A stretch of DNA of 64,000 bases from Leptolyngbyaceae cyanobacterium (lineage in GTDB: Bacteria > Cyanobacteriota > Cyanobacteriia > Phormidesmidales > Phormidesmidaceae), in assembly GCA_965263355.1 (NCBI GenBank), contig CBDHHL010000032.1, forward strand, positions 672,001-736,000, written 5' to 3'. Below, in pieces: positions 1-64,000 of the stretch. Under the pieces are notes generated by a model. That model saw only the letters and a program-made list of their open reading frames with translations, was not told where the DNA came from and did no database searches. Every line of letters begins with the position of its first letter. Within the stretch, counting starts at the first letter, position 1. Both the position numbers and the translations under genes were made by a program.

Positions 1-663
1 GAATACCTGGGCAGGTACCGTTGTCAGAAAGGCCACCGGAATCACAAAGGTGAAAAAGATACGAAAGGCTGCCGGATACGCCACGATCGGAAATCGTCCG
101 GCTTCTAAAAAGCCACGTAGCACTTCGGTCACGTTGTAGATTTTGACAAACCAAATACTGGTAGCCCCTAACATAAACCAAAGGCTATATAGGCTCATAA
201 AGCCTAAAGCAAGTGGCACCAACGCCACTACATAGTTGGTAAATCCTAATCCTAACTGTCTACCAGCATATGAAACCATCACAGCTCCCAATATCAAGTC
301 TGGAAACCCCCAGGGTGAAATAGTGCGTGTGGATAACCAAAACTGTGAATTAATCGGCTTTAGCAGCACAAAATCTAAGGTGCCTTCTTGCACATGCTGG
401 ACAATTCGATTTAGGTTAGGGCTTAAAAATGTAGCAGCAAACCCCTGCAGCATGGTGAACACACCTAATACCACTAAGGATTCTTGCCACTCCCAGCCTT
501 GAAACTCATAGCCTGTGCGGTAAAACAAAAATAGCCCAAATAAACTGCCACCCAAGGCTGTTAAGCTACTCAGGGTGGCAATTAAAAAATTTAGGCGATA
601 TTCAAGTTCAGCTGCGATCGCAACTTCCCAAAACAGCCGCAATACCCTTAAATACCGCCGCAC
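1..663 (-). CDS. ABC-2 family transporter permease (DUF990-type), runs off the window edge
   Basis: Not in ORF track (open-ended). GTG at 663; my translation MRRYLRVLRLFWEVAIAAELEYR... is hydrophobic and resembles the 1937..2737 permease. Confidence 0.85.
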   Translation of the reverse strand, partial: MRRYLRVLRLFWEVAIAAELEYRLNFLIATLSSLTALGGSLFGLFLFYRTGYEFQGWEWQESLVVLGVFTMLQGFAATFLSPNLNRIVQHVQEGTLDFVLLKPINSQFWLSTRTISPWGFPDLILGAVMVSYAGRQLGLGFTNYVVALVPLALGFMSLYSLWFMLGATSIWFVKIYNVTEVLRGFLEAGRFPIVAYPAAFRIFFTFVIPVAFLTTVPAQVF

Positions 664-764
664 TGTTACCTACTCCAAGTCATCAGCTCTATCGTACCAA
701 CATACCTTGGAAGAATGTACAGGTGTTTTATAAATCATGCGTTCCATGGAACACATGATTTATA

Positions 765-1484
765 TTAAGCGGAGTGTTGACCATCGATATAACGTTTCAA
801 CTCACCTTGCAAACGATAGCGAGCCCGAGCAATGCGAGATTTAACAGTACCTAAGGAAACACCTGTAATCTCAGCAATCTCTTCGTAGGGTAGTCCCTGA
901 ATTTCTCTCAACACAATTGTGGTTCGGAACACTTCAGGCAATTCAGCAATAGCAGCTTGCAAACGCTCATAAAACTCATGGGTCATCATCGTATCTACAG
1001 GGCTAGGGTCGTCTGACGCAATTTCCCAATCAACCTGACCATCATCTAAATGACGAGGCGCATCCAGAGACAATGTGCCTGCGTGACGCTTACGCTTGCG
1101 TAGTTCGTCATAAAACAGATTAGTAGTAATACGACTCATCCAACCCTTAAACTTCACAGGTGACTGCAGACGATTCAAATTTCGATAAACACGAATCCAA
1201 ACCTCTTGAGCCAAATCGGCCCGATCAGACCAATCTGGAGCCAGATGATAAAGCTGGCGATCTACATGGGATTTGTATCGACGCATAAGCTCCGAAAACG
1301 GTGCCTGCTCTGGATAACGATGACGCTGACAAATGTTAATTAGCTCGGCTAGATCTAATTGGTTAAGCTGCTCAGCCACAAGCTTTTGGCTACTAGACTG
1401 AACTGCTTGAAAAGGAGAAAGTTGAGTGACGGAATCAAGAGTTCCAGTAGCTAGAGCGCGTGCGTCAAGTTGGATAGTAGTCAT
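765..1484 (-). CDS. sigG: ECF sigma-70 factor, cyanobacterial SigG/RpoE type
   Basis: Region 2 (DLAQEVWIRVYR, WMSRITTNLFYDELRK) and region 4 (LPYEEIAEITGVSLGTVKSRIARAR) typical of cyanobacterial SigG. Confidence 0.85.
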   Translation of the reverse strand: MTTIQLDARALATGTLDSVTQLSPFQAVQSSSQKLVAEQLNQLDLAELINICQRHRYPEQAPFSELMRRYKSHVDRQLYHLAPDWSDRADLAQEVWIRVYRNLNRLQSPVKFKGWMSRITTNLFYDELRKRKRHAGTLSLDAPRHLDDGQVDWEIASDDPSPVDTMMTHEFYERLQAAIAELPEVFRTTIVLREIQGLPYEEIAEITGVSLGTVKSRIARARYRLQGELKRYIDGQHSA

Positions 1485-1936
1485 AATAAAAACAATTCAG
1501 GAAGCTGTTTTATACCGGGGGCCAAATTGATTAGGCATGGCACCTAATTTCTGTTAGCAAGAATAGCTATGAGCTAAACCTAGAAGAACAAAGCTCTTCG
1601 TAAATATCACTGAGCTTGCCGACTAGTGTAATAAACGCTACTTCTAACAAACATCAGCCATCTAACCGAGCGTTTTTCTTAATAAAACTCTCATTACTAC
1701 TTTAGTCTTTGGTCTATGGTTAGTCCGTAAAGTGTTAGTTAAGAGATACGCAATAAACGCTTTTATCTAGGAAGAAAGTTCAACTTAGTAGGTGAAAACA
1801 TGGAGTTTATAAAGACAGCTAGGCCAAACATAAATCTATGACAAATAAGCCACATATCAACTTTGTATAGACACTCTTGATTTCACCTTCTCTACATATA
1901 CTTAGGTATCCTATGTGCTGTTGTGACAACAATTAC

Positions 1937-2737
1937 CTAAGCCCCCATACCCGAGTATCGCTTTAACCCTTGACGCCATAGCCAACGGTTAACACTCCAA
2001 AAAATTAAGCACCACAATAATGTCATGGCCGTACTTTTGCCGATATCTACTGGTAAACCCACCATTAGACTAGCTGGTACATAAATTAGATACGGAAACG
2101 GCGTCCACATTACTACGGAGCGGACAGCATCAGGAAATAAGACCAGAGGTGCCACCATGCCTGAGAAGAAGGTGTAAAGCAAAAATGAAAATTGTTCAAT
2201 TGCGATCGCTCGTTCCAACCAGAATGCTGCCATGGCATAGGTGTACTGCATTAAAAAGCGCAGACCAAAGGCCAATGCCGTCAACAGTAACCCCCAACCC
2301 AGATGAACAGGCTGTTGTCTTGCCACCGGATATAACATCAAAAATAGCCCCACTAAGACAGCTATAAACGGTAATCGCGCTAAACGTTCAGCTAAATGGG
2401 AAGAAAAATGACGCCAGCCTGGATCTAGGGGTTGTAATAGTAGCGGCGATAGTTTACCTTCCAACACTTCTCGCTCAAAATCCCAAATCACCCATACAAC
2501 CGTTAGTTGACGCACTACAAACACAGCCAGAAAATAGCGCACCACATCGTCAGAGGTAAGTTCAAACTGACCACTACGGGCCGCTTCTTGCCACACTCCC
2601 ATGAGAATCAAGGGAAATGAGCCAGAAAGAACCCAAAACATGAGTTCGGCTCGATACTCAAGCATGTAGGCATAATAAACCGACAGTAACGTCGGGATTA
2701 CTCGTAACAGACGCTGAAGGTAACCGAACAAAGGCAT
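1937..2737 (-). CDS. ABC-2 family transporter permease (DUF990-type)
   Basis: Multi-TM protein; MLEYRAE N-terminal motif, EGKLSPLLLQP, C-terminal GLKRYSGMGA. Confidence 0.85.
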   Translation of the reverse strand: MPLFGYLQRLLRVIPTLLSVYYAYMLEYRAELMFWVLSGSFPLILMGVWQEAARSGQFELTSDDVVRYFLAVFVVRQLTVVWVIWDFEREVLEGKLSPLLLQPLDPGWRHFSSHLAERLARLPFIAVLVGLFLMLYPVARQQPVHLGWGLLLTALAFGLRFLMQYTYAMAAFWLERAIAIEQFSFLLYTFFSGMVAPLVLFPDAVRSVVMWTPFPYLIYVPASLMVGLPVDIGKSTAMTLLWCLIFWSVNRWLWRQGLKRYSGMGA

Positions 2738-2809
2738 GGGGCAATTACAGCAGGCATAAAATCAGTGTAGTTGGTTATGCTGACGATAAGGGTGATAGAG
2801 GGTCAAACA

Positions 2810-3229
2810 ATGCTCAGGATTTCTAACCAGGTGACAATACCCGATTGTGAAATTGAACTGCAAGCGGTTAGAGCGCAGGGTGCAGGTGGCCAAAACGTAA
2901 ATAAGGTGGCCACCGCCATCCACCTACGGTTTGATATCCCCGCATCATCTTTACCGGAACATTACAAAACCAAGTTATTGGCACTAAACGATAGTCGAAT
3001 GACCAAAGACGGTGTCATCAATATTAAGTCCCAGGCTCACCGCACTCAGCTCCGTAATAAGACTGACGCTTTAGAACGACTGCAGCAGCTGATTCGAGCA
3101 GCCATGGTGGTGAAGAAAAAGCGCAAACCTACAAAACCCAGTAAAGCGGCTAAACAACGACGTCTTGATAGCAAAGCTAAACGAAGCCAACGTAAAACAT
3201 CACGCGGTCGCGTTAGCTACGAGGAATAG
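2810..3229 (+). CDS. arfB: Alternative ribosome rescue peptidyl-tRNA hydrolase ArfB (YaeJ)
   Basis: GAGGQNVNK motif and basic C-terminal tail; ATG at 2810 preferred over the track's TTG at 2771. Confidence 0.92.
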   Translation: MLRISNQVTIPDCEIELQAVRAQGAGGQNVNKVATAIHLRFDIPASSLPEHYKTKLLALNDSRMTKDGVINIKSQAHRTQLRNKTDALERLQQLIRAAMVVKKKRKPTKPSKAAKQRRLDSKAKRSQRKTSRGRVSYEE

Positions 3230-3234
3230 ATGCC

Positions 3235-3651
3235 ATGGCGACCAAAGACCGATACCATGATGCTGTACGTAACGCCATTATTAAGGATGGCTGGACCATT
3301 ACCCATGATCCGCTCTATCTGGACTTTGATAGTGCGAGAGTGCAGGTGGACTTAGCAGCAGAAAGATTAATTGCAGCTCAGCGCGGTGCAGAACAAATTG
3401 CCATTGAGATCAAAAGTTTTTTATCCGCTTCCACTATCTATGAATTTCATCTTGCAGTGGGACAGTGCATGAGCTATCGCATTGCTTTACGCGCCCAAGA
3501 ACCCGAGCGACAGCTCTATCTTGCCGTGCCCAACTTCACCTATGAAGCATTCTTTAGTCGACCTTTAGCTAAAGAAACCACCGAAGAAGCCAAAATAAAG
3601 TTATTAGTCTACGATCCAGAGCAGGAGGCGGTTGATAGATGGATAAACTAG
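3235..3651 (+). CDS. xisH: XisH family protein
   Basis: MATKDRYHDAVRNAIIKDGWTITHDPL and DLAAERLIAA...AIEIKSF signatures. Confidence 0.92.
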   Translation: MATKDRYHDAVRNAIIKDGWTITHDPLYLDFDSARVQVDLAAERLIAAQRGAEQIAIEIKSFLSASTIYEFHLAVGQCMSYRIALRAQEPERQLYLAVPNFTYEAFFSRPLAKETTEEAKIKLLVYDPEQEAVDRWIN

Positions 3652-3974
3652 ATCAGTATCGCCAATGGATTCAAGAACTTCTGTTGGAATATGCCAATGT
3701 AACGCTAGCGAATGAAGCTATCAAGGTATACAAATTTTTTGATGCTGAAGGCGATCATTATCAGGTCTTCCATGCTGGTTGGTCCAAGACCCGTCGGATT
3801 TTTGGGCCGTTGATCCACATCGATATTTTGGATGGCAAGCTGTGGATTCAGCATGATGGCACTGAGGTAGGCATTGCCAATCGGTTGCTAGAGTTAGGGA
3901 TTCCAGCAGAGGACATTGTGCTGGGGTACCATGCCCCCTTTATGCGACAGCACGATGGATTTTCGGTTGGGTAA
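3639..3974 (+). CDS. xisI: XisI family protein
   Basis: MDKLDQYRQ...IHIDILDGKLWIQHDGTEVGIA...GIPAEDIVLGYH; overlaps the xisH stop. Confidence 0.92.
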   Translation: MDKLDQYRQWIQELLLEYANVTLANEAIKVYKFFDAEGDHYQVFHAGWSKTRRIFGPLIHIDILDGKLWIQHDGTEVGIANRLLELGIPAEDIVLGYHAPFMRQHDGFSVG

Positions 3975-4024
3975 ATTACTTTTTAGTACACTAGATTTTT
4001 ATAATCCTTCTGAGATGGGACTCC

Positions 4025-4960
4025 ATGAAGTTCTGGTTGTTGTGTCTGATTAGTTTAGGTTGTCTTGGCATTGGTTGCCTTGCGGCTGTTAAAATTGCGG
4101 CCCGACTATACAGCTTGGATATAGGAACTGGGGTTAGCCAACCTCAAGTGTCGAAGCATGAAAATATGGATACATCACAAAGAGAACAGTGACACAAGAG
4201 GCCCTTGATCACTTCACAAGGCCATAGAGTGAACAACGTGGTCTAGACTCTATAGAATCCAATAGAAGCTCTATACTGATCAACGCTTCCATCGATGAAC
4301 TCGCCAGTGTGTTACAGGGCATTGCCCTTGAATCTAAGAAGAGTGTTTTAGATTCTTCTATTGATAGAACGGATTGTTTCTTTTTGACTTATCAACTCGT
4401 TGGGCAACATTGGTCCACTGTTTTACAACAATGCAATCAACCCACTGAAGCAGAACTCTCAGCGCTTTTAGATAAGCCTGTTATAGAGTTAAATGTGAGC
4501 GATGGTGCAAACTTTATTGGTTATCGATTGTTTGAACAAGGCGAACTCATGGAATACTTTCAGGCATCAGAAGAAGATAACTACCAAGTAAACAACAAGT
4601 ATGAATTGGCTCTTGAAAAATACATACTGCAACCTTATCCAATAGACCCTGAATATCCTGAAGAAGTGCTAATACAGACAGCCTATTTTTGGTCGCGTGA
4701 GCATCAGATGACCGCTGAGGATATTGGTAATATCTGGGATTTTGTCAATATCTTCTTAGAAAAACAAGATGCTTACGATCCAGCCTTCGATTTCGGGGAT
4801 TTTCTTGGCGACTACAATCCTCAGCAGAGTAAGCACTACCAAATTTCTATGTCCAAATTCTACAATGTTGCTTGGTTACGATGAAAGCTCTGGACGCAAT
4901 CAGACAGTAACGTTTGAACCTGAATTTGTCAGGGTAGATTATTTCCGATTTGGCAACTGA
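4025..4960 (+). pseudogene. Fragmented hypothetical gene (membrane-anchored acidic protein)
   Basis: 55-aa hydrophobic-leader ORF 4025..4192; in-frame TAG at about 4225 upstream of the 4309 frame; second frame change near 4850 into the 4769..4960 frame. Confidence 0.5.
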
Positions 4961-4963
4961 TTC

Positions 4964-6514
4964 CTAAGCCCTGATCACAGTAACAGAATACTGTCGTTCC
5001 GAAACAACCGTCTTTACCGCAAGTCTCTCTTCAATCGGTAATGTCTGCGAACGACGGTCAAAAATCACCAGCCAACCGCTGTTCTGCTTTAGACGAGCCA
5101 GGTAGCTATCCAACTGCTCCAAACCTTTTGCCAATGGGTCAGCCTTTTTATCACGCCATACTTTGAGTTCGATACCCAGGGTGATGTCGCCATAGCGGAG
5201 GCAAAGGTCCATGCGATCGCTACCTATCGCATACTCCCGCTCCAGCGTACCACCGCCATTAATCACCCGATGCAAAAATGCCATCAGCACCAGATGAGGC
5301 GCAATTTCATGGTAAGCCGCACTGTTTAACAACGGTTCACCATGCTGTCGCCAGAACGTTAAAAATGCATCTAGCAATGCCTGTGTATCCAGCTTTCCAT
5401 CCGCCGTTAGCCAGGAGGGCGAAATCGTCGGCAAACTATCCTGGGGACCTTGCACCAAAAATCGAAGTAAAACTTCTCGGTAAATCGGGTTAGCCACCAA
5501 AAGACCTCCCCCCTGGGGACGCTTAAGCAATCCCAAATCCACTAAATACTGTCGATCATCATTGGAGGTAACCGGTAGCGATAATCCTGCCAACATCGGT
5601 TCCATAATGGCCTTGACCCGTTGCTCTCGTAATCGTTCCGCCAAACTATCAAGGTGAGTATCTCGGCGCTCCAGGAGAATCTCTTTGGCCTGTTGGACCA
5701 ACTCTAGCGTAATTGTTGTTGTTGGTTCTGGTGCGAGCACTTCAACCAGTTGTCGGGCCAGGGCATTGACCAACCAAGGTTGTCCGTTAGTCAGCTCAAA
5801 CACCAAGTTTACAGCGTCCTGAGAGAATACCTGCCCCGTCTCATCCGTATGCTGCTGGTAAAGCTCAGCTACTTCTTGTGGTGTAAAATCTCGCATCGTA
5901 ATGGACTCCGCCTTAATGTTAAACGGACTCGACGTATTCAAACGGTCACTACCTCCTGATGCCACCTTGTAGTCCCGCACATCACGTAGACCGATGAGCG
6001 CCACAGACTGAGGAAATGCCTTCGGACGACTACGAAAGCCATTGCGCAGCTGGCGTAATACTGATATCTGTGCTCCATTTTGTAATGTGTCAATTTCATC
6101 AACAAACAGTACCAATGGTCTAGGAATTGCCTGACTCCATGTCTTAAGGGCAGCCTCAATGCGCTGACCCACAGCTGCATCAGGCCAGGATGGTGGCCAA
6201 CAATCTGCTGGTAGATAAATTTCAGCATCGTTACGCCAGCTAGCCAATAATGCCAACTCTGTAGTACCTGGCTCATGGGAAAACGGAGCCCCTAATTCTG
6301 CTGAGACCATCACTGCAGCATATTGTCCTGCAGCTGTTAACTTTTGGGCTAATGCCAACATTGATGTAGTTTTACCAACCTGGCGCGGTGCGTGTAAGAC
6401 AAAATAGTTCCGCTGGGCAATTAATCGCTCTATATTCGGAAGCCGGTCATCGGATACTACTGTGTAATGGATATCAGGCTGGCAAGGACCTGTCGTATTA
6501 AACCAACGAGACAT
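4964..6514 (-). CDS. AAA-like P-loop ATPase with C-terminal PD-(D/E)XK nuclease-like domain
   Basis: Walker A HAPRQVGKTT, Walker B LFVDEID, C-terminal REYAIGSDRMDL...IELK. Start 6514 inferred from the paralog's N-terminus (track gives 6541). Confidence 0.8.
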   Translation of the reverse strand: MSRWFNTTGPCQPDIHYTVVSDDRLPNIERLIAQRNYFVLHAPRQVGKTTSMLALAQKLTAAGQYAAVMVSAELGAPFSHEPGTTELALLASWRNDAEIYLPADCWPPSWPDAAVGQRIEAALKTWSQAIPRPLVLFVDEIDTLQNGAQISVLRQLRNGFRSRPKAFPQSVALIGLRDVRDYKVASGGSDRLNTSSPFNIKAESITMRDFTPQEVAELYQQHTDETGQVFSQDAVNLVFELTNGQPWLVNALARQLVEVLAPEPTTTITLELVQQAKEILLERRDTHLDSLAERLREQRVKAIMEPMLAGLSLPVTSNDDRQYLVDLGLLKRPQGGGLLVANPIYREVLLRFLVQGPQDSLPTISPSWLTADGKLDTQALLDAFLTFWRQHGEPLLNSAAYHEIAPHLVLMAFLHRVINGGGTLEREYAIGSDRMDLCLRYGDITLGIELKVWRDKKADPLAKGLEQLDSYLARLKQNSGWLVIFDRRSQTLPIEERLAVKTVVSERQYSVTVIRA

Positions 6515-6544
6515 AAGCGGCTTAGCGACTACGATAGTCAAACT

Positions 6545-8449
6545 CTAAGATGATTCTGGATGAAAGTATTCATAAATTTGCTGGGCTAGCTGGGGACCGA
6601 TGCCGGATACAGCGGTTAATCGTTCTACGCTGGCCTCACGGATATAGTCAATAGACCGAAACTCTGCTAGCAGCATCTTTTGCCGATGATGGCCCAGACC
6701 AGGAATTTCACTCAGACGAGAACGTCGCATGCGGTCTGTACGTTTTTTGCGATGAAAGCTGACAGCAAATCGGTGGGCTTCATCGCGCAGCCGTCGCAAT
6801 AGCAGCACCCCCGGTTGTTCCGCCTCGGTGGGTAAGGGGGTTGACTCTTCAGGTAAAAAGATCTCTTCTCGCTTTTTAGCCAGACTGACCACATGCAATT
6901 CACTCAGCAGGTTCAATTCTTTCAGAACCTCAACCACGGCTGATAGCTGACCTTTACCACCGTCAATCATGACCAGGTCAGGCCAATCTGGATTACCAAT
7001 CCGTTCCTTTGATGGGTCTTCTGCATACTTACGAAACCGACGACGAATCACCTCGGCCATGCTGGCAAAGTCATCGGAATGACCGCTGGTAACTTTAGGA
7101 TTTTTGATTTTGTAATGGCGATAGTGCTGCTTGGCCGGCAGACCATCGACAAACACCACCTGAGATGCCACAGCATCGGAACCTTGAATGTGGGAAATGT
7201 CATACCCCTCAATTCGTTTTGGCTGCCCTGGTAAATCTACGATCTCTGCCAGGTCTTGCATGGCCTGATTATTACGATCAGCAAATCGCTGGGTCCGGGC
7301 TAGCTCATACTGGGCATTGCGCTCCACCATTTCCACCAGTTCTGCTTTGGACTGTCGTTGAGGTACTTCAATGGTTACTTTACGCCCCTTCTGCTGGGTG
7401 AGAAACTCTGCCAGCATGTCGGCATCCGGTAACGGATGCTGCACCATAATTTCGCTGGGAATTTCTACCGCATCGACCTTGGGGTAATGCTCCTCCAGGA
7501 CTCGCTGAAGAATTTGTCCCGGTGAACCGGACTCAGTCTCGGCAACAAACCCCAGGCGGCCTACCAAACGACCGGCGCGAATTTGAAAGAGCTGAATGCA
7601 GGTATGCTGATCGTCGCCAGATAGTGCGATCGCATCCCGAGAAATCGTATCATCTGGCAGCGCCACCTTTTGATGGGCACTCAGGGTTTGCAAACCGCGA
7701 ATTTGGTCCCGCAACTTAGCCGCCTGTTCAAAATTAAGCTTTTCAGCCGCCCTTTCCATTTGGACAGTTAAGATCGACTCCAACTCCTGGACTCGCCCTT
7801 GAAAAACCATGGCAACCCTTTGGACAATCTTGTGATAATCCTCTGGCGTGATCAGCGCCTGGCACACACCAGGACATTGACCAATATCATAATTAAGACA
7901 GGGCCGATCTTTAAATAAGGGCTGACGTCGCTGCCGCAACGGAAATATTTTTTTCGAAATATGCAGCGTCCGGCGTAGTAACCCCGTATCAACATAAGGA
8001 CCGTAGTAGCGATCTTTCTTAGTCGTTTTGCGGCGCTTGCGGGTAATAAAAATTCGCGGGTAGTCTTCAGACCAGGTAATGCAAAGGTAGGGATACTTTT
8101 TATCATCCTTAAGCAGCACATTAAAATAAGGTTGATGCTGCTTAATTAGGTTGGCTTCCAGAGCCAGGGCCTCTGCCTCGGTGTCGGTAACGATAAATTC
8201 AATATCGACTACCTGGGTCACCATCACCGCAATGCGGGGAGTATGCTGCTGCTGACCATCCCTAAAATAGGAACGCACTCGATTGCGCAGGCTTTTAGAC
8301 TTACCGATATAAAGGATTTGATCATCCCCATCCCGCATAAAGTAAACACCTGGTTCCTGGGGAATTTCCTTGAGGCGAGTTTCTAAGCGTTCAGCGTCTT
8401 TTAATAGCGTCTTAACAGTAGCAGCGGAAGGCACCAAGAGTCTCTCCAC
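6545..8449 (-). CDS. uvrC: Excinuclease ABC subunit C
   Basis: GIY-YIG (PGVY...[16 protein letters not shown]), UVR domain, RNaseH-like ([15 protein letters not shown]), HhH C-terminus. Confidence 0.97.
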
Positions 8450-8518
8450 ATCAGTTCTATTAGAAAAGGGTTGTCCATTGCCTTTTTATTCTGCATACAT
8501 TTGTCCTAACCAGGTCAG

Positions 8519-8806
8519 CTAGAACATCTTTAGTAGCCCTTGCTGTCCTACAAAAATTTCTCGCAACAAACTAATAAATGCAACCCAAATGATTGGAGAA
8601 ATATCCACCCCCCCAAAAGGTGGAATCACCTTACGCACTGGAATCAAAAAGGGCTCAGTCGGCCAATAGACCAAATTGAAGGGAAATTTAGTGGATTCCG
8701 CCTCTGGATACCAAGTCAAAACGATGCGGAAAATAAACAATAAGGTCATCACCGCTAGCAGCGGCCCAACGATCCAATTGCTAATCACGATACCTGACAT
8801 CGTCAA
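8519..8806 (-). CDS. YggT/Ycf19 family membrane protein
   Basis: FIFRIVLTWYP...PTEPFLIPVRKVIPPFGGVDISPI motif; upstream neighbour of psbX as usual in cyanobacteria. Confidence 0.9.
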   Translation of the reverse strand: MTMSGIVISNWIVGPLLAVMTLLFIFRIVLTWYPEAESTKFPFNLVYWPTEPFLIPVRKVIPPFGGVDISPIIWVAFISLLREIFVGQQGLLKMF

Positions 8807-9049
8807 ACGTCCTCGTTAAATGAGTAATTCACTTTAAGGATTGTAAAGCTTAGTTTAATGATCAGGCACTTCAAATCCATGAACTTTTTGATTAAAAATC
8901 TAAAAAACCTTGATACAAAAGCATTTAGCGATTTCAAAGTATCTGTACCTTGACTTTGGTCAAAATTAAAAGGCTTCTCAAGGTTAACGTTGCTCGATAC
9001 TATATTAAGCAAGCATTACAAACGTTTGCGGATCTAAAGAGTTGAGGCC

Positions 9050-9166
9050 ATGACACCATCACTAACTAATTTCTTATTGAGCCTGGTCGCTGGCGCTGCA
9101 ATTGTAGTTATTCCAGCAACTGTCGCTCTCGTATTTATCAGTCAACGCGACAAGATTAAGCGCTAA
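9050..9166 (+). CDS. psbX: Photosystem II protein X
   Basis: Below ORF-track cutoff; translates [45 protein letters not shown]; followed by ycf66. Confidence 0.95.
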
Positions 9167-9261
9167 GCCTTCATACATCTAGCTTGAAATAGGTGACACT
9201 GTTTTAAGCCTAGGCAAGGCTACAGATAATTTCCTGGTCAATGTTTTGTGTAAATGAACCG

Positions 9262-9290
9262 AGAGTACAGCGTGAGCTGTGCTCTTTTTT
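9262..9290 (+). terminator. Intrinsic terminator downstream of psbX
   Basis: AGAGTACAGC-gtga-GCTGTGCTCT followed by a T-run. Confidence 0.7.
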
Positions 9291-9306
9291 ATGGCTAATA
9301 TGAAAT

Positions 9307-9356
9307 CCTGATGGTTGCCCCGATATCATGGGGCAACCATCAGGGATTGCCCTTAC
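9307..9356. repeat. REP-like palindromic repeat
   Basis: 15-bp perfect inverted repeat CCTGATGGTTGCCCC/GGGGCAACCATCAGG (9307-9344), 8-nt loop, ending in ...CCCTTAC. Confidence 0.6.
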
Positions 9357-9570
9357 GGGTCAATGTATTTTTAATCGGAGTTATCGGAGTTAATGGATGC
9401 GGGCTTGGCATAACTCATTGTTCCTATGGGTTACAAATAAACCTCTGATATACAGTTAATTTGCCAAAAGACAAATCCATTGCTGCCCGCTACGATAGAA
9501 TTGGTGGCCATGGATTGTCATATCATGCACAACGCTGATTAGAGGGCAACCATCATATGAGGAAGCAATT

Positions 9571-10443
9571 GTGAATTTTGGTACTCCTGTCCCGCTACTG
9601 GTTGGATTAATACTCATTCTCGGTGCGGTTGGGTTATTTTTTCTAGACAAATACAAACCTGGCTATGCACGCAGCTCTGACAAGGTTTACTCGATTTTGC
9701 TTTTGCTGTCTGGCATTTTTCTGCTAGCCCATTTGAATATGGAGCTTTTAGCTTCCTTTCAGCAGGTCATGCTAGTGGGCATGCTAACCACCCTGATTAT
9801 CAATGACATCACTAAGCGTGAATCTAACCGTAATACGACTCGTTCCATAGATCGCGATGGCCCTCCAAGACGTTATGATGAGCGGCCAAGGCGAGTTTAT
9901 CGAGCTGAATTAGATGATTGGGATGCCCCTGGGCCACCCCGCATTCCTAGCGATCGCTATAGCAACGAACCCTACAGCGATCGCTACGATTCCCGGCCAT
10001 TGGAACCTCGGACAGCGCCTTATGATGAGCGTCGTCGACCACCGGCTCGTTTACAGCCAAGTCCGCAGGGGAGAGGGCAGTTTGATAATTATGCTGGCGA
10101 TCGCAACCGTCCAGAGCCCCGTCCAAATGAGCGGCCAGATAGGTTCTACAGCAATCCTCGCTATGATCAAGCAGGTCCGCAAGCTCCCAACAATCGTCCT
10201 CAGCAACAACCACAACCACCCATCCCCACAGGCAATGGAGCCGCTCATAGTTTAGGCGGTTTACCACAACAGCCCCCTAGAAATACTGAGCCTCGTAACG
10301 AGCGTCCTCCACTAAATGTTCAACCTCGACCTCAAGACGCTAGCGAAGGTAGTTATACAAATTTTCGTCCAGCACCTTCTGATAGTGGCGATTCAGCTCC
10401 CTATTCCGATACTCCACCACCGCAGCCACCGGCCAATTATTAA
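9571..10443 (+). CDS. ycf66: Ycf66 family protein
   Basis: MNFG N-terminus, three TM helices, then a Pro/Arg-rich disordered tail; synteny with psbX. Confidence 0.8.
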   Translation: MNFGTPVPLLVGLILILGAVGLFFLDKYKPGYARSSDKVYSILLLLSGIFLLAHLNMELLASFQQVMLVGMLTTLIINDITKRESNRNTTRSIDRDGPPRRYDERPRRVYRAELDDWDAPGPPRIPSDRYSNEPYSDRYDSRPLEPRTAPYDERRRPPARLQPSPQGRGQFDNYAGDRNRPEPRPNERPDRFYSNPRYDQAGPQAPNNRPQQQPQPPIPTGNGAAHSLGGLPQQPPRNTEPRNERPPLNVQPRPQDASEGSYTNFRPAPSDSGDSAPYSDTPPPQPPANY

Positions 10444-10493
10444 CCACCTTACTTACACTAGCCTTTTCATTAGGAACATAAATATCACCACCA

Positions 10494-10742
10494 ATGGTCA
10501 GAAAAAAACCTACCCAAGCCCACATCACCAAGCTCATTTCTAAAAGCCAGTCAGAATTCCTGAAAGCACGGACAAAAAAGCAGACGGAATACTATATGGG
10601 AGCAAAGTTAATTGAGGTAGGCATCAACCCCGATCAGGCGATTTATCGCTGGAAGGTTGTCGACAAAGGTCTAAAGGAAGAATGGACTTACAGCGCCTAC
10701 TGGGGTGATAGTAAGGAAAAAATAGAAGCGGCAGAGGGATAA
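10494..10742 (+). CDS. Conserved hypothetical protein
   Basis: 82-aa ATG ORF with protein-like composition (EYYMGAKLIEVG...WTYSAYWG). Confidence 0.7.
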   Translation: MVRKKPTQAHITKLISKSQSEFLKARTKKQTEYYMGAKLIEVGINPDQAIYRWKVVDKGLKEEWTYSAYWGDSKEKIEAAEG

Positions 10743-10743
10743 C

Positions 10744-11247
10744 TCAGGCGTTATACTTAATGACCTCAACCTGTTTCAGCAAGCGACCATCAAGCGGTTG
10801 ATTGAGTAAGACCATCGTAGTTGTTTCATTTTCTGAAAACCCAACCCGCTCATAGAAGTGTTTCTGATTGGTTGTCATCAGATAGACACGCTCAACGTTA
10901 CTCATATGGGGATGGCTTAAAACCGTTTCCACTAACTTGCGGCCAAAGCCAGCCCCCTGATAGTCATCGTGAATAACGACATCCCAAATAGTGGCCCGAT
11001 AGACACCATCGGATGTGGCCCGCGCAAAACCAATCAGCTTATTTCCATGCCAGGCCGTTACCACAGGGCAGCTGTAATTAATGGCTTTAGCTAAATCCTC
11101 AAACCGTCGATCAGCCGCCCAAAAAGCGGAATGATTTAAAAGATTTCTAAGTTGCTCCAAATCCTTGGCAGCTAATGCTTCAGTGTAGCGAAATTGAACA
11201 GGCTGAAAACTCATAGACTTTAGAGCAAAGAAATAAACCTTACACAC
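10744..11247 (-). CDS. GNAT family N-acetyltransferase (Ycf52-like)
   Basis: IGFARATSDGVYRATIWDVVIH...YQGAGFG acetyl-CoA motif; true start probably 11214. Confidence 0.88.
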   Translation of the reverse strand: MCKVYFFALKSMSFQPVQFRYTEALAAKDLEQLRNLLNHSAFWAADRRFEDLAKAINYSCPVVTAWHGNKLIGFARATSDGVYRATIWDVVIHDDYQGAGFGRKLVETVLSHPHMSNVERVYLMTTNQKHFYERVGFSENETTTMVLLNQPLDGRLLKQVEVIKYNA

Positions 11248-11640
11248 GTCCAGAACAGTCGCTTTCCTGATAAAAAATCTACAGGTTGCAATTTGAACGT
11301 GGTTTCAAATCGTTGAGCAAGTCAAACGACAGAGACAAATATCTGTCTATACTCAAACGTGACAGGAAAACTTAAACACTGCCCTAGCATACTTAGGCCA
11401 GCGAAGAACATCTATCAAAGTCTTTGATACTTGGTATCAAGAAATACAATTTCAACTACAATAATTTGGCCCAGTTACGCTTGTCTAGATTAAACGCCGT
11501 AACCTATCCCTAACCTCCACAACTACCACTGCTTGCGAGTGAGGTAAACCGTCCATGATCAGGGGGTTTATAGGCTTAGGATATCTAGATAAGATAAGTA
11601 TCGAGGTATAGTACCCACACCCGCCGTTTACTGCCCGGAC

Positions 11641-14451
11641 ATGCTGAAACGACTTTTAGGCGATCCCAACGCTCGCAAGCTCAAACGCTATCAACCCGAT
11701 GTTAAAGAGATCGCCCTCCTAGAAGAGGAAATCAAGGCCCTCTCTGATAACGAGCTGCGGGGTAAAACCGCCGAGTTTAAGAAGCGGCTTGAAGATGGCG
11801 AAGACCTAGATGATTTACTTACCGAAGCCTTCGCCGTTGTACGTGAAGCCGGCATTCGCGTCCTAGGCATGCGTCATTATGACGTACAGCTTATCGGTGG
11901 CATGGTCCTCCACGATGGCCAGATTGCCGAAATGAAAACTGGTGAGGGAAAAACCCTGGTAGCCACCCTACCGGCTTACCTAAATGCCCTATCCGGCAAA
12001 GGGGTACACATCGTCACTGTAAATGACTATCTGGCCCGTCGTGATGCCGAATGGATGGGACAAGTACATCGTTTTCTGGGATTGTCGGTAGGCCTAATCC
12101 AGCAAGGTATGAGTCCGACAGAACGTCGCAAAAACTACGCCTGCGACATTACCTATGGCACCAATAGTGAGTTTGGCTTTGACTATTTGCGCGACAATAT
12201 GGCTTCTTCCATTGAGGAAGTGGTGCAGCGTCCGTTTAATTTTTGCATTATTGATGAAGTCGACTCCATCCTGGTAGACGAAGCCCGTACACCGCTAATT
12301 ATCTCGGGTCAGGTAGACCGTCCCCAGGAAAAATACGAGGCCGCAGCGGAGCTTGCTCGTCAGCTTGAGACCGAAGTTGACTACGAAGTCGATGAAAAAG
12401 CCCGTAACGTACTGCTCACCGACGAAGGCTTTGAAAAAGCTGAAAACCTTTTAGGGGTAAACGACCTATTTGACCCAAAAGATCCCTGGGCCCATTTTGT
12501 TTTTAACGCAGTTAAGGCAAAGGAGCTATTTGTTAAAGACGTTAACTACATTGTTCGGAATGACGAAGTCGTCATCGTCGATGAATTTACCGGACGGGTA
12601 ATGCCTGGGCGTCGTTGGAGTGATGGTTTACACCAGGCTATTGAAGCCAAAGAGCGAGTACCTATCCAACCGGAAACCCAAACACTGGCATCAATTACCT
12701 ATCAAAACTTCTTTTTGCTTTATGACAAGCTTTCAGGGATGACCGGTACAGCCAAAACTGAAGAAGCTGAATTTGAAAAGATTTACGACATTGAAGTTAC
12801 GGTTATTCCAACTAATCGCCCCATCGCCCGTACGGACAGATCGGACGTAGTCTATAAAACCGAACCTGCCAAATGGAAGGCCATTGCCCAGGAATGTGCA
12901 GAAATGCATGAAACCGGTCGACCTGTCCTTGTAGGTACCACTAGCGTCGAAAAGTCAGAACTTTTGTCAGGGCTGCTACAACAACTCAATGTGGCACATA
13001 ATCTGCTTAACGCTAAGCCAGAAAACGTTGAACGAGAGTCAGAAATTGTTGCCCAGGCAGGCCGTAGCGGTGCAGTCACCATTGCCACCAACATGGCTGG
13101 ACGGGGAACCGATATTATTCTTGGGGGCAACGCTGACTACATGGCTCGTCTGAAAATAAGAGAATATCTGATGCCCAAAATCGTTCGGCCTGATGATGAG
13201 CAAGGTTTTGGTATGGCCAGGGTAGCGGCAGCTGGTGGTAGTAGAACATCCGCTAAGGGCTTCCAAAGCAATGGCAAAAAGCAAAAGACCTGGAAAGCAT
13301 CTCCTGAAATCTTTCCCACTGAGCTATCTAGTGAAGCCGAAAAGACATTAAAAGAAGCTGTCGCCTTTGCTGTTAAAACCTACGGTCCTCAAAGCTTGTC
13401 CGAACTAGAGGCCGAGGATAAAATCGCTACTGCTGCTGAAAAAGCGCCTATTGAAGATCCAGCCATTCAAAAGCTACGAGAAGTTTACAAACTGATTTTG
13501 GCTGAATATGAAGCCTTTACTGACGCTGAACACGACAAGGTGATTGAGCTAGGCGGATTACACGTAATCGGCACCGAGCGCCATGAGTCACGTCGGGTAG
13601 ACAATCAGCTGCGCGGTCGAGCGGGTCGCCAGGGTGACCCAGGGTCAACCAAGTTCTTCTTGAGTTTGGAAGATAATTTGTTAAGAATCTTTGGTGGCGA
13701 CCGTGTTGCGGGTCTGATGAATGCCTTCCGTGTGGAAGAAGATATGCCCATTGAGTCAGGGATGCTCACCCGTTCTCTAGAAGGGGCACAGAAAAAGGTC
13801 GAAACCTATTACTACGATATTCGTAAGCAAGTCTTTGAGTATGACGAGGTAATGAATAACCAACGTCGTGCAATCTATGCCGAGCGGCGACGTGTACTGG
13901 AAGGTGACAAACTCAAAGAGCTGGTGATTGGTTATGGTGAGCAGACAATGGATGACATTGTTGAAGCTTACATTAATCCTGAACTGCCTCCCGAAGAATG
14001 GGATCTCGACAATATTGTTGGCAAGGTCAAAGAGTTTATTTATTTGCTTGAAGACCTAACAGCCGACCAATTAGACAACCTCTCCATGGGAGAAATCAAA
14101 ACCTTCCTCAGAGAGCAGGTACACATTGCCTACGATATTAAAGAGGCCCAGGTGGACAAGATGAAGCCAGGTCTGATGCGTGAGGCAGAGCGATTCTTTA
14201 TCTTGCAGCAGGTAGATACTCTCTGGCGTGAACACCTGCAACAAATGGATGCCCTACGGGAAACTGTTGGCCTACGGGGCTATGGTCAGAAGGATCCGTT
14301 GATTGAGTATAAGAGTGAAGGTTACGAGGTCTTTTTGGACATGATGACTGGCATTCGCCGTAATGTGGTGTATACCATGTTCCAATTCCAACCTCAGCCA
14401 CCACCGCAGGCCGTCCAGGCGGATGGTCCAATCGATGTTGAAGTAGTTTAG
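11641..14451 (+). CDS. secA: Preprotein translocase subunit SecA
   Basis: [26 protein letters not shown] and [13 protein letters not shown] motifs. Confidence 0.98.
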
Positions 14452-14458
14452 GTATATT

Positions 14459-14487
14459 AGGGGCATTTCCTTGTGGATGCCCCTTTT
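14459..14487 (+). terminator. Intrinsic terminator after secA
   Basis: AGGGGCAT...ATGCCCCT followed by TTT. Confidence 0.7.
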
Positions 14488-14563
14488 GAAATTGTTAGCT
14501 TCGCTTGTTTGATATTGCATAGGGGTAGGCATAAAGCTCTAACCCTATGAGGGTTTTCAAATA

Positions 14564-14911
14564 TTACCCATACTGTTCCAAGTACAGATTTACATCCTCA
14601 ATAATTCGCATTAGTTCAGCCTCTGTGGTCAAACGAATACGGTCATCGCGTACCGTAATCAAAAGTTTGGCTGCAAAGGGGCTGGGCCAAATATTAGGGT
14701 TACAGAAAATCTCAAGGAAAACATCTCCTGTGTGGCGATACTCTGTGGGTTTGACTGGTTTGGGCCTGCCCGCACCTACCGTAGCTGCAGCTGAAGTCTT
14801 CAGCGTTTTGGTCAGTGCAGTTAATGCAGCCTTCAGCTCTTGGGCTGCTGCCACGGAAAAACTAAATTGGACCGAGCCCTGAACTAAATTGAGGGTAAGT
14901 TGGGAAGCCAT
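14564..14911 (-). CDS. Conserved cyanobacterial hypothetical protein
   Basis: 115 aa; EYRHTGDVFLEIFCNPNIWPSPFAAK motif is familiar from cyanobacterial hypotheticals. Confidence 0.75.
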   Translation of the reverse strand: MASQLTLNLVQGSVQFSFSVAAAQELKAALTALTKTLKTSAAATVGAGRPKPVKPTEYRHTGDVFLEIFCNPNIWPSPFAAKLLITVRDDRIRLTTEAELMRIIEDVNLYLEQYG

Positions 14912-15107
14912 GGAAACTAGCGATGATGATTGCTTGCTGATCGTAACGCTAGCCTTTATTTAACAGCGCTACTGTCATAAAGTTTTAGGTTCCGGGCCTC
15001 TGCTAGGTAAGTTTTTGCAACTTTTGTTGCACCAGGTTACTAATACGGTTTGAATATCGATATAACTATCAAAACTTTTACCATCCACCGTCAAACAGGA
15101 GACATCA

Positions 15108-15398
15108 ATGGTTGTAACCTGCGTCTATGTATTTGTGAAACCAGAGCATGTAGATGATTTTATTGTAGCCACAAAGGCAAATCACATCGGCTCTGTCCAG
15201 GAACCAGCTAACATCCGGTTCGATTTTCTGCAGGACCCAGATGATCCAACCAAGTTTATGCTCTACGAAGCTTATGAAACTGCAGAGAGTGCAGCTGCCC
15301 ACAAAAAAACTGAGCACTATCTAACCTGGCGAGAAACTGTTGCTGCCTGGATGGCTCAGCCTCGCCAAGGTAAGCCATATAATGTCATTGCTCCCTAA
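15108..15398 (+). CDS. Antibiotic biosynthesis monooxygenase / LsrG-like ABM protein
   Basis: EPANIRFDFLQD...FMLYEAY...AAHKKTEHYLTWR; AGGAG RBS. Confidence 0.88.
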   Translation: MVVTCVYVFVKPEHVDDFIVATKANHIGSVQEPANIRFDFLQDPDDPTKFMLYEAYETAESAAAHKKTEHYLTWRETVAAWMAQPRQGKPYNVIAP

Positions 15399-15420
15399 GG
15401 AGCTGAGACCTGACTAGCTT

Positions 15421-16520
15421 TTGCCTCCAATTTACTTTGGTGGCAAACGGTTAATTCCCTCCAGTCTCTACAAAAAACGGGTAAACTGACGCAAATTGAG
15501 GTAAATCTCCAACAGGTTGGGCTGACCTATGAGATTGTCATCTGCCCTGGAGAACCCACACCCACTTTTATCGATGAAACGTGTAAAACCTATAGTGAGT
15601 CAGGCATTCAAGCGATAGTGGGGATCGGCGGCGGCAGTGTTGTGGATGCGGGCAAGGCGATTTCTGCCATGCTTCCCCATAACAATTCCATCATGGACCA
15701 CCTGGAAGGGGTGGGTAAAGGGATTCCTCATAGTGGAGAAAAAGTCCCCTACTTGGCAGTTCCTACCACCTCTGGCACTGGCAGTGAAGTGACTAAAAAT
15801 GCTGTTATTAGTGAGATAGGCCCCCAAGGCTTCAAGAAATCCATCCGCCATGAAAATTTTATCCCTGACGGTGTAATTGTCGATAGTGAGCTACTCACGA
15901 CCTGTCCACCCCACATTACAGCAGCCTGTGGATTAGATGCCTTTACCCAACTCCTTGAACCCTATTTATCTCCTACAGCCAGCCCAATAACTGATGCTTT
16001 AGCCTGGAGTGGGTTAACAGCGATTGCCCCCAATTTATTGGCAGCTTGTGGTGAGGGGGCTAACAACTTGGCCGTACGCGAAGCAATGGCCTACGGTTCA
16101 TTGCTTTCAGGCATCTGTTTAGCTAATGCAGGGCTAGGAATTGTCCATGGGTTAGCGTCATCGATAGGGGGCTTTTTCCCAATTCCCCACGGTGTTGTCT
16201 GCGGTACTTTGTTAGCGGCAGCCAATGAAACTAATTGGCAAGCACTTTTGGACCGGGAGCCAGAAAATCCAGCTATAGCGAAGCTGGCAAAATTGGGAGC
16301 TTTTTTGGATGATAGTCCAGGAAAAGCGTCTCAGGAATATGGTGAAGGCCTGTGTAAAGTTTTGTGGAACTGGACTGAAAAGCTTGCTCTACCCAAGCTA
16401 GGTAAATATAGGGTTGAAGCCTCAGATCTGGATCGGATAGTGGCCAAAACTCGTAATCGAAATAATCCTATTCAACTGACCCAAAGTGAGATTAAAAATC
16501 TTGTGTTGTCTCGCATCTGA
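15421..16520 (+). pseudogene. Iron-containing alcohol dehydrogenase with damaged 5' end
   Basis: GGGSVVD, PTTSGTGSE, GIVHGLA and PHG motifs. Homologous sequence continues upstream of 15618 with no ATG/GTG/TTG, and the N-terminal LPPIYFGG is in a different frame (15421). Confidence 0.7.
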
Positions 16521-16604
16521 TTCGTTGATTGATACTACAACAATACCGTAGGGAGGAAGCCTTGCTCGACTTCGCGATGGCCTATGCTATTTGCAAAAAT
16601 GTTG

Positions 16605-17057
16605 TTAACTATGAATATTTCGCACGATCCAATAGCTAATAGATAACGCCAAAATCGCGATCGCTAAACCAATTAAGCTAAGACCCGTTACTTTTTCTAG
16701 ATCCAGAATAATAATTTTACGAGCCACTGCCGTTAGCGACGTAACAATCACTAGCTCCACCTGCACCACATGTTTTTTCAAGTAGGCAGTAATATTTTCT
16801 AAAATCTCTAGGGCAATTAAGACACTTAGAAATAACCCAAAAATTTCGCTGAGAGTGTTTTTGAAAAAGCCTTCTGGACTGGGTTCCCAGAGTGCCACAG
16901 CCAAGAAACGCGCCAAATCAACCATGATCACAAAGATCACGACAAGCATAGCAATGGACAATAGCTTTGAAACAATAGTTTCTACATTATCTATACCATG
17001 CAGAAAACTTTCTGCACTTAGCCATCTCCATCGATTGCCATTTTGATTACCACCCAT
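16605..17057 (-). CDS. Phosphate-starvation-inducible PsiE family membrane protein
   Basis: EIFGLFLSVLIALEILENITAYL...ARKIIILD; four TM helices. Confidence 0.88.
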   Translation of the reverse strand: MGGNQNGNRWRWLSAESFLHGIDNVETIVSKLLSIAMLVVIFVIMVDLARFLAVALWEPSPEGFFKNTLSEIFGLFLSVLIALEILENITAYLKKHVVQVELVIVTSLTAVARKIIILDLEKVTGLSLIGLAIAILALSISYWIVRNIHS

Positions 17058-17142
17058 ATCAGTGCTCCAGATAACGGCTCCCTTCTAGGAAAACTACTAT
17101 ACAGTTAGCAAGGCAAGGGCACAGTATCGTTAATGAATGCTA

Positions 17143-17163
17143 GGTGGGCACCGCCCACCCTAT
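17143..17163. repeat. REP-like short palindrome
   Basis: GGTGGGC-acc-GCCCACC-CTA. Confidence 0.5.
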
Positions 17164-17174
17164 ATCTGGACGAT

Positions 17175-17687
17175 TTACATAAATCGACCGGCCATCTTCA
17201 ATATATCGCCCATATCCACATCCCCATCACCGTCGCCATCTAGGAACGCGGTAACCAGTGGATTGCCCTGTGCTTGAGTACCTGTTTTTGCAGACCCCTG
17301 GTTCAAAAATTTCATCACAATAGGCAAAACCATTGGTAGCATGGCGACTACCTGAGTCGCATCCAGACCCGTTTTTTGAGCAACCGCTGTGGCTATTTCA
17401 GTTTGCTGGTCAGGGCTAAATAGTTTGGGCAGTACACCAGCACCATCAGTGGTACCTTGCTTAACCAGGTCAAGCACTGCATCCAAACCCTGGGTTTGCT
17501 GTTTTTCGCGTAATGCCGATTTAACAAAGCCACCGAGCACTGAAGCTGCTTGCTCAGTAGCAGAGCTATTTGCATTATTTGACTGAGCAACCTGCTGCGC
17601 CATCGATACAATTTGGCCAAGCTGACCAATGCTGGCTTCACGATTAGGGTCCTGAATGGCTCCCATTACTTGATCAAATATGCCCAT
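17175..17687 (-). CDS. DUF937 family protein
   Basis: MGIFDQVMGAI start (17687), KTGLDATQV...MLPMVLP, C-terminal LDGDGDGDVDMGD. Confidence 0.8.
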   Translation of the reverse strand: MGIFDQVMGAIQDPNREASIGQLGQIVSMAQQVAQSNNANSSATEQAASVLGGFVKSALREKQQTQGLDAVLDLVKQGTTDGAGVLPKLFSPDQQTEIATAVAQKTGLDATQVVAMLPMVLPIVMKFLNQGSAKTGTQAQGNPLVTAFLDGDGDGDVDMGDILKMAGRFM

Positions 17688-17923
17688 GGGAAATAAACAT
17701 GTCCTTGGTAAGCAACAATTGGCGGTACTGATCCACCTTGTGTATAGTAGGACGCTAAACTGGCCCAGACACAAAATTGCCAGCTTCATTTTATGAATAA
17801 ACCTATCCACATTTAGTACATTCGTTTTTTCGTAGAAGAACCCACAGGTTTCAACTTGGCTGTGGTTTGTCAGCCATATGGCTAAATCACCTTCGAAACT
17901 ATAAATTACCTTCGAAACTACAT

Positions 17924-19372
17924 ATGAAGCGACCTTTAATCATTGCTATTGCAGTTTTGATTTTTCTCGGTGTGCTGCTGTGGCTCATCAGCACATTGGG
18001 AAGTCTCTATGCTGGCCTATCAACCCTACATCCCTGGATAGCCCAGGCAATTACAATATTAATTGTGTTGCTTATGCTGGTGGCACTTGGCGTAGTTGCT
18101 TACTACGGCTGGTTGTTTCTACGACCACGCCATCGGGCTCAACCTCCCCCCCTGCCAAAAACCACTAATGACGCTGCCATCACCCATCTGCAAACCCTTG
18201 ATCAGCAACTTAGCCTAATTTCAGATGAAGTTACCCGACAAGCCTTAGTTAAACGGGCCAAAACCGTTACCCATGCATTTGAACAGCAAAAACTGCATTT
18301 GGTAATCGTAGGCAGCGGTTCGGTGGGTAAAACATCGCTGGTCAATGCGCTGATGGGGGAAATGGCTGGGAAAACAGCCGTTACCAAAGGGACAACCACT
18401 CAACGGCAAGATTATCGGGTGGCGATTCCAGCCATTAATGGGGAAATTATTCTCACCGACAGTCCAGGCTTACTCGATGCTGGGGCTACGGCTCTGACCA
18501 GTCGAGAACTGGCTACCCAGGCAGATTTACTGCTATACGTTGTTGATAACGATCTGCATCGAGCCCAATACGAAATTTTGATGCAACTGCTGGCAGTGGG
18601 TAAACGAACTCTTTTGGTATTTAACAAGACTGACCTATACACCGATGACGAGGTGCAGTTATTAGTGGACCGACTCAGGCAACGGGTAAACCGACAGATG
18701 GATGAAAATGATGTGATTGCGATCGCAGCCCAACCAAAACACGACACCATCCCCGATATCCAACCCTTGATCGACCGCATCATTGCCATCCTCCGTGTCG
18801 AAGGCCATGACCTGATCGCCAACAACATTTTGTTACAGACCCAGCGCCTTAGCCTCGAAGCAAAACAACTGATCAGCCAACAACGCCAAAAACAGGCCGA
18901 TGCCATAATTGATCGCTATCAGTGGGTTGGTGCAGGAGTATTGGCCGCAACCCCGCTGCCGGTGGTGGATATGTTAGCCACCGCCGCCATCAATACCCAA
19001 ATGGTCATGGAATTAGGCAACGTCTATGGTATCGCCGTTAGCATTGAGGATGCCCGGACCTTAGCCATTTCCCTAGCAAAAACCATGGGTAGTTTAGGGC
19101 TAGTAAAAGGAGCCCTAAAACTATTAACCATTGGTCTGCAAACAAATTTGGCCACCGCTGTTGCTGGGAAACTGCTGCAGGGCATCAGCGCAGCCTATCT
19201 CACTCGCATTGCAGGCAAAAGCTTTGTGGACTATTTCGAAAATCAACAAGCCTGGGGCGATGGCGGAATACAAGCGGTTGTGGAGAAACACTATCAGCTG
19301 AATCGTCGAGACCAAATTGTGCAGCAATTTATTCAACAAGCGATGACGTCTATGGACAACATCACTACGTAA
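17924..19372 (+). CDS. Membrane-anchored GTPase with YcjF/DUF697 domain
   Basis: Two N-terminal TM helices; G1 GSGSVGKTS, G3 DSPG, G4 NKTD; C-terminal PLPVVD DUF697 region. ATG 17924 preferred. Confidence 0.85.
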   Translation: MKRPLIIAIAVLIFLGVLLWLISTLGSLYAGLSTLHPWIAQAITILIVLLMLVALGVVAYYGWLFLRPRHRAQPPPLPKTTNDAAITHLQTLDQQLSLISDEVTRQALVKRAKTVTHAFEQQKLHLVIVGSGSVGKTSLVNALMGEMAGKTAVTKGTTTQRQDYRVAIPAINGEIILTDSPGLLDAGATALTSRELATQADLLLYVVDNDLHRAQYEILMQLLAVGKRTLLVFNKTDLYTDDEVQLLVDRLRQRVNRQMDENDVIAIAAQPKHDTIPDIQPLIDRIIAILRVEGHDLIANNILLQTQRLSLEAKQLISQQRQKQADAIIDRYQWVGAGVLAATPLPVVDMLATAAINTQMVMELGNVYGIAVSIEDARTLAISLAKTMGSLGLVKGALKLLTIGLQTNLATAVAGKLLQGISAAYLTRIAGKSFVDYFENQQAWGDGGIQAVVEKHYQLNRRDQIVQQFIQQAMTSMDNITT

Positions 19373-19597
19373 TTAAACATTACTTGTAGCGAAAACGGTT
19401 ATTACTACTACTCCTAACTACAATCTCAGCTTGACGTAGCATGTAGGTTGTGAATATGGTTATCGATTTGTAGATTTAAAAACTGCTATCCTTCGCTATA
19501 GCAGAAACCTATTAGTCAAAACCAAACCAGTACCTGAGAACTCAATTCTGGGTACTCAAACTTCATCACTGGTATTTCCCATAAGCCTACATTTACA

Positions 19598-20548
19598 ATG
19601 ACTATTAATAATGCTCAGTCTGCCTCCGATACCGTTCGGTCTGCCAAACGCACACCGACCTTTTTAATTATTGGGGTTCAAAAAGCAGGCACCACATCTA
19701 TTTATAACTACCTCAAACAACACCCCCAGGTTTACATGAGTCCTGTTAAGGAAACGGGTTTTTTTGAACGGGATTGGGAGCAAGAACCCACCGACGTACA
19801 GCGGCGTAAAAAAAACGGTATCGTTACTTGGAACCAATATCAGGAGCTATTTGGCCCAGCCACAGATAAGCATATTGCCCTAGGTGAAGCATCCCCCAAC
19901 TACATGTTTCACTATCGAGCAGCCAGTAAGCAAATCCAACGACGATTACCCAATGCAAAGCTTATTGCTGTCCTCAGAAATCCAGTACAACGAGCTTGTT
20001 CTGACTATTTGATGAACATGCGCGATGCCATCGGCAAGCAAACCCCCCTAGCAGAACAGGTTCGGAATCGAGGCAACTCATCCTATGTGTTACTAAAAGG
20101 TAACTATTACGACCAAATAAAGCACTTTATTGATGTGTTTGGTCACCAACAGGTAGATGTCTTTCTCCATGATGATCTGCGTAAAGACTCTCAGCAGTTT
20201 ATGCAAACGATGTATCAATCCATCGGAGTTAATCCCGACTTTGTCGCCAACACATCCCAAAAAGCACAGACTGCTAAGGTGCCGAAAAACCAAACCCTTA
20301 ATCGGCTCTTAAAGACCAAAAACCCGCTCCGTACAGTTGCTACTAGCATTATGCAAATCGTACCGTCAGATCTGCGACATCAGCTTCGTGATCGTTTAAT
20401 TTCCTTTAATTCTCAAGACAAAGGTCAAGCAACGTTCACAGAGGAAGATATCGTTCTGCTACAGAAGTACTATCGCGAAGATATCTTGAAACTACAGGAT
20501 TTGCTCCAGAGGAATTTATCGGCCTGGTTAAATGATACTAGTTATTAG
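19598..20548 (+). CDS. Sulfotransferase family protein
   Basis: PAPS-binding IIGVQKAGTT and LRNPVQRACS motifs; GEASPNY. Confidence 0.9.
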   Translation: MTINNAQSASDTVRSAKRTPTFLIIGVQKAGTTSIYNYLKQHPQVYMSPVKETGFFERDWEQEPTDVQRRKKNGIVTWNQYQELFGPATDKHIALGEASPNYMFHYRAASKQIQRRLPNAKLIAVLRNPVQRACSDYLMNMRDAIGKQTPLAEQVRNRGNSSYVLLKGNYYDQIKHFIDVFGHQQVDVFLHDDLRKDSQQFMQTMYQSIGVNPDFVANTSQKAQTAKVPKNQTLNRLLKTKNPLRTVATSIMQIVPSDLRHQLRDRLISFNSQDKGQATFTEEDIVLLQKYYREDILKLQDLLQRNLSAWLNDTSY

Positions 20549-20562
20549 AAAGTCCTAAAAAT

Positions 20563-20718
20563 CTAACCTAAAAGTCCCAAAATATAGGTCAGGCTGCTAA
20601 TCGGTGCTGGCACCATTTCACCACGAAAGTCGAGTAGTTGCACGAGCAACAGGTAAGCTACGGCTAGCAATAATGAAATTGCGCCTGTAATAATCGCAAT
20701 AATTTTTGAACGATTCAT
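20563..20718 (-). CDS. Conserved small cyanobacterial membrane protein (51 aa)
   Basis: Not in track; MNRSKIIAIITGAISLLLAVAYLLLVQLLDFRGEMVPAP..., recognised as a widespread cyanobacterial small protein. Confidence 0.8.
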   Translation of the reverse strand: MNRSKIIAIITGAISLLLAVAYLLLVQLLDFRGEMVPAPISSLTYILGLLG

Positions 20719-20893
20719 ATTAAACGAGGTAACCTATCGTATTGGCATAGTGTGGCAGGGTAAGCGTAAAAGTGATTTTAAAGCTCTAATACTTTATGCT
20801 CTAGGGTAAGCTGCTTCCCAATCCACCTTATTCACTATACCGACTAGACCATACGCGTGCAGCGCCCCATTTAGGGGCGTATTTTGTGAGGTA

Positions 20894-21880
20894 ATGAACA
20901 CCGTTTTTCCCACTGATGCTAATCCGTCTGCCATTGTGCATCGTCCGGTTATCGTTAAGACTCAGGATCTCAGTAAGATCTATCGCACCGGGTTTTGGCT
21001 AAACCAACAGGTAGCCTCACTAAAGTGCTGTTCATTGGAGATTTATAAAGGCGAAACGTTTGGACTATTAGGCCCTAACGGTGCGGGTAAAACTACATTA
21101 CTCAAACTGCTATTGGGCATTACTCGGCCCTCTTCAGGCAGTGCTCAGTTACTAAATCAACCCGCTGGCAATCAGACCGTCAAACAGCAGATCGGCTATT
21201 TACCCGAAAATCCTTACTTCTATGATTATCTGACTGGCTGGGAGTTTTTAACGTATTCCGCCGGTCTATTTAATATTCCGCCCCCCGTATATAAGGGGCG
21301 CATTCCTGAGCTGTTGGATAGGGTGGGGCTGTCTCGTCACACTGCGATCAAAAAGCAGTTGCGACAGTACTCTAAGGGAATGCTGCAGCGCATTGGCATG
21401 GCTCAAGCATTGATCAACGACCCAGACATTATCTTCTTGGATGAACCAATGTCTGGATTAGACCCCACTGGTCGTTATCAAGTGCGAGAAGTGATTTTAT
21501 CTCTAAAAGACCAGGGTAAAACAATTTTCTTTAACAGTCATATCCTGACAGATGTAGAAGTTATTTGCGATCGCATTGCAATTCTCAACCAAGGCAAACT
21601 CATTTGCCAAGGTAACCTGCATGATCTCCTGGGAACAGCCAACGCTTACTTTGTTAAAGGTCAGGGGGGCAGCTTAGATGTACTCAAAAAATGGCTCGAA
21701 AACCTTACCTTTGAAGGAGGCTACTGGCAGGGTTATCTCCACGGCAATCCCCACGACTTTCTAGCCAGCGTACACCTAATGAATGGTCGTTTGATTACCC
21801 TGGATTTGCGTCGGTTATCCCTCGAAGAGTTTTTTATTCAGCAGCTCAATCAGCAAAAGCAAACCCCAAACAAAAATTGA
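20894..21880 (+). CDS. ABC transporter ATP-binding protein
   Basis: GPNGAGKTT, YSKGMLQR, FLDEPMSGLD. Confidence 0.93.
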   Translation: MNTVFPTDANPSAIVHRPVIVKTQDLSKIYRTGFWLNQQVASLKCCSLEIYKGETFGLLGPNGAGKTTLLKLLLGITRPSSGSAQLLNQPAGNQTVKQQIGYLPENPYFYDYLTGWEFLTYSAGLFNIPPPVYKGRIPELLDRVGLSRHTAIKKQLRQYSKGMLQRIGMAQALINDPDIIFLDEPMSGLDPTGRYQVREVILSLKDQGKTIFFNSHILTDVEVICDRIAILNQGKLICQGNLHDLLGTANAYFVKGQGGSLDVLKKWLENLTFEGGYWQGYLHGNPHDFLASVHLMNGRLITLDLRRLSLEEFFIQQLNQQKQTPNKN

Positions 21881-21964
21881 CACTATTTTTTTATCAATAG
21901 GGGTAAAACATCCCAAAATAGCTCTACACTAAAAGGCTACTCCTGTATTGACTAAACATTCGTT

Positions 21965-22948
21965 ATGGTCGAAGTCTCTACCACTACATTTATTGATCGC
22001 TCCCATTGGGGACGTATCCAAGTTTCTGGGGCCGATCGACTGCGCTTTCTCCATAACCAAACCACTAATGATTTTGAGTCATTGGCTCCCGGTCAGGGCT
22101 GTGAAACCGTATTTGTCACCTCCACCGCCCGCACGTTAGATCTAGCCAGTGCTTATGTAAATGACGATAGCGTTTTGCTAATGGTATCTCCCGACATGGC
22201 ACCGGAGCTAATTGCCTGGATGGACCGATACATCTTTTTTGCCGACAAAGTTACCCTGAGCGATCAAACTGACACCACATTTGCCATTACCCTTTTGGGT
22301 CCTGAAACTGATCAGCTTTTAACTAAACTTGAGCTACCTCAACCTGATCGTAGTTCCTGCAGCCATATCCATACTCGTTGGCCCATCGAGAACATCAACA
22401 TTCAAATCGTTAGAGAAACAGGTATAGCTATGCATGGCTATACCCTGATAGGGCCTCAAAAACAAAAAACAGTTCTACAAAACTGGCTGATAGAACATCA
22501 GGTGACGGCTCTATCTCCCCAAGCATGGGAAGTACTGCGAATTCGTCAAGGCCGCCCCATGCCTAATCAGGAACTAACGGACAAAGATAACCCCTTAGAA
22601 GCAGGTCTATGGCATACCGTTTCCTTTGAAAAGGGCTGTTATATCGGCCAGGAAACTATAGCCCGACTCAACACCTATCAGGGGGTAAAAAAACAACTTT
22701 GGGGCTTCCAAATCAGTCAACCAGTAACCGCTAATGTTTCTATCAAACTAGACGGCACTCAGGTGGGTAGACTTACTAGCGTAGCTGCTGACAATACAGG
22801 CATTTGGGCATTAGGATACCTACGTACTAAAGCCGGTGGCGCAGGATTAACCGTAGATATAGAAGACACTACAGCTAAGGTGATTGAGCTACCGTTTTTA
22901 TCCCGTGGTTATTTGGCAAACAGCCAGCCTCCAGTAACCTCGACTTAA
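21965..22948 (+). CDS. ygfZ: Folate-binding protein YgfZ (GcvT family)
   Basis: KGCYIGQE signature. Confidence 0.92.
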   Translation: MVEVSTTTFIDRSHWGRIQVSGADRLRFLHNQTTNDFESLAPGQGCETVFVTSTARTLDLASAYVNDDSVLLMVSPDMAPELIAWMDRYIFFADKVTLSDQTDTTFAITLLGPETDQLLTKLELPQPDRSSCSHIHTRWPIENINIQIVRETGIAMHGYTLIGPQKQKTVLQNWLIEHQVTALSPQAWEVLRIRQGRPMPNQELTDKDNPLEAGLWHTVSFEKGCYIGQETIARLNTYQGVKKQLWGFQISQPVTANVSIKLDGTQVGRLTSVAADNTGIWALGYLRTKAGGAGLTVDIEDTTAKVIELPFLSRGYLANSQPPVTST

Positions 22949-23289
22949 CTCAATAGATAAGAATGTTATTTTTTAAGGTTTTCTCAGGATTTTCTGTTTT
23001 TAGCAGAACAACTAATGGCTACAATAAATGAAAAGCATAGCTTTGCTCTGCAGATGCAAAATTTCTTAGAAAATTTTTCTGAGCTGAAAGACTAGGGCTA
23101 GCATGGGTACTCTGAAAGTAACCTGAGTGGTTCATGTCAGTTTGGTTCTAACAAACGCTCGTATCTGCAGAATTGGGCTAGCACCATCAGGTTTGAAAAA
23201 ACTTTTTTTTGACTATGCCTATCTCAAGACAGGCATAGTCGGTTTCATATCAATGTGGCAAATAACAATTTTATTTAGAGGCTTAAGTC

Positions 23290-23838
23290 ATGGCAGCATC
23301 CCTTTGGAGACTACCGCTTGATCGAGCAGTTCGCTACGCTGTTAGCGATGCTCTAGCGTCCGTCAAATCCCATGTGTACGATTTAGAGTACAACCAACGT
23401 CGGTCTCCCCAGGAAGTAGTGACCTGGAATAATTATCTGGCCGACTTGAGGGCTCTACACCAGTTGCTACTCAATTTACCTAGCTTAGAAACAGCCCAAT
23501 GGTTGACTGATGACCAGGCCTATGGCGCTCCCACATTCACCCCATTTGTCCATGGCATCACCGATGCTAGGACCAGCATTCGACGCGTTCATAATTGGTT
23601 ACTTTCCCTCCCTCAGAAAACAGCTGTAGATAGTACATATGAATTCGAAGACAAATCTGTTCTATCAGAACAGCAACACTATGCTTATCAGATTGACAAA
23701 GCCCTAACCAAGCTCCAGATGTTGCCTACTCCTGGTAGTGAGGCATGGTATGCAACATATGAGCCGACTCTGGAGCATTCTCTAACGCCGTTAACCACAA
23801 CAGCACCACAGCAAACCTTAGAACCTGCTGTAGCCTAA
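23290..23838 (+). CDS. Hypothetical protein
   Basis: 182-aa ORF with GAGG RBS and a downstream terminator; no family recognised. Confidence 0.7.
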   Translation: MAASLWRLPLDRAVRYAVSDALASVKSHVYDLEYNQRRSPQEVVTWNNYLADLRALHQLLLNLPSLETAQWLTDDQAYGAPTFTPFVHGITDARTSIRRVHNWLLSLPQKTAVDSTYEFEDKSVLSEQQHYAYQIDKALTKLQMLPTPGSEAWYATYEPTLEHSLTPLTTTAPQQTLEPAVA

Positions 23839-23899
23839 TCTAATCCGGCTTGGTTTTTTCTGCTTGGTATTGCTTTACATTGTATGCTGAATTATCCAC

Positions 23900-23931
23900 A
23901 AAGGGAGCTGCCATAAAAGGCGGCTCCCTTT
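23900..23931 (+). terminator. Intrinsic (possibly bidirectional) terminator
   Basis: AAAGGGAGCTGCC-ataaaa-GGCGGCTCCCTTT. Confidence 0.7.
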
Positions 23932-24075
23932 AGTGTTTTGTATCAGTTCAACCTTTATGACTTACAACAAGACAACCTTCTGGATATAGGCCCATACGGA
24001 CAAGGACGATGGGACTTTCCGATGTCTTCCGGGCACTCTACTGGTTGAATTAAGCCAGAATGGACATCTCCAATA

Positions 24076-26667
24076 ATGATGATGCAGAAATGGTTAAATC
24101 AGCTGCTCAAACAAACCTTTATGGGGCAAAAGCTACTGAAATGGTGGCTATACTCTGTGATGATTTGTCTGCTAATTATTCTAACTAGACCTAGTTTGGC
24201 AATCCAAACACCGCCAGATTTGCTGCCAGATTCACTTTTGAGCTACGGCCATCAAGCCTATGCATCAGGCCAATTCCACTTAGCAAGACAGCAGTGGCAA
24301 CAGGCGGCCCATCACTATAGCCAGCAACAAAAACCGGCTGAAACCGCATTGAGCCTAAGCTATTTAGCGCTTTCTTACCAGGAATTGGGACAATGGCAAA
24401 AGGCCAAGCAAACTATTGAGCAAAGTTTAGCGCTATTAGAAGCCCATGGACCAGCACCTAAGATCCAGGCCCATGTGCTTAATACCTATGGCAATATTCA
24501 ACTTGCTTTGGGACAACCAGAAGCTGCCCTAGCTACATGGCAAGAAGCCACCACCTACTATCAACAACTTGAAGATCAGGTAGGTCAGCTAGGCAGTCAA
24601 TTAAATCAGGCCCAGGCCATGCAGACCCTAGGGTTTTATCGCCGTGCCAAAACCTTATTGGATGAGCTGACAATCCAAGTTAATCAGCAGTCTGACTCAC
24701 TACTAAAAGCGACAACACTACGTAGTTTAGGCAACTTACTTCAGATAACAGGTAGTCTTGAGCAAGCTCAGACCCTGCTCGAACAAAGTTTAGCAATTAC
24801 TAAAACCCTAAACCAACCAGCGGAAACAAGTAAAACCCTCTTTGCCTTAGCCAATAACTTCAGAGCCCGTCATCAACCGGAGCAAGCTTTGGAGATTTAC
24901 CAACAGTTGATCGTTCTCACAGACAGTCCTCCAGATCGGCTTGAGACTCAACTTAATTTGTTAAGTCTACTGGTGGAATTACAACGATGGGAAGTTGTTC
25001 AACCGCTATTGACTGAATTGAGTCAGCAGTTACCCGATTTACAAGCTAGCCGACCTGCCATTTACAGTCGGGTAAATTTTGCTGAAAGTGCACTTAAATT
25101 TAATCAGGAACGCCCCAATGAAATACCAGCTATTTCTATCCATCATTTAGCCGAGCTGTTAGCTCAAGGAGCGCAGCAGGCACACGCATTACATGACTCG
25201 CGGGCTGAGTCCCTAGCATTGGGTCAACTGGGCAAGTTATATATAACAACCCAACAGTGGCATAATGCGACTGATGTCACACAAAAGGCAATTCACCTGG
25301 CAAAACGTAGCCATGCTCGAGATATTAGCTATCGTTGGCAGTGGCAGTTAGGCGACATCTATCAGCAAAAACAACAGCCACAGCATGCGATCGCAACCTA
25401 TACCGAAGCTGTTGACACCCTTTCCTCCGTACGCGCAGATCTATTAGCGACTAATTCTGAACTCCAGTTCAGCATCAAAGAAAAAGTTGAACCACTCTAC
25501 CGTGATTTAGTCGGTCTGCTATTAAAGCCAGAAGTCCCTGATCAAAAAGCGTTAATACAAGCTCGTAATCTGATTGAAGATCTACAGCTAGTCGAATTAG
25601 AAAACTATTTTCGGTCTGCATGCATTGACACCCAAGCCAAACAAGTTGATCAAATTGATCCACATGCCGCAGTTATTTATCCCATCATTCTGTCAGATCG
25701 GCTAGAAATTGTTCTAGCATTACCCAACCAACCACTCAGCCACTATCGCACCGAAATACCCGATACTGAACTCGAAAATACCCTCAATCAGTTTTTTATT
25801 GCCTTTAATCCAGCTTTGTCCAATCAACGACGGCTGCAACTCTCAAAACAACTATACGACTGGTTAATTCAACCAGCTGCTGCTGAGTTAGCGCAGCATA
25901 ATATCAAAACCCTGGTATTCGTGCTGGATGGCAAACTAAGAAATATTCCCATGGCAGCCCTCTACGATGGCGAAAAATATCTAATAGAAACCTACAGCGT
26001 TGCGTTGACCCCTGGCTTAGAACTAATGGGTCCTCATTTTCACCAGCCCAAACCCCTAGAGGCTCTGATCCTGGGGGTCAGCGAACCACGCCAAGGATTT
26101 TCTCCCCTCCCAGGTGTAAAAGATGAGATTGAAAAAATTGCCGCCAATGTCGAACAAGCCCAGGTATATATCAATCAAGCATTCACTAAACAAACCTTTA
26201 AAGATCAACTCAAAGCCACTCCCTATCCCATTCTGCATCTTGCCACTCACGGCCAATTCAGCTCAGAGCTAGCTAGTACTTTTTTACTAGCCTGGGATGA
26301 AACCATCACCTTAGAAGATTTAGACACCCTCTTAACAGATCGGCGACTGCAGAACAACAATCCGATTGAGCTAATGGTTTTGAGTGCTTGTCAAACTGCC
26401 GAGGGAGATGATCGAGCTACCTTAGGATTAGCGGGTATGGCAATCAAGTCTGGAGCCCGTAGCACCCTAGCGACCTTATGGTCAGTCAATGATAAATCTA
26501 CAGTCCAACTGATCAACTATTTTTATGACGCTCTAAGCAATACAGAGGTCTCAACCACCAAAGCCGAAGCTCTTCGTCAAGCACAAATTTCCCTAATTAA
26601 AAACAAACACTATTCACATCCATTCTATTGGGCTCCCTTTGTACTGATTGGGAATTGGCTAACTTAA
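24076..26667 (+). CDS. TPR + CHAT (caspase/HetF-like) domain protein with signal peptide
   Basis: TPR-like helices; ILHLATHGQF and LSACQTA catalytic motifs; HPFYWAPFVLIGNWL C-terminus. Confidence 0.92.
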   Translation: MMMQKWLNQLLKQTFMGQKLLKWWLYSVMICLLIILTRPSLAIQTPPDLLPDSLLSYGHQAYASGQFHLARQQWQQAAHHYSQQQKPAETALSLSYLALSYQELGQWQKAKQTIEQSLALLEAHGPAPKIQAHVLNTYGNIQLALGQPEAALATWQEATTYYQQLEDQVGQLGSQLNQAQAMQTLGFYRRAKTLLDELTIQVNQQSDSLLKATTLRSLGNLLQITGSLEQAQTLLEQSLAITKTLNQPAETSKTLFALANNFRARHQPEQALEIYQQLIVLTDSPPDRLETQLNLLSLLVELQRWEVVQPLLTELSQQLPDLQASRPAIYSRVNFAESALKFNQERPNEIPAISIHHLAELLAQGAQQAHALHDSRAESLALGQLGKLYITTQQWHNATDVTQKAIHLAKRSHARDISYRWQWQLGDIYQQKQQPQHAIATYTEAVDTLSSVRADLLATNSELQFSIKEKVEPLYRDLVGLLLKPEVPDQKALIQARNLIEDLQLVELENYFRSACIDTQAKQVDQIDPHAAVIYPIILSDRLEIVLALPNQPLSHYRTEIPDTELENTLNQFFIAFNPALSNQRRLQLSKQLYDWLIQPAAAELAQHNIKTLVFVLDGKLRNIPMAALYDGEKYLIETYSVALTPGLELMGPHFHQPKPLEALILGVSEPRQGFSPLPGVKDEIEKIAANVEQAQVYINQAFTKQTFKDQLKATPYPILHLATHGQFSSELASTFLLAWDETITLEDLDTLLTDRRLQNNNPIELMVLSACQTAEGDDRATLGLAGMAIKSGARSTLATLWSVNDKSTVQLINYFYDALSNTEVSTTKAEALRQAQISLIKNKHYSHPFYWAPFVLIGNWLT

Positions 26668-26905
26668 ACCACAGCCAAGTTAAAACCTATAGTCTCTTCC
26701 ACAGCCCACCGTCCTTGAATAAATCAAGTTAGCCATATGCCCCGTGTAAACACGGAGATTTTTTACTAATATCGAAACACCAAATACAATCTTCACATCT
26801 ATTTCCGTTAAAACACATAAATTTTCTCCTATTCACTTTGTTAGGTTAGTAAAAACAACTACATAGGATGTATTCATTATCCTACTGCTGTTTTTATAGG
26901 CGAAC

Positions 26906-27625
26906 ATGATTAGACTTATGGTGCGACATTACATAACAACTGGCATCGCAATATCGGCGATTTTATTGAGCTGTGGCACTGCTATGGCCGAAATTTCAAC
27001 AGAAAATCTAAATGCTACGTCATTACCAACGAATGACTGGTCTTTCTGGCCAACGGATGACGATAAAGCACCCAACAATACGGTCAGCGGCGCATCTCGA
27101 GGGAGTTGTTCCAACGACCAAGTAATTGCCCTATTACCCAGTTCTCAATATGGGCTTACCAGCAAATCTCATCCTGAGATATTAGTAGCTACCACCTCAG
27201 TGGATACAACGGATCAAGCACTTTTTAGCATGCAATCAGCAGACGGTTACTACTACGAAACCTATATTGAATTACCAGATACCCCAGGCATCATCAATAT
27301 TGCACTACCGAGTGAGGCTCCGGCCTTAGATGTTAATCAGCTCTACCAATGGTCATTAGTCTTGATGTGTAATAACCAATTAAGACCTGACAGCCCTGCA
27401 ATACAGGGATGGATCCAGACACAACCAATCAACAGTAACATCACCACACCTTCTATAGAACAGGCCATCGAGTATCGAGAAGCTCATTTGTGGTATGACA
27501 TGGTTGCATTATTGGCAGAACTACGACGACAAGAACCAACAAATCAAGCTGTTTATGAAGCTTGGCAAGGCGTTTTAGCTGGCCTTGAACTGATGGCTGT
27601 AGTGTATGAGCCGATTATTAAATAG
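26906..27625 (+). CDS. DUF928 domain protein
   Basis: Signal peptide, SGASRG, YQWSLVLMC and LWYD motifs; usual neighbour of CHAT/CHASE2 genes. Confidence 0.88.
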   Translation: MIRLMVRHYITTGIAISAILLSCGTAMAEISTENLNATSLPTNDWSFWPTDDDKAPNNTVSGASRGSCSNDQVIALLPSSQYGLTSKSHPEILVATTSVDTTDQALFSMQSADGYYYETYIELPDTPGIINIALPSEAPALDVNQLYQWSLVLMCNNQLRPDSPAIQGWIQTQPINSNITTPSIEQAIEYREAHLWYDMVALLAELRRQEPTNQAVYEAWQGVLAGLELMAVVYEPIIK

Positions 27626-29429
27626 CTGCTCTCTTGGCTGTGGGGGGCATGCTAAAAGAAACTCTTTGGCATCAAAATTGGGTATGTTGCGATTGGGATG
27701 GCAAATTCGCCAACTAGGAGGAATTCTAGCCGTTTCATGTGGTATTTCAACACTAGTGATAGCTATTAGCATCACAGGAATATTGCAACCCTTAGAATGG
27801 TTTGCATTCGACCGTCTACTACAGCAGAAGGCCGCTGATACGCTTGATTCACGTTTCTTGATCGTCACCATCGGAGAGGAAGATCTGAGAAACCTTGGTG
27901 AATGGCCAATTTCTGATGGCAAAATGGCCAGTATGCTGCAAGAACTGCAGCGCCATCAACCTCGGGTCATCGGTATAGATATTTATCGAGATCTACCCGT
28001 TGGCACCGGACGTGAGCAGCTTAAAGCGGCCTTTCAAACTATTCCTAATATCGTTGGAGTAGAAAAGGTCATTGGTGAACCGGTACCACCACCGCCTGAA
28101 CTTGATCCACACCATCAAGTCGGCATGACTGATTTAGTTGCTGATGCTGACGGACGCATCAGACGAGGTTTATTGGCCATCCAATGCGATAAAGAACAAC
28201 AGCTGTGTAATGAAAACGAACATCAACAAATCAAATATGGATTAGCCACGAAGTTGGCTTTGATCTATTTAGAATCTGAACAGATTTATCCCCAGACAAT
28301 AGACAAAGACCGTTTACGACTGGGGCAAGCTATCTTGAAACGCTTAGCTGCTAATGATGGTGGTTATGCCAATGTGGATGCAGAGAGCACTCAAATTCTA
28401 ATCAACTATCCGGCAGGTCAATTATTTTTTGAGACCGTAACGTTTTCACAGGTCCTTAATGGAGAGGTATCTACCCACAAAATCCAGGATAAAGTCGTTC
28501 TGATTGGCGCAACAGCAGTTAGCCTAAATGACTTGCTATATACTCCCATGAGTTTGGAGGAACGCCTGCCGGGTGTATTTATCCATGCACATATTGCCAG
28601 CCAATTAATTGGCAGTGCCCTTAATGAACGTAGGCCCTTAAACGGAGCTTCTCCATGGGTTAAAAGCTTGTGGATTCTGCTATCAACCAACCTGGCTGTT
28701 ATCTTAGTGTCTTGGATTACAAACAAAGGAGGCCTATATCGACAAAAGAGTCTATTCTCCCTGGCATTTATCATGCCATGTGTATGGTCTGGAGTAATTG
28801 GGGTTACCTACGGCTTTTTGCTTATGGGCCTATGGTTACCCATAGCAGCATCCCTACTATCGATTTCTTCTTCTTCAATCCTATTGTTACTTCGACAAAA
28901 CCAGCAGCTCCATGGCTTAGCCTCTATCGATGGCCTCACTCGCATTGCGAATCGTCGTTCCTTCGACCATTACCTGCAACAATGCATTTATCTCCAAGAA
29001 AAACTAGCCCTCGTGCTCTGTGATGTAGATTATTTCAAACGTTATAACGATACCTACGGTCATCAAGAAGGGGATAAATGCCTGAGATTAGTAGCTAAAA
29101 CCCTAGAGCAAGGGGTACGACGCAGTGATTTTGTTGCTCGCTATGGTGGAGAAGAATTTGTGATTGTGTTACCAAATACAGAGACCTCCATGGCCTATGG
29201 AATTTTAGAGCGAGTTCAAAAACAGATAGCCAATTTGGAAATTGCCCATACAGCTTCGGAGGTTAGTGATTATGTGACCTTGAGCTTTGGTCTGGTGACT
29301 GTGGATAACCTGAAAGGTATTTCAGCCAAAGCCATCATTGAATGGGCTGATCACGCTTTATATCAAGCTAAAAAACTGGGACGCAACCGGGTTTCTGCAA
29401 CTATCTTTCCTCAAGATAGCTCACTTTAG
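27606..29429 (+). CDS. CHASE2-domain diguanylate cyclase
   Basis: CHASE2 (WPISD, VIGIDIYRD, D.DGRIRR, PGVFIHA), three TM helices, GGEEF active site with RRSD I-site. Start may be 27684. Confidence 0.92.
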   Translation: MSRLLNSCSLGCGGHAKRNSLASKLGMLRLGWQIRQLGGILAVSCGISTLVIAISITGILQPLEWFAFDRLLQQKAADTLDSRFLIVTIGEEDLRNLGEWPISDGKMASMLQELQRHQPRVIGIDIYRDLPVGTGREQLKAAFQTIPNIVGVEKVIGEPVPPPPELDPHHQVGMTDLVADADGRIRRGLLAIQCDKEQQLCNENEHQQIKYGLATKLALIYLESEQIYPQTIDKDRLRLGQAILKRLAANDGGYANVDAESTQILINYPAGQLFFETVTFSQVLNGEVSTHKIQDKVVLIGATAVSLNDLLYTPMSLEERLPGVFIHAHIASQLIGSALNERRPLNGASPWVKSLWILLSTNLAVILVSWITNKGGLYRQKSLFSLAFIMPCVWSGVIGVTYGFLLMGLWLPIAASLLSISSSSILLLLRQNQQLHGLASIDGLTRIANRRSFDHYLQQCIYLQEKLALVLCDVDYFKRYNDTYGHQEGDKCLRLVAKTLEQGVRRSDFVARYGGEEFVIVLPNTETSMAYGILERVQKQIANLEIAHTASEVSDYVTLSFGLVTVDNLKGISAKAIIEWADHALYQAKKLGRNRVSATIFPQDSSL

Positions 29430-30461
29430 GGGTAAACAAATAATGAAAGTAGCTCCTTTGTGAGCATTATCATACAAAAGTTGGCCATGGTGTTTCTCGA
29501 CAACGATTTGGTAGCTGAGGGCCATCCCTAAACCTGTTCCTTTACCTACTGGCTTAGTACTAAAAAACGGATCAAATATTTTTTCTTGAACATGGGAGGG
29601 AATACCTGGGCCATTGTCTGAAATTTCGATAATGACTTGTTCATTTTGATGGCGAGTGACAATCTTAATCTCAGGTTCTTTCACCCTGGCATCTCTCAAT
29701 GCATCAATGGCATTGGCCAGAATATTCATAAATACTTGATTAATCTGGCCAGCATAACAAGCAACTTGAGGCAACGGACTATAGGATTTAGTTACTCGAA
29801 TTTCAGAACAGTCAGAACTGGCTTTTAACCGATGGCCTAAAATCACCAAGGTACTGTCTAATCCAGCATGTAGATCAACTAGCTTGTACTCTGCTTCGTC
29901 CATGCGTGAAAATGTGCGCAATGAAAGAACAATCTCTCTAATGCGTTCAGCTCCCATACGCATTGACGACATCACCTTAGGCAAGTCATCTCTCAAAAAC
30001 TCTAGCTCAATAGTATCAATACAGTCCTTAACTTCAGGAGTTTGTTCTAGATAACATGCTTGATATACCGACACTAGAGTGAGCAAATCTTCCATGTACT
30101 GTTGTGCATACTCAAGGTTGCCATAGATAAAGCTAACAGGATTATTAATTTCATGGGCTACCCCTGCAACCAATACCCCAAGAGCTGACATTTTTTCTGC
30201 CGTTAGCAGCCGTGACTGCATCGCTCGTACATCATCTAAGGCTTGTTCCAGCTCTTGACTGCGCGCCTGTAGTGCCTGTTCAGACTGCTGTGCTTCTTGT
30301 ACCGCTTTAGACAGTAAAGACTCTGACATTTGGCGACTTTGGTGTAAGCGCTCAAGAATTCGCTCTTGGCGTAACAATGTCTTCTTAAGTTTGCGATTTT
30401 CCTTATCTAAGGTCTTGAGTTGCTCAGTTAGAGCTTGTTCCTTAGGGGATAGCTCTGTCAC
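29421..30461 (-). CDS. Histidine kinase lacking its own sensor domain
   Basis: Coiled coil + AGVAHEINNP H-box, N-box, DNGPG, GTGLG; starts 2 nt after the FIST gene stop. Confidence 0.92.
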   Translation of the reverse strand: MTELSPKEQALTEQLKTLDKENRKLKKTLLRQERILERLHQSRQMSESLLSKAVQEAQQSEQALQARSQELEQALDDVRAMQSRLLTAEKMSALGVLVAGVAHEINNPVSFIYGNLEYAQQYMEDLLTLVSVYQACYLEQTPEVKDCIDTIELEFLRDDLPKVMSSMRMGAERIREIVLSLRTFSRMDEAEYKLVDLHAGLDSTLVILGHRLKASSDCSEIRVTKSYSPLPQVACYAGQINQVFMNILANAIDALRDARVKEPEIKIVTRHQNEQVIIEISDNGPGIPSHVQEKIFDPFFSTKPVGKGTGLGMALSYQIVVEKHHGQLLYDNAHKGATFIICLPLK

Positions 30462-30463
30462 AG

Positions 30464-31618
30464 TTAATCTACTCCAAGTAACAGAGTAACTAGCGTTTCT
30501 TGATGAAAAAAGGATTTTCCCTGCATCTTAAGGGGGGCAATTTCACCATAGGCATAAAAGCCAACCATTGGCATAGCAGGGTCTAAAAACTGTTGTCCCA
30601 AGGCATATTCTTCCTTAGCTCGCCCTCCCAAAATCCAGCGTCTGGCTGCACAAGATATTAGAAAAGCAACTGCTGGCTGCTGACCAGGGTAATGGGCTAC
30701 GGCCTGTTCAATGGAAGATTTGGCGGCAATAATAATTTGATCGTGGGTAGCGTAGGTAATTTGTACTCTGGCCTGTTCAGGGACTTCTCCCATAAAATGA
30801 ATACTATTGGTATTGAGGTCCCATTGATTAGCGGCACGCAAGTAAAATCTGTCACTGCCTTTTTCATAGACAGCAAGGGGATACTCACCATAAATTGGCT
30901 GGGTACCTGTATATTCTTGAAAAAACTGGACAGCAGGCTGATGGTCTATTTCGTGGACAATTTCTCTATCTGCTTTTGTAACAATGGCAGGGCGACTGAG
31001 AGGTTGCCAGCCACTGGCAACCCCGTGGGATAGTTTAAGGCTGTCTCCACAAAATGCCAAAATAGGCAGCCCGTTGTGTACGACCTCTCCCTGATAAAAC
31101 TGATGGGTCTGTTGAAACTGATATTGATCACCAGCAAGACCACCAATAATGGGCGTTTCAGTAGAAAGTTTTGTCTGGATTTGTCGTAGGGAAACCTCTG
31201 TTCCGTCAGCTAGGCCATCAGGTAGGACGATACAAAGTTTAATGTCTTGCAAATTATCTATCTTTAGACTGTCTATTGCTTGGTTCGCTGCTGCTTTTGC
31301 ATCCTCAGACAAATTTCGGCCTAACCCGGCATGGATGGTAATGGTATCAGAGCAAAATAGCGTTAGGGTAATAGAATCTTCTTGAAATCCCTGTTCTGAG
31401 GATATTTCACCATCGGTCGTACAGCCAATGAGCTGAATGCCTGGAAATACGGTTTGGATACGTGCCAAAATCATCCCATAGTTAAAGTCCACTGCGGCAA
31501 AAAGGATACCGGCTTGGGGTAATTGATTATCTAATTGGGCGTGACACTGGTCTAAAATTTCTGCGATCGCATCTTCAGAGTCAATATCTGTACTGTGCCC
31601 AACAATGGCCTTAAACAT
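30464..31618 (-). CDS. FIST N/C domain protein (NosP-like sensor)
   Basis: LIGCTTDGEI, IIGGLAGD, GVASGWQP, ISCAARR, GFYAYGEI motifs. Confidence 0.9.
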   Translation of the reverse strand: MFKAIVGHSTDIDSEDAIAEILDQCHAQLDNQLPQAGILFAAVDFNYGMILARIQTVFPGIQLIGCTTDGEISSEQGFQEDSITLTLFCSDTITIHAGLGRNLSEDAKAAANQAIDSLKIDNLQDIKLCIVLPDGLADGTEVSLRQIQTKLSTETPIIGGLAGDQYQFQQTHQFYQGEVVHNGLPILAFCGDSLKLSHGVASGWQPLSRPAIVTKADREIVHEIDHQPAVQFFQEYTGTQPIYGEYPLAVYEKGSDRFYLRAANQWDLNTNSIHFMGEVPEQARVQITYATHDQIIIAAKSSIEQAVAHYPGQQPAVAFLISCAARRWILGGRAKEEYALGQQFLDPAMPMVGFYAYGEIAPLKMQGKSFFHQETLVTLLLGVD

Positions 31619-31844
31619 ATGCTTACAAATTCAGAATTCTTATAGAGTTTTCCCGAAACCACCTAACATCAGGGTGTATTTTTTAGTACTGGGATAGATC
31701 TTTATATTGGGGTAGACGCAATATAGTGCTCTGCACCGTAGTTAAAAATTGCGGCACCAACGAACAATTCATATTCCATTTGTGTGTAGATTAAACCTTA
31801 AACATGGTTTAACATTCCAAATCATTCACTAAAATACTTGTCCA

Positions 31845-32588
31845 GTGTCTTCGCACCCGCCAACTAAGCCTTTAAAGTCAGAAAGTAGCCCAACTCCCCC
31901 GTCGGGCTACGGTCCTCTGCTGATCACAATGATCATGTTTCTGGGAGTGAGTGGGGTACTGTTCCACTGGTCATCCCCAAATATCCATTGGCCCTATCGC
32001 TTACCTAAATTATGGTTTAGTCCATCCAAACTATTGCGCCTAGGGTCAGCTAACTGGGTGGACTCTCCTCTCCCCCTGGCCATGGCAGGTGGCGATCCCT
32101 ATATTCGGGCTTTGATGAGAACAATTTCGGCTAGTGAGTCCAATATGGATAAGCCGTATCATTTGCTTTACGGCGGTCAGACGATTAAGGAACTGAATCA
32201 ACATCCTGATACGTGTATAACGATTGAAACAGGGCCAAATCTGGGGGATTGTACAACAGCCGCTGGTCGTTATCAGTTTTTGACAACTACCTGGCAGGCA
32301 AAGGCTCAAAAGTATCATCCTAATCCACCCGGTTGGTTGGAATTTTGGCAAGTTTACGATTTTGCCCCTGAAGCCCAGGATATTGTTGTCTATCGTTGGC
32401 TATTGGATTCAGATGCTTGGGGAACGGATATTAGCCAGCAGTTGCAAAATGGAGAAATCACCCAGGTGTTGGAACTACTATCAGGCACTTGGACCAGTCT
32501 AGGGTACGGTATTGAGACAAATTCCATGTCGAGCCAACTGACTCGCATCTACAGCGAAATGTTGCAGGAAGAACTGGCAACACCCTAA
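31845..32588 (+). CDS. Membrane-anchored lysozyme-like glycoside hydrolase (GH104/lambda-R type)
   Basis: IRALMRTISASES, TTAAGRYQFLTTTW, FAPEAQD, TWTSLG. Confidence 0.85.
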   Translation: MSSHPPTKPLKSESSPTPPSGYGPLLITMIMFLGVSGVLFHWSSPNIHWPYRLPKLWFSPSKLLRLGSANWVDSPLPLAMAGGDPYIRALMRTISASESNMDKPYHLLYGGQTIKELNQHPDTCITIETGPNLGDCTTAAGRYQFLTTTWQAKAQKYHPNPPGWLEFWQVYDFAPEAQDIVVYRWLLDSDAWGTDISQQLQNGEITQVLELLSGTWTSLGYGIETNSMSSQLTRIYSEMLQEELATP

Positions 32589-32615
32589 CCGTTTCAAGCG
32601 GCCTTGGCCTCAAGT

Positions 32616-33689
32616 CTAGACAGTGGAGAGTCGATGGTTGAGGGTGGTTGCGATCGCCTCCCTAACCTGTTCACGTTTCCTATGCACCTGCCCCGTTTCC
32701 AAAAGAAGTTGGGCCTTTTGAAAACCATCAGATAAGTTAGGCACATCTCCTGAACGCCAAAGATAGAAGCCACCATTCCAAATAGCAGAACGGGTCAACT
32801 CTGTAGTTTCTCCATGACTTGCCTGCTCTAATAACCGGTCAAAATTTTCCTCCAGACTTGGATCTTGCCCCTCAAATCCATAATCCCTTGGATGAAGTAG
32901 TAAGCGATCAAACACAGGTTTACCATCACTTAGAGTCCCCATTCCTATAATCGCCGTACGACTACGGGGTAAATCGCAACTTCCTTCTAACCCCTTAACC
33001 GTTGTAAATTCAGTAGTATGGCGCAGTTGATAGGTTTCTTGCGTACGGGTTTCCGTAGGCGGATGCACAAAACTACTGACAATATGTTTGGGACCATCAC
33101 AGGGGGCCCACATGAGTTCCACCGTAGCTAGGGTAGGGCGTTTACCAATTTGTTCTCGGTAAGGCACTAACCCATGGGCCGCTGGAAAATGTTGGGGAAG
33201 ATATACAAATCCTATATAAGTCAGGTTAAATACTTGCTGGGTTTGTTCGAGGGTGAGCGACTGCCATGCAACACCTAACATTTGCCAAACATCAACTAGG
33301 GGTAGCCCCATCTTTGTGGGCATACGCTCTCCACCATGCAAAATAACAGGAACCCCAGCAGCGGCTAGAATTAGCGCCGTAATCGGGGTAACTGGTGCAT
33401 TACGCTGACGACCATCGTAGGGATTATTAAGCACCATAGTTCGATAGCCAGTCTGGGGTACGGTTAATTTCCCTCCCATTTGCTCATAGCAATCTAACAT
33501 TCCAGCCAGTTCTAGAATTGTCGGACGCTTAATTCGCTGAGCAATCATAAAAGCACCTATTTGCGCAGGCGTGGCTGTTTGCTCTAGCATCATTCGAGTC
33601 GCAAGAGCTGATTCTGCCCGACTAAGATGCTTAGACGTATGGGTGCCGCTACCGACTTTTTTCAAGAGTTCACGAAAAGCGCTGCTCAT
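32616..33689 (-). CDS. cnaT: Anthranilate phosphoribosyltransferase-like protein CnaT
   Basis: FRELLKKVGSG, AQIGAFMIAQRIK, PYDGR; directly downstream of ntcB as in cyanobacterial nitrate clusters. Confidence 0.8.
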   Translation of the reverse strand: MSSAFRELLKKVGSGTHTSKHLSRAESALATRMMLEQTATPAQIGAFMIAQRIKRPTILELAGMLDCYEQMGGKLTVPQTGYRTMVLNNPYDGRQRNAPVTPITALILAAAGVPVILHGGERMPTKMGLPLVDVWQMLGVAWQSLTLEQTQQVFNLTYIGFVYLPQHFPAAHGLVPYREQIGKRPTLATVELMWAPCDGPKHIVSSFVHPPTETRTQETYQLRHTTEFTTVKGLEGSCDLPRSRTAIIGMGTLSDGKPVFDRLLLHPRDYGFEGQDPSLEENFDRLLEQASHGETTELTRSAIWNGGFYLWRSGDVPNLSDGFQKAQLLLETGQVHRKREQVREAIATTLNHRLSTV

Positions 33690-33771
33690 AATAAGACTGG
33701 GGATAAAATGAGGTGCTGGGGTGATGTGCCCGGTCTAGATTTGAACTTAGGTTGAACTTAAAGCAAGCCTT

Positions 33772-34704
33772 CTAATTTAAACTCATCAGACTTGGCAAGT
33801 CGTTGAGCTTGCTAAAGCTAGCATCGGCTAGACGCTGTACGAGATCGCAAAATTGTCGCACAGGTGGTAAGCGCAGACGATCTTGCGTCGTTACCATAAC
33901 CACTTGACGAGTAAGAATAGGCGCAGTTGTACTGCGCACAGCTAAATCAGGATCGCGACGACTCTCTGCCAGAGCAGACTGGGGCAATAAAGCAATCATT
34001 TTGCCTTGACGCACTACACCCCGAAAGGCGTCAAGGGTATTGAGTTCTAAGGCCATTTTTAATTCTGTTTCAGGCACCTGAGATTGAACCAGTCTCTGCA
34101 TACCATAACCATCTTTAAAGACCACATGGGGATAGCGGGCAATTTCAGCCCAAGGTGCGGGACTATAGCTTGCTAAAGGATGATCAGCAGCCATCAGGAC
34201 TTCTACATGATCCTCATAGAGGGGAGTAACCGCCATCTCTTGAGAATTAGTCAGCATCGGATTATGCATCACAATGGCAATATCAACGAGACCATCGCGT
34301 AATACTTTGAGTGATCGATCACTACCCAATGCCGTAACCCGCAGCTGCACCTTGGGATAACGTTGACAAAATTGGGTAATGATCGGGGGCAAAAAATGAG
34401 AACACACTGATTGAATCCCCGCCACACAGAGTTCCGGCTGTCGTCCCTCTAATAAATCGGTAATTTCGCTGGTAGCTTGCTTCCATTCCTGACAAATACG
34501 CCGTGCTCTGGGTAATAACCGTTCTCCTCCAATCGTGAGCTTAGCCTGAGCCGTACGATGAAACAGGGGCATACCCAAGTCATCTTCAAGGCTGCGAATT
34601 TGTCGACTCACCGTCGATTGGGTAATACCGCACCGTCGAGCGGCTGCTTGAAAGCTACCTGTCTCGGCAATGGCTAGGAATGCTTGTAGCTGCTCTATAC
34701 GCAT
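33772..34704 (-). CDS. ntcB: LysR-type nitrite-responsive activator NtcB
   Basis: LysR HTH MRIEQLQAFLAIAETGSFQ; LRVTALGSDRSLKVLRDG; cluster context. Confidence 0.9.
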   Translation of the reverse strand: MRIEQLQAFLAIAETGSFQAAARRCGITQSTVSRQIRSLEDDLGMPLFHRTAQAKLTIGGERLLPRARRICQEWKQATSEITDLLEGRQPELCVAGIQSVCSHFLPPIITQFCQRYPKVQLRVTALGSDRSLKVLRDGLVDIAIVMHNPMLTNSQEMAVTPLYEDHVEVLMAADHPLASYSPAPWAEIARYPHVVFKDGYGMQRLVQSQVPETELKMALELNTLDAFRGVVRQGKMIALLPQSALAESRRDPDLAVRSTTAPILTRQVVMVTTQDRLRLPPVRQFCDLVQRLADASFSKLNDLPSLMSLN

Positions 34705-34775
34705 GGGTTGACGGAGAATAACGGAGGCTAGGTCTAGATACAGAAAACGCTTTTTGGCGAAACTGTTTACCTAAC

Positions 34776-34817
34776 ACTCTAGGGAGCATCACCATCAGAT
34801 TTGGTACGTCTGGCTAC
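34776..34817 (-). promoter_or_regulatory. NtcA-activated class II promoter of ntcB
   Basis: Minus strand GTAgccagacgTAC (34817-34804), 22 nt, TAGAGT (-10). Confidence 0.8.
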
Positions 34818-35116
34818 CGGCTGCAAACCAACTAGACAAACTATTATTAAAGAATTCTGAAAAGAAATTAAATGATGATTTAAAGAATCAATATCGAAAC
34901 CATTTGATTTTTATACTGTAAATTTTCAATTTTACAAAAAATAGAGGTCAAAAATAATGATTAAAAAATAATAGAAATCACAGCTGCAATTTCTATAAAC
35001 TCCCTTTGTTAAAAGTCATTCTTACAAAGAGAATACTGACATCTATATTACATTTTAATCTTGCCTTAATTTTAACTGTTTTTGAACTTATATATTTGAT
35101 TCGCAGCTAAAGGGTT

Positions 35117-36415
35117 TTACCAAAGATTAAGGATATCGCTGGGAGAATCGCCCCCCCCACCCATATAGTCTGTCACTCGCTGCAAACTATCCTCAGGGTC
35201 TAACTGCTTTAAGGCAGCAATTGTATGAATAGGAACAGTCTCTGTCGGGTGATTGAGCAAAGGGAGTAACGCATCAAAAGCTTGAGGTTGCCTTAAATTT
35301 GCCAAGGCCATAATCACAGCCTGAATAACAGAGGTAGAAACCTTATACCCTAGCTGCTCAATTAGAACGTCAGTGGCATAAGATGCCACTGAATCGTAGC
35401 GTTGATTGCCCAGCACTCGAACGATAGTCAACTGAAGTTTGGCTTTTTCCTGACAGGTCAACACATTAGAAGGGTTGCCATTATCGCCTGCACCGTCACA
35501 GAAGTACTTTAGGGAGTGAGTCAATACCCTAAGTGCTCTATTGACAAGGGGATGGGCATCACAACACCAGCCCAAGGCTCGAACGGTATCAATACGCAAC
35601 GCCACTGGCGTATGTTCTGATAAGAGAACCCGCTGTAGATCATCAACCGTATCCTTAGCGCCTAAACGCCCTAAAGCTAGAGCAGCTTGACAACTTACAG
35701 CCAAATCAATATCCCAAAGGAGGGGCTGTAACTGCTGACTTAGCCGACATTGCTCTTGTAAATCTCGACGACGCCCTAAAGCCATGACTGCGGCCTTACG
35801 TACCGCTGCCGACAAATCCTTTAGCGCAGCTAACAAAATAGGAGTTACCTCACTACTATGAAAACTGCCAAGGGCATCGACAGCATAGTAGCGAACCATA
35901 GCATCATCATCATTGGCAATGCTAACCATGGCAGTAATTACACCACTGGAACGCACCTGATTAAGTGCTTTTGCTGCGAGTAGACGCCGCTGTGGATCCG
36001 CCAATAGATGGATTAAGACGTCAATGGCTAACGGCCCCATAGCCGCTAACGTCTCTATGGCAAATGCACTTAACTCAGCTGATTGCTCGCTAGTGCGGCT
36101 GACATAGTATGAGATATCACTATTAATCTGTGCAGCTAAGGCGGCAATTACCTCTGGTTCATCAGGGAAATTGCCTAAAGCCCGGATAGTAAACCAGTGG
36201 GTTTCGGCATCAACTGTGGGGTCCTCGAGTAACTCTAACAGGGGCAAAATGGAACTTTCACCCTCTTTAACAATAAACTTTGAGCTATTCCATTTCTGTT
36301 TAAAGTCACCCGTTTTGAAACGCTGCCAGTGATCCGCTCGATTTTGTAAGCCTGAGAATTCCACTCCATTAGCCCCCCTTGATGGCGGCATACACGCTCT
36401 CCACAGACATCTCAT
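35117..36415 (-). CDS. nirB: HEAT-repeat protein, NirB-like (nitrite reductase maturation)
   Basis: HEAT repeats (VRYYAVDALGSFH, VRKAAVMALG); divergent from nirA and upstream of ntcB. Confidence 0.72.
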   Translation of the reverse strand: MRCLWRACMPPSRGANGVEFSGLQNRADHWQRFKTGDFKQKWNSSKFIVKEGESSILPLLELLEDPTVDAETHWFTIRALGNFPDEPEVIAALAAQINSDISYYVSRTSEQSAELSAFAIETLAAMGPLAIDVLIHLLADPQRRLLAAKALNQVRSSGVITAMVSIANDDDAMVRYYAVDALGSFHSSEVTPILLAALKDLSAAVRKAAVMALGRRRDLQEQCRLSQQLQPLLWDIDLAVSCQAALALGRLGAKDTVDDLQRVLLSEHTPVALRIDTVRALGWCCDAHPLVNRALRVLTHSLKYFCDGAGDNGNPSNVLTCQEKAKLQLTIVRVLGNQRYDSVASYATDVLIEQLGYKVSTSVIQAVIMALANLRQPQAFDALLPLLNHPTETVPIHTIAALKQLDPEDSLQRVTDYMGGGGDSPSDILNLW

Positions 36416-36475
36416 CTATTATTCCGTGAAAACGATCAGCCATGGATAACGTCCATGCATAGGTTAACGTTTAAG

Positions 36476-36490
36476 ATGCAACTATTGCAT
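36476..36490. promoter_or_regulatory. NtcB (LysR) site upstream of nirB
   Basis: Perfect ATGC-N7-GCAT (ATGCaactattGCAT). Confidence 0.65.
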
Positions 36491-36788
36491 TGCCTATAAA
36501 CAGCCCTCAAGACTTAGCACTTGAGGGGGACAAACCACGCTTATAGCCTTCAATTCCCTTGTCAAACAACACACTGAAATTTGATATTCCAAGAGACAAA
36601 CTCTAGATGTAAATTGAACTGTCAGGTCAGTGAAGATAAAGCTTTACGACTACAGTTCACAACATTAGCCATTCCTGAAAGCCTTAGGTGGCAGCAGCTA
36701 TTGGCAGCGCAATCTATTGACTGCGTGCGATCAATTGCTGACGCTAATCAGACAATTTGCTCCACCAAAAATATATTGCATTAGTTTG

Positions 36789-36860
36789 ATGCAAAAAATG
36801 CAATATCCTTGACAAAAAGTAATCGGATATACAAAAAAATAAGATTTTTCTCAATATTCT
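36789..36860 (+). promoter_or_regulatory. NtcB/NtcA promoter of nirA
   Basis: TGCA-N5-TGCA (36790-36802), GTAatcggataTAC (36819-36832), 22 nt, TATTCT (36855-36860). Confidence 0.9.
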
Positions 36861-37068
36861 TTGATTAACTCGATAGCAAGCGAGCTAAATGAACTCCTGA
36901 AGCGGTTCCTTATAAGTGTGTCTAGCGGGGCAGAGCCATAGGTTCTTGGAATCTTGGACTTTTGCTCCCGTTTTTTTTGCTCTAACTAGGCCTACGAACT
37001 GCTGAAGGTTGCACCCATAGCAATTTACGCTAAAGGTGTTTTCTGTTGAATAGGTTGGGAGTGCTGCT

Positions 37069-38937
37069 GTGGTCACCGCATCCACTACTGAGAAAAAGGT
37101 AAAGCTTAATAAGTTTGAAAAATATAAGGCCGAAAAGGACGGTTTGGCAGTCAAGGATGAACTGCAAAAGTTCGCCGAGATGGGTTGGGAAGCCGTTGAT
37201 GAAACTGACTTAACCCAACGTCTCAAGTGGTTAGGTATTTTCTTCAGACCAGTAACTCCCGGTAAATTTATGCTGCGTTTGCGGATGCCCCATGGGCTGA
37301 TTTCAGCCCAGCAAATGCGGGTTCTTGCTGAAGTTGTCCAACGATATGGGGATGATGGCAGTGCCGATATTACCACCCGTCAAAATTTACAGCTGCGCGG
37401 TGTTCATTTAGAGGATATTCCCGATATTTTCTCTAGGATGCATGCTGTAAGCATGACTTCCATGCAGTCAGGGATGGATAACGTTCGCAATATTACAGGG
37501 TCACCGGTCGCTGGCATTGATGCTAATGAATTGATTGATACACGGGAGTTGGTACAAGCTGTTCAGGACATGATTACGAACAGCGGCCAGGGCAATTATG
37601 ACTTTACGAACTTACCTCGAAAGTTCAATATTGCCATTGAAGGGAGTACTGACAATTCGGTCCACGCAGAAATTAATGATATTGCCTTTGTACCTGCTTA
37701 CAAGGATAGCACCATTGGCTTCAATGTACTGGTAGGTGGATTCTTTTCCTCCACTCGCTGTGCAGCTGCTATTCCTCTAGGCGTCTGGGTTCCCCCTGAA
37801 AAGGGAGATGTGGTCGAGCTATGCCGTGCCATTCTCACGGTCTACAGGGATAACGGCTCTCGAGGTAATCGTCAAAAGACACGTTTGATGTGGCTAATTG
37901 ATGAATGGGGCATGGAAAAATTCCGAGCCGAAGTTGAGAAAAGTGTTGGTACTTCCCTGGCCATAGCAGCAACTGAAGATGCCTTAGATACTGACAAAAG
38001 AGATCACGTCGGTGTCTTTCCACAAAAGCAGGCAGGGCTTAATTACATTGGTTTACATGTTCCGGTGGGACGTTTACAGGCAGACCAAATGTTCGACTTA
38101 GCTCGTATAGCTGAAGTCTATGGTAGCGGCGATCTACGTCTTACGGTTGAGCAAAATGTCATCATTGCCAATGTACCTGACAATCGATTAGCTGCCTTTT
38201 TAGCTGAGCCTATCGTTCAGACATTTCCGATTCAACCGTCTTCCTTAGTAAGATCATTGGTGTCTTGTACGGGGGCCCAATTCTGTAATTTTGCTCTAGT
38301 GGAAACTAAGATGCAATCTTTGGCTCTGGCTCGACGCTTAGACTCAGAGTTAGACATTCCAGAACCTGTGCGCATGCATTGGACCGGATGTCCTAACTCC
38401 TGTGGTCAGCCCCAGGTGGCCCAGATTGGCATGATGGGTACCAAAGCGCGCAAAAACGGCAAAATGGTGCCTGCAGTGGATATTTACATGGGGGGTACTG
38501 TGGGGAAAGATGCCCACTTAGGTGAGCGTGTTATGCAGAAAGTTCCCTGTGACGAACTACCTGGTGTCGTACGTAAGTTACTAACTGAGAACTTTGGGGC
38601 TACGCTCAGGCCAGGTGTTGTGATTGAAGCCCCCACGGAGGCAGTGGTTAGCCAGTCAGAAACGCCTAAGGCCAAAAAGCCAGCTGTGATTATTTTTTCC
38701 AAGTCTGGTAAGGAGATCAACTGCGATGATAGTCAGTCAGTTCTTGCGATCGCAGAAGGCGCAGGTATTGATATTGAAAGCAGTTGTCAGTCCGGTTCCT
38801 GTGGTACCTGTAAGTTACCCCTGATAGAAGGCAATGTGCGCTACGAGGGTGACCCAACCGCCTTAGAGACTGGTGAGACAGGCTCAGTGCTGACCTGTAT
38901 TGCCCATCCAGAAGGCCGCTTAGTGATTGATGCATAG
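37069..38937 (+). CDS. nirA: Ferredoxin-nitrite reductase with C-terminal 2Fe-2S ferredoxin domain
   Basis: ITTRQNLQ, LPRKFNIA, SCTGAQFC and TGCPNSCG siroheme/4Fe-4S ligands; C-terminal CQSGSCGTC...LTC. Confidence 0.96.
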   Translation: MVTASTTEKKVKLNKFEKYKAEKDGLAVKDELQKFAEMGWEAVDETDLTQRLKWLGIFFRPVTPGKFMLRLRMPHGLISAQQMRVLAEVVQRYGDDGSADITTRQNLQLRGVHLEDIPDIFSRMHAVSMTSMQSGMDNVRNITGSPVAGIDANELIDTRELVQAVQDMITNSGQGNYDFTNLPRKFNIAIEGSTDNSVHAEINDIAFVPAYKDSTIGFNVLVGGFFSSTRCAAAIPLGVWVPPEKGDVVELCRAILTVYRDNGSRGNRQKTRLMWLIDEWGMEKFRAEVEKSVGTSLAIAATEDALDTDKRDHVGVFPQKQAGLNYIGLHVPVGRLQADQMFDLARIAEVYGSGDLRLTVEQNVIIANVPDNRLAAFLAEPIVQTFPIQPSSLVRSLVSCTGAQFCNFALVETKMQSLALARRLDSELDIPEPVRMHWTGCPNSCGQPQVAQIGMMGTKARKNGKMVPAVDIYMGGTVGKDAHLGERVMQKVPCDELPGVVRKLLTENFGATLRPGVVIEAPTEAVVSQSETPKAKKPAVIIFSKSGKEINCDDSQSVLAIAEGAGIDIESSCQSGSCGTCKLPLIEGNVRYEGDPTALETGETGSVLTCIAHPEGRLVIDA

Positions 38938-38980
38938 CGGTCACAAAAGCATTCCGCCATTAAAAACAAGGCTTACAACT

Positions 38981-39021
38981 CTCCTCGGTAACAGTCTCTA
39001 CCGAGGAGCTTTTTGTTTTTT
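38981..39021 (+). terminator. Intrinsic terminator after nirA
   Basis: CTCCTCGGTA-N8-TACCGAGGAG followed by a T-rich tract. Confidence 0.8.
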
Positions 39022-39067
39022 GAGGTGGAATTGGAGTTAGGAACAACAATACTGAAAAACCCGTCCT

Positions 39068-39133
39068 ATGCAGATAATGCATTTCACCTATGCAAGAAAA
39101 AGATTACTCCATTGATCCAGTGAGGAATGTTAC
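39068..39133 (+). promoter_or_regulatory. NtcB pair plus NtcA-like site upstream of small ORF 39191
   Basis: ATGCagataatGCAT (39068), ATGCaagaaaaAGAT (39090), GTGaggaatgtTAC (39120); same 30-bp NtcB-to-NtcA offset as nirA and nrtP. Confidence 0.7.
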
Positions 39134-39190
39134 AGAAATGACCTAAGTGCCATGGGCATTATGTAGATAAATAAACCAGTTTTCTAATTG

Positions 39191-39355
39191 ATGGATAACC
39201 TGAAATCTTTGATACTACCTGCTTTCTTAGGCTTAACGGCAGGCGTTGCCCACGGCATTATTTCGCACCAAGTTGGGTTACCCATGTCTCTGACCGAGCA
39301 ATTACTCAGTCCCTTTATTGCCTCCGAAAAAGTTAGCTATTCTTTTGAAGACTAA
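39191..39355 (+). CDS. Small hypothetical membrane protein (54 aa)
   Basis: Not in track; MDNLKSLILPAFLGLTAGVAHGIISHQVGLPMSLTEQLLSPFIASEKVSYSFED; upstream NtcB/NtcA sites. Confidence 0.6.
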   Translation: MDNLKSLILPAFLGLTAGVAHGIISHQVGLPMSLTEQLLSPFIASEKVSYSFED

Positions 39356-39367
39356 ATTTCGTAAACA

Positions 39368-39381
39368 GTATTGTTCGTTAC
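39368..39381. promoter_or_regulatory. NtcA box upstream of small ORF 39432
   Basis: GTAttgttcgtTAC; no TAN3T at the canonical 22-nt distance. Confidence 0.5.
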
Positions 39382-39431
39382 AGAATAATTATGGGATGCT
39401 TGGACTGACGTTTTAGTTCAGGGTTATTTTT

Positions 39432-39641
39432 ATGGCTTCCCAAACCCGTATAATCTCTACCCAAACTTCTAGCCTGGATAAGGCTTTAACTGCATCTTTG
39501 GCAGCTATTGCTATGTTTATTGCTGGCTATACTGTAGTAAGAGTTTCTCTAGCTCAGCCTGCAAATACGGTTACTGAAACAAATGTAACAACTACTGTTA
39601 TCCCCCATCAGGCAGAGCTTTGGGCTGACTTTGCTGAATAG
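39432..39641 (+). CDS. Small hypothetical single-TM protein (69 aa)
   Basis: ATG ORF with one hydrophobic helix (ALTASLAAIAMFIAGYTVVRVSLA); T-ending codon bias as in expressed genes. Confidence 0.6.
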   Translation: MASQTRIISTQTSSLDKALTASLAAIAMFIAGYTVVRVSLAQPANTVTETNVTTTVIPHQAELWADFAE

Positions 39642-39698
39642 GAATTCAGTACGTAGCAGGGTATATAAATGCTATGTATCCGTTGTCTTTTCAGGCGA

Positions 39699-39760
39699 AT
39701 TCCAATAAATAAGGAGCGGATTGAGAGCATGCTCTCAATCCGCTCCTTATTTATTGGAAT
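39699..39760. repeat. Perfect 62-bp palindrome, no spacer
   Basis: 31-bp arms checked base by base around the central GCATGC. Confidence 0.95.
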
Positions 39761-39801
39761 ATTCATAGGGTTCTCAAAACTTAGGTACCTAGACTCTTTG
39801 A

Positions 39802-39894
39802 ATGCAAGAATCGAATTTGAACATGCAAAAACAGAATCAACCAGTGATAACAGTATCAAACAATACTTTTCTGCTTTTTGCTCATCGATAAAGT
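39802..39894 (+). promoter_or_regulatory. NtcB/NtcA promoter of nrtP
   Basis: ATGC-N7-GAAT at 39802 and 39823; GTAtcaaacaaTAC (39853-39866), 22 nt, TAAAGT (39889-39894). Confidence 0.85.
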
Positions 39895-40151
39895 TACTCC
39901 ATAGTGAGTTTACCTAACATTGCTTGTTTAGTTGTCTCTTATGAAACAAGCTTTCCAGGTATCGCCTGATATTGGTTTTACCTCGGAGGCATTCATTTGA
40001 GTGTCTAATCGCATGTTTGCTCACTATTGAAACTATTCACCATGTTGTTGGGTTCCGGTTGTGAACCTCAATGAGTGAGTTACCTAAAGCTTGATTTTCA
40101 ATCGAACTTTAGGACATAGAGAGTGTTTGTCTGTTTATGGGAATAGCATAG

Positions 40152-41756
40152 ATGCTAGGAGAGTTGTTTACTAAGGCCACTCAGGGCAGGTATAGGATAT
40201 TACACCTAACCTGGTTCGCCTTTTTCCTGTCGTTTGTGGTGTGGTTCAACTATCCACCATTTAAGACGACAATTGTTCAAGAGTTTGGATTGACACCTGG
40301 TCAAGCCGGCACGATTGGTCTGTGTAACGTAGCTTTGACGGTTCCTGCCCGAATCATCATTGGTATGTTGTTAGATCGCTATGGTCCTCGTCTAACCTAT
40401 TCTTTGCTGCTAATTTATGCAGCAATTCCCTGTATTATCTTTGCCTCTGCACAGAGCTTCAATCAGTTAGTGATTGGTCGTCTGTTGATGGGTATTGTGG
40501 GTGCAGGTTTTGTAATTGGTATCCGCATGACGGCTGAATGGTTCCCTCCCAAGGAAGTGGGAACTGCAGAAGGTATTTACGGTGGTTGGGGTAACTTTGG
40601 TTCCGCCTTCTCCGCCTTTACTATGGTTATCTTTGGTGTTGCGCTGACCTTCTTGCCCGGTGCGTTCAATTTTGGTGAGCCTCAAACATTTAAAATTTTG
40701 TTCTTCCCTGCATTTGAAACAGCAGTGTTGAACTGGAGATGGGCCATTGCTGGTAGTGGTATTGTTGCTGCTTTATACGGTACGTTCTACTACTTCAACG
40801 TAACTGATACTCCTCCTGGCAAAGTTTATCAGCGTCCCAAGAGTTCTCGTGGTTTGGAAGTAACTACCAAGCGTGACTTCTGGTTCTTGATGCTAATGAA
40901 TGTGCCTCTGACAGGCATTCTAATGGTATTGGCCTGGCGTTTGCAAAAGGTTGGTTTTCTTAGTCCGGCAGCGATGTACATCGCCATTATCTTCCTAATT
41001 GGTTTGTATTTGTTCCAGGCATATAACTGCTGGAGTGTGAACAAAGACCTGTTGTCTGGAGCTAAGGTTTACTCTGCTGAAGACCGCTATCGCTTTAAGC
41101 AGGTAGCTATTTTAGAGTTGACTTATATTGTTAACTTTGGTTCTGAGCTAGCAGTGGTAACCATTCTGCCTGCGTTCTTTGAGGGCACCTTTGGCCTTGA
41201 CAAGGCAACTGCAGGTATCATCGCCTCCAGTTACGCGTTTATGAACCTGATGTCTCGTCCCGGCGGCGGTATCATCTCCGACAAGATGGGTAGCCGTAAG
41301 TGGACCATGGTTGTTCTGACAGCTGGTATGGGTATTGGCTATTTATTGATGAGTACTGTAAATAGTGCTTGGCCATTACCTCTGGCAGTGATTCTGACCA
41401 TGGCTTGCTCCTTCTTTGTACAGGCATCTGAAGGATCTACCTTTGCGATTGTGCCTTTAGTTAAGCGTCGTGTGACTGGTCAGATTGCAGGTAACGTGGG
41501 TGCTTACGGTAACGTGGGTGCGGTCGCTTACTTGACGACTCGCCTGTTGCTTGTGGATGCAGCTGTAGCAGCTGCCGGTGAGGGTGGTACTCCCAACATG
41601 GCTGCCGTTAACTCTGGTTTCTTCCAGGTGCTAGGCATTACGGGTCTAATTGTTGCCTTTATCTGCGTCTTCTTCTTGGATGAGCCTAAGGGGTCATTCG
41701 CTGAAGCCCATGAAGGCGAAGATATATCTGTTCCAGATGCTTCCTACGCCAGCTAA
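40152..41756 (+). CDS. nrtP: MFS nitrate/nitrite permease NrtP (NarK family)
   Basis: LHLTWFAFF, AEGIYGGWGNFG, FGSELAV, GNVGAYGNVGA nitrate-signature motifs. Confidence 0.95.
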   Translation: MLGELFTKATQGRYRILHLTWFAFFLSFVVWFNYPPFKTTIVQEFGLTPGQAGTIGLCNVALTVPARIIIGMLLDRYGPRLTYSLLLIYAAIPCIIFASAQSFNQLVIGRLLMGIVGAGFVIGIRMTAEWFPPKEVGTAEGIYGGWGNFGSAFSAFTMVIFGVALTFLPGAFNFGEPQTFKILFFPAFETAVLNWRWAIAGSGIVAALYGTFYYFNVTDTPPGKVYQRPKSSRGLEVTTKRDFWFLMLMNVPLTGILMVLAWRLQKVGFLSPAAMYIAIIFLIGLYLFQAYNCWSVNKDLLSGAKVYSAEDRYRFKQVAILELTYIVNFGSELAVVTILPAFFEGTFGLDKATAGIIASSYAFMNLMSRPGGGIISDKMGSRKWTMVVLTAGMGIGYLLMSTVNSAWPLPLAVILTMACSFFVQASEGSTFAIVPLVKRRVTGQIAGNVGAYGNVGAVAYLTTRLLLVDAAVAAAGEGGTPNMAAVNSGFFQVLGITGLIVAFICVFFLDEPKGSFAEAHEGEDISVPDASYAS

Positions 41757-41807
41757 CCATTGTTGACTCACTGGTTAGTGATTCCACCAATATTAACTCA
41801 ACAGATT

Positions 41808-41834
41808 GGGGGGCGATTAGCGCTCCCCTTTTCT
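41808..41834 (+). terminator. Intrinsic terminator after nrtP
   Basis: GGGGGGCG-attag-CGCTCCCC followed by TTTT. Confidence 0.7.
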
Positions 41835-41960
41835 GTATCAAAAGGACGATTTATAAATTTTACGGTTGGTATTGATTCACTAAATGGATTGCCCTTGTAC
41901 GATAACTTGTAGGCGCTCTAAACTGTTCTGCAAATACTTTACTGCAGTAGAATAATTTGA

Positions 41961-42003
41961 GTAGAAATACTCACTAAGCTATTCTGACTAATATGCCTAC
42001 AAT
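41961..42003 (+). promoter_or_regulatory. Probable NtcA-type promoter of narB
   Basis: GTAgaaatactCAC (one mismatch), 23 nt, TACAAT. Confidence 0.55.
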
Positions 42004-42048
42004 CTGATTTTTTGACTTTATATAAGACAGATTTCTTGTGGATGGAGG

Positions 42049-44289
42049 ATGCGATCTATGGCCGATGGAGCAAAAACATTATGCCCCTACTGCGGTGTAG
42101 GATGTGGTCTTGATGTATTACCCCCTGCTCAACCTGGTCGCCCTGTCAATCGTGATGAGCAAGGTAATCCGGTTTGGCAAGCACGGGGCGATCGCAACCA
42201 TCCATCAAGTAAAGGTCAGGTATGCATTAAGGGGGGCACCATCGGTGATTCTCTCGATAAGGGGCGGTTACTTTATCCGATGATGCGAGAGTCTCTCGAT
42301 CAGCCACTACAGCGAGTATCTTGGGAGCAAGCCCTCAATCGCATCACGTATGAGATTCGTAAAACACTGACAGAGAAAGGTCCCGAAGCTGTCGCCATGT
42401 ATGGTTCCGGCCAGTTTCAAACAGAAGACTATTACACTGCCCAAAAGTTGTTGAAAGGGTGTTTAGGTACCAACAACTTTGATGCTAATTCACGACTATG
42501 TATGTCATCTGCTGTTGCGGGGTATATTCAAAGTTTTGGTTCTGACGGTCCCCCTTGCTGTTATGACGACTTAGAACAAACTGACTGCGCGTTTTTGATT
42601 GGCACCAACACCGCCGATTGTCATCCAATTGTGTTTAATCGTCTAAAGAAATACCACAAGAAAAATCGCAAGGTAAAAATGATTGTGGTGGATCCGCGCC
42701 ACACTGACACAGCAAAAGTTGCAGATTTACATCTGGCCATCAAACCAGGGACTGATATTGCCTTACTTAACGGCATAGCTTATCTATTGCTAAAGCACGG
42801 CTGGCTCGATCCTGGGTTTATCGAGTCCTGTACTGATGGCTTTAGTGACTATGCTCAGGTAGTGAAAAGCTATCCTCCCGAACGAGTGACTGAGATCTGT
42901 GGCATCACCCTGAGTGAATTGGCCAAAGCGGCTGAGTGGTGGGGTAAATCTAAACGAGTGCTATCACTGTGGTCAATGGGTGTGAACCAGTCCACAGAAG
43001 GAACTGCTAAGTGTCGCACTATCATTAATTTGCACCTGATGACGGGCAACATTGGCAAGCCTGGTGCTGGGCCATTTTCGCTTACAGGCCAGCCTAATGC
43101 TATGGGGGGACGTGAAGCCGGTGGTTTGGCCCACATTCTGCCCGGCTACCGACTGGTGAAAAATGACGAGCATCGACAGGCGGTGGAAAAAGTATGGCAG
43201 GTGCCGGAGGGGAGTATTTCTCCAGTGCCTGGTCTGGCAGCTTGGGATATGATGCTGGCCTTAGAACGAGGAGATATTGATGTCTTTTGGGTGGCGGCTA
43301 CTAACCCAGCCGTGAGTATGCCAGATATCAAACGGACTCAGGCGGCACTGAGAAAATCGCCGTTTACGATTTGCCAGGATGCTTACTATCCAACAGAAAC
43401 TGTGGCCTTTGCCCATGTGGTTTTACCCGCTACCCAGTGGGGAGAGAAAGCGGGGGTGATGACAAACTCTGAGCGGGTGGTCACTTATTGTCCAGCATTT
43501 CGAAATCCGGTGGGTGAAGCCAGGGCTGACTGGGAGATTTTTGCTGAGGTAGGCCGTCGTTTAGGGTTTGAAAAACAGTTTGCTCAGCAGACATCGGCAG
43601 AGGTGTATGACGAGTTTATTTCGCTGACGGCGGGGCGCTTGTGTGATTCAACCGGTCTAAGCCATGAGCGACTGGCCAAAGGTCCCATTCAGTGGCCCTG
43701 TTCTGCGAGGGAAAATGATGAGATTGCCTTTGGTAAGCATGATAAGCGGCTGTATACAGACTATCGCTTTGCCACACCCAATAAAAAAGCTAAGTTCTGT
43801 GCGTTTCATATTAAGGGGTTAGCTGAGCCTCCCAATGAGGATTATCCATTTGTGCTGACCACTGGTCGCCTCTATGGTCACTGGCATACTCAAAGTCGCA
43901 CTGGTCGGATTGAAAGGATTACAAAGAAATATCCAGAGCCGTTGCTGGAGGTAAATCCCCGGGATGCTCAGTTACTGGAAATTCAGTCAGGGGAATGGGT
44001 AGAAATAAGGTCTCAACGCAGCTTTGCCCAGTTAAAAGTGCTGGTCACCCAAAACATTACCCGAGGTACGGTGTTTATGCCCATGCATTGGGGCTTTCTC
44101 TGGGGGGACAACATGGAGGTAAATGCATTGACTCATCCAGAAGTCTGTCCGATTTCATTGGAGCCGGAATTGAAGGCATGTGCGGTTCAAGTCATACCAA
44201 TTCCAGAACCTCAGGGTACTGATGAGGCCACCATTAAGTCCCGATTTGATGCAGCCCAGACAAGGACAATGGAGCCGATAAAGGTTTAA
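42049..44289 (+). CDS. narB: Ferredoxin-dependent assimilatory nitrate reductase
   Basis: CPYCGVGC...C 4Fe-4S motif, NSRLCMSSA Mo ligand, [18 protein letters not shown]...HWHT. Confidence 0.96.
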
Positions 44290-44810
44290 GACAATCACAG
44301 TTGTTCAATTCGTTCTAAACTCAGGCCAGTTTTCTCATTCAGTCTGGTAGCCGGTGGAAGTTTCCTGGTAGAGGATACCGTCGGTGAAAATGACTTTTGA
44401 TGAAAATTTCGATAACGTTGCCTTTGTAAGCAACAGAGCCAATGGTTTCTACGCCAAAGACGATGGCGGTAGCCTGGCTTGCTCGCCAGTAAAAGGACAA
44501 CAACCAAAAGATAGAACACCTCTAAATCAACAATAGGCCGTCAGAAAAATCCAGGGTTCTTCCGAAGTCTCTGATATGACTTATAGTTTGGGTAACATAA
44601 CTTATAGCTTGGATAAATAAACCTTATCCATGTCTAGAACGTTAGTTTTTCCAGTGAAGCGGCTCCAGGTTTCAACTTGGACATGGTTTAGTAGTGGATC
44701 ATGACGGATGCTCAACATTTGAATAAACGAAGAAATATCAAAGGCCTCACCAAAATTTCAGCCCATGATGAGCTAAACGCTAATACAGATTAACTACTTC
44801 AGTATTTTCC

Positions 44811-47288
44811 GTGAAGATGTCTTCTATTATTCTCGATATCAAATCTGCTATCACACGTAACCCAAGAGTCATTACACTACAAACCACTGTTGAGGAAGCG
44901 ATCGCTTACATGGAGGCCCCTCATCCCTATGTAGTTCCACCAGAAACGCTAAGGGGCACACACATTGATTTCCTCACAAAAGAACTCCATGACGAATTAA
45001 GAGCGCGATATTTAGTCGTAGTAGAGCATCAAAAAGTAACTGGACTACTGACTGCTCAAGACCTCCTCTCCTACAGTTACCAACAAGGCAAAAGTGCGGC
45101 TAGTCTAACAATCGATCAGTTCATCACTAAACCTTTTGCAACGCTATCTGAATCAGCGTTGACGGAACTCTATACGCCCTTGAATTTGCTAAGACAGCAT
45201 TGGATGCGTCCAATTGTGATCTTAGATGAGCACAATCATCTGACAGGTTTACTGACTTATGAAAAAGTACATACAGTTGCATTTGCGAATCAAGTTCAAT
45301 CTGCCACAGTCGTGCCCCCTGCATCTGCTAAGACACATTCCCAAACAAAGCTAGGCCCCAGCACGTCAATGCAGCGAGAGCAAGTGATGAATAAAATCAT
45401 CGCTCAGGTGCACTCATCGCTAGATGTTCAAACTATTTTAGAGATGACGGTAACCGAATTGCGAGCGGTATTGGAATGCGATCGCGTCATCACCTATCAG
45501 CTTCGATCGGATCTGACGGGTAAAGTGATTGCTGAATCAGTTAATACGCCATCGCGTTCAGTGCTATACAGAGAAATTCACGATTCCTGCGTGACTCCCG
45601 AATGGCTTGAACCCTATCGCCACGGCAAGGTTCGCATTGTCGATGACATCTATAAAACGGAAATGACAGTTTGTCATCAAACCCTGCTCACTGACTTCGG
45701 CATTCGCTCAAAGATAATGGTCCCGATTATTGTTGAAAGTAAAATTTGGGGTTTTATTCTGACCAGTGAGCAGGACACACCTCGCCAATGGCAACCCGCA
45801 GAAGTTGAATTGGTACGTCAGGTGGGGATACAGGTAGCAATCTCAGTGCAACAAGCCCAAGCCTACAACCGTGCCCAATTAGAAGTAGAAGAGCGTCGCA
45901 AGGCCGAGCAACAACTTCAACAAACACTCGACGTCACTGCAACCAAAATAGGGGCTGATTTTTTTCCCACCTCTGTAATGCTATTAGCGGAGTCGTTGGG
46001 GGTTGCCCATATTCTTTTGACCGAGCGACATGGTAATACACTCCGCACATTGGCATATGTGATCGATCAGGATCTACAACACACTACCTTTGAATATGAA
46101 TTTGTGGGCACACCTTGTGAACACGTATTGAAAACAGGTGGATTCTATTGTAAATGTGACATCCAAGATCTATTTCCTGAAGATTTAGATTTAGTCGATT
46201 TGGGGGTAGAGAGTTATCTTGGGTTTGCAATGCAAGATTCTCAAGGAGAAGTAGTCGGACATCTTTGTGCGTTGGATCGAAAACCGTTGGAGCGTTCAGA
46301 ACGAGCAGAAAAACTCATTCGGTCTTTTGCCGCCCGAGCCTCTGCTGAATTAGAGCGTCAAAAGGCAATCAATGCCCTAGAAACGCTTAATCAAGAACTT
46401 GAAGCCAAAGTAGTGGCTCGCACAGCTGATCTCCAAGCCTCTTATCAACAGCTTAAAGATACTCAATTACAACTGATGCAATCGGAGAAAATGTCTAGTC
46501 TCGGGCAGCTTGTTGCAGGTGTTGCTCACGAAATTAATAATCCGGTCAGTTTTATCTATGGAAATTTAACGCCGTGTCTAGAGTATGTTGATGATCTATC
46601 TCATTTAATTGCGCTCTACAAAAAACATTATTCAACACCACATCCAGAGATTTCAGAATTTATTGAAGCCGCAGATATCCAATATACGCTCGAAGATTTT
46701 CCTGCGCTAATCAATTCTATGCAAACGGGTGCAACTCGAATTCAAGCGATTGTTCAATCATTACGCACTTTTTCGTATTCTCAACAGGAAGGCTATAAGG
46801 CAATCAATATCCATGACAATATTGATAATACCTTAGTGATTTTACAAAATCGTTTAAATGGTCGGGCAGGAAATCCAGCGATTGAAGTTGTTAAGAATTA
46901 TGGTGAGCTACCGTTGGTTGAATGTTACGGCGGTTTACTCAACCAAGTATTTATGAACTTGTTAGTGAATGGAATTGATGCTATTGAACAACAGCAAAAA
47001 GTATTTTCTAGCTATCATGGCTATCTAACCATTGTCACAACAGTTGTGTCCCCCGAGAAAATTGCAATCACAATTCAAGACAATGGCATTGGCATGACAA
47101 CAGAAGTCCAAGATAAAATCTTCAACCCATTCTTTACAACTAAGCCTGTGGGTATTGGGACAGGCATGGGGTTATCCATTAGCTATAAGATTGTAACAAG
47201 TGACCACCAAGGGCAATTTTATTGTTCTTCGGTTTTAGGTGAAGGAACCGAATTTATCGTTGAGTTACCTATCAAAATAACTATTTAA
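44811..47288 (+). CDS. CBS + cyanobacteriochrome GAF + GAF histidine kinase
   Basis: Degenerate CBS pair; GAF with DSCV and CH motifs; second GAF (GTPCEHV); AGVAHEINNP H-box; HATPase. Confidence 0.88.
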   Translation: MKMSSIILDIKSAITRNPRVITLQTTVEEAIAYMEAPHPYVVPPETLRGTHIDFLTKELHDELRARYLVVVEHQKVTGLLTAQDLLSYSYQQGKSAASLTIDQFITKPFATLSESALTELYTPLNLLRQHWMRPIVILDEHNHLTGLLTYEKVHTVAFANQVQSATVVPPASAKTHSQTKLGPSTSMQREQVMNKIIAQVHSSLDVQTILEMTVTELRAVLECDRVITYQLRSDLTGKVIAESVNTPSRSVLYREIHDSCVTPEWLEPYRHGKVRIVDDIYKTEMTVCHQTLLTDFGIRSKIMVPIIVESKIWGFILTSEQDTPRQWQPAEVELVRQVGIQVAISVQQAQAYNRAQLEVEERRKAEQQLQQTLDVTATKIGADFFPTSVMLLAESLGVAHILLTERHGNTLRTLAYVIDQDLQHTTFEYEFVGTPCEHVLKTGGFYCKCDIQDLFPEDLDLVDLGVESYLGFAMQDSQGEVVGHLCALDRKPLERSERAEKLIRSFAARASAELERQKAINALETLNQELEAKVVARTADLQASYQQLKDTQLQLMQSEKMSSLGQLVAGVAHEINNPVSFIYGNLTPCLEYVDDLSHLIALYKKHYSTPHPEISEFIEAADIQYTLEDFPALINSMQTGATRIQAIVQSLRTFSYSQQEGYKAINIHDNIDNTLVILQNRLNGRAGNPAIEVVKNYGELPLVECYGGLLNQVFMNLLVNGIDAIEQQQKVFSSYHGYLTIVTTVVSPEKIAITIQDNGIGMTTEVQDKIFNPFFTTKPVGIGTGMGLSISYKIVTSDHQGQFYCSSVLGEGTEFIVELPIKITI

Positions 47289-47292
47289 TCAG

Positions 47293-47523
47293 CGCGGCAC
47301 TATGTTTATGTCCATGGGCTGAGGTTTTCTCTAGGGTGACAACATGGAGTTTAATGCCCTACTCTGCCCAGAGGTATGTCCAATTTTTCTATAACCTGAG
47401 CTTAACCTTGGTGCTGTCCAGGTTATACCAATCTCAGAACCTCAAGTTTCCACTGACGCCACGGTTAAGTCAGGGTTTCAAGCCGCGCGAAAGCTGGTAG
47501 AACGCACAGAGGTTAAGGGTTAA
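47293..47523 (+). pseudogene. narB: Decayed duplicate of the narB 3' end
   Basis: Translates RGTMFMSMG*GFL*GDNMEFNALLCPEVCPIFL*PELNLGAVQVIPISEPQ..., colinear with Nar[52 protein letters not shown]. Confidence 0.92.
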
Positions 47524-47778
47524 GTCTGCGAAGTACGTAGTTGCTCGATCACCTCTGGGCTCAATCCTGCCTTTTGACTGATGATGTCTGAATCTAAAAC
47601 ATTCAGCATACCTTTGAGTTGAGGGGCTTGATAGGGATCGAGAATGGTTTAGATTTTGGATAGTGTCTTGGCCCCCGTAGAGGATAGCATTTAGAAAATT
47701 GAGCAAAATGTCCTTGCTATGCTCTGAGGCAAAGATTTTCTTAAATGCAAAGTCGGTTTTGGGGTTGAGGAAACGCAT
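47520..47778 (-). pseudogene. Rpn family (PD-(D/E)XK nuclease/putative transposase) remnant with frameshift and internal deletion
   Basis: MRFLNPKTDFAFKKIF N-terminus; after a frameshift ILDPYQAPQLKGM joins directly to a C-terminal tail LDSDIISQKAGLSPEVIEQL. Confidence 0.85.
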
Positions 47779-48003
47779 GACTCAAACCAAAACATATGTA
47801 TTTTATTGTAGCTCAATGCTCTTCTGTAAAAACTGAATACAGTTATGACGTTAGAGCTGGACGCGATCGCACAATCGCTTAAGCGTATACTCTCAAGGGA
47901 ATGCACCCTATGCTGGCTTAAGATCTGCCCAAATTCTCCCCCGTTCTAATCAAGGGCTATGATGGAAACAATTCTCAAGGCTAATTGCAAGGCTTAAACA
48001 CCG

Positions 48004-48684
48004 ATGGTTGCACAGCTTACAGCCGATACTATTTACCCTGAAAGTGATGGTAAGCCCATGGCTGATAACACCAAGCAGTTTCGCTGGATTGTGACCATCA
48101 AGGAAAATTTGGAAATTCTATTTGCTGAGGAGCCGGATGTGTTTGTGGCCGGTGACCTGCTGTGGTACCCGGTAGAGGGAAATAATCGGCTCTGTCAGGC
48201 ACCGGACGTGATGGTAGCGTTTGGCCGTCCCAAGTGCGATCGCGGTTCCTATCGCCAGTGGTTAGAAAACGATGTTGCGCCTCAGGTGGTCTTTGAAATT
48301 TTATCCCCCGGTAACCGCCCTGGTGAAATGACCCAAAAGGCTTTGTTTTATCAGCGTTATGGTGTGGAAGAGTATTACCTGTATGACCCGGATAATAATG
48401 AGCTGATGGGGTGGCACTGGCAATTAGCAAACGGTGCCGCGACGCCCATCAATGCAGAAATTAGCGATATCCAGAATTGGGTAAGCCCCCGTCTGGGTAT
48501 TCGGTTTCAGTTAACGGATAATACCCTCACGATTTATGCATCTACAGGGGAGCCATTTTTAACCCCAGTGGAGCTGGCACGGCAGCGAGATCAAGCTCAG
48601 CAGCAGCGGGATGAAGCTCAGCAAAAAGCAGAGCGTTTAGCGACTAAATTGAGGGAGCTGGGCATTGACCCGGATACGGTATAA
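48004..48684 (+). CDS. Uma2 family endonuclease
   Basis: YPESDGKPMADNTKQF, APDVMV, VVFEILSPGN, GVEEYYLYDP; tail LRELGIDPD. Confidence 0.92.
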   Translation: MVAQLTADTIYPESDGKPMADNTKQFRWIVTIKENLEILFAEEPDVFVAGDLLWYPVEGNNRLCQAPDVMVAFGRPKCDRGSYRQWLENDVAPQVVFEILSPGNRPGEMTQKALFYQRYGVEEYYLYDPDNNELMGWHWQLANGAATPINAEISDIQNWVSPRLGIRFQLTDNTLTIYASTGEPFLTPVELARQRDQAQQQRDEAQQKAERLATKLRELGIDPDTV

Positions 48685-49033
48685 GACAACTTTCAAGGTC
48701 ATGCATGCTGCAGTTGATAAGGCTTTTCCCGAAAGATTATCCATAGTTTCCGATCCGAGTATTAGCAGGATCTGTTTGCAGTCATTCACCATGTGTTCAG
48801 TACAGATAAACGACAAAACTTTTCTCCATTTAGTGCCTTCAAACAGCACACTGACCTGGTTTATCTCTCTTTCCAACGATTTCAGCAATTAATTCTTAGA
48901 TACTTTATATGTAGTATGTATTTGTCTATTAGTAGTTGATAAAGATCTACGTTTAGTACGCTTAGCACTATATAGATAATCATGTAATACCGTCCTTAAC
49001 TGTAGATATTGAAGAGTTCGAGCAAAAATTGCT

Positions 49034-50151
49034 ATGACAGGTTTGGAAGCTTTCATCGGTTATGCGGTAGAGTCAATTGCCACCAAAGTCGTAGAGAGCA
49101 TCTTTGTCAGTGGCGGTGGGTTTGCAAAAGTTAGTTTTAGATTCTTTAGAAATCGAATTCTTAGAGACGTAACTACTGCTTCTCGAAAATATGCACAAAA
49201 CCATGAAAATCGTCATGGTATTATTAAAGTCTTATCGATGACTGACCCGATCCCTCTGAATTCAGTGTATGTCGATACAAATATCTTGTCTCAGTCAAAA
49301 GGGATTGCGTCCGAAAAGGAAGACTTTTCTAAAAATGAACGAAAGACAAACCCTATCCAAGAGCCATCAAATTCAATAAAAATTGCTAATAAGAAGCAAT
49401 ATCTTATGGTTCTAGGTAACCCAGGCTATGGAAAGACGACCTTTCTTAGAAAAGTTGGTCTTGAAGCACTAAAAGGTATTAAAGGTAGCTTTTCTCATCG
49501 ATGTATTCCTGTTTAGCCGACAACATAGACTCTTTTATTTTAACGGCTGAATCTGAGGTTAAAGTTTTAGAGGAATTAACAAAATCACAGGTGGCGGCTG
49601 CATATCTGTTAGGGCGATTAAAACTTAAGGATATAGATCTGTTTAATTTTCAACTAGCTGTTATGAATGGGGCAAGTGGTTGGATAGGGCAAGTGATTGG
49701 CGAAAAAATAAGTTCTTTAAAGAAAATAAGTTTTGAATTGACTGCTTGCAAAAGCATCTTTGAGGACTTATCGAGAGGCAGTTTAACAAGAGAAAAAGCT
49801 GCTGCTTACAGATCTCTCTATCTTAAACTAAAGTCCCTTACTTTCCAGTTTGCTAGGCTTTACGAGAGTTTTCAGGTGTTCTATGAAAAAATTGAAAATG
49901 CTCAGGAAGAGACTTTATTTAGGAAAAGAAGCAATATAAATTCTATTTCTGAGACTAATTCAATTGTATCAATTTGTAGTGATTTTCAACTTACAGAAAA
50001 TGACTATTTTGGCTTAGTTCAGTACTTAAATTTGAATGCCTTGATATTTAGATGCAAGTATGCATCTGAAGGAATTTCAACTAATAAGTGGAAAAGGTTT
50101 GAGGCAATCATTCTCACATCTACCGTTAAGTCTTCAAGGGTAAAAATATAG
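49034..50151 (+). pseudogene. NACHT-type NTPase remnant (N-terminal P-loop fragment plus C-terminal helical fragment)
   Basis: GNPGYGKTTFLRKVGLEALKG...CIPV stops right after Walker A; the overlapping ORF ends YLNLNALIFRCK...KWKRFE, like NACHT C-terminal helical domains. Confidence 0.7.
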
Positions 50152-50409
50152 ACCATCCTCTGAAATAGACATGTTGTATCAATGGAGTTATGTGTATGCA
50201 TATTGCCTGCACAAATTGTCAGTTCATCAAGATAGATTAAGTTAGTATGTAGTCTTTGCTACAAAACGTTGTTGTCCTCAACATCTTTTGTTAGAGAGAA
50301 TGCATCACTAATACTGGTCTAAACCAGACTGAATTCCTTTCCATGAATTATTAAGAATCAGTTGCCCAGATACCCTTTTACAATATAGTCGCACCGTTTC
50401 TCTCCCTCT

Positions 50410-51954
50410 ATGCGCTGGTTCAACACCGCAGGCCCCTGCCGCCCCAAATATAACTACATGTTGCCGCCGCTAGAGCGACTCCCCAAGGTGCAGCGCATTA
50501 TCAACCAGCAAGGCTACTTCGTCATCCACGCCCCCCGCCAGGTCGGCAAAACCACCGCCATGCTCACCCTGGCCCAGCAGCTCACCGCCAGCGGAGAATA
50601 TACCGCCATCCTACTATCTGTCGAAGTCGGAGCCCCACTTCCCAATGACCTGATTGCTGCCCAGCAAACCATCCTCAAATCCTGGCAAGACGCCATTCGT
50701 GCCTGGTTGCCCCCTGAACTCCATCCCGATTGGTCTGACCTATCTGCCGATAGCCTTCTGAGCACAGCCCTTCAAACCTGGGCAGAATCATCCCCCCGCC
50801 CACTAGTCGTCTTTATAGACGAAATCGACTCCTTACAAGGCGATACCCTACTCAGTATTTTGCGCCAACTGCGAGATGGAGCCTCCCGTCGCCCCAACCA
50901 TTTTCCCCATGCCCTTGCCCTAATTGGCCTGCGGGATGTCCGCGATTATAAAATCGCCTCTGGTGGTAGTGATCGACTCAACACTGCCAGCCCATTTAAT
51001 ATCAAAGTCGCCTCTCTAACTGTTCGTAACTTCACCCAGGCTGAAGTCGCACAACTCTATCAGCAACATACCGACGACACTGGCCAGCAGTTTACCCCAG
51101 ACGCCATTGATCGCGTTTTCGAACTCACCCAAGGCCAACCCTGGCTAATCAATGCCATTGCCAAAGAAATTGTAGAAGAACTTGCCGAAGATCCGGCTAT
51201 AACCATTGATGTAGAACTGATAGATACGGCAAAAGAGATTCTTATTAAGCGCCGCGATACCCACATTGATAGCCTTGCCGAGCGCCTCACGGAACAGCGG
51301 GTGCGAGCCATCATCGAACCAATGTTGTTGGGTCAGCCCCTGGGAAATGTCCCCAACGATGATGTCGAATTTCTGCTCGACCTGGGGGTGTGCCACATTG
51401 ATACTACTGGCAACCTGGCCATTGCTAACCCTATCTATCGAGAGATTTTACCTCGCTTCCTCACCTTTACCACCGAAATCTCCCTCGGTGTGATAACCCC
51501 AAGCTGGTTAACCAATACCGGAAAATTAGACACTGTTGCCCTGCTAGATTCATTTATAACGTTCTGGCGACGCAACGGTCAGCCCTTACTTCAGGGGGTT
51601 GCATACCGAGAGATTGCCCCCCATATTGTGATGATGGCCTTTTTACATCGTGTTGTTAATGGCGGTGGCACACTGGAACGAGAGTATGCCATTGGCTCTG
51701 GTCGCATGGACTTATGCCTGCGCGACGGAGACGTTACCCTGGCGATTGAACTTAAAGTCTGGCGGCAAGGACAGGCTAACCCACTGGAACGTGGTCTGGA
51801 ACAACTGGACCAATATCTAAGCGGTTTGGGGTTAGACAGCGGCTGGCTAGTCATTTTCGACCAGCGTGATAATCAGCCCCCGATGGCAGAGCGAACTAAA
51901 GTTGAGCAAGCTACAACGCATGCAAATCGTTCAGTCACCGTCATTTATGGATAA
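50410..51954 (+). CDS. AAA-like ATPase with C-terminal PD-(D/E)XK-like domain (paralog of 4964..6514)
   Basis: HAPRQVGKTT, FIDEID, REYAIGSGRMDL...IELK; long identical peptides shared with the first copy. Confidence 0.82.
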   Translation: MRWFNTAGPCRPKYNYMLPPLERLPKVQRIINQQGYFVIHAPRQVGKTTAMLTLAQQLTASGEYTAILLSVEVGAPLPNDLIAAQQTILKSWQDAIRAWLPPELHPDWSDLSADSLLSTALQTWAESSPRPLVVFIDEIDSLQGDTLLSILRQLRDGASRRPNHFPHALALIGLRDVRDYKIASGGSDRLNTASPFNIKVASLTVRNFTQAEVAQLYQQHTDDTGQQFTPDAIDRVFELTQGQPWLINAIAKEIVEELAEDPAITIDVELIDTAKEILIKRRDTHIDSLAERLTEQRVRAIIEPMLLGQPLGNVPNDDVEFLLDLGVCHIDTTGNLAIANPIYREILPRFLTFTTEISLGVITPSWLTNTGKLDTVALLDSFITFWRRNGQPLLQGVAYREIAPHIVMMAFLHRVVNGGGTLEREYAIGSGRMDLCLRDGDVTLAIELKVWRQGQANPLERGLEQLDQYLSGLGLDSGWLVIFDQRDNQPPMAERTKVEQATTHANRSVTVIYG

Positions 51955-52077
51955 ACGCAAAGCCCGTAGAATGCATCACGACGTATAATCAACTCCGACA
52001 TCTCCCACCAGAGCAATACATCACAACAAAATCCACAGAATTATCAACCCAGAGTAGTTCATCTTTCCATAAAATTT

Positions 52078-52108
52078 GGTGCGTTACGCTTTGCTTACGG
52101 CACCCTAC
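52078..52108. repeat. REP-like palindrome between convergent genes
   Basis: GGTGCGTTACGC...TTACGGCACC-CTAC (GTAG-footed on the minus strand). Confidence 0.5.
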
Positions 52109-52893
52109 AGAATCTGGGATAGGAACTTCTGGGAGCGCTCCTCTTGAGGGTTATTAAAGAACTCATCCGGTGTATTCTCTTCCACCAGCACCCCCGCATC
52201 CATTAGCACCACCCGATCAGCCACCTCACGGGCAAAACCCACCTCGTGAGTTACACATACCATAGTCATACCTGTATCTGCCAGACCTCGCATTACATCA
52301 AGCACCTCCCGCACCATTTCAGGGTCAAGCGCAGACGTAGGCTCATCAAATAGCATGATTTTGGGCTGCATCGCCAAGGATCGGGCAATAGCCACCCGCT
52401 GCTGCTGACCACCAGACAGCTGCCCCGGAAACTTATTCGCCTGCTCCAAAATGCCCACCCGCTCTAACAGCTGCATCGCAATTTCTTCCGCTTCCCGCTT
52501 TTTTTGCTTGCGCACCCAAATCGGAGCCAGCGTCACATTCTGCAATACCGTCAGATGAGGGAACAAATTAAACTGCTGGAACACCATACCCACTTCACGA
52601 CGAATTTCTTCGATATTCTTCAGGTCGTGGGAAATCTCGATACCATCAATGACAATGCTGCCCTTTTGATAAGGCTCCAGAGCATTAAACGTACGGATAA
52701 AGGTGGACTTACCAGAACCCGAAGGCCCCATCACCACCACCACTTCACCTTTAAACACATCCAGGCTCACACCCTTGAGCACATTAAAGCCATTGTCATA
52801 CCACTTCTCGACATCAGTGGCCACAATTACGGCCTCACTACCGACGGAGCCGCCGTTGGAATGATTGGTCACAGACATATCCACTTGAGTCAT
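52105..52893 (-). CDS. Polar amino acid ABC transporter ATP-binding subunit (AapP/GlnQ type)
   Basis: [29 protein letters not shown]. Confidence 0.95.
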
Positions 52894-53037
52894 CGTTCAG
52901 GTTCCTAATGGTGGGGCAACACCCCAGAACTATTTTGGCATTTGTAACCCGTAGCGCTGTTATAGACGACACGGGATTTAACATCGAACTAAAGGATTAG
53001 TAGGTAAATAAATTATCAACGTGAAGTATTTTGTAGA

Positions 53038-53106
53038 ACCTCCTCCCCTTACGTTGGCGAAGCCTATCTGAAAGACGTAGGGGAGAGGTGCCGTAGGCGA
53101 AGAGGG
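53038..53106. repeat. Cyanobacterial short dispersed palindromic repeat
   Basis: CCTCCTCCCCTTACG...CGTAGGGGAGAGGTGCCGTAGGCG..GAGGG resembles common intergenic repeats of filamentous cyanobacteria. Confidence 0.55.
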
Positions 53107-54702
53107 CTAACGTCCAGTATGTAGCGCCCGCTCAATCCGGCGACTGCCTAAGGACATGGCATAGCAGAAGAACCAGTAGAGCATGGCAATAAAGAGATAT
53201 ACCTCGGCATAATCTCCTAAATATTTGGGGTTGGCCAAGATACTGTTACTAATACCCAACAGCTCTACTAGACCGACAATCCCTAACAGAGTGGTGTCTT
53301 GGAAGAGACTAATAAACTGACCCACAATGGCTGGAATCGCAATTTTTAGTGCCTGGGGCAATACGATTAAAGACAACGTCAGGGGATTATTCAGACCTAA
53401 AGAGGCCGCTGCTTCCACCTGCCCACGCGGGATGGCCTGTAAACCAGCTCGCACATTCTCCGCGAGATAAGCCGAACTAAATAGGGTAAGGCCCACAATA
53501 GCCCGGACAATATTGTCGGGGCGCACCCCTTCCGGCAGAAATAATGGGATCATCACCTGCCCCATAAACAAAATCGAAATCAACGGCACACCGCGAATTA
53601 ACTCGATATAGGCAACGGACAATCCTTTGATAATGGGCAAATTGCTACGTCGTCCCAGGGCCATAAGTATGCCAATGGGAAAACATAGGGCAATACCGGT
53701 AATGGCTAAAAACAACGTCAGGGTTAAACCGCCCCAGTTATTGGTACCAATGGGCTCAAACCCAAAGAAACCACCAATAACATCCAAACCAGCACTAATG
53801 ACAAAACACCCTAGACCAAACAGAAGAGCGGCCATCACAAATGTGGTTAAGGTCCGACGCTCTGCCAGGATTGGCACTAGCAACGACACAAAAGCTATGT
53901 ACGTGACCACTGTGACAATCTTGAGCAGCAACGGCACATTCAAAAACCCGTACACGGGCAAGAACAGCGCTACGCTACCCGCAAACCAGAGCACCCGCAT
54001 CGCCCAAATGCCAATAATATTTTGACTCACCCCATCAATAATTGAAGAATTGGCCAACAGATTGAGTACAGTGGACGCTAGCCAAATGCTTGCTGCAATG
54101 GTGAGCACGATAAACAACAAACTGTTGCGAATATCTCCCCCCGCCAAAATCAGCAACGAAATGGAATAAATAAAAAACCAACCGGCTGCTAGAAATTGAC
54201 TGAGGTTGAGCTTACGCTGACCCAGGGTCTTACCGCCCCAGGCACAGGCCAACGCCAGTATCACTAAACCAATTAAGGTAATGGCCGATGGCCGCGTCAG
54301 GGGAAAAATGATCAGCCCCGCACAGATAATGGCCACTGCAATTAAAATATTGCGACCAAATAGGGTGGCTTGATTTCGTGCTAATAGCCCCCAGGTAAAG
54401 CCACCCATGGCTACATTGACGCCTAGAATGGCCCAAATCCGTGAATAGATCTCCGAGGGATACAGCCCTGACATAAACAGCGCCAGGTTATTGGGAATAA
54501 CGGCCCACTCGGCCACACGAAAGGCCCAATTCAACATGCCCCAAACGGCGAGCAACATGATGCCAGCCAGAATGACTGTCAGCAACCCGTTATACCAGGT
54601 ATTAAATAGATGCTTTCGCAACCAGGCAACTGGCCCTGACTGGGCAATGGGTGGAGGACTGGCTTCGACTACTAAAGGTGAATTAGGTGATGTCGTTGTC
54701 AT
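53107..54702 (-). CDS. Amino acid ABC transporter permease (NatH/AapM type), extended
   Basis: WLRKHLFNTWYN, IELIRGVPLI, AENVRAGLQAIPRGQVEAA EAA loop. Confidence 0.9.
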   Translation of the reverse strand: MTTTSPNSPLVVEASPPPIAQSGPVAWLRKHLFNTWYNGLLTVILAGIMLLAVWGMLNWAFRVAEWAVIPNNLALFMSGLYPSEIYSRIWAILGVNVAMGGFTWGLLARNQATLFGRNILIAVAIICAGLIIFPLTRPSAITLIGLVILALACAWGGKTLGQRKLNLSQFLAAGWFFIYSISLLILAGGDIRNSLLFIVLTIAASIWLASTVLNLLANSSIIDGVSQNIIGIWAMRVLWFAGSVALFLPVYGFLNVPLLLKIVTVVTYIAFVSLLVPILAERRTLTTFVMAALLFGLGCFVISAGLDVIGGFFGFEPIGTNNWGGLTLTLFLAITGIALCFPIGILMALGRRSNLPIIKGLSVAYIELIRGVPLISILFMGQVMIPLFLPEGVRPDNIVRAIVGLTLFSSAYLAENVRAGLQAIPRGQVEAAASLGLNNPLTLSLIVLPQALKIAIPAIVGQFISLFQDTTLLGIVGLVELLGISNSILANPKYLGDYAEVYLFIAMLYWFFCYAMSLGSRRIERALHTGR

Positions 54703-54707
54703 CGCCC

Positions 54708-56156
54708 CTACCGCTCCTTAAACTGCACAGCATTGTTGAGTTGGTTCATGTTGACTGAAATCAGCAGGTTGATGATTAAATAGGTAGCCATCATCAACAG
54801 AAAGACTTCCACCGGTCGGCCTGTTTGGTTAAACGTGGTATTGGCTACAGAGTAGAGGTCAGGATAACCAATGGCCAGGGCCAGACTGGAGTTCTTGGCC
54901 AGGTTAGCAAATTCACTATTGAGCGGCGGGATAATTACTCGCAAGGCTTGGGGAAAGACCACCATCCGCATGGCCAGACCAGAGGACAACCCTAGGGAAC
55001 GAGCGGCTTCCCACTGCCCTTGGGATACGGATTGAATGCCAGCCCGGACAATCTCGGCAATAAAGGCCCCGGTGTAGAAGGTGAGACCACAGACAATGGC
55101 TGAGTATTCTAATGAGAGCTTGAGACCACCGGTTACCCCACCGGTAAAGGTGCCGTCATCTTTCATGGCAACAACAGGCCCTTGCCAACCGAGGGCAAAT
55201 AGGAAGATGGCCACACCGAAGAGGAGGAGGAGTGCGATCGCACCCAACTGCAACTGCCCCGACTGCCCTTGCTCCACAATCACCTTTGTACGCCAGCGAG
55301 CCAACAGCACCAACGGAATGATCATCACTAGCAACACCAACACCCACAGCCCTTGGGAACTGGATAGAAAAGACGGTAAGGCACCCTTAAAATACACGCC
55401 CTTGCCTGAATTCCAATTCAAGAGTAAGAAAAACTCAGCCACCAACAACACCGGCAGCAAAATCAGGCTCAACCCATAGTTAAGCAGTGACCCAAGCCCT
55501 CCTCGATAACCACCATAGCGCACCACATTCACTGACCGAATAAATAAGCCAGCCAAGAGTAACGATACCGCCAACAAAATTAACCCGGTCCAGGTGGACA
55601 CATCAAATGAAGGGCCTAGCATGTAAACGCCCTTTTTGCTCACCACCAGCCAACTCGTATCCGTATTTGGAAACACAAACGGACTTTTTGGAGCAGGAAA
55701 GCTAAAGAAAACCGCCAAGTACCAGAAAAACAACTGCAGCAAGAGCGGTACGTTGCGCACCAGACCAACATAGGCCCGACTAATTTTGTAGAGCAGCCAA
55801 TTATCCGAGAAACTAGCCACCCCAGCCGTAATGCCAACTGTAGTTGCCAAAATCACACCTACAATCATCACTCGCAGAGAGTTGATGATACCCACCTGAA
55901 TCACCTTAGTGTAGGTATCTTGCGCCTTATAGTCCAAAAGGCTTTCACCAATCCCAAATCCGGCTGAATTCTTGAGAAAACCAAACCCAAACTTGATACC
56001 TCTACCCAGCATATTGTCGTTAAGTGTGGCCGAGAAATGCCAGAGCAAATCCACCACAAACAACACAATCAATGCCTGGAAAGCTATCTTCCAAAATCGT
56101 TCGTCACGGAGTAGGGATTGAATACCAGAAATTGGACTACTACTTCGACTAGCCAT
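54708..56156 (-). CDS. Amino acid ABC transporter permease (NatG/AapQ type), extended
   Basis: RNVPLLLQLFFWY, AEIVRAGIQSVSQGQWEAA, KNSSLALAIGYPD. Confidence 0.9.
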   Translation of the reverse strand: MASRSSSPISGIQSLLRDERFWKIAFQALIVLFVVDLLWHFSATLNDNMLGRGIKFGFGFLKNSAGFGIGESLLDYKAQDTYTKVIQVGIINSLRVMIVGVILATTVGITAGVASFSDNWLLYKISRAYVGLVRNVPLLLQLFFWYLAVFFSFPAPKSPFVFPNTDTSWLVVSKKGVYMLGPSFDVSTWTGLILLAVSLLLAGLFIRSVNVVRYGGYRGGLGSLLNYGLSLILLPVLLVAEFFLLLNWNSGKGVYFKGALPSFLSSSQGLWVLVLLVMIIPLVLLARWRTKVIVEQGQSGQLQLGAIALLLLFGVAIFLFALGWQGPVVAMKDDGTFTGGVTGGLKLSLEYSAIVCGLTFYTGAFIAEIVRAGIQSVSQGQWEAARSLGLSSGLAMRMVVFPQALRVIIPPLNSEFANLAKNSSLALAIGYPDLYSVANTTFNQTGRPVEVFLLMMATYLIINLLISVNMNQLNNAVQFKER

Positions 56157-56415
56157 AGCAAACAGATATCAAGACACCTAGCAAAGGGAAATCATGGCAA
56201 CCATCATAAAGTTGCGATGATAGGAGATTCTAGTCTTTTTCGCCCAAGCGATTAAAACTGTTAGTAAACGTAATGTAATTCCCTGGGACTTGCAGTGCGA
56301 TGCACTACCGTCGGCCATGTATTTCTCAATAAAAATAGGGGCCTAAACCAGACCCCTAAAAAGCAATTCAATGGTACCGAAACGCCATTACTTGCTCAAT
56401 CACTTAACCAATGAC

Positions 56416-57510
56416 TTAACGGAAAGGAGGTGCATACATTAGGCCACCCTCAGTCCATAGGGCATTTTGCCCACGATCCAATTCAAACTGAGACTCTTTA
56501 CCCAAGTTGCGCTCAAAGACCTCACCGTAGTTACCTACATGCTTAATGGCACGCAACATAAAGTCGTTGGGCAGTCCCATATCAGTACCGAGAGTACCTT
56601 CAGCACCGACAAAGCGTAGGATATTGGGATCTTCGCTACTAGTAGCTGCTTCAATGGTGCCAGACGTCAAGCCAAACTCTTCAGCTTGAATTAGACCGTA
56701 GGTTACCCACTTCACAGTATCAAACCAAGCGGAGTCATTGTTGATAGTCACAGGGCCCAAAGGCTCCTTAGACATAGTTACTTCCAAGAGAATGTGAGCA
56801 CCAGGTTCGCTTAAGGTGCTACGACGAGCAATTAGCTGAGACTTGTCAGAGGTCATTCCCTCACAACGACCCTCTTCATAAGCCTGATAAGCTGCATCCG
56901 CATCCTGGAAGACTACGGGCTCAAAGCTAACGCCACGCTGACGGAACTGGTCAGTCAAGTTCAGCTCAGTAGTGGTCCCAGTTTCAACACAAATAGATAG
57001 GCCTTCCATATCTTCCAGCGTTTCAACACCGCTGTCAGCACGCACCATCATGCCCTGGCCATCAAAGAATGTGGTAGGTGCAAACTCCATACCTACAGAC
57101 GTGTCACGGCTAATGGTCCAAGTAGTGTTACGGGAGAGCATATCCACCTCACCACCTTTGAGTGCCTCAAAGCGTTCAGTGGAATCTAAACGGCGATACT
57201 CAACTGCGTCAGGATCATCAAATAAAGCAGCTGCTACAGCCTTACAGACATCTACGTCTAGACCAGAGTAAGTACCGCTCTCGTCAACAAAGCTAAATCC
57301 AGGAATACCACCGTCAACACCGCAGTTTAGGGTGCCACGACTAAGAACAGTTTCCAAACGACTACCGCCGCCAACGGCACTAGCCACTGTATCGACGGCA
57401 TCACCAGCCGCATCAGTAGCCGTATCAACAGCTTCTTGAGCACCACCGCAGGCTGCTAATGGTAAAGCAACAGCGAGAAACACCGCTAATGAAAGACCCC
57501 TTTTTGCCAT
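56416..57510 (-). CDS. Amino acid ABC transporter substrate-binding lipoprotein (NatF/AapJ type)
   Basis: Lipobox LAAC, LSRNTTWTISRD, MSKEPLGP, VGNYGEVFERN, YAPPFR; ATG 57510 with GAGG RBS. Confidence 0.93.
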   Translation of the reverse strand: MAKRGLSLAVFLAVALPLAACGGAQEAVDTATDAAGDAVDTVASAVGGGSRLETVLSRGTLNCGVDGGIPGFSFVDESGTYSGLDVDVCKAVAAALFDDPDAVEYRRLDSTERFEALKGGEVDMLSRNTTWTISRDTSVGMEFAPTTFFDGQGMMVRADSGVETLEDMEGLSICVETGTTTELNLTDQFRQRGVSFEPVVFQDADAAYQAYEEGRCEGMTSDKSQLIARRSTLSEPGAHILLEVTMSKEPLGPVTINNDSAWFDTVKWVTYGLIQAEEFGLTSGTIEAATSSEDPNILRFVGAEGTLGTDMGLPNDFMLRAIKHVGNYGEVFERNLGKESQFELDRGQNALWTEGGLMYAPPFR

Positions 57511-57767
57511 AGTTACCTCACACACTCCATTAAGACAGATCAAACCGGACTAATCTAATCAGCCATTGCCTCTAACCAAGAACCAAAGCCATGCTTAGAA
57601 TTTAAAGCATGGAATTTGAAACTACGGCAGAATAGGCTGCACATCCTAGGCTGGGATTTATGCATTCTAAGACGATATGTTATCGCCTACCAGAAATTAA
57701 TACGTATAATACGCGGCAGTTAGTATAAGAATATGTGGTCTATAGGGACTGATTTTATTGAGACAGC

Positions 57768-57792
57768 AAGTGATTTGTATCACAAATCACTT
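57768..57792. promoter_or_regulatory. Palindromic operator upstream of the amino acid ABC operon (NtcA/CRP-like)
   Basis: AAGTGATTTGT-atc-ACAAATCACTT; contains GTA-N8-CAC and aGTGA-N6-TCACA. Confidence 0.5.
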
Positions 57793-57963
57793 TTTAGTAA
57801 CTTGAGTAAATCTTAAGACTTGCCTGACGTACCTTACTTAGCTCTATTAAAACCATAGAAATCACGCCGAAACACCACTCACTGTCTTACCCAAACTTTT
57901 GAGCGTGACAAAACTATCGTTGTGGAGGCCCTAGTGCAGCGTCAATGCTAAAAATACGGACCA

Positions 57964-58236
57964 CTAGTCTTGCTGAGCAATGTCGCGAATCAATAGAATT
58001 TTAGAATAGATGTAGTGATTGACCTGAGTCAGTTCGACCGTATCAAGCGGAGATTGATCACTAAGCTGCTCTACTAGCCAATTGGCTAATCCCTGATCGT
58101 CTAGGCTGAGGATATGGTTGCTATGGGCAGCATCAATCACGGACCACAGTTGACGAAGCAGAAAAGGAGACATGTAATTTAATATTTTTTTAACATTCTC
58201 GATTCCATTATCACTGTTACGTGTCAGGGTAGACAT
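57964..58236 (-). CDS. Conserved hypothetical protein
   Basis: LRQLWSVID...L.LDD..L..WL...LIRDIA pattern of a small cyanobacterial family; start may be the internal MSPFLL. Confidence 0.7.
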   Translation of the reverse strand: MSTLTRNSDNGIENVKKILNYMSPFLLRQLWSVIDAAHSNHILSLDDQGLANWLVEQLSDQSPLDTVELTQVNHYIYSKILLIRDIAQQD

Positions 58237-58295
58237 TTAATTTTTGACAAGTTTTCTCACGTGTATCATGGCTTTTCTCAGAATAGGTCCCTGTA

Positions 58296-59504
58296 ATGCG
58301 GCTGCTTTGTATTAGTAACGGGCACGGAGAAGATTTGATCGCTAGCAGAATTTTGCAAGCGCTGCAGGCGCTATTGCCCCATTTACAGATCGCAGCTCTC
58401 CCCATTGTGGGGGAGGGACGACAGTACCAAAAATTAGGGATTGAAATTATTTGCCCAACCAAGCAAATGCCCTCTGGTGGCTTTATCTATATGGATAGCC
58501 AACAATTAGCTCGCGATTTAAGGGGAGGGCTATTGCAACTAACCATGGCTCAGCTGCGGGCCATGAGCCAATGGCTACAGGCAGATGATGTTGTGCTGGC
58601 AGTGGGGGATATTGTGCCACTGATCTTTGGTTGGCTCAGCCGCTGTGCCTATGGGTTTGTCGGTACAGCTAAATCTGAATACCATGTACGGGATGAACAG
58701 GGCCATTGTTTAGATCGGCCTACATGGTTGGATGTTTTGAATTTTCAGCGGACCTGTGTTTACATGCCCTGGGAACGTTGGTTAATGCAACGTAGCTGCT
58801 GTGTATTCCCTCGGGATGGCATAACAACTCAACATCTAAAACAGTGGGCAGTCAATGCCTATGATGCGGGTAATCCGATGATGGATGGGTTTGAGATCGC
58901 AGCCAGCCCAAAAGCCGTCAACCCACAAGGCCTGACCATCCTGTTATTGCCAGGCTCACGGGCACCGGAAGCCTATGAAAATTGGCAACGGTTACTCCAG
59001 GCGGCTAACAACATTACGCACCATCGCCCGGAAACGATGACCTTTTTGGTCGCTGCAGCCCCTAGCCTAGACTTAGCGCAGCTGGCCGATGCACTGACCG
59101 GCTCTGGTTGGCAACTGGTCGATAAGCACTATCAACGAGGTCAAGATAGCCTGTGCATCGATCAAGGGGCATTTGTAGACTATGTGCACCGAGCAAACGT
59201 TGCGATCGCAACCGCAGGCACTGCTACGGAGCAATTTGTTGGTTTAGGCAAACCTGTACTCACCCTGCCAGGCAATGGTCCTCAATTTACCCTCAGTTTT
59301 GCCCAAGCGCAGGCTCGCCACCTTGGTCCATCCGTCACCTTGGTGCAGCATCCCAATCAAATCCACCAAGCCCTCGCTGCGATCTTAAACGACCCAGCAC
59401 AGCAGGAGCTAATTTATCAGAATGGTCTCCATCGAATGGGACCGCCAGGAGCAGGACAACGTATTGCTGAAATTTTGATTGACACCCTATTGGCGACCCC
59501 GTAG
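58296..59504 (+). CDS. Lipid-A-disaccharide synthase-related glycosyltransferase
   Basis: SNGHGED, LPIVGEG, PSGGF, GNPMMDG, LLPGSRAPEA, AGTATEQFVGLGKP. Confidence 0.9.
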   Translation: MRLLCISNGHGEDLIASRILQALQALLPHLQIAALPIVGEGRQYQKLGIEIICPTKQMPSGGFIYMDSQQLARDLRGGLLQLTMAQLRAMSQWLQADDVVLAVGDIVPLIFGWLSRCAYGFVGTAKSEYHVRDEQGHCLDRPTWLDVLNFQRTCVYMPWERWLMQRSCCVFPRDGITTQHLKQWAVNAYDAGNPMMDGFEIAASPKAVNPQGLTILLLPGSRAPEAYENWQRLLQAANNITHHRPETMTFLVAAAPSLDLAQLADALTGSGWQLVDKHYQRGQDSLCIDQGAFVDYVHRANVAIATAGTATEQFVGLGKPVLTLPGNGPQFTLSFAQAQARHLGPSVTLVQHPNQIHQALAAILNDPAQQELIYQNGLHRMGPPGAGQRIAEILIDTLLATP

Positions 59505-59533
59505 GGAAGCATCACACTAGGCCCCTACGGGGT
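59496..59533. terminator. Inverted repeat between convergent genes
   Basis: ACCCCGTAGGG ... CCCTACGGGGT, 11-bp arms. Confidence 0.55.
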
Positions 59534-59546
59534 ATATACTGCGTCC

Positions 59547-60074
59547 TTACGTTAAAACAACACTCGCCGCCTGAGCCTTCAAATACTCTGTATTCACGCC
59601 AGACTCACGGGTTAGGGCAATTTTGCCAGTCCTGGCAATCTCACGTACACCAAAGCGGTCTAGTACCTGGACAATTGCCACCATTTTACCTGGATCGCCT
59701 ACCACTTCTATGGTGAGGGAATCATCCGAAACATCCACCACCCTGGCCCGAAAAATTTGGGCAAAGTTGATAATCTCTGGTCGTGTGCTGCTGTTGGCAT
59801 TGACCTTAAGCAACATTAACTCGCGCTCAACACAGGGTTTTTCCGTAATGTCATTCACCTTGAGCACATTAATCAACTTGTAAAGCTGCTTTGTTAATTG
59901 TTCAATCACACTATCATCCCCCGGAACCACCATCGTGATGCGGGAAATACCTGTCTGTTCAGCAGGACCGACAGCAAGACTCTCGATATTAAATCCACGA
60001 CGAGCAAATAATCCGGCAATTCGGGTCAAAACGCCTGCTTCGTCTTCGACCAAAACAGAAAGGGTGTGTTTCAT
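59547..60074 (-). CDS. ilvN: Acetolactate synthase small (regulatory) subunit
   Basis: [39 protein letters not shown] domain; start 60074. Confidence 0.96.
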
Positions 60075-60362
60075 GGGAGGAACAGTGATGGATGGCCCAT
60101 TAAATGATGGGTGGCTAATTATTTTATTCCAGAAGTCCAACTTCTGATCAATATTTTTGACGCAGTACACGTATCTACATCTCGTCTCCTGGTTTCTACA
60201 ATGCAAACAGTTCTATCTAGACGACGGGGGTGAGATAAACATCCCGAAATTGAGAACAGCCCGAGAAAGTTTTTATACAAGCAGACAGTTAAACAACGGG
60301 CTTTCCAACACAAAGCACAACACAAGCGTCGTTCATCCACTCCACCAGAAAATACGAATATC

Positions 60363-61571
60363 ATGGGCAAATACATACTGCTGATCGGGGTAAGTACCGG
60401 GGAACTCGCAGCAGAATGCATGGAAATGTCACCCGCGATCGCAAATATCTATGCCCTCAAACAGACACTATTAGCGGTCATTAAAGATCTGCGTGAGGAC
60501 CAGGTGAACATTCTGATCAATCCTGATTGGCAACAAATGCGTCATGCCATTGCCCTGATGACCTATCAGTGTCGTCACAATGATTTATGTCTGATTTATT
60601 ACACTGGCTGTGGTGTAATTGATGCCCACACTGGGAAATTCTACCTATCAGCTAAGGACACCCGCTTGGATGACATTACCAGTACCGCTATCTCCAGCGA
60701 CTACATCCACCAGGCATTGCCGTCCGCCCAAACCAATCTCAACCGGCTGATAGTTCTAGATTGCATGTGGGGGTCACTGCCTACCCAGAGTTCTCTCCAC
60801 AGTCCCCCGATGGCTGTGGAGCATTTCCGTTTGCCTAAGAGCCGACTGGCAAACTGTGACTGCAACCTGTTCACTGCCCTCGGCAGTAACGTCCATCCCT
60901 GGCCCATGGCGAAGACTGGCCTATCCCTATATACCCAATGTTTAACCGAAGGCATAACCACGGGGTTAGCCGATATTGATGCCGATGGAGGGATCTCCAT
61001 CAACGACCTTAAAACTTATATGGCACAGACATTGGAAGCAACTGGTCTAGACATCTTTCCAATGGCTCTTTACGCCTCTAAACAATCTCAGGCTAGTGCG
61101 AACATTCCCCTAATATCAGTGCAGCCCTACTCACCAGAGAGAGAATATCGCCGCAGCGTAGAAGAATATGCCCATCGTGGTCATATTTCTGCCCAAAATC
61201 GTAGCATTTTAGAATTTTTGCGCCATCAGCTAGGCATCACCCTGGCTCAAAGCCAAACGATTGAAGCAGATGTGTTGTCCCCTTATATCGATCACCAGGA
61301 AAATTGCGATCGATATCGCCATGCCCTGCTCGCCGCTCTGGAATTAGAATATCCCTTAGGAACCCCCCTAAAAAAGTGGCTACGTCATCTTCAAAGTGAG
61401 TTATCCCTAAACCATGAAGATGTAGCCAATATTGAAGCTCAAATTACCGCTCAAACCGTTGTCCAAAACGATTCAGTTCAACAGCTTCAAACCTTGCCCC
61501 GATGGTTAACTCCCGTTGATAGACCCCAGCTACCAGCCCATACTTTTAACCCAAATGGGACTCGACAGTAA
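60363..61571 (+). CDS. Caspase-like (peptidase C14) protein, probably inactive
   Basis: LIYYTGCG and IVLDCMWG at the dyad positions; SLYTQCLTEGITTGLADIDADG; helical C-terminal repeats. Confidence 0.8.
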   Translation: MGKYILLIGVSTGELAAECMEMSPAIANIYALKQTLLAVIKDLREDQVNILINPDWQQMRHAIALMTYQCRHNDLCLIYYTGCGVIDAHTGKFYLSAKDTRLDDITSTAISSDYIHQALPSAQTNLNRLIVLDCMWGSLPTQSSLHSPPMAVEHFRLPKSRLANCDCNLFTALGSNVHPWPMAKTGLSLYTQCLTEGITTGLADIDADGGISINDLKTYMAQTLEATGLDIFPMALYASKQSQASANIPLISVQPYSPEREYRRSVEEYAHRGHISAQNRSILEFLRHQLGITLAQSQTIEADVLSPYIDHQENCDRYRHALLAALELEYPLGTPLKKWLRHLQSELSLNHEDVANIEAQITAQTVVQNDSVQQLQTLPRWLTPVDRPQLPAHTFNPNGTRQ

Positions 61572-61814
61572 TCACGACCATTGCGTCAAGTTCAGAATAT
61601 TGGGTAAGACCGTAAAGGGTGAGTCGTAAAGGATGAGTAGTGCCTTAGAAGTATTAAGCAATTAACAAGTTCTCTGTTTATTTATCTCTCTATACCTAGT
61701 AGCGTGGGCAAAATAGGCATATTAATTTCGTCAATTTGCTATTGATGATTATCAGATGATCGGGTAGCGTCTTTGGCATGCTCTTCATTGGCTCAATTTA
61801 ATCGCCTGTTTCCC

Positions 61815-64000
61815 ATGCAATCGGATCCTGCCTACAGCCAATCTCCCTGGATACAGAAAATCTTTAAGGCACTTAACCTGCGCCCAGGAGAGGAACACCG
61901 CACGTTTCTTCTGTTTGCCTTTTATACCCTCATGTCCATGGGAATCATGTGGCTTGAGTTCAGTTCAGCGGCTTTATTTTTAGCTGAGTATGGGGCCAAT
62001 AAGTTACCGCTGATTTATGTCTTTACGGCAGTCGTGGGGGTGAGTTTAGGCAGCATCTATTCCTGGTTGCAGCGTCTCATGCCCCTGCGCCAGGTGATTG
62101 TGCTCATAGCCTTGATAATGACCCTGCCCATATTTTTGTTTCGCATTGGGCTAAACGTAGCCATATGGGCACCCATAACTATTTTTGCCATGCGGCTGTG
62201 GATGGAGGCCATCACTAACCTGAATGAACTCAATTTGTCGGTATTGGCTAACCAGTTATTTAACATCCGTGAGTTGAAACGCACCTTTCCACTGATTAGC
62301 AGCGGAAATCTAATAGCAGACGTTCTGAGTGGGTTTACCCTATTTGCCTTGCTCAGTTTTTTAAACGTTCAAAATATTATCTACCTGGTGCTTGGCATCA
62401 TGCTGGTGGGCACGGCCATTTTGTTCTATGTCAGCAACACCTATGACCATGCATTTCCTGATTCCAAACGTCGCAAAGTTGAAGTTTCCAATGCCAATTT
62501 TTCAGCTCGCCGGTTACGTAAGTTAATTCGGCGCTATGTGTTACTGCTACTGAGCTTTTTTGTTTTCGCTCAAATGTTGCTGTACCTGGTGGAGTATCAG
62601 TTTCTTCACCAGCTAACCGTCCTGAATTTCGGCGTTGACACCATCGCCAGATTCCTAGCCATATTCTGGGGGGTCTTGGGTTTGATGGAACTAATCACCC
62701 AGCTGTTTACCTCCAGTCGTCTGATTGAACGGTTGGGGTTGTTTATCACAGCGGGATTGTTACCATGCCTGATGATTATCCTCAGCAGCCTCTGTTTGGG
62801 AATTAGTCTGGTGCCAGCCCTAGTGGGAGTTAATGGCCTGTTTATTGGGTTAGTAATTATGAAATTTATTGATGAGTTGCTGCGCTACACCATCGTCGCC
62901 AGTGCCCGTCCAGTACTATTTCAGCCAGTGCCAGCCCAGCGAAGAGCCCGAGCACAGTCCTTAGTGGGTTTAGCAGAAGCCATCGCCATTGGGACAGTGG
63001 GTGTCGGTATTTTATTGGTCATGGCTCTATCTGAGCGAGTCACTTGGATCTCCGGAGACAGCATCTTTTTATTGGCAACGCTGGCCTTGGCCTCACTTTG
63101 GCTAGGGAGTATTGTTTTACTGAGATCGCAGTATCTTAACTTGTTGGTCCTCACCGCTGAACGGGGTCTATTAAGTTTTTCTGATGCCAGCTTAAGGGTG
63201 TTAAAACAGGCCATCATCGAAGCCCTAGATAAACCTGGTCCAGAAGCAGACAAACGCTCCCTAATTGAACTGTTAACTCAAATCGAGCCCCGCAGCATCA
63301 GTGAAGTGCTGGCACCGATGTTAAGTGAGCTTTCTCCCACCCTGCAGCAGCAAAGTTTGGAAACCATGCTGGTTTATCCAGACGCCATCTTTACCGACTA
63401 TGTGGATGCGTTGATTTTTCCCTCCCAGGAACCGTCGATTTTAGCCCTGGCTGTACGCTATGTCTGGCTAACGCAAGCAGATGCCGATGTTAATAAGCTC
63501 AAACCCTATCTTAAACCTAGGGTTGATCCAGTCGTACGCGGCACCGCTGCTTCCATGATGCTTAGACATGGCAGTCCTGAAGAACGGGCTAAGGCCACGT
63601 ACATTCTGCAGCAGATGCTTACCCACCAAGAAGAACGGGAACGAGTCATGGGCTGCCGTGCTTTAGGAGAAGCTGAATACATGCAAGGGTTGCGATTACA
63701 CGTGCCCAATTTATTACAGGATGACTCCCTGCGAGTGCGGCGTTCAATGTTAGAAGCGATCGCAGCGACTCAGCTCGAAGAACACTACCCATCATTACTC
63801 CAGGCCTTGCGCTATAAATCCACCCGAGAGGCGGCTATGCAGGCCATGGTGGATCTCGGTAACGAAGCCCTGCCCATGTTGATAGCGCTAGCCAATAATC
63901 GTTACAAGTCTGACACCCTGCGCCACCAGGCATGGCATGTAATTGGTCGCATCGGCACCCTTGAAGCTTTAAACTTACTCGCCTCTAACCTGATGACAGC
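61815..64000 (+). CDS. MFS/NTP-translocase-like permease fused to HEAT repeats, runs off the window edge
   Basis: Not in track (open-ended). My translation: MQSD...LNLRPGEEHRTFLLFAFYT...ANQLFNIRELKRTFPLISSG, many TM helices, then HEAT repeats. Confidence 0.85.
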   Translation, partial: MQSDPAYSQSPWIQKIFKALNLRPGEEHRTFLLFAFYTLMSMGIMWLEFSSAALFLAEYGANKLPLIYVFTAVVGVSLGSIYSWLQRLMPLRQVIVLIALIMTLPIFLFRIGLNVAIWAPITIFAMRLWMEAITNLNELNLSVLANQLFNIRELKRTFPLISSGNLIADVLSGFTLFALLSFLNVQNIIYLVLGIMLVGTAILFYVSNTYDHAFPDSKRRKVEVSNANFSARRLRKLIRRYVLLLLSFFVFAQMLLYLVEYQFLHQLTVLNFGVDTIARFLAIFWGVLGLMELITQLFTSSRLIERLGLFITAGLLPCLMIILSSLCLGISLVPALVGVNGLFIGLVIMKFIDELLRYTIVASARPVLFQPVPAQRRARAQSLVGLAEAIAIGTVGVGILLVMALSERVTWISGDSIFLLATLALASLWLGSIVLLRSQYLNLLVLTAERGLLSFSDASLRVLKQAIIEALDKPGPEADKRSLIELLTQIEPRSISEVLAPMLSELSPTLQQQSLETMLVYPDAIFTDYVDALIFPSQEPSILALAVRYVWLTQADADVNKLKPYLKPRVDPVVRGTAASMMLRHGSPEERAKATYILQQMLTHQEERERVMGCRALGEAEYMQGLRLHVPNLLQDDSLRVRRSMLEAIAATQLEEHYPSLLQALRYKSTREAAMQAMVDLGNEALPMLIALANNRYKSDTLRHQAWHVIGRIGTLEALNLLASNLMT

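Follow-up and report, generated by a model that had tools for sequence, protein, structure and literature searches.

An uncharacterised two-gene microprotein module tied to the NrtP nitrate permease in a cyanobacterial nitrate cluster

The window analysed here, the whole 64,000-nucleotide stretch of DNA, carries a cyanobacterial nitrate cluster with an uncharacterised two-gene module that is tied to the NrtP permease. Gene A (39191..39355, plus strand) encodes a protein of 54 aa, and gene B (39432..39641, plus strand), which starts 76 bp past A, a protein of 69 aa. Gene A is conserved, has a promoter of the NtcA/NtcB type and travels with B and NrtP; the two predicted membrane proteins thus likely tune nitrate uptake. 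The earlier note, in which B does not appear, had described a one-gene unit. That description holds for A itself, but its single-gene reading does not, as the unit comprises two genes.

On the minus strand, the cluster consists of a cnaT-like gene, ntcB and a HEAT-repeat gene; on the plus strand, the order is nirA, a gap of 1.2 kb, nrtP, and narB. The ntcB gene (33772..34704, minus strand) encodes the LysR-type nitrite-responsive activator (phmmer E 1.6e-125 to the NtcB structure PDB 8H3V; Pfam LysR). The nirA gene (37069..38937, plus strand) encodes a ferredoxin-nitrite reductase with a C-terminal 2Fe-2S ferredoxin domain (NCBIfam PRK09566 above cut-off; Pfam Fer2 at 545-614), whose nearest relatives (85-91%) are found in Leptothoe, Adonisia, and related Leptolyngbyaceae. 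It is followed by a hairpin with a 10-bp stem and a T run (38981..39018, plus strand) that resembles an intrinsic terminator by consensus match only. The nrtP gene (40152..41756, plus strand) encodes a NarK-family MFS nitrate/nitrite permease (TIGR00886 above cut-off), which co-occurrence designates as the putative target of the A/B pair, and narB (42049..44289, plus strand) encodes a nitrate reductase with Pfam molybdopterin oxidoreductase domains. Between B and nrtP lies a perfect 62-bp palindrome (39699..39760; 31+31 nt, no loop), likely a transcript end or a processing hairpin. Stems of 13-20 bp, differing in sequence, are found between B and nrtP in 9 of 15 relatives, in 8 of these 9 within 150 nt of the B stop codon. 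An 82-aa frame at 39669-39917 was rejected as a gene: it derives from the palindrome and has weak partial matches only, one of them with a stop.

Gene A is a real gene that belongs to an uncharacterised microprotein family. The ATG-initiated frame with a GxxxG-containing hydrophobic helix, recognised beforehand from the letters of the window, is confirmed at 39191-39355. Its residues 7-25, with a mean Kyte-Doolittle score of 1.77, are predicted to form a membrane helix; they include G14-xxx-G18-xx-H21-G22 (GxxxGxxHG). A second helix follows, and the AlphaFold model (pLDDT 74) has helices at 3-27 and 34-51 and no strands. Conservation and synteny, proposed as a check, were borne out: 17 of 79 NirA loci carry A directly after nirA, at 68-91% identity, and all 17 are among the 19 loci with NirA at 85% or above. 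In the two others, the contig ends in nirA (L010) or unrelated sequence follows nirA (L005). The proposed dN/dS check was likewise positive, with a pooled value of 0.087 (Nei-Gojobori, 18 orthologues) that falls to 0.048 over codons 1-38. The three codon positions differ in diversity (0.26/0.10/0.52), the 18 sequences have no in-frame stop (36-109 in the five other frames), and 17 of the 18 are exactly 54 codons long. Purifying selection and the predicted helix support the view of A as a real, conserved, and probably single-pass microprotein.

That the functional product is instead an RNA, or that the A frame is spurious, is extremely improbable. A 30-nt stretch in the 3' part of A has 70% complementarity to the nrtP leader, and the start signals of A are weak, as such a reading would have it. 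On the other hand, the synonymous divergence of A is close to that of NirA in the same 12 taxa (dS 2.2 vs 2.1), therefore there is no nucleotide-level constraint on A, and with dS saturated, the idea that A acts as an antisense RNA on the nrtP leader was rejected. The dN/dS and length constancy given above also contradict it, and Rfam gave no match over A.

Profile searches with A returned 38 close clusters among 381 candidates, and 32 more distant representatives at 50% identity, 30 of them of 49-160 aa. Three proteins, of 160, 1139, and 1389 aa, were left out of the alignment, whose 52 members are 41-63 aa long. G14 and G18 are present in 52/52, G22 in 94%, and H21 in 88%. Named members of the family are all labelled 'hypothetical protein'. 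The term 'unannotated' used in the earlier note is therefore accurate for this exact protein, which is absent from 15 billion called proteins, but not for its orthologues, which NCBI lists as 'hypothetical protein'. Neither A nor B has a usable match in Pfam, NCBIfam, PDB, or the ESM Atlas, and at E 0.01 the 52 A and 50 B members matched 0 Pfam families. Two leads for A and B were dropped, a winged-helix lead from the ESM Atlas (best scores of 0.85-0.88, under 0.9) and PDB 6M0P (E 0.15). Both proteins share the traits of small-protein transporter modulators: fewer than 100 aa, a real coding gene, and a single hydrophobic helix.

The promoter of A has the arrangement of promoters co-activated by NtcA and NtcB, with a tandem NtcB box 15 bp upstream of an NtcA box that itself lies 22-23 nt before the -10 element. 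The tandem box, ATGC-N7-GCAT-N7-ATGC-N7-AGAT, spans 39068..39104 on the plus strand. It is followed on the same strand by the NtcA box GTG-N8-TAC at 39120..39133, predicted to be centred at about -41.5 (an activating position), and by the -10 element CATTAT at 39157..39162, at an offset where the form nAnnnT is conserved; the transcription start site is predicted at about 39168. The coordinates first reported for ATGC-N7-GCAT (39068), for an ATGC 22 bp on (39090) and for GTG-N8-TAC 30 bp further (39120) were all confirmed, the second site being a degenerate palindrome, ATGC-N7-AGAT. So was the claim that the 30-bp geometry is shared with the nirA (36789/36819) and nrtP (39823/39853) promoters, the latter consisting of an NtcB half site and an NtcA box (39823..39866, plus strand). 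The composite pattern ATGCA-N25-GT-N9-AC occurs three times in the 64 kb, always at the nirA, A, or nrtP promoter, and Markov shuffles gave a mean of 0.43 and reached three in 1 of 100, which is not a clean test because the pattern was derived from the same three sites. The perfect ATGC-N7-GCAT is not rare by itself, with five occurrences in the window.

A published NtcB box provides a cleaner yardstick. According to the available part of the report on the Anabaena nirA cryo-EM complex (bioRxiv 10.1101/2022.10.10.511513), the box ATGC-N7-GCAT-N7-ATGC-N7-GCAT extends from -100 to -64 and is followed by a 15-bp spacer and an NtcA box from -48 to -35. This published box, which starts 52 bp before the NtcA box, was scored at about 64,000 window positions. 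The single best score, 14/16, falls at 39068, with an NtcA box at exactly +52; the nirA promoter scores 12/16 at the same spacing and the nrtP promoter 9/16, and three further 12/16 sites have no NtcA box at +52. As the sites at 39068 and 39090 score together as the published box with its exact spacing, they would form one tandem box for an NtcB tetramer. The likeness to the Anabaena nirA promoter thus covers the tandem box, the spacer, and an NtcA box near -41.5, with the same spacing over 39068-39133, and ntcB also sits in the cluster of the window. However, the Anabaena promoter drives an assimilation operon and the A promoter a microprotein gene; the A promoter moreover has GTG in place of GTA in its NtcA box, a degenerate last NtcB half-site and CATTAT as its -10 element.

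These elements are conserved among A genes. GTN-N8-TAC is found upstream of 58/58 (shuffled mean 7.4, maximum 15), with an nAnnnT hexamer 22 nt after the box in 38/58 and 23 nt after it in 28/58, which is the activating arrangement, and with TG at +20/+21 in 89%/86%. NtcB-like palindromes accompany the box in 21/58, including free-standing pairs, and the perfect distal palindrome is present in 10 of the 17 orthologous loci. Box score, spacing, and the 58/58 conservation support the proposal that the microprotein has its own NtcA/NtcB promoter inside the nitrate cluster.

Gene B has a predicted transmembrane helix at residues 18-36, a flexible, low-complexity linker, and a C-terminal V-x-P-H-Q-A-x-L-W motif; its AlphaFold model has helices at 3-40 and 60-68. 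It is present in 16 of the same 79 NirA loci, with a dN/dS of 0.089 (codons 1-43, 17 sequences) and 29-60 stops in the other frames, and the synonymous sites of A and B are as diverged as those of NirA. Homologues of B number 287 among 2546 candidates, Xenococcaceae and Pleurocapsa included, and F29 and W64 are invariant in 50/50 aligned members. Homology between A and B was considered and rejected (hhalign probability 0.5).

The control region of B differs from that of A in the placement of its NtcA box, GTA-N8-TAC (39368..39381, plus strand), which is found upstream of 68/69 B genes (shuffled mean 3.1, maximum 8). Among 66 B promoters, a -10-like hexamer follows the box by 12, 13, or 14 nt in 33, 23, and 12, respectively, and by 22 nt in only one; the NtcA centre is therefore predicted near -32, a repressor-like position. 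In the window, the hexamer would correspond to an extended -10, TG-G-GATGCT (39395..39400, plus strand), at an offset conserved across B promoters. In Synechocystis, the NtcA sites of activated promoters are concentrated at -41/-44; those of repressed promoters are scattered, with slightly more of them near -30 (PMC5714215). We infer from this placement that NtcA represses the B promoter. Leptothoe-type loci also have a conserved TATAGT-like hexamer 30 nt after the B box, an alternative -10 that would move the predicted B start from about 39407 to about 39425. A glutamine-II riboswitch (RF01704) precedes B in 4/4 Prochlorococcus-size loci and in 0/16 other loci, and none was found in the window. 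Glutamine binding raises gifB translation, and type 2 switches mostly precede IF17-like genes, as reported in the available sections of PMC6212724.

The A/B adjacency extends from Leptothoe-type filaments as far as Pleurocapsa-type genomes and picocyanobacteria. Of 71 distinct non-picocyanobacterial loci with B, 60 have A no more than about 0.6 kb away, counts that overstate independence because close relatives are included, and A is upstream of B in all but two; the adjacency survives rearrangement, reversed order (L094, L198) included. Four of the 11 loci without A beside B have fewer than 300 bases of contig upstream, and in 3/3 such genomes checked the missing A was found elsewhere in the genome. 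Outside Leptothoe-type and picocyanobacterial genomes, the pair is mostly apart from nitrate genes and has no recurring neighbour; nrtP was present in each of three genomes whose pair lies outside the cluster. Within nitrate clusters, the pair occurs in three different gene orders. The first phylum searches, made with narrow profiles, undercounted the family (A in 3/401 and B in 7/401 genomes); a wider B profile found many more, and A was surveyed with the narrow profile only.

Weak B matches in the 401-genome sample lie beside moaA in three 1.7-Mb genomes, in the nirA-to-moaA cassette order described for Prochlorococcus in the part of PMC6370341 available, and, in one 2.7-Mb genome, between cnaT and nirA. 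In all of these genomes, the A profile has its best match among 1735 frames in the ORF directly upstream of B (E 0.04-0.09). In 23/24 picocyanobacterial loci examined, B is preceded by a hydrophobic ORF with the GxxxGxxHG motif, and a profile of these A-like ORFs matches the A profile with an hhalign probability of 67.6 (E 5e-5, 16 columns). The A-like helix has a dN/dS of 0.18 and 0.24 in two divergent groups vs 1.1 off-frame; in two Prochlorococcus-size groups, there is too little divergence for the values obtained (0.36 vs 0.48 off-frame, and undefined) to be informative. Motif and position make homology of the picocyanobacterial ORF to A probable.

In its inheritance, B goes with nrtP rather than with narB or nirA. 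In a genus sampled with 93 small genomes, full-length B occurs in 19 of 20 genomes with narB and in none of the 73 without it, five of which retain truncated or frameshifted remnants; one genome (G431) has two narB and two B. In a family sample of 201 genomes, B was found in 67, nrtP in 72, narB in 150, and nirA in 176. All 67 picocyanobacterial genomes with B have nrtP, B occurs in 0/78 genomes that have narB and no nrtP, and it is absent from at least 26 with nirA and no narB; it was not found, wider profile included, in 5 of the 72 genomes with nrtP. Among 81 genomes of the order to which the relatives of the window belong, 49 of the 50 with B have nrtP, 12 of the 13 without nrtP have no B, the exception (G733) also being without narB, and B was not found in 19 of the 68 with nrtP; all these presence/absence counts are raw and uncorrected for relatedness, and NrtP is mostly marine. 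Furthermore, nrtP stands without nirA or narB within the 9-11 kb examined at 11 loci. Ten of these have a full B-like ORF in head-to-head orientation to nrtP, always preceded by GTA-N8-TAC at a distance of 55-70 nt; A was found near 0/11, and genome-wide in 0/2 genomes tested. A was found in 0/5 nrtP-lacking genomes tested, and the four of these tested for narB all have it. NrtP and NirA had both been named as possible targets of a small-protein regulator. NrtP emerges as the likelier one, since B tracks nrtP and A was not found in 5/5 genomes without it; NirA is disfavoured by the 78/78 and the at least 26 genomes without B, and by the same five without A.

Since NrtP is found mainly in marine cyanobacteria, according to the accessible text of PMC9430850 and PMC10945777, the link could in principle arise from shared habitat and cassette hitch-hiking, the pair having a marine or saline-habitat role under nitrogen control. 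The many genomes in which the pair is free-standing and the non-independence of the counts would suit this explanation, which we nevertheless regard as improbable: within the 93-genome genus, B is lost with the cassette, leaving the five truncated remnants, the at least 26 genomes with nirA and no narB lack B, B-like genes follow stand-alone nrtP, and the pair sits inside nitrate clusters in three gene orders.

Divergence among 17 linked loci gives a second view of the tie. Leptothoe-type loci have one of two NrtP types, 90-93% or 74-76% identical to that of the window. The divergence of B tracks that of NrtP (partial r 0.84 given NirA, 0/2000 permutations) and not that of NirA (0.15, 294/2000), and the divergence of A tracks that of NirA (partial r 0.44, 1/2000) rather than that of NrtP (0.17, 185/2000). 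The first result supports coupling of B to NrtP, although the two genes lie 0.5 kb apart and could therefore have been exchanged in one recombination tract; in six genomes with B and nrtP unlinked, the co-divergence signal is not clear. The second indicates that A stayed when NrtP and B changed type, which weakens the case for a direct, type-specific contact between A and NrtP and leaves the tie of A itself to NrtP indirect.

These patterns would fit a scheme in which B acts on NrtP while A, though in the NtcA/NtcB regulon and next to B, serves a separate target such as NirA, NarB, or photosynthetic electron supply, in the manner of NirP1 or PirN. The promoters of A and B are separate, A lies apart from B in three genomes, and it is missing where B flanks stand-alone nrtP. 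We nonetheless judge this scheme decidedly unlikely. The correlation with NirA does not show binding, because NirA also marks ordinary vertical descent; A was not found in 5/5 nrtP-lacking genomes, four of them with narB, and its adjacency to B survives rearrangement, reversal of the order included. In addition, NirA and NarB are soluble and A is mostly a hydrophobic helix, and A does not belong with NirP1 or PirN (see below).

It is quite probable that B acts on NrtP in some way, and close to an even bet, if slightly below it, that A is a nitrate-induced positive partner and B an opposing brake of NrtP-mediated uptake. With nitrogen scarce and nitrite present, the A promoter would be activated through the box near -41.5 and the NtcB box that precedes it, and A would be made together with NrtP; B, repressed by NtcA through the box near -32, would be under an opposite or flatter regime. 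In Prochlorococcus-size genomes, glutamine would turn B up through the glutamine-II riboswitch. Both proteins are predicted to reside in the cytoplasmic membrane, where the Gly-rich face of the A helix (G14, G18, H21, G22, S25) may pack against the B helix or NrtP. A would stabilise or de-repress NrtP, and B would damp it when ammonium is plentiful. The most specific version, a push-pull pair that sets NrtP activity post-translation, with NtcA/NtcB-induced A freeing or activating the permease and NtcA-repressed, glutamine-on B shutting it, is a tentative proposal, possible but on the unlikely side. A complex prediction for NrtP with B and A gave no answer for partner A (score 0.08, mark 0.32) and counts neither for nor against this scheme.

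Published expression data bear on these signs. In Synechococcus WH7803, the gene order is nrtP, narB, narM, RS12280, RS12285 (a membrane protein), and moaC (PMC9430850, accessible text), which matches the order narM-A-B-moaC seen here at four loci (L159, L161, L168, L169); RS12280 and RS12285 are equated with A and B by gene order only. RS12280 is up 17.8-fold under nitrogen starvation and 18.2-fold with nanomolar nitrate relative to ammonium, much like nrtP (20.4 and 19.1), as given in the available tables of PMC9430850, and this induction agrees with the predicted activation of A. RS12285 appears in neither of the two differential-expression tables of that paper, which is an ill fit to strong NtcA repression of B. 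At a Prochlorococcus-like locus (L097), contigs from each of four marine metatranscriptome runs extend over the A-like ORF, which does not by itself show transcription. Summed contig depth over B peaks at 215,879 and 158,451, vs 63 and 22 next door, in two of them (X1 and X2), a depth that cannot rank genes, and is flat in the two others (X5 and X9). If real, the high depth hints at something awkward for B repression in nitrogen-poor water.

The behaviour of RS12285, a gene at the B position without significant change with nitrogen source, would be easier to reconcile with A and B as same-sign accessory subunits of NrtP, B being constitutive and the pair serving assembly, targeting, or high-affinity uptake. 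All the co-occurrence of A and B with nrtP is equally compatible with this alternative, for which the available part of PMC4232926 offers a precedent, NAR2 being essential for NRT2 targeting and activity. We consider it unlikely, since NrtP occurs without B in 5/72 and 19/68 genomes, the NtcA box of B is kept in 68/69 promoters at a non-activating spacing, and the glutamine riboswitch at 4/4 Prochlorococcus-size B loci is a gifB-like signature of an inhibitor.

The glycine-rich motif of A lends itself to yet another function. GxxxG motifs more often mark helix-helix packing. An A oligomer, alone or with B, could instead form a glycine-zipper, His-lined pore for nitrite or protons and offset weak nitrite transport by NrtP or nitrite build-up. 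G14 and G18 (52/52), H21 (88%), and G22 (94%) all lie on one helix face, A would be under NtcB (nitrite) control, and NrtP has a lower affinity for nitrite (PMC9430850, part available). However, besides the usual packing role of the motif, A has no homologue in Pfam or PDB and no structural support was obtained, so that such a pore is very improbable.

Among known small proteins, NirP1 had been raised as a possible relative of A. Like A, it is small, under NtcA, and linked to nitrate assimilation. As described in the accessible text of PMC10907346, Synechocystis PCC 6803 NirP1 has 76-86 aa, a conserved C-terminal part of 50 aa, one invariant Cys and three invariant Trp, and four beta strands in its model; it is repressed by NtcA through a site over the transcription start, binds NirA, and is absent from Prochlorococcus. 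By contrast, the A family measures 41-63 aa; A of the window has neither Cys nor Trp, any Cys occurring in 10/52 members and three Trp in 1/52; the A model has two helices and no strands; and the A box lies 22-23 nt before the -10, in activator geometry. Homology to NirP1 is thus not supported, on length, Cys/Trp content, fold, and regulation alike. PirN (Ssl2814) is likewise small, encoded inside a nitrate cluster, and nitrate-related, but it has a DUF1830 domain and is reported to be missing from most marine picocyanobacteria (PMC13205821); neither A nor B has a Pfam match, and both are enriched in that group. By these features and the Pfam searches, A is not NirP1 or PirN.

Other systems resemble the module as a whole or B. 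With NAR2/NRT3, the small partner of plant and algal NRT2 (PMC4232926), the A/B pair shares co-inheritance with an MFS nitrate transporter of the NarK/NNP family, and it is proposed to work in a like manner. NAR2, however, has about 200 aa, compared with 54 for A and 69 for B, neither of which matches a Pfam family; NrtP also occurs where B was not found, which argues against a strict need for it, and the pair comprises two proteins with opposite-looking control. B recalls IF7/IF17 (gifA/gifB) in its NtcA box at a repressing position (PMC6212724 and PMC5714215, accessible text) and IF17-like genes in its glutamine-II riboswitch in Prochlorococcus-size genomes (PMC6212724, same part). However, IF proteins are soluble, carry DUF4278, and inhibit glutamine synthetase, and B lacks DUF4278, is predicted to be anchored in the membrane, and goes with a transporter. 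Small modulators such as SbtC likewise have fewer than 70 aa and tune a co-regulated transporter.

A literature search that covered few subscription papers returned no paper describing the A or B family and no accessory or regulatory protein described for NrtP; the accessible parts of PMC10470740 and PMC10945777 do not mention a partner of NrtP, and that of PMC11848123 names no NrtP modulator. To the nitrate cassette, whose customary limits are nirA and moaA (PMC6370341), the module adds two genes. Its NtcA boxes are conserved but differently placed, and it is co-inherited with nrtP even in the smallest marine genomes. B may already carry a placeholder name such as narX1 or narX2, hypothetical genes of the Prochlorococcus nitrate cluster. 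AcrZ, SgrT, and MgtS are modulators of fewer than 70 aa for co-regulated transporters; we know of no small-protein modulator of a NarK-family nitrate permease, nor of one that works as an oppositely regulated pair. NrtP is the permease of most marine cyanobacteria, and A and B are now named candidates for the control of uptake through it. In bacteria, the A/B module would parallel the NRT2-NAR2 system of plants. In freshwater cyanobacteria, ammonium shuts the ABC nitrate transporter via NrtC and PII (PMC10945777, accessible text); if the push-pull reading is true, the pair, overlooked at the border of the nitrate cassette, would be the marine counterpart, nitrate-using Prochlorococcus included, of this NrtC/PII ammonium brake on NrtABCD.

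The nitrite reductase NirA encoded in the window (37069-38937) carries a 2Fe-2S ferredoxin domain at its C-terminal end (residues 545-614). Many NirA relatives end at about residue 514; since full-length matches were found in Leptothoe-type loci, the close relatives of the window, and in several other loci, the sequences suggest that the fusion of NirA to ferredoxin is a shared one.

Besides the one at 39068, four further perfect ATGC-N7-GCAT palindromes of the NtcB type are present in the window, at 2224, 9397, 29699, and 36476, the last of which is located upstream of a HEAT-repeat gene. Canonical GTA-N8-TAC sites of the NtcA type are found upstream of ntcB (34804-34817) and between a FIST-domain-like gene and a 247-aa ORF (31676-31689).

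The region separating gene B, which encodes a 69-aa protein (39432-39641), from the permease gene nrtP contains a perfect, loopless palindrome of 62 bp (39699-39760). Long hairpins also occur at this place in relatives, with stems of 13-20 bp in 9 of 15, and their sequences differ from that of the window palindrome. The latter could serve in transcript termination or processing, but it could also be a small mobile element of palindromic sequence or an artefact of the assembly. The nrtP leader that follows appears to be long (about 250 nt, ~39901-40151), without any match in Rfam; in most relatives, the predicted NtcB/NtcA site of nrtP lies 308-356 nt 5' of the ATG.

The C-terminal motif of gene B is doubled in genomes of Prochlorococcus size and in some marine genomes of Synechococcus size (12542-12847 in the Prochlorococcus-like locus L097, and related loci). 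A decayed second copy of B seems, by eye, to be present 3' of the microprotein gene A in genome G268 (locus L094, ~10500-10720). In the narB-negative genomes G484, G471, G453, G465, and G428, B is reduced to its 3' part or to a frameshifted copy, as if a deletion of the nitrate cassette had ended inside the gene, and incomplete assemblies could account for some of these remnants. In another set (loci L209-L219), nrtP stands alone beside a divergently oriented B-like gene, and the intergenic gap holds shared sites of the predicted NtcA and NtcB-like kinds; L212 is split over two frames, and L219 looks truncated.

Finally, NrtP falls into two types, one 90-93% and the other 74-76% identical to the protein encoded in the window (40152-41756), as compared between loci L004, L011, L053, and L109 and loci L001, L003, L047, L049, and others. 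Because both types occupy the same locus and alternate among genomes while NirA stays 90-95% identical, sequence comparison suggests that nrtP and gene B have been swapped jointly by allelic replacement.
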